From Oscillatoria sp. Prado101 (GTDB taxonomy: Bacteria > Cyanobacteriota > Cyanobacteriia > Cyanobacteriales > Oscillatoriaceae): 16,558 bases of DNA. Positions 1 through 16,558 of this stretch are shown one piece after another. The stretch spans positions 1 through 16,558 of the forward strand of contig JALOOK010000018.1 in the NCBI GenBank assembly GCA_025454445.1, given 5' to 3'. Every line of letters starts with the position of its first letter. Positions within the stretch are counted from its first letter, which is position 1. Under the pieces are notes generated by a model that saw only the letters and a list, made by a program, of their open reading frames with translations, had not been told where the DNA came from and did not search any database. The position numbers were made by a program, and so were the translations under genes.

Positions 1-119
1 TTCTTATCTTCAGGAGCTACAGCCTAGAAGAAATGAGGGAAAAAATCTTTACCGACAAATACCTCCTGACTTCCAGTGAGCTGAACGTCCTCAACCTGAT
101 TCTCTCCAAAGAAAAGTAG
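1..119 (+). CDS. Possible 3' end of a plus-strand gene entering from the left. The open frame from the window edge reads ...LIFRSYSLEEMREKIFTDKYLLTSSELNVLNLILSKEK* with stop TAG at 117-119.
   Basis: No in-frame stop between window start and 119 in frame 3. The frame ends exactly where the hairpin-repeat array begins, which fits a convergent arrangement with the 261-2414 gene. I do not recognise the protein. Confidence 0.25.
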   Translation, partial: LIFRSYSLEEMREKIFTDKYLLTSSELNVLNLILSKEK

Positions 120-246
120 AAAAGTAGGGTGGGGAACGCGAAGCGTAACCCACCCCCTAAAGAAAAGTAGGGTGGGGAACGCGACAGCGTAACCCACCCC
201 CCTAAAGAAAAGTAGGGTGGGGAACGCGACAGCGTAACCCACCCCA
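111..246. repeat. Tandem array of three copies of a ~43-45-bp unit, GAAAAGTAGGGTGGGGAACGCGACAGCGTAACCCACCCCCCTAAA. Each unit can fold as a hairpin with a GGGTGGG/CCCACCC stem and an inner ACGC/GCGT stem around a GACA loop.
   Basis: Read directly. Unit starts (GTAGGGTGGGG) are at 124, 167 and 212. The first copy has GAAGCG instead of GACAGCG. There are no unique spacers between units. The array lies between the stop of the minus-strand gene at 261 and the putative plus-strand stop at 119. Confidence 0.85.
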
Positions 247-260
247 CTCAGCTACTCAGC

Positions 261-2414
261 TTAAATTTGACCGCAGCGCTGATTGGCGGATACAGCTTCC
301 TGCATCTTTTTGGGATAGGGCAGATTGAGATTATTCATTAGCTCGATGAACTGGCTGCGATTGCGCCCCGCCAACCGGGAATTCCAGCACTTTTCTTCCC
401 CAATAGTAGACACTGTTCGCCCCTGATAATCGTGACAGGGATACACCAAAGTGTCATCCGGTAACGTGAATAACTTCTGCGTTACCGCATCATACAGCAC
501 ACCGGCATTGCCATTCTGAAAGTCAGTACGACCGCAACCCCGGATCAGCAGCGCATCGCCGGTTAACAGGTAAATGCCGTCGATAAGATAAGCATTATGG
601 CTGTCAGTATGACCCGGAGTGGCAATAGCGCGGATCTGTACGCTTCCCAGTTGCAAAATCTTCCCATCCGCCAGATAGTCATCCGCACAAGTCACCTCAG
701 TATTTTCCGGCAAAATAGCCAGACAGCCCGTAAGTGTCCTCAGCTTGTCTGTGCCGGTGATGTGGTCGGCATGGATGTGGGTTTCCAGGCAATAGTGCAG
801 AGTTAGATCCAACTCTCGCAATAGCTGGAGATCGCGTTCCACTTGTTCCAACACAGAATCGACTAGGATGGCTGCTTTGGTTGAGCAATCGGCAATCAGG
901 TAAGTGTAGGTACTCGATTCTTTATCGAAAAGTTGACGCAATAGCATAGTAGATTTATGCAACGCAAACGATAGATTTCCAGTACAGCAATCCCCCGCAA
1001 CAGGTGTATCGGGTTTGGGACTGAGGGATTTCAGCAGCTCCTGCGCAAGAGTTGCAGCCTGAACCCGAATTTCGGGAACGGCTGTAGTTTCCCAAAGATT
1101 GCCCTTGCGGGGTGTCCCCAAAGTATACAGCAGTTCCGATACCTTTCCGTCTGCATCGATTAGAGCACCGTTTGGGGCTGTGTCAATTCCGATTGACAGC
1201 TCGTTGAAGCGGATCAGCTTTTGTTCTTGCAAGCTGGCGAGCAACGGGTGCTGCAATTTGCGATAGTTAGAGTTTGAGCCGGTGCAGTTCAGAATCCGGC
1301 TGACCAACAGCACTTTCTCTGTCTGCGTCCCCCGTTCCAGAATCGTCACAGCCACCCGATTTTCCAACTCGCGACAGCTTTGAATCCGACCGGCATAAGG
1401 GTTCAGTTGACCGGACTGCACTGTCGCATCCAGCAGCAGCGCTATTTCTTCAGCAATGCGATGCCGGCATACTTCCCAGTAAGCCTTGACGTGGCGCAAA
1501 AATCGCTTTTGTTCCTGCAGTGGAAGCGCTTGCCAAACTTGTTGAGTCACTGGGCGGAGCGCGTCGATTACCGCACGCCAGTCGTGCCCTTGCGCCACCG
1601 CCGCTCGCACTTCTCGGCGCACCAGATGAAGGATTTCTCGCGAAGTTTTTGGTGCGGAATATGCGTTAATAAATGCCGGATAAGGACTTGTTTTCTTGTG
1701 ACCGGCAGGCATCAAACCGTGACGCGAGACGGCATATATTTTTCCCTGAAATCCTTTTTGGTGCAAGGCAGCGACCGCATCGGCCATCGTCAAGCCGGTG
1801 CCCACCACCAAAATAGAATCGTCTGGATTCAGACCGGCAACCGCATCAGCTTCCCAGCCATCTCTCACATAGCGAGCGCAGTTCTCCAGACCGGCAAGCG
1901 GTTCAGGCAGGGATGCTGGGAAATTTCCCAGCGCTAGCACAGCCTTTTGAACGCACAAACACTCACCGCTGCTAAGATAAACCCTGATGTCGGTTCCTGT
2001 CGTTTCCAGGGCAACCGCTTCACCCACAATCCGCTGCAACCGCACACCAGCTTGAGCGTTTGTTTCCGCTTCCTTCAGCAGTGCCCGCACGTAATCCCCA
2101 TAAACCTGGCGCGGGACGAAAGAGGATGCTGTACTTTCAGCATACCCGTTGCTTTGCAACCAGTTCAGGAAGTGAGCCGGTTCGTCCGCAAACGCACTCA
2201 TCTTCCCCGCCGGCACGTTAAGCAAATGGCAGGATATTTCCGTCCCGTAAGCCACTCCTCTGCCTACTTCCGGACTCCGCTCAATCAACTTAATCCCCAC
2301 CGGCACGGTTGCATTCCGCAAAAGATTTGCTGCAACCAGACAACCGCTAAAGCCGCCTCCAATGATAGCAATATCACCCGGAGGAATCGTCATGTTTTTG
2401 CCGCCGTCGTTCAT
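261..2414 (-). CDS. Fusion protein. N-terminal ~480 aa is a FAD/NAD(P)-binding (Rossmann GGGFSG) oxidoreductase-like domain. C-terminal ~230 aa is an ETHE1/Blh-type persulfide (sulfur) dioxygenase of the metallo-beta-lactamase fold.
   Basis: The N-terminus reads IAIIGGGFSGCLVAANLL, a dinucleotide-binding motif. The C-terminal half carries the HxHxDH metal motif (THIHADHITG) and aligns well with ETHE1-type persulfide dioxygenases (I am comparing against human ETHE1 from memory, not a search): GDALLIRGCGRTDFQNGNAGVLYDAV...LPDDTLVYPCHDYQGRTVSTIGEEK...FIELMNNLNLPYPKKMQEAVSANQRCG. The true start may be the internal Met at residue 8 (MTIPPGD...). Confidence 0.85.
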   Translation of the reverse strand: MNDGGKNMTIPPGDIAIIGGGFSGCLVAANLLRNATVPVGIKLIERSPEVGRGVAYGTEISCHLLNVPAGKMSAFADEPAHFLNWLQSNGYAESTASSFVPRQVYGDYVRALLKEAETNAQAGVRLQRIVGEAVALETTGTDIRVYLSSGECLCVQKAVLALGNFPASLPEPLAGLENCARYVRDGWEADAVAGLNPDDSILVVGTGLTMADAVAALHQKGFQGKIYAVSRHGLMPAGHKKTSPYPAFINAYSAPKTSREILHLVRREVRAAVAQGHDWRAVIDALRPVTQQVWQALPLQEQKRFLRHVKAYWEVCRHRIAEEIALLLDATVQSGQLNPYAGRIQSCRELENRVAVTILERGTQTEKVLLVSRILNCTGSNSNYRKLQHPLLASLQEQKLIRFNELSIGIDTAPNGALIDADGKVSELLYTLGTPRKGNLWETTAVPEIRVQAATLAQELLKSLSPKPDTPVAGDCCTGNLSFALHKSTMLLRQLFDKESSTYTYLIADCSTKAAILVDSVLEQVERDLQLLRELDLTLHYCLETHIHADHITGTDKLRTLTGCLAILPENTEVTCADDYLADGKILQLGSVQIRAIATPGHTDSHNAYLIDGIYLLTGDALLIRGCGRTDFQNGNAGVLYDAVTQKLFTLPDDTLVYPCHDYQGRTVSTIGEEKCWNSRLAGRNRSQFIELMNNLNLPYPKKMQEAVSANQRCGQI

Positions 2415-2654
2415 ATATCTTTCCTTAGAAAGCGCTACATCGATTTTTTCGTTTCCGTCTTTCCTCTCCCTTTCCCCGTGCGATTTGTAGACTCACCAGA
2501 AGAATCGATAATAAGACCTGTTTCTTGCCGCCGTTAGCCCAGTTAGTAAATTAAAACGAAAGCAACGCACGTGAAAACCCAGGAATTGAACGATCCAATC
2601 CCCACATAGAAAGAGCGAGTATTTTAAACTTGCAAAAGTTAACAGACTTATTTC

Positions 2655-2700
2655 CTAGTTCCTAGGCTCCCTTACGGGAAGCCTGCTGCTACAGCCTAGG
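2655..2700. promoter_or_regulatory. Inverted repeat GTTCCTAGGCT ... AGCCTAGGAAC (11-bp stem, ~25-nt loop that contains a small CCC-TTAC-GGG hairpin). It lies in the 280-bp gap upstream of the dioxygenase-fusion gene and overlaps the 3' end of the upstream YeeE gene.
   Basis: Read directly from the sequence. Its function is unknown. It could be a transcript 3' hairpin or an operator. Confidence 0.3.
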
Positions 2701-3187
2701 AACGAGAATCTGGAGGCGCAGCCTCGAATTGAAAATTGTGCGAGGTGTCTGTTTTATCCAATCCCCCCCCCTCAAACCGAGTCGAGAACCATTTGTAAGT
2801 CAGCGAACCGGCAATCATCGCGATTACAAACAACACGGGATTCCAGATGCCCAGCACCAGCGCCGTGAGGGCCGGTCCGGGGCAGTAGCCAGCAATTCCC
2901 CAACCGGCACCGAAAATAACCGCACCCAAAATCAATTTTCTGTCGATGGTTTTCCGAGCCGGCAATTCAAACTTTTCCGCATAAAATGGGTGCGGGAGAC
3001 GCAACACGAAACGGAACGCAATCACCGTCACCCCAACCGCCCCGCCCAGCACAAACAGCAGCGTCGGGTCCCAAGCGCCGGTGACATCCAAGAAACCGAG
3101 AACCCGCTCGCGGTCAATCATCTGGGAAAAACCCAAACCCAGACCAAACAGCACACCAGAAATCAAAGCTACCAGATTTTGTTTCAT
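2696..3187 (-). CDS. YeeE/YedE-family (Sulf_transp / DUF395-type) membrane protein, half-size. Predicted thiosulfate/sulfur-compound transporter subunit.
   Basis: 163 aa, multi-pass hydrophobic, with a GxxxG-rich segment GAVIFGAGWGIAGYCPGPAL typical of YeeE/YedE half-transporters. It is paired with a second half-size paralog immediately upstream. Confidence 0.75.
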   Translation of the reverse strand: MKQNLVALISGVLFGLGLGFSQMIDRERVLGFLDVTGAWDPTLLFVLGGAVGVTVIAFRFVLRLPHPFYAEKFELPARKTIDRKLILGAVIFGAGWGIAGYCPGPALTALVLGIWNPVLFVIAMIAGSLTYKWFSTRFEGGGLDKTDTSHNFQFEAAPPDSRS

Positions 3188-3213
3188 ATTTTCACCCTTA
3201 AATATTGTTGCTG

Positions 3214-3246
3214 AGAAACCCGGTTTCTTAAAGAAACCGGGTTTCT
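3214..3246. promoter_or_regulatory. Perfect 33-nt palindrome AGAAACCCGGTTTCTT-A-AAGAAACCGGGTTTCT between the two YeeE-family cistrons.
   Basis: The reverse complement of the left 16-mer equals the right 16-mer exactly. No T-run follows on the coding (minus) strand, so it is unlikely to be a simple intrinsic terminator. It could be an intercistronic RNA hairpin or a dimeric regulator site. Confidence 0.5.
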
Positions 3247-3299
3247 GGGGCTCACTTCATCCAACTGAACACCGCTATATTCTCGCCTCTGGCTCTTTC

Positions 3300-3728
3300 T
3301 CATGTTGACAAAAAAAGCACATGGCGAGTCACGAAAACCGTGACGATCGCAGTGCCCAAAAAAGTGAGAACAGCCACCAGCGAGCGAAGCGAAAGTCTGC
3401 CCAGCCCACACACCCCATGTCCGCTGGTGCAGCCGTTGCCCATGCGCGTCCCGAAACCAACCAGAAAGCCGCCGGCAATCATCGCCCAAGGAGCGAACTT
3501 AGATGCCGGTGTCGGAGAGGGCGCGAGGACATATTCATAGAGTGCGCCCCCCGCCAGCAGTCCGCCCAGAAAAAGCCAGCGCCAGACAACGCCTGACGCT
3601 AAATTGAGGGCGCTGTTGAGCGTGCCACTAATCCCAGCAATCCGACCGTTGAATGCCAGCAGGACAGTCGCACTCGTGCCGATCAGCAAACCGCCCAGCA
3701 AGCCGGTCTCCCAGTTAAACTCTATCAT
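3300..3728 (-). CDS. YeeE/YedE-family membrane protein (half-size) carrying the conserved cysteine motif GNGCTSGHGVCG.
   Basis: 142 aa, hydrophobic. The GCTSGHGVCG motif matches the conserved cysteine-containing loop of YeeE/TsuA-type thiosulfate transporters. Its start lies 18 nt after the cysE stop, so it is probably in an operon with cysE. Confidence 0.8.
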   Translation of the reverse strand: MIEFNWETGLLGGLLIGTSATVLLAFNGRIAGISGTLNSALNLASGVVWRWLFLGGLLAGGALYEYVLAPSPTPASKFAPWAMIAGGFLVGFGTRMGNGCTSGHGVCGLGRLSLRSLVAVLTFLGTAIVTVFVTRHVLFLST

Positions 3729-3746
3729 TTGAACCCTCTGGAATCC

Positions 3747-4622
3747 CTAAATTCCAGCCCCATCGAGAAAGTCTTCAATCACCCCATTAGAATAGCACTT
3801 TTCGCTCTCCGTTTTTTCGCTAACCACCTGCACCGGGGGCGCATTGAATCCAGCTTGCAACTGGACAACCTGTTTCTCAAGCTCCTTGACCCGTTCAAAT
3901 AAAGCGCGAATCACCTCAGCTTCCACATCCCGCAGGTTGTTATGCTCCAGAGCATCAGCCCTCAACCCATTCAGACGAGTGATGCGCCCCGGAACCCCCA
4001 CCACCGTACTGTTGCTCGGCACATCCCGCAGCACAACCGACCCCGCACCGATGCGAACGTTATCGCTAATCTTAATATTGCCCAGTACCTTCGCCCCCGC
4101 TCCCACAACGACATTATTCCCCAGCGTCGGATGGCGCTTGCCCTTTTCCTTTCCCGTCCCCCCCAGAGTCGCTCCCTGATAAATTAGCACATAGTCGCCG
4201 ACAATAGCAGTCTCGCCGATCACCACTCCCATCCCGTGGTCGATAAACACCCCTTTGCCAATTTTAGCACCCGGGTGAATCTCAATACCCGTGAATAACC
4301 GGCTCAAGAAAGACAGGAAACGAGGCAGAAAAGGAATGCCCATACCGTGCAGCAAGTGCGCTACACGATGGCACCACAGAGCGTGCAATCCCGGGTAGCA
4401 AAACAGCACCTCCAGCCAGTTGCGGGCAGCTGGATCGCGCTGATAAATCGTTTGCCAATCAGCGATTAAAACACCGATAGGGTTAGCTTTGACTGGGCGA
4501 AAACTCTCTCCTCGGGAGGAGGCGTCAGGATACTTGGCTGTCTGGCTGTTTTGGGCTACTTCTGTCGGGTTTTGAGCGTTTTCGATCAGCACGTTTCGAT
4601 TACCTCCAGTAAATCCGTCCAC
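3747..4622 (-). CDS. cysE: Serine O-acetyltransferase (CysE), left-handed beta-helix hexapeptide-repeat acyltransferase.
   Basis: Contains [32 protein letters not shown]...[46 protein letters not shown]...[30 protein letters not shown], which are the canonical SAT N-terminal and hexapeptide motifs. The N-terminus may be shorter than the maximal ORF. Confidence 0.85.
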
Positions 4623-4905
4623 TTACCTTACTTACTAATGCTCCCTTGGAGCTTGCCCTGCCTTGAGGAAAAGCGGGACAATATCGTGTCCGTTCGTTCC
4701 CGATTTTCTATATCTGTAGGGGCGGGTTCGCCCGAAATATGTGTGACACAGAGAAGGGTTCTAATAAACCCGCCCCTCCCATAAAACAGCGCTACGAGCG
4801 GACTCGAACAGTAGGCCGGCATAATTAAGCCTAACATGGGTCTTCCCAGAAACCTGGTTTCTTGATGTTCTCTTTATTTCTGCTAACAAAGCTCCGAGGC
4901 AGCAG

Positions 4906-4930
4906 CTCCCCCTCTCCCCTTGTGGGCTAC
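4906..4930. repeat. Degenerate or partial copy of the C-rich/G-rich stem-loop dispersed repeat (CTCCCCCTCTCCCCTTGTGGGCTAC).
   Basis: Shares CCCTCTCCCC-TTGTGGG with the full copies at 4987 and 5075. Confidence 0.5.
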
Positions 4931-4986
4931 TGCTTATACACAAATCCCTCTGATCCCAATTTTCCATGAAGTTGGAAGAACCTCTT

Positions 4987-5036
4987 TCTCCCCCCTCTCC
5001 CCCTTGTGGGAGAGGGGGGTTGGGGGGGGTGAGGGG
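4987..5036. repeat. Full copy of the dispersed stem-loop repeat: CCCCCTCTCCC - CCTTGT - GGGAGAGGGGG, followed by the GTTGGGGGGGGTGAGGGG tail.
   Basis: 11-bp perfect stem read directly. The G-run tail has G-quadruplex-forming potential. Confidence 0.8.
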
Positions 5037-5074
5037 CTTTTCCTGTGGTCACATAGCCAAGATGTGTATAAACG

Positions 5075-5129
5075 GCAGCCCCTTGTGGGAGAGGGGTTGG
5101 GGGGGTGAGGGGACATTTATCATGTCCCC
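5075..5129. repeat. Second copy of the dispersed repeat (CCCCTTGTGGGAGAGGGGTTGGGGGGGTGAGGGG), fused to an 8-bp perfect hairpin GGGGACAT-TTATC-ATGTCCCC at 5109-5129.
   Basis: Read directly. It lies 19 nt from the 3' end of the cysteine desulfurase gene. Confidence 0.75.
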
Positions 5130-5147
5130 TTGTGCGGACAATTCCAG

Positions 5148-7079
5148 CTAACGGAAGCGAATAGTCCGCAGGACTTCTACTAGGGTGTCGATTTCCTGAC
5201 AAGTGTTGTAAAAAGCCAGCGAAGGACGAACCGTACCCGTCAGATTATACCGCTGCATCGTCGGTTGAGCGCAGTGATGACCGGCACGCACCGCAATCCC
5301 TTCTCGGGCGAGGCGCTGCCCAACTTGTTCCACAGGGATGTCATCCAAAATAAACGACACCACGCTTACTTTGTGAGGTGCAGTACCAATTAGACGCAAC
5401 CCCGGAATCTGCGCGAGGCGTTTTATTGCATACTCGGTGAGTTGGTGCTCGTACCGTTCGATATTGCTCATCCCCAGGCGCGTGATATAGTCGATCGCCG
5501 CACCCAGTCCAACCGCATCAGCAATATTGGGCGTTCCCGCTTCAAATTTTGCCGGTGGTTCGCTGTAAATAGTTCTCTCGAACGTCACATGGCGAATCAT
5601 GCTTCCGCCACCCTGCCAAGGAGGCATATCCTCCAGGATTTCCCGTTTGGCGTACAGGACACCAATTCCCGTAGGCGCAAAGAGTTTGTGACCAGAAAAG
5701 GTGTAAAAATCGCAGCCGATCTCTTGAACATTAACCGGCATGTGAGAAACCGCCTGAGCCCCGTCAACCAGGACAACTGCGCCGTGCCGGTGGGCTATTT
5801 CCGTCATTTCCCGCACCGGCACAATTGTTCCGAGAGCGTTAGAAACCTGCGTGATGCCAACAAGGCGAGTGCGCGGACCCAAGAGTCGGGCGTATTCCTC
5901 TTGCATTATTTCGCCGCTATCGGTGACAGGAATAACCTTTAAAATTGCCCCCGTCTCTTGCGCCAGCATCTGCCACGGAACAATATTGGCGTGGTGTTCC
6001 AGCGTCGAGAGAACAATTTCATCTCCGGGCTGAATGTACTTGCGACCCCAGGTTTGCGCCACCAGATTAATCGCTTCTGTGGTTCCCCGCGCGAAGATAA
6101 TTTCCGACGCCGAACTCGCACCCAGAAACCGCTGCACCTTTTCCCGCGCTCCCTCATAAGCATCCGTCGCCCGCGCCGCCAGAGTGTGAGCGCCCCGGTG
6201 AATGTTGGAGTTGTCTCGCTGGTAGAACAGCGACAGAGCATCGATAACGCTTTGCGGCTTTTGAGTTGTGGCGGCGTTATCCAGCCAAATCAGCGGTTTG
6301 CCGTTGACTTTCTGGTGCAAAATCGGAAAGTCTTTGCGGATGGCGCTGACATCAAAGATTGCCCCCGACTCTAACCCCAGGTTTTCCACCGCAGGGGGAG
6401 ACAGGAAATAGAACGACGGCTGAGGTGTTTCCCGCACCGGCGAATGGCTCGCTTGCGCTCCCGCATCCGCGAAAGCCCTTTGCAAATCCGGCTCGCTGAG
6501 CGGGAAAATAGAAGTTGGCCTTGGAGGCGCGGGAATCGAATTGCCCGGAATTCCGCTGGGGGAAATCTGAGGAATCTGGGCGTACATCTGTTGTGCAACC
6601 TCTTTCAAAGCTTCCACATTCAAGGCATCGCTGGAAGCGGAAGTTGTTGGCAGCGCAACAGCCGTTTCGCGGGAATGTGATCCAGGTTCCAGCTGTGCGA
6701 ATGCCTGAAACAGGTTTGCCTCCAGATTTGCGGTCAACATCTGCGACCGCAACTGTTTGGCCATTGCGGTCAATGCGTCCTCGCTGCCGGCTGATGCCGG
6801 TGCGGAGTGCCCAACTAAGTTCCCAACTAATGCCACCCCACTCATGCCAGAACTATTGATTTCAGACGGCGGAACAGTCCCGATAGTTTCCACTGCCGGC
6901 TGGGTGCCGGCTGGGGCTGCCACACCGCTGCCATTTGGCACAGCGGTATAAAACTGATTCGCGAGCGATTCTACAGACAGCGGGTCAAAGATCGCACTGT
7001 CGCCGGTGGGAGGTAATGGCACATCTTGAGGCGGGTGATGTCCGTTTTTACCGTTATGCGCTGGCATATTGATAGTCAT
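5148..7079 (-). CDS. Class II (SufS/CsdA-like) PLP-dependent cysteine desulfurase with a ~230-aa disordered, Pro/Ser/Ala/Gly-rich N-terminal extension. Predicted encapsulin cargo.
   Basis: The catalytic domain spans roughly 5148-6373, and the low-complexity N-terminal region (no recognisable fold) spans 6374-7079. The domain matches SufS-type enzymes, including the active-site region RAGHHCAQP, the PLP-lysine region FYTFSGHKLFAPTGIGVLY, and TLEHHANIVPWQ. The gene overlaps the upstream shell gene by 26 nt. This architecture matches cysteine desulfurase cargo of Family 2 encapsulins as described in Synechococcus elongatus SrpI/CyD. Confidence 0.85.
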   Translation of the reverse strand: MTINMPAHNGKNGHHPPQDVPLPPTGDSAIFDPLSVESLANQFYTAVPNGSGVAAPAGTQPAVETIGTVPPSEINSSGMSGVALVGNLVGHSAPASAGSEDALTAMAKQLRSQMLTANLEANLFQAFAQLEPGSHSRETAVALPTTSASSDALNVEALKEVAQQMYAQIPQISPSGIPGNSIPAPPRPTSIFPLSEPDLQRAFADAGAQASHSPVRETPQPSFYFLSPPAVENLGLESGAIFDVSAIRKDFPILHQKVNGKPLIWLDNAATTQKPQSVIDALSLFYQRDNSNIHRGAHTLAARATDAYEGAREKVQRFLGASSASEIIFARGTTEAINLVAQTWGRKYIQPGDEIVLSTLEHHANIVPWQMLAQETGAILKVIPVTDSGEIMQEEYARLLGPRTRLVGITQVSNALGTIVPVREMTEIAHRHGAVVLVDGAQAVSHMPVNVQEIGCDFYTFSGHKLFAPTGIGVLYAKREILEDMPPWQGGGSMIRHVTFERTIYSEPPAKFEAGTPNIADAVGLGAAIDYITRLGMSNIERYEHQLTEYAIKRLAQIPGLRLIGTAPHKVSVVSFILDDIPVEQVGQRLAREGIAVRAGHHCAQPTMQRYNLTGTVRPSLAFYNTCQEIDTLVEVLRTIRFR

Positions 7080-13336: not shown

Positions 13337-14194
13337 TTATTGCGCTTCCCCTGAAAGCAACCGCCGGCAAAACTCCAGCGCAACCGCCACCTGACTGGTT
13401 TGCTGCGGGTACTCAACAGCCGGTCGCTTGATCAGCACCACCGGCACCCCCAACTCAGCCGCAACCGCCCGCTTGACATCCTCTCCCCCCGCAGTTCCAG
13501 ACGCCTTCGCCACCACCAGCGAAATTTGCCACTGTTTCCACAGCGCCCGTTCCAACTCAGCCGACACCGGCGGGCGCAGAGCCACCAGCCGGTCAGGCGT
13601 GAACCCCGCATCCAGAGCCGCTTGCAGCGCCGGCAGCGAAGGCAGAATCCGGGCGAACAGCGTACAGCGCTCTTGCCACGCGCGGAACAGCGGCAGAGGC
13701 CGGTAGCCCACAACCAGCAGCACCCGCTCTCCCGCCAGACACTCACCCACCAGCAGCGTCTCAAAACTGTCCACCTCTGTAAGGATTTGGGATGGGGGAT
13801 AGTGGGTGCCGGGATTGGGGGATTTGGGGATTTGGGATGGCCAGTCGGAACTCACCGGCGGGCGTTCGTAGCGCAAATAAGGGATGTCACACTCCCTCGC
13901 CGCCGCCACCGCCAGCTTAGAAATCTCCACCGCATAGGGGTGGGAGGCGTCCAAAATCGCAACAATTCCCTGCTCTTGCAAAAACTGCCGGATTTGACCG
14001 GCATCCAGCCTCCCCACCCACACCCGCAGCACAGGAGCCGGTGGGTAGAGCCCCCTAGCCGCTTCCGTCGTCACCGAAATCGTGCAGGGCAACTGCGCCG
14101 CCACCATCGCACTGGCCAGCAGGGCACTTTCGCTCGTCCCGCCAATCAGCCAGACACGCCGATTGTTGGGCATGGGGCATGGGTAATTGAGCAT
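13337..14194 (-). CDS. cobK: Precorrin-6A / cobalt-precorrin-6A reductase (CobK/CbiJ) with an unusual ~25-aa in-frame low-complexity insertion.
   Basis: Family-typical N-terminus RVWLIGGTSE, plus ...ILDASHPYA... and ...VVLIKRP... motifs. The probable true start is the Met at residue 8 (MPNNRRVWLIGG). The insertion (DWPSQIPKSPNPGTHYPPSQIL) is encoded by a GGGATTT-type repeat at ~13783-13850. Confidence 0.7.
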   Translation of the reverse strand: MLNYPCPMPNNRRVWLIGGTSESALLASAMVAAQLPCTISVTTEAARGLYPPAPVLRVWVGRLDAGQIRQFLQEQGIVAILDASHPYAVEISKLAVAAARECDIPYLRYERPPVSSDWPSQIPKSPNPGTHYPPSQILTEVDSFETLLVGECLAGERVLLVVGYRPLPLFRAWQERCTLFARILPSLPALQAALDAGFTPDRLVALRPPVSAELERALWKQWQISLVVAKASGTAGGEDVKRAVAAELGVPVVLIKRPAVEYPQQTSQVAVALEFCRRLLSGEAQ

Positions 14195-14286
14195 TGGGCG
14201 TGGGGCATTCTTCTATTCTTGGCGTCCTTGGCGTCTTGGCGGTTTTATTACCATAACCTCTCCCATTTGTCAACCACCTAAACCCC

Positions 14287-15009
14287 TCAAAATCGGACTT
14301 TATAAAGCCCGAACAGCTCCCCGGGCTGACGCTTAACCACCTTAGCACCGGCAGCCTTAATCAGCTTTTCCCAAGCGGGCAAAGGTTCGAGGAACACCTC
14401 AGCGCCCATATAGGTTTCCAGGATGGCCCAGTTTTCCGCCAGGGGGGTATCTGGGTCGAGGACATCAAAAACGAACTCGCCTGCCGGTTTGAGGGCCAGC
14501 TTCACCTCAGCCATAACAGCAGCCCAGTAATCGAGAGGGAAATAGCAGCTAAAGCCGGTGGCGATGGCCATATCGAACTGAGCCGGCTCGCAGTGGAGCT
14601 GGTGAGCCGGTGCCAGTTCCACTCCTTTAAAGAGCTTGGAGTTGAGCTGGGGTCCGCGAGCGTTGAGGGTGTCCCGGGCCACGGAGCTGATTTCGTGACC
14701 GTAAAAGAAAGCGCCCCAGTCGCGCCAGGGATAGATGAGAAAGCTGGCACCGCAGCCGATATCCAAACAGCGCTGGTTTTTTTGGGGTTGGGCGATATCC
14801 CAGAAAGGGGAAGTTGTTTTAGATTGGAGAGTGCCGGCAGCCCAGTCGCGAAAGATGGGCATAGCCTCGACTTCGGAGGGCAGGTCGAAGGGCTCGCCGC
14901 CATACTGCCGGTTAAAGCGAGAGGCGACCTGGGCCACTGTTGACTGCCAGCGGTCGGAGGTGCCGGCAGCAAAGAGGTTGCCTAAAGGAGAATCGGGCTT
15001 TTTAGACAT
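14287..15009 (-). CDS. Class I SAM-dependent methyltransferase.
   Basis: Motif I is CLDIGCGASFLIYP (GxGxG-like), with a downstream acidic-loop pattern. 240 aa. The substrate is not identifiable. Confidence 0.7.
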   Translation of the reverse strand: MSKKPDSPLGNLFAAGTSDRWQSTVAQVASRFNRQYGGEPFDLPSEVEAMPIFRDWAAGTLQSKTTSPFWDIAQPQKNQRCLDIGCGASFLIYPWRDWGAFFYGHEISSVARDTLNARGPQLNSKLFKGVELAPAHQLHCEPAQFDMAIATGFSCYFPLDYWAAVMAEVKLALKPAGEFVFDVLDPDTPLAENWAILETYMGAEVFLEPLPAWEKLIKAAGAKVVKRQPGELFGLYKVRF

Positions 15010-15016
15010 TAAGGCC

Positions 15017-15235
15017 CTAGCGCCCCTTGAGAGCTTTGGTAAAGTTCTTGCGATAGCTCTGGTTGGCCACCCACAGCACCGGCCACAGCACAGACAGCTT
15101 CAGCCGGTTGGGCAGGCTTCGCTCGAAGTTCGTCCGCTCAAACCCCTGCCAGAACTTCCACACACCGACTGCATAACCGACCAACAACGCCAAGAAGATT
15201 AATTTCATGATCGATTCTCGAAGCAACTGTTTCAA
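15017..15235 (-). CDS. Small hypothetical membrane protein (72 aa, one TM segment LIFLALLVGYAVGVW), possibly co-transcribed with the methyltransferase.
   Basis: Its stop lies 7 nt upstream of the methyltransferase start. The composition is hydrophobic then basic. No recognisable family. The start may be the internal Met at residue 10. Confidence 0.4.
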   Translation of the reverse strand: MKQLLRESIMKLIFLALLVGYAVGVWKFWQGFERTNFERSLPNRLKLSVLWPVLWVANQSYRKNFTKALKGR

Positions 15236-15751
15236 TCCCGTTGCCGGGATTCAGGGCCAAAAATATTCTTTTCCTGCCGCCTGCTGAAATTATTATCGCA
15301 TTGATATGGGCTTCTTTGCACAACCGGGACGCTGCGGTGCGGTCTGCCGGCCCACCGGCACGCAAAGGGGGCTGGCACTTGGGGGCGGGCGGGCGAATGC
15401 AACCCCTGTGGTGCAAAAGACAGCACTGCCAAGAGCAAAGGGCAGCCTTAATGCCCCCGCACTCCAAGGCGTTAAACACTCCTTAAGTTTATGGAAATAT
15501 CATAGATTCAGTCTTATGCTGTGGATAGCTTTTGGCACACCGGCAAAATTCTCTTTCCCCATATGCTGCGTTCGTGCGGCTGGTGGCAGGAGCGATCTTC
15601 CAACCATATACTGCCAGCTTGTTTTAAGTAGATTTACTGATGGGCGGCAGCGGCAGCGGGGCTGAAAGCAACTCAGGCAAGGGCGCGTTTGAGGGCGTCG
15701 CACAGTAGAAGGATGATTTCAACTTTTTCCCTCATGGAAAACCCGCTCAAG

Positions 15752-15801
15752 CCTCCCCCTACCCGTAAACGGGGAGGGGGGTGGGGGGTGGGGTTCACCC
15801 C
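15752..15801. repeat. Fifth copy of the dispersed stem-loop repeat family (CCTCCCCCTACCCGTAAACGGGGAGGGGGGTGGGGGGTGGGGTTCACCCC).
   Basis: Contains the inner hairpin CCCGT-AA-ACGGG with C-rich/G-rich flanks and the G-run tail GGTGGGGGGTGGGG. It lies in the 700-bp divergent intergenic region upstream of the plus-strand nucleotidyltransferase gene. Confidence 0.6.
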
Positions 15802-15932
15802 ACGGGAGGTGCAGCGCCCATTGAAGCGGCATGCCACAAGACCGAGCATCATAGGAAACTAGAGTAGAGACAAGCCGAACGCGCCGGAATCCCTACGATG
15901 CAACCAAGCGTGCGAAAAGCCAAGGAGGACTT

Positions 15933-16558
15933 ATGCGAGCAGTGCTGATGGCTGGAGGATCGGGGACGCGGCTCAGACCGCTGACTTGCGATCTGCCCAA
16001 ACCGATGGTGCCGATTTTGAATCGACCCATTGCTGAGCACATCATCAATCTTCTCAGACGGCACCAGATTACAGAAATCATTGCCACGCTGCACTATCTG
16101 CCGGACGTGATGCGCGACTACTTCTCTGACGGCAGCGACTTCGGCGTGCAGATGACCTATGCGGTGGAGGAAGACCAGCCCCTGGGGACGGCAGGCTGCG
16201 TCAAAAATATTGCCGAACTGCTCGAGCAAACCTTTCTGGTGATTAGCGGAGACAGCATCACCGACTTTAATTTGAGCGCCGCCATTGCCTTTCACAAGCA
16301 CAAGCGCTCCCTAGCGACGATTGTTTTGACGCACGTCCCGAATCCGATAGAATTCGGCGTCGTGATTACCGATAAAGATGGCCGCATTCGGCGGTTTTTG
16401 GAAAAGCCATCCACCAGCGAGATTTTTTCCGATACAGTCAACACCGGCATCTACATTTTAGAACCGGAAGTCCTGGACTACCTGCCAGAAAACAAAGAGT
16501 GTGACTTTTCCAAAGACCTGTTACCCCTGCTGCTGGAAAAAGGCGACCCCATGTACGG
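15933..16558 (+). CDS. Sugar-1-phosphate nucleotidyltransferase, mannose-1-phosphate guanylyltransferase-like. 5' part only; the gene runs off the window end and is not in the supplied ORF track.
   Basis: The ATG at 15933 is preceded by a strong Shine-Dalgarno AAGGAGGA at 15922-15929. The translation reads MRAVLMAGGSGTRLRPLTCDLPKPMVPILNRPIAEHIINLL...GTAGCV...LVISGDSITDFNL...EKP...NTGIYILEPEVLDYLP. The G-x-G-T-R-L nucleotide-binding signature and overall colinearity fit GDP-mannose pyrophosphorylase-type enzymes. There is no stop before 16558. Confidence 0.8.
   Translation, partial: MRAVLMAGGSGTRLRPLTCDLPKPMVPILNRPIAEHIINLLRRHQITEIIATLHYLPDVMRDYFSDGSDFGVQMTYAVEEDQPLGTAGCVKNIAELLEQTFLVISGDSITDFNLSAAIAFHKHKRSLATIVLTHVPNPIEFGVVITDKDGRIRRFLEKPSTSEIFSDTVNTGIYILEPEVLDYLPENKECDFSKDLLPLLLEKGDPMY

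Follow-up and report, generated by a model that had tools for sequence, protein, structure and literature searches.

Tandem arrays of GTAG-tagged, REP-like hairpin repeats downstream of genes in Oscillatoria sp. Prado101

The window analyzed here is a stretch of 16,558 nucleotides from Oscillatoria sp. Prado101 (contig JALOOK010000018.1). Two intergenic regions in it contain short arrays of a tandem repeat: array A (three units, 124-245) and array B (four units, 9037-9206). A preliminary description had placed the arrays immediately 3' of two minus-strand genes, and the distances agree with this: array A lies 15 nt from the stop codon of the 717-aa ORF, a fusion of an FAD/NAD-binding and a metallo-beta-lactamase domain, and array B lies 19 nt from that of the major vault protein (MVP) homologue (Table 1). 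It had missed that a convergent plus-strand gene also has its stop codon (TAG 117-119) next to array A. This gene is found in full on a 152-kb JGI metagenome contig (L025, 12296-16075), where its product matches AAA/Helicase_C in Pfam; the contig also encodes the 717-aa protein and is 99.99-100% identical to the window. Array A is therefore located between convergent genes. Array B is located between co-directional genes, namely MVP and the promoter region of a sulfur-regulated, SrpI-type encapsulin operon, and its flanks are 92-94% identical to those in Oscillatoria sp. PCC 10802 and O. princeps RMCB-10. Against the defence-system models of PADLOC, the two large neighboring proteins gave no significant match.

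Table 1. Features at the two repeat arrays and their positions in the window
Feature	Positions	Strand	Details
3' end of convergent gene (1259-aa AAA/Helicase_C protein)	1-119	+	ends ...LSKEK*, TAG 117-119; cut by window edge
8-nt micro-duplication AGAAAAGT x2.2	110-127	+	Tandem Repeats Finder; between stop codon and first hairpin
Unit A1	124-155	+	GTAG 124-127; hairpin 127-155; 1-nt loop deletion (GCGAAGCG)
Spacer CCCTAAAGAAAA	156-166	+	recurs at 200-211; AAAGAAAA(GTAG) part copies the last codons of the plus-strand gene
Unit A2	167-199	+	GTAG 167-170; hairpin 170-199
Unit A3	212-245	+	GTAG 212-215; hairpin 215-244
Micro-repeat ACTCAGCT x2	246-261	-	followed by the stop codon (261-263) of the 717-aa gene
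717-aa FAD/NAD-binding and metallo-beta-lactamase fusion gene	261-2414	-	stop codon 261-263
Unit B1	9037-9074	+	GTAG 9037-9040; body GGTGAGGAACACGACAGCGTAACCGGCACCACCC
Unit B2	9076-9115	+	degenerate tag GTAC 9076-9079
Unit B3	9124-9164	+	degenerate tag GCGG; best hairpin of array B
Unit B4	9166-9206	+	GTAG 9166-9169
Major vault protein (MVP) homologue	9226-11892	-	stop codon 9226-9228, 19 nt from unit B4

The two arrays had been proposed to belong to one repeat family, and our analysis supports this. Tandem Repeats Finder reported array A at 118-245 (period 45, 2.9 copies, 97% matches) and array B at 9036-9202 (period 42, 3.9 copies, 76% matches, 11% indels), and the core GGTGGGGAACGC[C/G]ACAGCG is common to both. 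When the window was searched for the core GGTGGGGAACGCSACAGCG with up to three mismatches, all six matches were located within the arrays, compared with 0.01 expected by chance; none of 200 shuffled sequences reached six. The seventh unit, A1, falls outside this count and has a 1-nt deletion. Each unit is an imperfect palindrome of 30-38 nt with GTAG at its head. Along the plus strand, (A)GTAG comes first and is followed by a G-rich arm, which is GGTGGGG or GGTGGGTTA; ACGC-GACA-GCGT or GCG-ACAG-CG then forms the short inner stem and loop, and TAACCCACC is the C-rich arm. The form kept in sister lineages is GTAG-GGTGGGTTA-GCGACAGCG-TAACCCACC. The exact tag is present in 5 of the 7 window units, in most units of relatives and in units at all three unlinked loci of the family; its variants are GTAC, GCGG, GCAG and GTGG, and the two degenerate tags of array B are GTAC and GCGG. 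In most array B units, and in the site A units of the L055 lineage, the 3' arm is 4 nt longer through an inserted GGCA. In both arrays and in every lineage the units have a uniform, head-to-tail orientation. The spacers in the window are 8-17 nt long and are identical or derived from flanking DNA. The peptide AVAFPTLL, taken earlier as confirmation of the repeat relationship, is correctly translated over both arrays but is a trivial outcome of their shared DNA. The ORFs at 8928-9221 and 8957-9205, which overlap array B, are repeat artefacts and were rejected as coding sequences.

The units were also claimed to fold as GC-rich hairpins, and the calculated folding of the minus strand bears this out. 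The predicted energy is -86.2 kcal/mol for array A (100-270), compared with -52.9 +/- 4.2 kcal/mol for shuffled sequences (z = -8.0), and -101.5 kcal/mol for array B (9020-9230), compared with -89.5 +/- 4.3 kcal/mol (z = -2.8). When the 7 window units and 13 units of relatives were folded singly, each gave a hairpin on either strand, with energies from -9.6 to -29.9 kcal/mol. The stem in sister lineages, as seen in the first site A unit of L057, has 12 bp with one bulge and the loop ACAG. The minus-strand RNA, which is the sense strand for both the 717-aa gene and MVP, is the stabler one in 16 of the 20 units because several substitutions yield G.U rather than A.C; since the units are not independent, this bias is only suggestive.

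Every sampled lineage has units at both sites. Site A contains three units in the window and two each in L055, O. princeps (L057/L058), L065/L066 and L071. Site B contains four units in the window, ~2.5 in L065 and ~1.5 in PCC 10802; in the O. princeps lineage it has units at both edges and is ~520 nt longer than in the window. The additional sequence consists largely of other small hairpin repeats between the units, which lends some support to the earlier idea that the arrays mark insertion hot-spots. A new, lineage-specific insertion of the Oscillatoria unit family itself was seen in none of the five lineages, and current mobility of the units is unsupported. Relatives of another genus (76-78% protein identity) have different neighboring genes and no unit. 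Sites A and B are therefore old within the clade, but their arrays are fluid. In four of the five lineages (L055, L057, L065 and L071), the GTAG tag at site A supplies the TAG with which the helicase-like gene stops, so that this stop codon abuts the stem directly. The 8-nt micro-duplication is found only in the lineage of the window, where it shifts the stop codon 8 nt off the tag.

The sequences between and within the units bear the signature of array growth by slippage or unequal crossing-over together with conversion, and not by repeated transposition. In array A, the spacer AAAGAAAAGTAG reproduces the final codons of the convergent gene, and AAAGAAAA(GTAG) covers these codons and the stop codon. 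In L071 the two units are identical and the junction between them, CCCCACT|AAAGAAAAGTAG, is that of a plain 44-bp tandem duplication with 2-nt microhomology at its bounds. Other units are mosaics. In L065, A1 is of the window type and A2 of the princeps type; window units A2 and A3 join a left arm of the window type to a loop of the princeps type; and site A of L055 has a 3' arm typical of array B.

The tag and the hairpin resemble those of repetitive extragenic palindromes (REPs) and led to the question of an associated transposase. RAYTs are IS200/IS605-like Y1 HUH transposases that recognize REPs as single-stranded DNA. E. coli RayT has been shown to act on single-stranded hairpins and to cut them at GTAG (cited in Di Nocera et al., 2013, PMC3733652). 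Cyanobacteria have GTAG-tagged REPs, mainly between convergent and co-directional ORFs (PMC3733652; Quentin et al., 2018, PMC6006769), and GT[AG]G REPs flank subclasses of cyanobacterial TnpA-REP (PMC6006769). Starting from the E. coli RayT sequence in a published supplement, we found homologues on plasmids of Kovacikia minuta and Gloeocapsa. These RAYT genes have inverted GTAG-GATGCGTTA...TAACGCATC hairpins on their flanks. This REP is the same helix as GTAG-GGTGGGTTA...TAACCCACC, with two compensatory pairs (A-U to G-C and C-G to G-C). A homologue search with the Kovacikia protein gave 2703 cyanobacterial-type RAYTs (E <= 1e-10), indicating that the type is widespread in cyanobacteria. In one of the genomes (L075, a 7.78-Mb cyanobacterial genome), the RAYT gene is flanked by GTAGGGTGCGTTAGCGACAGCGTAACGCACC, which is identical to the Oscillatoria unit GTAGGGTGGGTTAGCGACAGCGTAACCCACC at 29 of 31 positions; the two positions that differ pair with each other and make up one compensatory change. 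With nhmmer, a profile made solely of Oscillatoria units detected three REPs around this RAYT gene (E ~1e-6). The gene is located between head-to-tail REP arrays with a 47-nt period (9.6 and 3.2 copies), which have the same architecture as the Oscillatoria arrays. Among the lines of evidence on the REP identity of the units, the flanks of the RAYT genes are the decisive one.

In two sister-lineage loci, GTAG borders hairpins more often than any other tetramer (13 of 64 and 11 of 70 hairpins; background 0.002 per position), and several unrelated stems are GTAG-tagged as well (GTAGGGGCGGCCCC..., GTAGAGACGCGAT..ATCGCGTCT and GTAGGACAGGCG...). A 171-aa ORF and a DUF29 ORF flanked by GTAG hairpins in the O. 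princeps lineage were considered as candidates and rejected, as they are not Y1 transposases. A tblastn search of six RAYT/TIRYT proteins against 192 kb of cyanobacterial loci gave no match and is uninformative. Among the best 120 RAYT clusters of the 2703-protein search, none is on the 8.63-Mb or the 6.93-Mb Oscillatoria contig.

The Oscillatoria unit family looks low-copy. In 185,579 species genomes, the exact 19-mer core had one match in the genome of Oscillatoria sp. PCC 10802 and one in that of O. princeps RMCB-10, and the other exact matches were single chance matches in unrelated high-GC DNA. In the JGI metagenome collection it was found on three contigs. The matches there represent arrays A and B of the source population and one new locus, C (L054), which gives this population three loci. 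At locus C, whose flanks are unrelated, one unit (tctGTAGGGTGGGGAACGCGACAGCGTAACCCACCCC) separates a 159-aa ORF from a convergent alpha/beta-hydrolase gene, and the orientation of the unit to the nearest upstream gene is opposite to that at A and B. All three known loci are thus downstream of genes, and the orientation to the nearest gene is not constant. Exact-word scans miss variants such as GGGTGGGTTAGCG and the site A variants of both reference genomes, and these copy numbers are therefore lower bounds. A profile of 19 units found only the known sites in 192 kb of cyanobacterial loci, and a blastn search of array A against PLSDB gave no match. Classical REPs, for comparison, are present in tens to hundreds of copies.

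Based on these observations, we consider it likely that the units are REPs of the GTAG superfamily that were tandemly duplicated in place, and that any function they have follows incidentally from the hairpin. The original copies would have been dispersed by a RAYT that acts on hairpins in single-stranded DNA and cuts them at GTAG; at least three 3' intergenic regions would have received one REP each before the split of the sampled Oscillatoria lineages. Slippage or unequal crossing-over then duplicated the REP and a few flanking bases in place, and the 'spacers' are identical because they were duplicated together with it. Between close relatives the copy number has drifted, and units have become mosaics of each other. 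Since neither a RAYT nor a lineage-specific insertion was found in these searches, the copies may be relics. The precise placement of the arrays, from which the preliminary description had suggested a multi-hairpin 3'-end element, is explained by REP biology and the duplicated flanking DNA rather than by dedicated design.

The arrays resemble known cyanobacterial REPs and REPtrons (PMC3733652; class 2 in PMC6006769): these also have a GTAG head, a GC-rich stem of 9-12 bp with a small loop, sites between convergent or co-directional ORFs, and head-to-tail clusters that repeat flanking DNA. They differ in that only about three loci per genome are known for the Oscillatoria family, and in that several of its units, mainly in array B, have the GGCA insertion and degenerate tags. 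The arrays are ordinary REP clusters of a cyanobacterial GTAG family, not catalogued before for Oscillatoria in the literature searched. The E. coli REPs and BIMEs associated with RayT (YafM) are likewise GTAG-tagged imperfect palindromes downstream of genes, but they share no sequence similarity with the Oscillatoria units beyond the tag and number hundreds of copies, compared with three known loci. REPs alternate in orientation in E. coli BIMEs, whereas the Oscillatoria arrays are strictly head-to-tail, and assignment to the E. coli type of BIME was rejected for this reason. Pseudomonas REPINs (Bertels and Rainey, 2011, PMC3116915) are likewise short palindromes associated with RAYTs, and tandem clusters of them are found as well. 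However, they are inverted REP doublets mobilized as a unit, and the Oscillatoria sites contain no inverted doublets. A MITE (70-300 bp, with TIRs and a target-site duplication) was rejected as well, as the unit is a single hairpin of 30-38 nt without TIR or TSD. The copies at A, B and C share nothing beyond the unit itself.

A role of the arrays as RNA hairpins at transcript 3' ends, either as terminators or as stabilizers, is plausible. E. coli REPs have documented roles as stabilizers of mRNA 3' ends and as transcription attenuators. The Oscillatoria units would be transcribed in the 3' UTR of the 717-aa gene or MVP, each folding at -12 to -30 kcal/mol, and a transcribed unit should hold up exonucleases or terminate transcription in part. 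Like an intrinsic (Rho-independent) terminator, each array presents a GC-rich hairpin right after a stop codon, and on the minus strand of array A, the sense strand for the 717-aa gene, each hairpin is directly followed by UACUUUUCUUU, a U-rich tail. The hairpins of array A together with UACUUUUCUUU are a plausible, and probably a real, intrinsic terminator. Unlike such terminators, the units form a dispersed repeat family with a conserved tag, and the U tract is absent at array B and locus C. Because array B lacks it, the likelier effect there is predicted to be an exonuclease barrier or a partial attenuator before the encapsulin operon. A consensus scan for terminators and promoters listed neither array, its total number of sites was not above that of shuffled sequences, and it found no promoter-like site adjoining the arrays.

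The same evidence raises the question of whether the arrays were selected as terminators or 3'-UTR stability modules, with the likeness to mobile repeats being incidental. The arrays begin 15 and 19 nt past stop codons, and no sampled lineage has lost them from either site, which speaks for selection, although inert DNA with a low deletion rate would equally persist at a site. The G.U pairs that stabilize the minus-strand RNA in 16 of the 20 units and the U-rich tails at A point in the same direction, and an insulator would make sense at B, which separates MVP from the encapsulin promoter region. However, B has no U tract, neither array was listed by the terminator scan, and the locus C unit is oriented opposite to its nearest upstream gene. 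Copy number also ranges from ~1.5 to 4 between close relatives, and therefore no particular number is conserved. We find such a dedicated function unlikely; it leaves unexplained the tag, the variable unit number and the 29 of 31 identities to REPs beside a RAYT gene elsewhere. A somewhat doubtful but more serious possibility is that the arrays are inert relics: the REPs were deposited once, the RAYT is gone, and what is left are neutral minisatellites without effect on their neighbors. The low copy number, the five lineages without new insertions, array B's degenerate tags and stems and the fast turnover of units are all consistent with this, as is the failure to find a RAYT in the 192 kb of loci or, among the best 120 RAYT clusters, on the Oscillatoria contigs. 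Complete inertness is harder to reconcile with hairpins of -12 to -30 kcal/mol no more than 20 nt from stop codons, since transcription of these hairpins is very likely and would alter read-through or the decay of the RNA even in the absence of selection, and with a helicase-like gene whose stop codon is inside the GTAG tag, against the stem, in four of the five lineages.

At the opposite extreme, the arrays could be 3'-end modules tunable by copy number, in which gain and loss of units serves as a contingency switch between strains; we regard this as speculative and quite unlikely. Read-through into the encapsulin operon would depend on how many hairpins follow MVP, and the hairpin abutting the stop codon would throttle translation termination of the helicase-like gene, proposals that we hold to be just as speculative. 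The latter idea comes from an E. coli study that reportedly dealt with REPs near stop codons and translation. It is very unlikely that the units are sites for DNA-binding proteins, as in E. coli BIMEs, where gyrase, IHF and Pol I bind. Such binding is known for some enterobacterial REP clusters (PMC2817692), and a tandem layout would offer several sites, but REPs alternate in BIMEs and are all head-to-tail here, and cyanobacterial proteins are not known to bind REPs. It is extremely improbable that the arrays are a degenerate CRISPR locus or a new gene for a structured small RNA. CRISPR arrays, formerly called 'LTRR' in cyanobacteria, also consist of palindromic repeats of ~30-37 nt at regular spacing, and the 30-38-nt units are reminiscent of them. 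As had been argued before, however, the Oscillatoria spacers are not unique: they are 8-17 nt long and repeated or derived from flanking DNA. The arrays have no leader, and no Cas domain was found among the scanned ORFs of the window or the genes called in the 10-kb extensions on either side. With regard to a small RNA, there was no Rfam match over the window at gathering thresholds, permissive scans of the arrays gave only sub-threshold chance matches, and no promoter-like site is located beside the arrays.

The sites are of some value in that they show cleanly how head-to-tail REP arrays come about, as the spacer is visibly the last codons of the neighboring gene. The five lineages display successive states, with two to three units, chimeric units, or other repeats inserted. 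The arrays also call for caution in annotation, since they yield spurious ORFs and a CRISPR-like periodicity beside the MVP gene and the genes of the SrpI-type encapsulin operon. In the lineages without the 8-nt micro-duplication, the 1245-1259-aa gene gets its stop codon from the REP's own GTAG tag.

In the O. princeps lineage, site B exceeds that of the window by ~520 nt, with the additional length enclosed by array B's edge units. It consists mostly of different GTAG-headed hairpins (GTAGGAGCGGTGCGG..., GTAGGACAGGCG..., GTAGGGTGTGTTGCC..., GTAGGGGCGGCCCC...). Other small repeats appear to be drawn to the REP clusters here. Two further gaps in this lineage are each edged by GTAG-tagged hairpins and hold small ORFs of 171 aa (no Pfam match) and 143 aa (DUF29). 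Both ORFs are found in the O. princeps and L065 Oscillatoria lineages and are missing from the window's lineage. They were considered as Y1 transposases and rejected, as neither is one.

A RAYT homologue on a Gloeocapsa sp. PCC 7428 plasmid contains an in-frame stop (TAG near 935) and is therefore probably a pseudogene. Its flanking GTAG REPs are still intact.

Comparison of the window with L025, a metagenome contig of the same strain (99.99% identical), revealed 180 nt more in L025 between the acyltransferase and Sulf_transp genes. The extra sequence is composed of a 147-nt insert, packed with CCCCTCTCCC/GGGAGAGGGG hairpins, and a 33-bp direct duplication of window positions 3747-3779. The difference is a recent indel polymorphism that involves another small-repeat family. 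G-run/C-run hairpins (CCCCCTCCCC...GGGAGGGGG, GAGGGGGGTTGGGGGG), repeated in intergenic regions, are related to the 147-nt insert. Perfect 15-17-bp palindromes, AGAAACCCGGTTTCT-N3-AGAAACCGGGTTTCT, were also found across many intergenic regions, in places in tandem. They are a second palindromic repeat family, which lacks the GTAG tag and outnumbers the REP family of arrays A and B.

Coordinates of features in the window and in related loci
Feature	Location	Strand	Remark
AGAAACCCGGTTTCT-N3-AGAAACCGGGTTTCT palindromes	window 3214-3249; L005 3064-3098; L054 1014-1046; L057 12906-12938
G-run/C-run hairpins	window 4909-5128, 12613-12647, 15755-15789
Extra 180 nt	L025 8488-8668 vs window 3747-3779
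Site B, O. princeps lineage	L057 2725-3979 (= L006 4982-5646)
Small ORFs, O. princeps lineage	L057 16069-16584 and 20260-20691
RAYT homologue	L074 601-1160		Gloeocapsa sp. PCC 7428 plasmid pGLO7428.01; unannotated in record
SrpI-like shell	within window 2696-11892	minus	cNMP-binding domain
Cysteine desulfurase	within window 2696-11892	minus	long N-terminal extension
Hexapeptide acyltransferase	within window 2696-11892	minus
Two sulfur-transport-like membrane proteins	within window 2696-11892	minus
FAD/NAD-binding + MBL fusion		minus
Group II intron reverse transcriptase/maturase, 614 aa	L059 3185-5029		RVT_N, RVT_1, GIIM, HNH
AAA/Helicase_C protein (1259 aa), then 1003-aa protein	L025 12296-19256		left of window

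The MVP is a bacterial homologue of 888 aa in which every Vault repeat and the shoulder domain are present. Its gene lies immediately upstream of a family-2 encapsulin operon, and MVP and operon together are placed at window 2696-11892 on the minus strand. The members of the operon are the SrpI-like shell, the cysteine desulfurase, the hexapeptide acyltransferase, the two sulfur-transport-like membrane proteins and the FAD/NAD-binding + MBL fusion. Gene order of MVP and the operon is the same in the three Oscillatoria lineages from which long contigs were recovered (the window's, O. princeps and L065). Between MVP and the pentapeptide gene, positions 12084-12465 hold a MITE-like nest of inverted repeats, with 32-nt arms separated by 243 nt, a GTAGGGGCGAAGCAT palindrome inside and GGAGCATCCCACTTTTG arms outside. 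Its outer motifs are found again as half-copies upstream of array B, at 8737-8805.

Beyond the window, the group II intron reverse transcriptase/maturase is located ~5 kb past the right end. On the left, the 1259-aa AAA/Helicase_C protein gives weak STAND-NTPase-like matches, and the 1003-aa protein has no match in Pfam or PADLOC. The pair is kept in every sampled lineage.

Follow-up and report, generated by a model that had tools for sequence, protein, structure and literature searches.

Persulfide dioxygenases (PDOs) of type I, including human ETHE1, the Myxococcus xanthus enzyme (4ysb) and that of Synechococcus PCC 7002, are single-domain proteins. The PDO-rhodanese fusions BpPRF of Burkholderia phytofirmans and CstB of Staphylococcus aureus combine a PDO with a second sulfur-handling domain, which handles the substrate or the product of the PDO, and BpPRF has been linked to sulfur assimilation. 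Flavoproteins are also involved in this chemistry: SQR and CoA-disulfide/persulfide reductases either work alongside PDO and rhodanese to oxidize sulfide or have a rhodanese fused to them. The genes for SQR, PDO and rhodanese are often found together (PMC7042703; PMC9163753).

Here, we analysed a window of 16,558 nucleotides from the cyanobacterium Oscillatoria sp. Prado101, in which the partner of the PDO is an N-terminal NADPH/FAD flavoprotein (hereafter domain X), unlike the rhodanese of PRF and CstB. No description of a flavoprotein–PDO arrangement was found in the literature searched, and searches for YdhS, PF13454, COG4529, NAD_binding_9 or such a fusion yielded nothing relevant to it. 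The architecture points to an undescribed two-step, O2-dependent sulfur-oxidizing enzyme.

Authenticity of the fusion gene

The earlier note, which gave no strand, had claimed a fusion of a FAD/NAD(P)-binding domain to a PDO. This fusion is real: a single ORF runs without interruption on the minus strand (Table 1), and Pfam assigned PF13454 (NAD_binding_9) to aa 16–164 (E 8e-39; 133.5 bits against a cut-off of 21.8) and PF00753 (Lactamase_B) to aa 501–661. A search for the same architecture elsewhere gave more than 120 full-length homologues. It was present in the best 120 database clusters, at lengths of 692–837 aa except for two shorter, apparently truncated entries, and in the genomes of 30 or more cyanobacterial species, indicating that the gene is widely conserved in cyanobacteria. 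In addition, the identical protein was called as a gene on two independent JGI metagenome contigs. The region around nt 950–1000, for which a frameshift check had been suggested, corresponds to a predicted disordered linker lacking any consensus among 36 fused proteins, across which the reading frame is continuous. Based on the continuous frame, the architecture shared among clusters and species, and the identical protein on independent contigs, the fusion is confirmed as genuine; a frameshift or misassembly joining two separate genes, in favour of which no point was found, is ruled out for practical purposes by the same observations.

Table 1. Features of the fusion gene and its upstream neighbours (positions in the window)
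Feature	Position	Strand	Evidence
Complete fusion ORF, 717 aa	261..2414	-	ORF list; stop codon 261-263, ATG start
Type I (ETHE1-like) PDO domain, aa 489-717	264..950	-	PDB matches
R629	528-530	-	Aligned with ETHE1; coordinates verified
D620, metal ligand	555-557	-	Aligned with ETHE1; coordinates verified
H602, metal ligand	609-611	-	Aligned with ETHE1; coordinates verified
Metal motif H546-I-H548-A-D550-H551	762..779	-	Alignment to human ETHE1
Disordered inter-domain linker, aa 466-488, PKPDTPVAGDCCTGNLSFALHKS	951..1019	-	pLDDT < 50 (full-length model), translation
Domain X, aa ~12-465, PF13454/COG4529 'YdhS' flavoprotein, FzmM/CreE-like class B monooxygenase fold	1020..2381	-	
N376-C377-T-G379 motif	1278..1289	-	Conservation
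Helical insertion, aa 258-333	1416..1643	-	Secondary structure of model, conservation
Second dinucleotide (NADPH) site, G203-T-G-L-T-M-A-D212 + S230-R231	1722..1808	-	Translation
H63-L-L-N66 motif	2217..2228	-	HMM alignment to 8cp2
FAD-binding GxGxxG motif, G19-G-G-F-S-G24	2343..2360	-	Translation
DUF6691, half of YeeE/YedE-type sulfur (thiosulfate) transporter	2696-3187	-	PF20398 E 1e-44
Sulf_transp, other half of YeeE/YedE-type transporter	3300-3728	-	PF04143 E 1e-7
Serine O-acetyltransferase	3747-4622	-	NCBIfam cysE 3e-74; Pfam
Cargo cysteine desulfurase	5148-7079	-	NCBIfam f2_encap_cargo1 2e-242; Pfam
Family 2B encapsulin shell with cNMP domain	7054-8499	-	NCBIfam encap_f2b 2e-178; Pfam

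The C-terminal persulfide dioxygenase domain

As had been proposed for an ETHE1 domain, the C-terminal 229 aa matched solved PDOs, namely, 4ysb (E 2e-78, 56% identity), 8zbd, 9rhq, human ETHE1 (4chl, E 1e-63, 48.7% identity) and BpPRF (5ve3). E-values against solved PDOs ranged from 1e-62 to 2e-78, compared with only 4e-18 against glyoxalase II (1qh3). NCBIfam gave only sub-threshold matches to GloB and Blh on this part, and GloB identity was rejected at 99.7 bits against a cut-off of 200.8. The regions of the metal motif, H602, D620 and R629 aligned with HCHADH, SPGHT, FTGDALL and GCGRTDF of human ETHE1, and these residues were invariant in 36/36 homologues. H546, H602 and D620 match the ETHE1 ligands of the mononuclear-iron 2-His-1-Asp facial triad (H79, H135 and D154 in ETHE1 numbering). 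The GSSH-pocket residues (ETHE1 R163, C161 and the D196/Y197 region) are likewise kept, as GCGRTDFQ (C627, R629) and HDY (H661, D662, Y663). These alignments identify a canonical mononuclear-iron PDO of the glutathione-persulfide type, predicted to convert GSSH and O2 to GSH and sulfite.

The window protein shares with type I PDOs the fold, the metal ligands and the R629, C627 and H661–D662 positions at 49–56% identity, but its PDO forms only the C-terminal third of 717 aa. Identity as a PDO-rhodanese fusion of the PRF/CstB kind was rejected, as Pfam gave no rhodanese match in the window protein. At least two of the sampled genomes, those of Calothrix anomala FACHB-343 and Iningainema tapete, encode a stand-alone PDO besides the fusion, and this separate enzyme is 66–76% identical to the PDO domain of the window protein.

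The N-terminal flavoprotein domain

The GGGFSG motif described earlier was located at aa 19–24. By its profile matches, domain X is placed in the large uncharacterized COG4529/YdhS (PF13454) family, for which 8990 clusters (50% identity, E ≤ 1e-3) were detected; NCBIfam contained no family for the domain. Homologues carry the JGI name YdhS, which is that of an Escherichia coli protein. Direct phmmer search of the protein against the PDB detected no significant relative of domain X, and with the family profile the only clear solved relative was FzmM (8cp2), an aspartate N-hydroxylase.

Conservation was scored in two sets, the 36 fused proteins and the wider family of domain X. As expected of class B flavoprotein monooxygenases (FzmM/CreE, NMO and FMO type), domain X has two domains that bind dinucleotides, marked by glycine motifs for FAD and for NADPH. 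G19, G21 and G24 were invariant in the fused proteins and conserved to 90% or more across the wider family, while G205, G207, D212, S230 and R231 of the second site were invariant in the fused proteins; the S230–R231 pair probably contacts the 2′-phosphate of NADPH. N66, invariant in both sets, aligned with Asn62 of FzmM, the residue that class B monooxygenases place above C4a of the flavin (PMC10404684), and is predicted to be the corresponding Asn. The helical insertion contains ten conserved residues (R266, R287, W294, R304, R307, H308, W313, R317, H318 and R319) and may form an anion/substrate chamber, by analogy rather than superposition with FzmM, whose helical substrate domain is rich in Arg and binds sulfate and aspartate. 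The NCTG motif, again invariant in the fused proteins and with at least 90% conservation across the wider family, includes C377, the only conserved cysteine of domain X. We presume that the motif is the 'ATG'-type inter-domain motif of two-dinucleotide-binding flavoproteins. With its two dinucleotide sites, the Asn predicted over flavin C4a and the inserted helical domain, domain X has the fold of class B NADPH/FAD monooxygenases and carries their diagnostic residues.

Domain X differs from FzmM and CreE, the class B members of PF13454, in several respects. Identity is only ~20%, the helical domain is smaller (~465 aa in total against 600 aa), the NCTG cysteine has no counterpart in FzmM, and domain X has sulfur enzymes as fusion partners or linked genes, whereas FzmM and CreE belong to natural-product N–N or nitro pathways. 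The profile match to FzmM covered only positions 9–214 and 364–442, leaving the residues of the helical domain unaligned. The residue set of aspartate N-hydroxylases (Arg13, Arg276, Asn413, Arg416, Arg577) was not found, and since the aspartate-binding Arg13 is replaced by Ser23 and identity is so low, domain X does not belong among the aspartate hydroxylases. Membership of the flavoprotein disulfide/persulfide reductases or SQR was also rejected, as the redox-active cysteine(s) beside the flavin were not found. Bdr (YpdA), at 326 aa, is a far smaller protein without the helical substrate domain and aligns over only 309 residues, and the profile search of domain X detected no significant sequence homology to it.

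Fusion partners and genomic neighbourhood

Three sulfur-related fusion partners of the X family were identified: PDO, the cysteine-dioxygenase (CDO) cupin and rhodanese. Fusions to sulfur dioxygenases and rhodanese recur in several separate branches, and neighbourhoods with sulfur-related genes recur around X. Two acidobacterial homologues (L035 and L041) resemble PRFs in that their PDO is followed by two rhodanese domains. An amino-acid-kinase–X fusion is also present. Stand-alone X adjoins genes for monooxygenases of the luciferase-like and acyl-CoA-dehydrogenase types, and the genes examined or listed there include no SsuE-like reductase.

In the window, a transporter gene pair with a weak TsuA match lies directly upstream of the fusion gene on the same strand, and the pair also comes before this gene on a second contig (L082). 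Beyond the pair, the genes at 3747..8499 constitute a desulfurase encapsulin operon. Neither tblastn of the window neighbours nor de novo clustering of the ORFs lying up to 6 kb on either side of 34 fused loci revealed a conserved partner in cyanobacteria beyond clade-level synteny, indicating that the encapsulin linkage is not general in this phylum. Lactamase_B and NAD_binding_9 are not listed in the encapsulin neighbourhood tables of Nichols et al. The fusion protein itself was rejected as a family 2 encapsulin cargo, as only ~11 residues precede the Rossmann fold in place of a long disordered targeting domain; the adjacent cysteine desulfurase carries an N-terminal extension of ~240 aa and matches the cargo model. 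No Rfam family was detected within the window, no promoter was found upstream of the fusion gene, and terminator-like matches were at background level.

Proposed function of the fusion protein

We propose, with a probability of roughly 0.4, that the gene encodes a bifunctional sulfur-oxidizing enzyme in which domain X oxygenates the S(IV) product of the PDO to S(VI). NADPH would reduce the FAD of domain X, the reduced flavin would react with O2 to give a C4a-hydroperoxyflavin, and one oxygen atom would be passed to a small sulfur anion bound in the conserved Arg/His cluster. This reading is suggested by the fusion partners, since all three sulfur-related ones would generate S(IV) oxyanions: sulfite by PDO, sulfinate by the CDO cupin, and sulfite from thiosulfate by rhodanese. 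Oxidation of sulfite to sulfate, or of sulfinate to sulfonate, would be the most economical mechanism, and as a consequence reactive sulfite would not be released, or sulfonate-cleaving enzymes would be fed. Since a thiosulfate-type transporter, a serine acetyltransferase and the sulfur-storing desulfurase encapsulin are encoded upstream of the gene, the enzyme probably handles sulfane sulfur from thiosulfate or from the encapsulin store. A wider version of this proposal appears unlikely at present: the X/COG4529/YdhS family would consist of flavin-dependent S(IV) monooxygenases acting as Mo-independent NADPH/O2 sulfite/sulfinate oxidases, and fusion to PDO would give a self-contained enzyme taking persulfide to sulfate. 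In the encapsulin-linked loci, those of the window and of Acidobacteria, X–PDO(–rhodanese) would in that version be the machinery receiving the elemental sulfur remobilized from desulfurase encapsulins.

The earlier note had interpreted the protein as a two-step sulfur enzyme, which we retain, with, as an example, reductive generation of the persulfide as the first step, which we regard as an unlikely rival. Domain X would then be an NADPH-dependent disulfide, polysulfide or persulfide reductase that makes a thiol or persulfide for the fused dioxygenase or rhodanese, for example, from GSSSG and NADPH to GSSH and GSH by direct flavin chemistry like that of Bdr/YpdA.

The monooxygenase fold and residues of domain X would also suit an oxygenase acting upstream of the PDO, as a quinone-independent functional analogue of SQR: a flavin hydroperoxide would convert HS− or a thiol to a sulfenate (HSOH/GSOH), which with GSH or H2S would give GSSH, the PDO substrate. 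The acidobacterial X–PDO protein with two rhodanese domains would then represent a whole soluble pathway from sulfide to sulfite/thiosulfate, in agreement with SQR, PDO and rhodanese being a canonical, often co-encoded trio. However, CDO takes the thiol directly, leaving the CDO–X fusions unaccounted for, the Arg/His cluster speaks for an oxyanion or a carboxylate as substrate rather than HS−, and the contexts resemble sulfur scavenging more than sulfide detoxification, making this role rather improbable.

PDO and CDO are O2-sensitive mononuclear Fe(II) enzymes, and domain X might be an NADPH:flavin/iron reductase that keeps their iron reduced, with stand-alone X, found beside monooxygenase genes without an SsuE-like reductase, feeding SsuD-/MsuC-like two-component systems. 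The rhodanese fusion is not explained by such a role, a simple reductase has no need of a large Arg/His-rich substrate domain and a catalytic Asn, and the known flavin reductases of two-component systems are small proteins with folds unrelated to domain X. We therefore consider it very unlikely.

It is likewise highly doubtful that the fusion serves co-expression alone, with unrelated substrates for the two domains and domain X, for example, N-hydroxylating an amino acid, as its closest characterized relative does: the amino-acid-kinase–X fusion and the absence of conserved neighbours in most cyanobacteria fit this idea, but the repeated fusions to sulfur dioxygenases and rhodanese, the recurring sulfur-related neighbourhoods and the divergence from FzmM, whose aspartate-binding Arg13 is not conserved, do not.

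Significance

Known PDO fusions so far have only rhodanese-type partners, and with a partner of the flavin monooxygenase type, bacterial sulfane-sulfur oxidation would gain a new chemical step. To our knowledge, the well-established sulfite-oxidizing enzymes all rely on molybdenum or on the APS pathway; an S(IV) oxygenase based on flavin, if true, would therefore be a new enzyme class. The desulfurase-encapsulin linkage, found in two phyla, bears on the question of how stored elemental sulfur is remobilized and where it goes, as raised in the encapsulin literature (PMC10836720). Such a partner would also provide a first functional handle on a very large uncharacterized flavoprotein family of ~9,000 clusters at 50% identity. 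Bloom-forming and symbiotic cyanobacteria, among them Microcystis and Nostoc, commonly carry the gene, and in these organisms the handling of sulfide and sulfane sulfur is ecologically relevant.

The fusion gene and its dioxygenase half

The fusion of a flavoprotein-like domain to a persulfide dioxygenase (PDO), described in the earlier note, was confirmed as a single uninterrupted ORF, in which domain X (residues ~12-465) precedes the PDO domain (residues 489-717), and the GGGFSG motif could be placed near the N-terminus (see table). A frameshift check had been suggested for nt ~950-1000; this region proved to be the inter-domain linker within the ORF, which in the AlphaFold model is the only extended region of low confidence separating the two well-folded domains, and no artefact was found. 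The two-domain architecture is widespread, being present in 120 of the 120 best-scoring database clusters (692-837 aa, except for two shorter, truncated-looking entries), including Nostoc, Calothrix, Scytonema, Microcystis, Leptolyngbya, Gloeothece and others, and in more than 30 species-representative cyanobacterial genomes. One Microcystis cluster comprises 584 member sequences. The best genome match is 73% (Nostoc) and the best database cluster is 92% identical. Two independent JGI metagenome contigs encode an identical protein, and one of these contigs (152 kb) contains the window as the reverse complement of one part. The clusters, the genomes and the identical protein on independent contigs rule out an origin by frameshift or misassembly. 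The linker of the window protein carries a Cys-Cys pair (VAGDCCTGN), which is not a conserved feature of the homologues and is therefore probably incidental.

In a PDB search, the C-terminal 229 residues matched the Myxococcus PDO 4ysb (E 2e-78, 56% identity), human ETHE1 4chl (E 1e-63, 48.7% identity) and the Burkholderia PDO-rhodanese fusion 5ve3 (E 4e-62), with a far weaker match to glyoxalase II (about 1e-18). The HxHxDH residues, together with H602, D620, C627, R629 and H661-D662, match the ETHE1 motifs in the alignment and are unchanged across 36/36 homologues, so the description of this half as a textbook ETHE1 domain was accurate. By sequence, it is a canonical GSSH-type PDO and an ordinary member of type I.

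Domain X is class B monooxygenase-like

Domain X belongs to PF13454/COG4529 (labelled "YdhS" in JGI) and, by fold and motifs, to the class B monooxygenase superfamily. The family is very large: a search of 1.84 billion cluster representatives yielded 8990 clusters at E <= 1e-3 and 3312 at 1e-30, mostly stand-alone proteins of 450-500 aa. Direct PDB sequence search gave no significant relative of X. A high-confidence model (pLDDT 93.7, pTM 0.91) was obtained from an alignment including stand-alone relatives (A2). After FzmM, its fold matches were the N-hydroxylating class B monooxygenases DesB (28.3), lysine monooxygenase (26.7) and SidA (25.7), and subsequently bacillithiol disulfide reductase Bdr (26.6), bacterial FMOs (25.7) and thioredoxin reductase (25.6). 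The A2 profile detects FzmM by sequence at E 8e-21 (next match, 3e-8), indicating that the two are homologous, beyond mere fold likeness.

In the profile alignment, Y56 of X aligns with FzmM Trp51, which stacks on the isoalloxazine, and N66 with Asn62, which sits above C4a of the flavin. According to the FzmM paper, class B monooxygenases conserve this Asn, which is critical for catalysis; N66 is invariant in A2 and in the alignment of 36 fused proteins (A1). A second dinucleotide motif, G205xG207...D212, is invariant in A1 together with S230-R231, a putative NADPH 2'-phosphate site. Like FzmM, X has a helical domain between its two Rossmann domains (modelled helices 258-333). In FzmM, sulfate and aspartate are bound by a cluster of arginines in this domain; the conserved R266, R287, R304, R307, H308, R317, H318 and R319 of X, accompanied by three tryptophans (A1, A2), may form an equivalent basic cluster. 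X thus has the make-up of a class B monooxygenase-like NADPH/FAD domain, including an invariant catalytic-type Asn and a basic helical domain. It falls outside the aspartate N-hydroxylases, the sole characterised subfamily: because identity to FzmM is ~20% and FzmM Arg13 is replaced by Ser23, X was ruled out as an aspartate hydroxylase orthologue.

Genes around the fusion gene

In the window, the fusion gene ends a run of genes on the same strand. A 281-bp gap separates it from two small genes into which a YeeE/YedE-type transporter appears to be split; this pair also precedes the fusion gene on a second contig (L082). Further upstream lie a serine O-acetyltransferase gene and an encapsulin operon without a rhodanese. 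The shell is of family 2B with a cNMP-binding domain, yet the cargo is a cysteine desulfurase typical of family 2A, and the shell and cargo genes overlap by 26 nt. Desulfurase systems of family 2B have been found in 9 phyla (PMC8346489).

The next gene upstream of this operon, on the same strand, encodes an 888-aa bacterial protein homologous to the eukaryotic Major Vault Protein (MVP), with Pfam matches to Vault repeats, Vault_2/3/4 and MVP_shoulder (E down to 1e-68), so that two large protein-shell systems adjoin. Homologues of MVP from bacteria, including cyanobacteria, have already been described (bioRxiv 10.1101/872010). Two tandem-repeat arrays share one consensus, AGTAGGGTGGGGAACGC.ACAGCG.AACC..CACCCC, with an internal palindrome GGGTGGGG/CCCACCCC; no Rfam match to them was found, and they may be terminators or REP-like intergenic elements. 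The genes at 12696-15009 are of unrelated housekeeping types, and a 293-aa ORF antisense to cbiJ, with no Pfam match, is probably spurious.

Coordinates of the features discussed (in the window unless another stretch is named)
Feature	Position	Strand	Source or remark
Fusion ORF, 717 codons	261..2414	-	ORF listing
PF13454 (NAD_binding_9, "FAD-NAD(P)-binding")	residues 16-164	-	Pfam, E 8e-39
GGGFSG motif	residues 19-24, nt 2343-2360	-	translation
Inter-domain linker	residues 466-488, nt 951-1019	-	
Linker Cys-Cys	aa 477-478, nt 981-986	-	
Metallo-beta-lactamase fold	residues 501-661	-	Pfam
HxHxDH motif	H546, H548, D550, H551		PDO domain, aligned with ETHE1 motif
Transporter half, YeeE/YedE-type (sulfur/thiosulfate), DUF6691, 163 aa	2696-3187	-	Pfam
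Other transporter half, 142 aa	3300-3728	-	matches only C-terminal third of Sulf_transp; weak TsuA match
Serine O-acetyltransferase	3747-4622	-	window operon
Cysteine-desulfurase cargo	5148-7079	-	f2_encap_cargo1, 2e-242
Encapsulin shell with cNMP domain	7054-8499	-	NCBIfam family 2B, 2e-178
MVP homologue	9226-11892	-	
Pentapeptide-repeat protein	12696-13199	-	
Precorrin-6x reductase CbiJ/CobK	13337-14194	-	
293-aa ORF	13400-14281	+	
Class I methyltransferase	14287-15009	-	
Tandem repeat, 45 nt, 2.9 copies, 97% match	118-245		just after fusion-gene stop codon
Tandem repeat, 42 nt, 3.9 copies	9036-9202		just after MVP-gene stop codon
X-PDO-rhodanese-rhodanese	L035 9953-12820		Ca. Sulfotelmatobacter
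X-PDO-rhodanese-rhodanese	L041 6580-9489		Terracidiphilus
Cysteine-dioxygenase-cupin-X fusion	L086 7001-8995		Pleurocapsa minor
Row ending in stand-alone X	L090 1412-8422	single strand	Pseudanabaena sp. PCC 6802

Fusions and neighbourhoods of X relatives

X recurs in fusions with sulfur dioxygenases and rhodanese. Relatives just 40-45% identical to X carry an N-terminal cysteine-dioxygenase (CDO)-type cupin (three representatives), a C-terminal rhodanese (one) or a C-terminal MBL domain (others), as well as an amino-acid kinase (one) or HEAT repeats (one), and two Acidobacteria encode four-domain X-PDO-rhodanese-rhodanese proteins of 955 and 969 aa. In a neighbour-joining tree of X domains, constructed without support values, the cyanobacterial X-PDO proteins fall into a single group, apart from the acidobacterial ones; CDO-X fusions appear at three or more points of the tree, in each case closest to stand-alone proteins. 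The X domain of the acidobacterial L035 protein is 80% identical to the stand-alone X of locus L040 but shares only 46-48% identity with the best matches among cyanobacterial fusion proteins. These scattered positions and identities indicate that X was joined to, or split from, iron-dependent thiol/persulfide dioxygenases several times, which provides strong Rosetta-stone evidence of a shared pathway.

At both acidobacterial loci, the four-domain gene immediately precedes a family 2A encapsulin shell gene, at L035 with desulfurase cargo in addition; a rhodanese holds the same position in about half of desulfurase-encapsulin operons (PMC10836720; PMC8049743 supplement). Genes downstream at L035 include a sigma-54 activator and an NMT1-type binding protein. 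The encapsulin linkage is not general: in ~30 cyanobacterial genomes, the window's neighbours are absent near the fusion gene, and any other shared neighbours are confined to close relatives.

Among the approximately eleven X-family contexts sampled, an anecdotal set, four neighbourhoods were of a sulfur-scavenging type and three contained nothing sulfur-related. The stand-alone X of L040 is accompanied by a sigma-54 activator, an SsuABC-like transporter and a luciferase-like monooxygenase. In Pleurocapsa minor, an SBP56 protein (selenium-binding protein/methanethiol-oxidase family) and a ferredoxin adjoin the CDO-X fusion, with an NMT1-type binding protein and a luciferase-like monooxygenase nearby, suggesting an organosulfur-scavenging island. 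Locus L087 contains an NMT1-type binding protein, and in Pseudanabaena X follows a luciferase-like monooxygenase, two acyl-CoA-dehydrogenase-type proteins, as in Sfn/Msu/Dsz systems, and RibBA.

Proposed function of the fusion protein

The three sulfur partners have an S(IV) oxyanion product in common, as PDO would yield sulfite, the CDO-type cupin sulfinate, and rhodanese sulfite from thiosulfate. We therefore propose, tentatively (probability about 0.4), that X oxygenates its partner's S(IV) product to S(VI), converting sulfite to sulfate or sulfinate to sulfonate. X would form a flavin C4a-hydroperoxide, which would then oxygenate the small anionic sulfur compound. This is the simplest unifying proposal, and precedents are FMO1, which converts hypotaurine to taurine, and MsuC, which converts methanesulfinate to methanesulfonate. 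In CstB, a fused rhodanese keeps toxic sulfite from being released. A weak point is that sulfite-to-sulfate oxidation seems wasteful under sulfur limitation. That X is of monooxygenase type and functionally coupled to PDO is held more confidently than this specific substrate.

The earlier note had proposed coupled two-step sulfur chemistry, with reductive generation of a persulfide as its example. The coupling is strengthened by the recurrent sulfur-enzyme fusions; the reductive example is less likely than an oxygenative one. We regard a Bdr-like reductase supplying thiol or persulfide as unlikely. C377, in an N-C-T-G motif, is the only conserved cysteine of X, and no cysteine pair of the SQR/disulfide-reductase kind is conserved (A1, A2). 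Somewhat less probable is an SQR analogue acting upstream as an S-oxygenase that forms persulfide from sulfide, which would retain the oxygenase chemistry. No SsuE-type flavin reductase is among the listed genes of the Pseudanabaena row, and X might be a reductase feeding two-component monooxygenases or keeping iron ferrous, which we consider improbable given its catalytic-type Asn. Functional independence of the two domains appears equally improbable in view of the repeated fusions.

In its logic, the whole window protein is similar to the PDO-rhodanese fusions, but PDO has a different partner. In the searchable literature, we found no description of the X-PDO architecture or of YdhS-family function. 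The fusion protein is common in nature and already in databases, as "FAD/NAD(P)-binding protein" or, wrongly, "hydroxyacylglutathione hydrolase", and is functionally uncharacterised. The finding gives a concrete, testable way to approach what this very large orphan family of flavoproteins does, and the fusion protein may be linked to the fate of encapsulin-stored sulfur.
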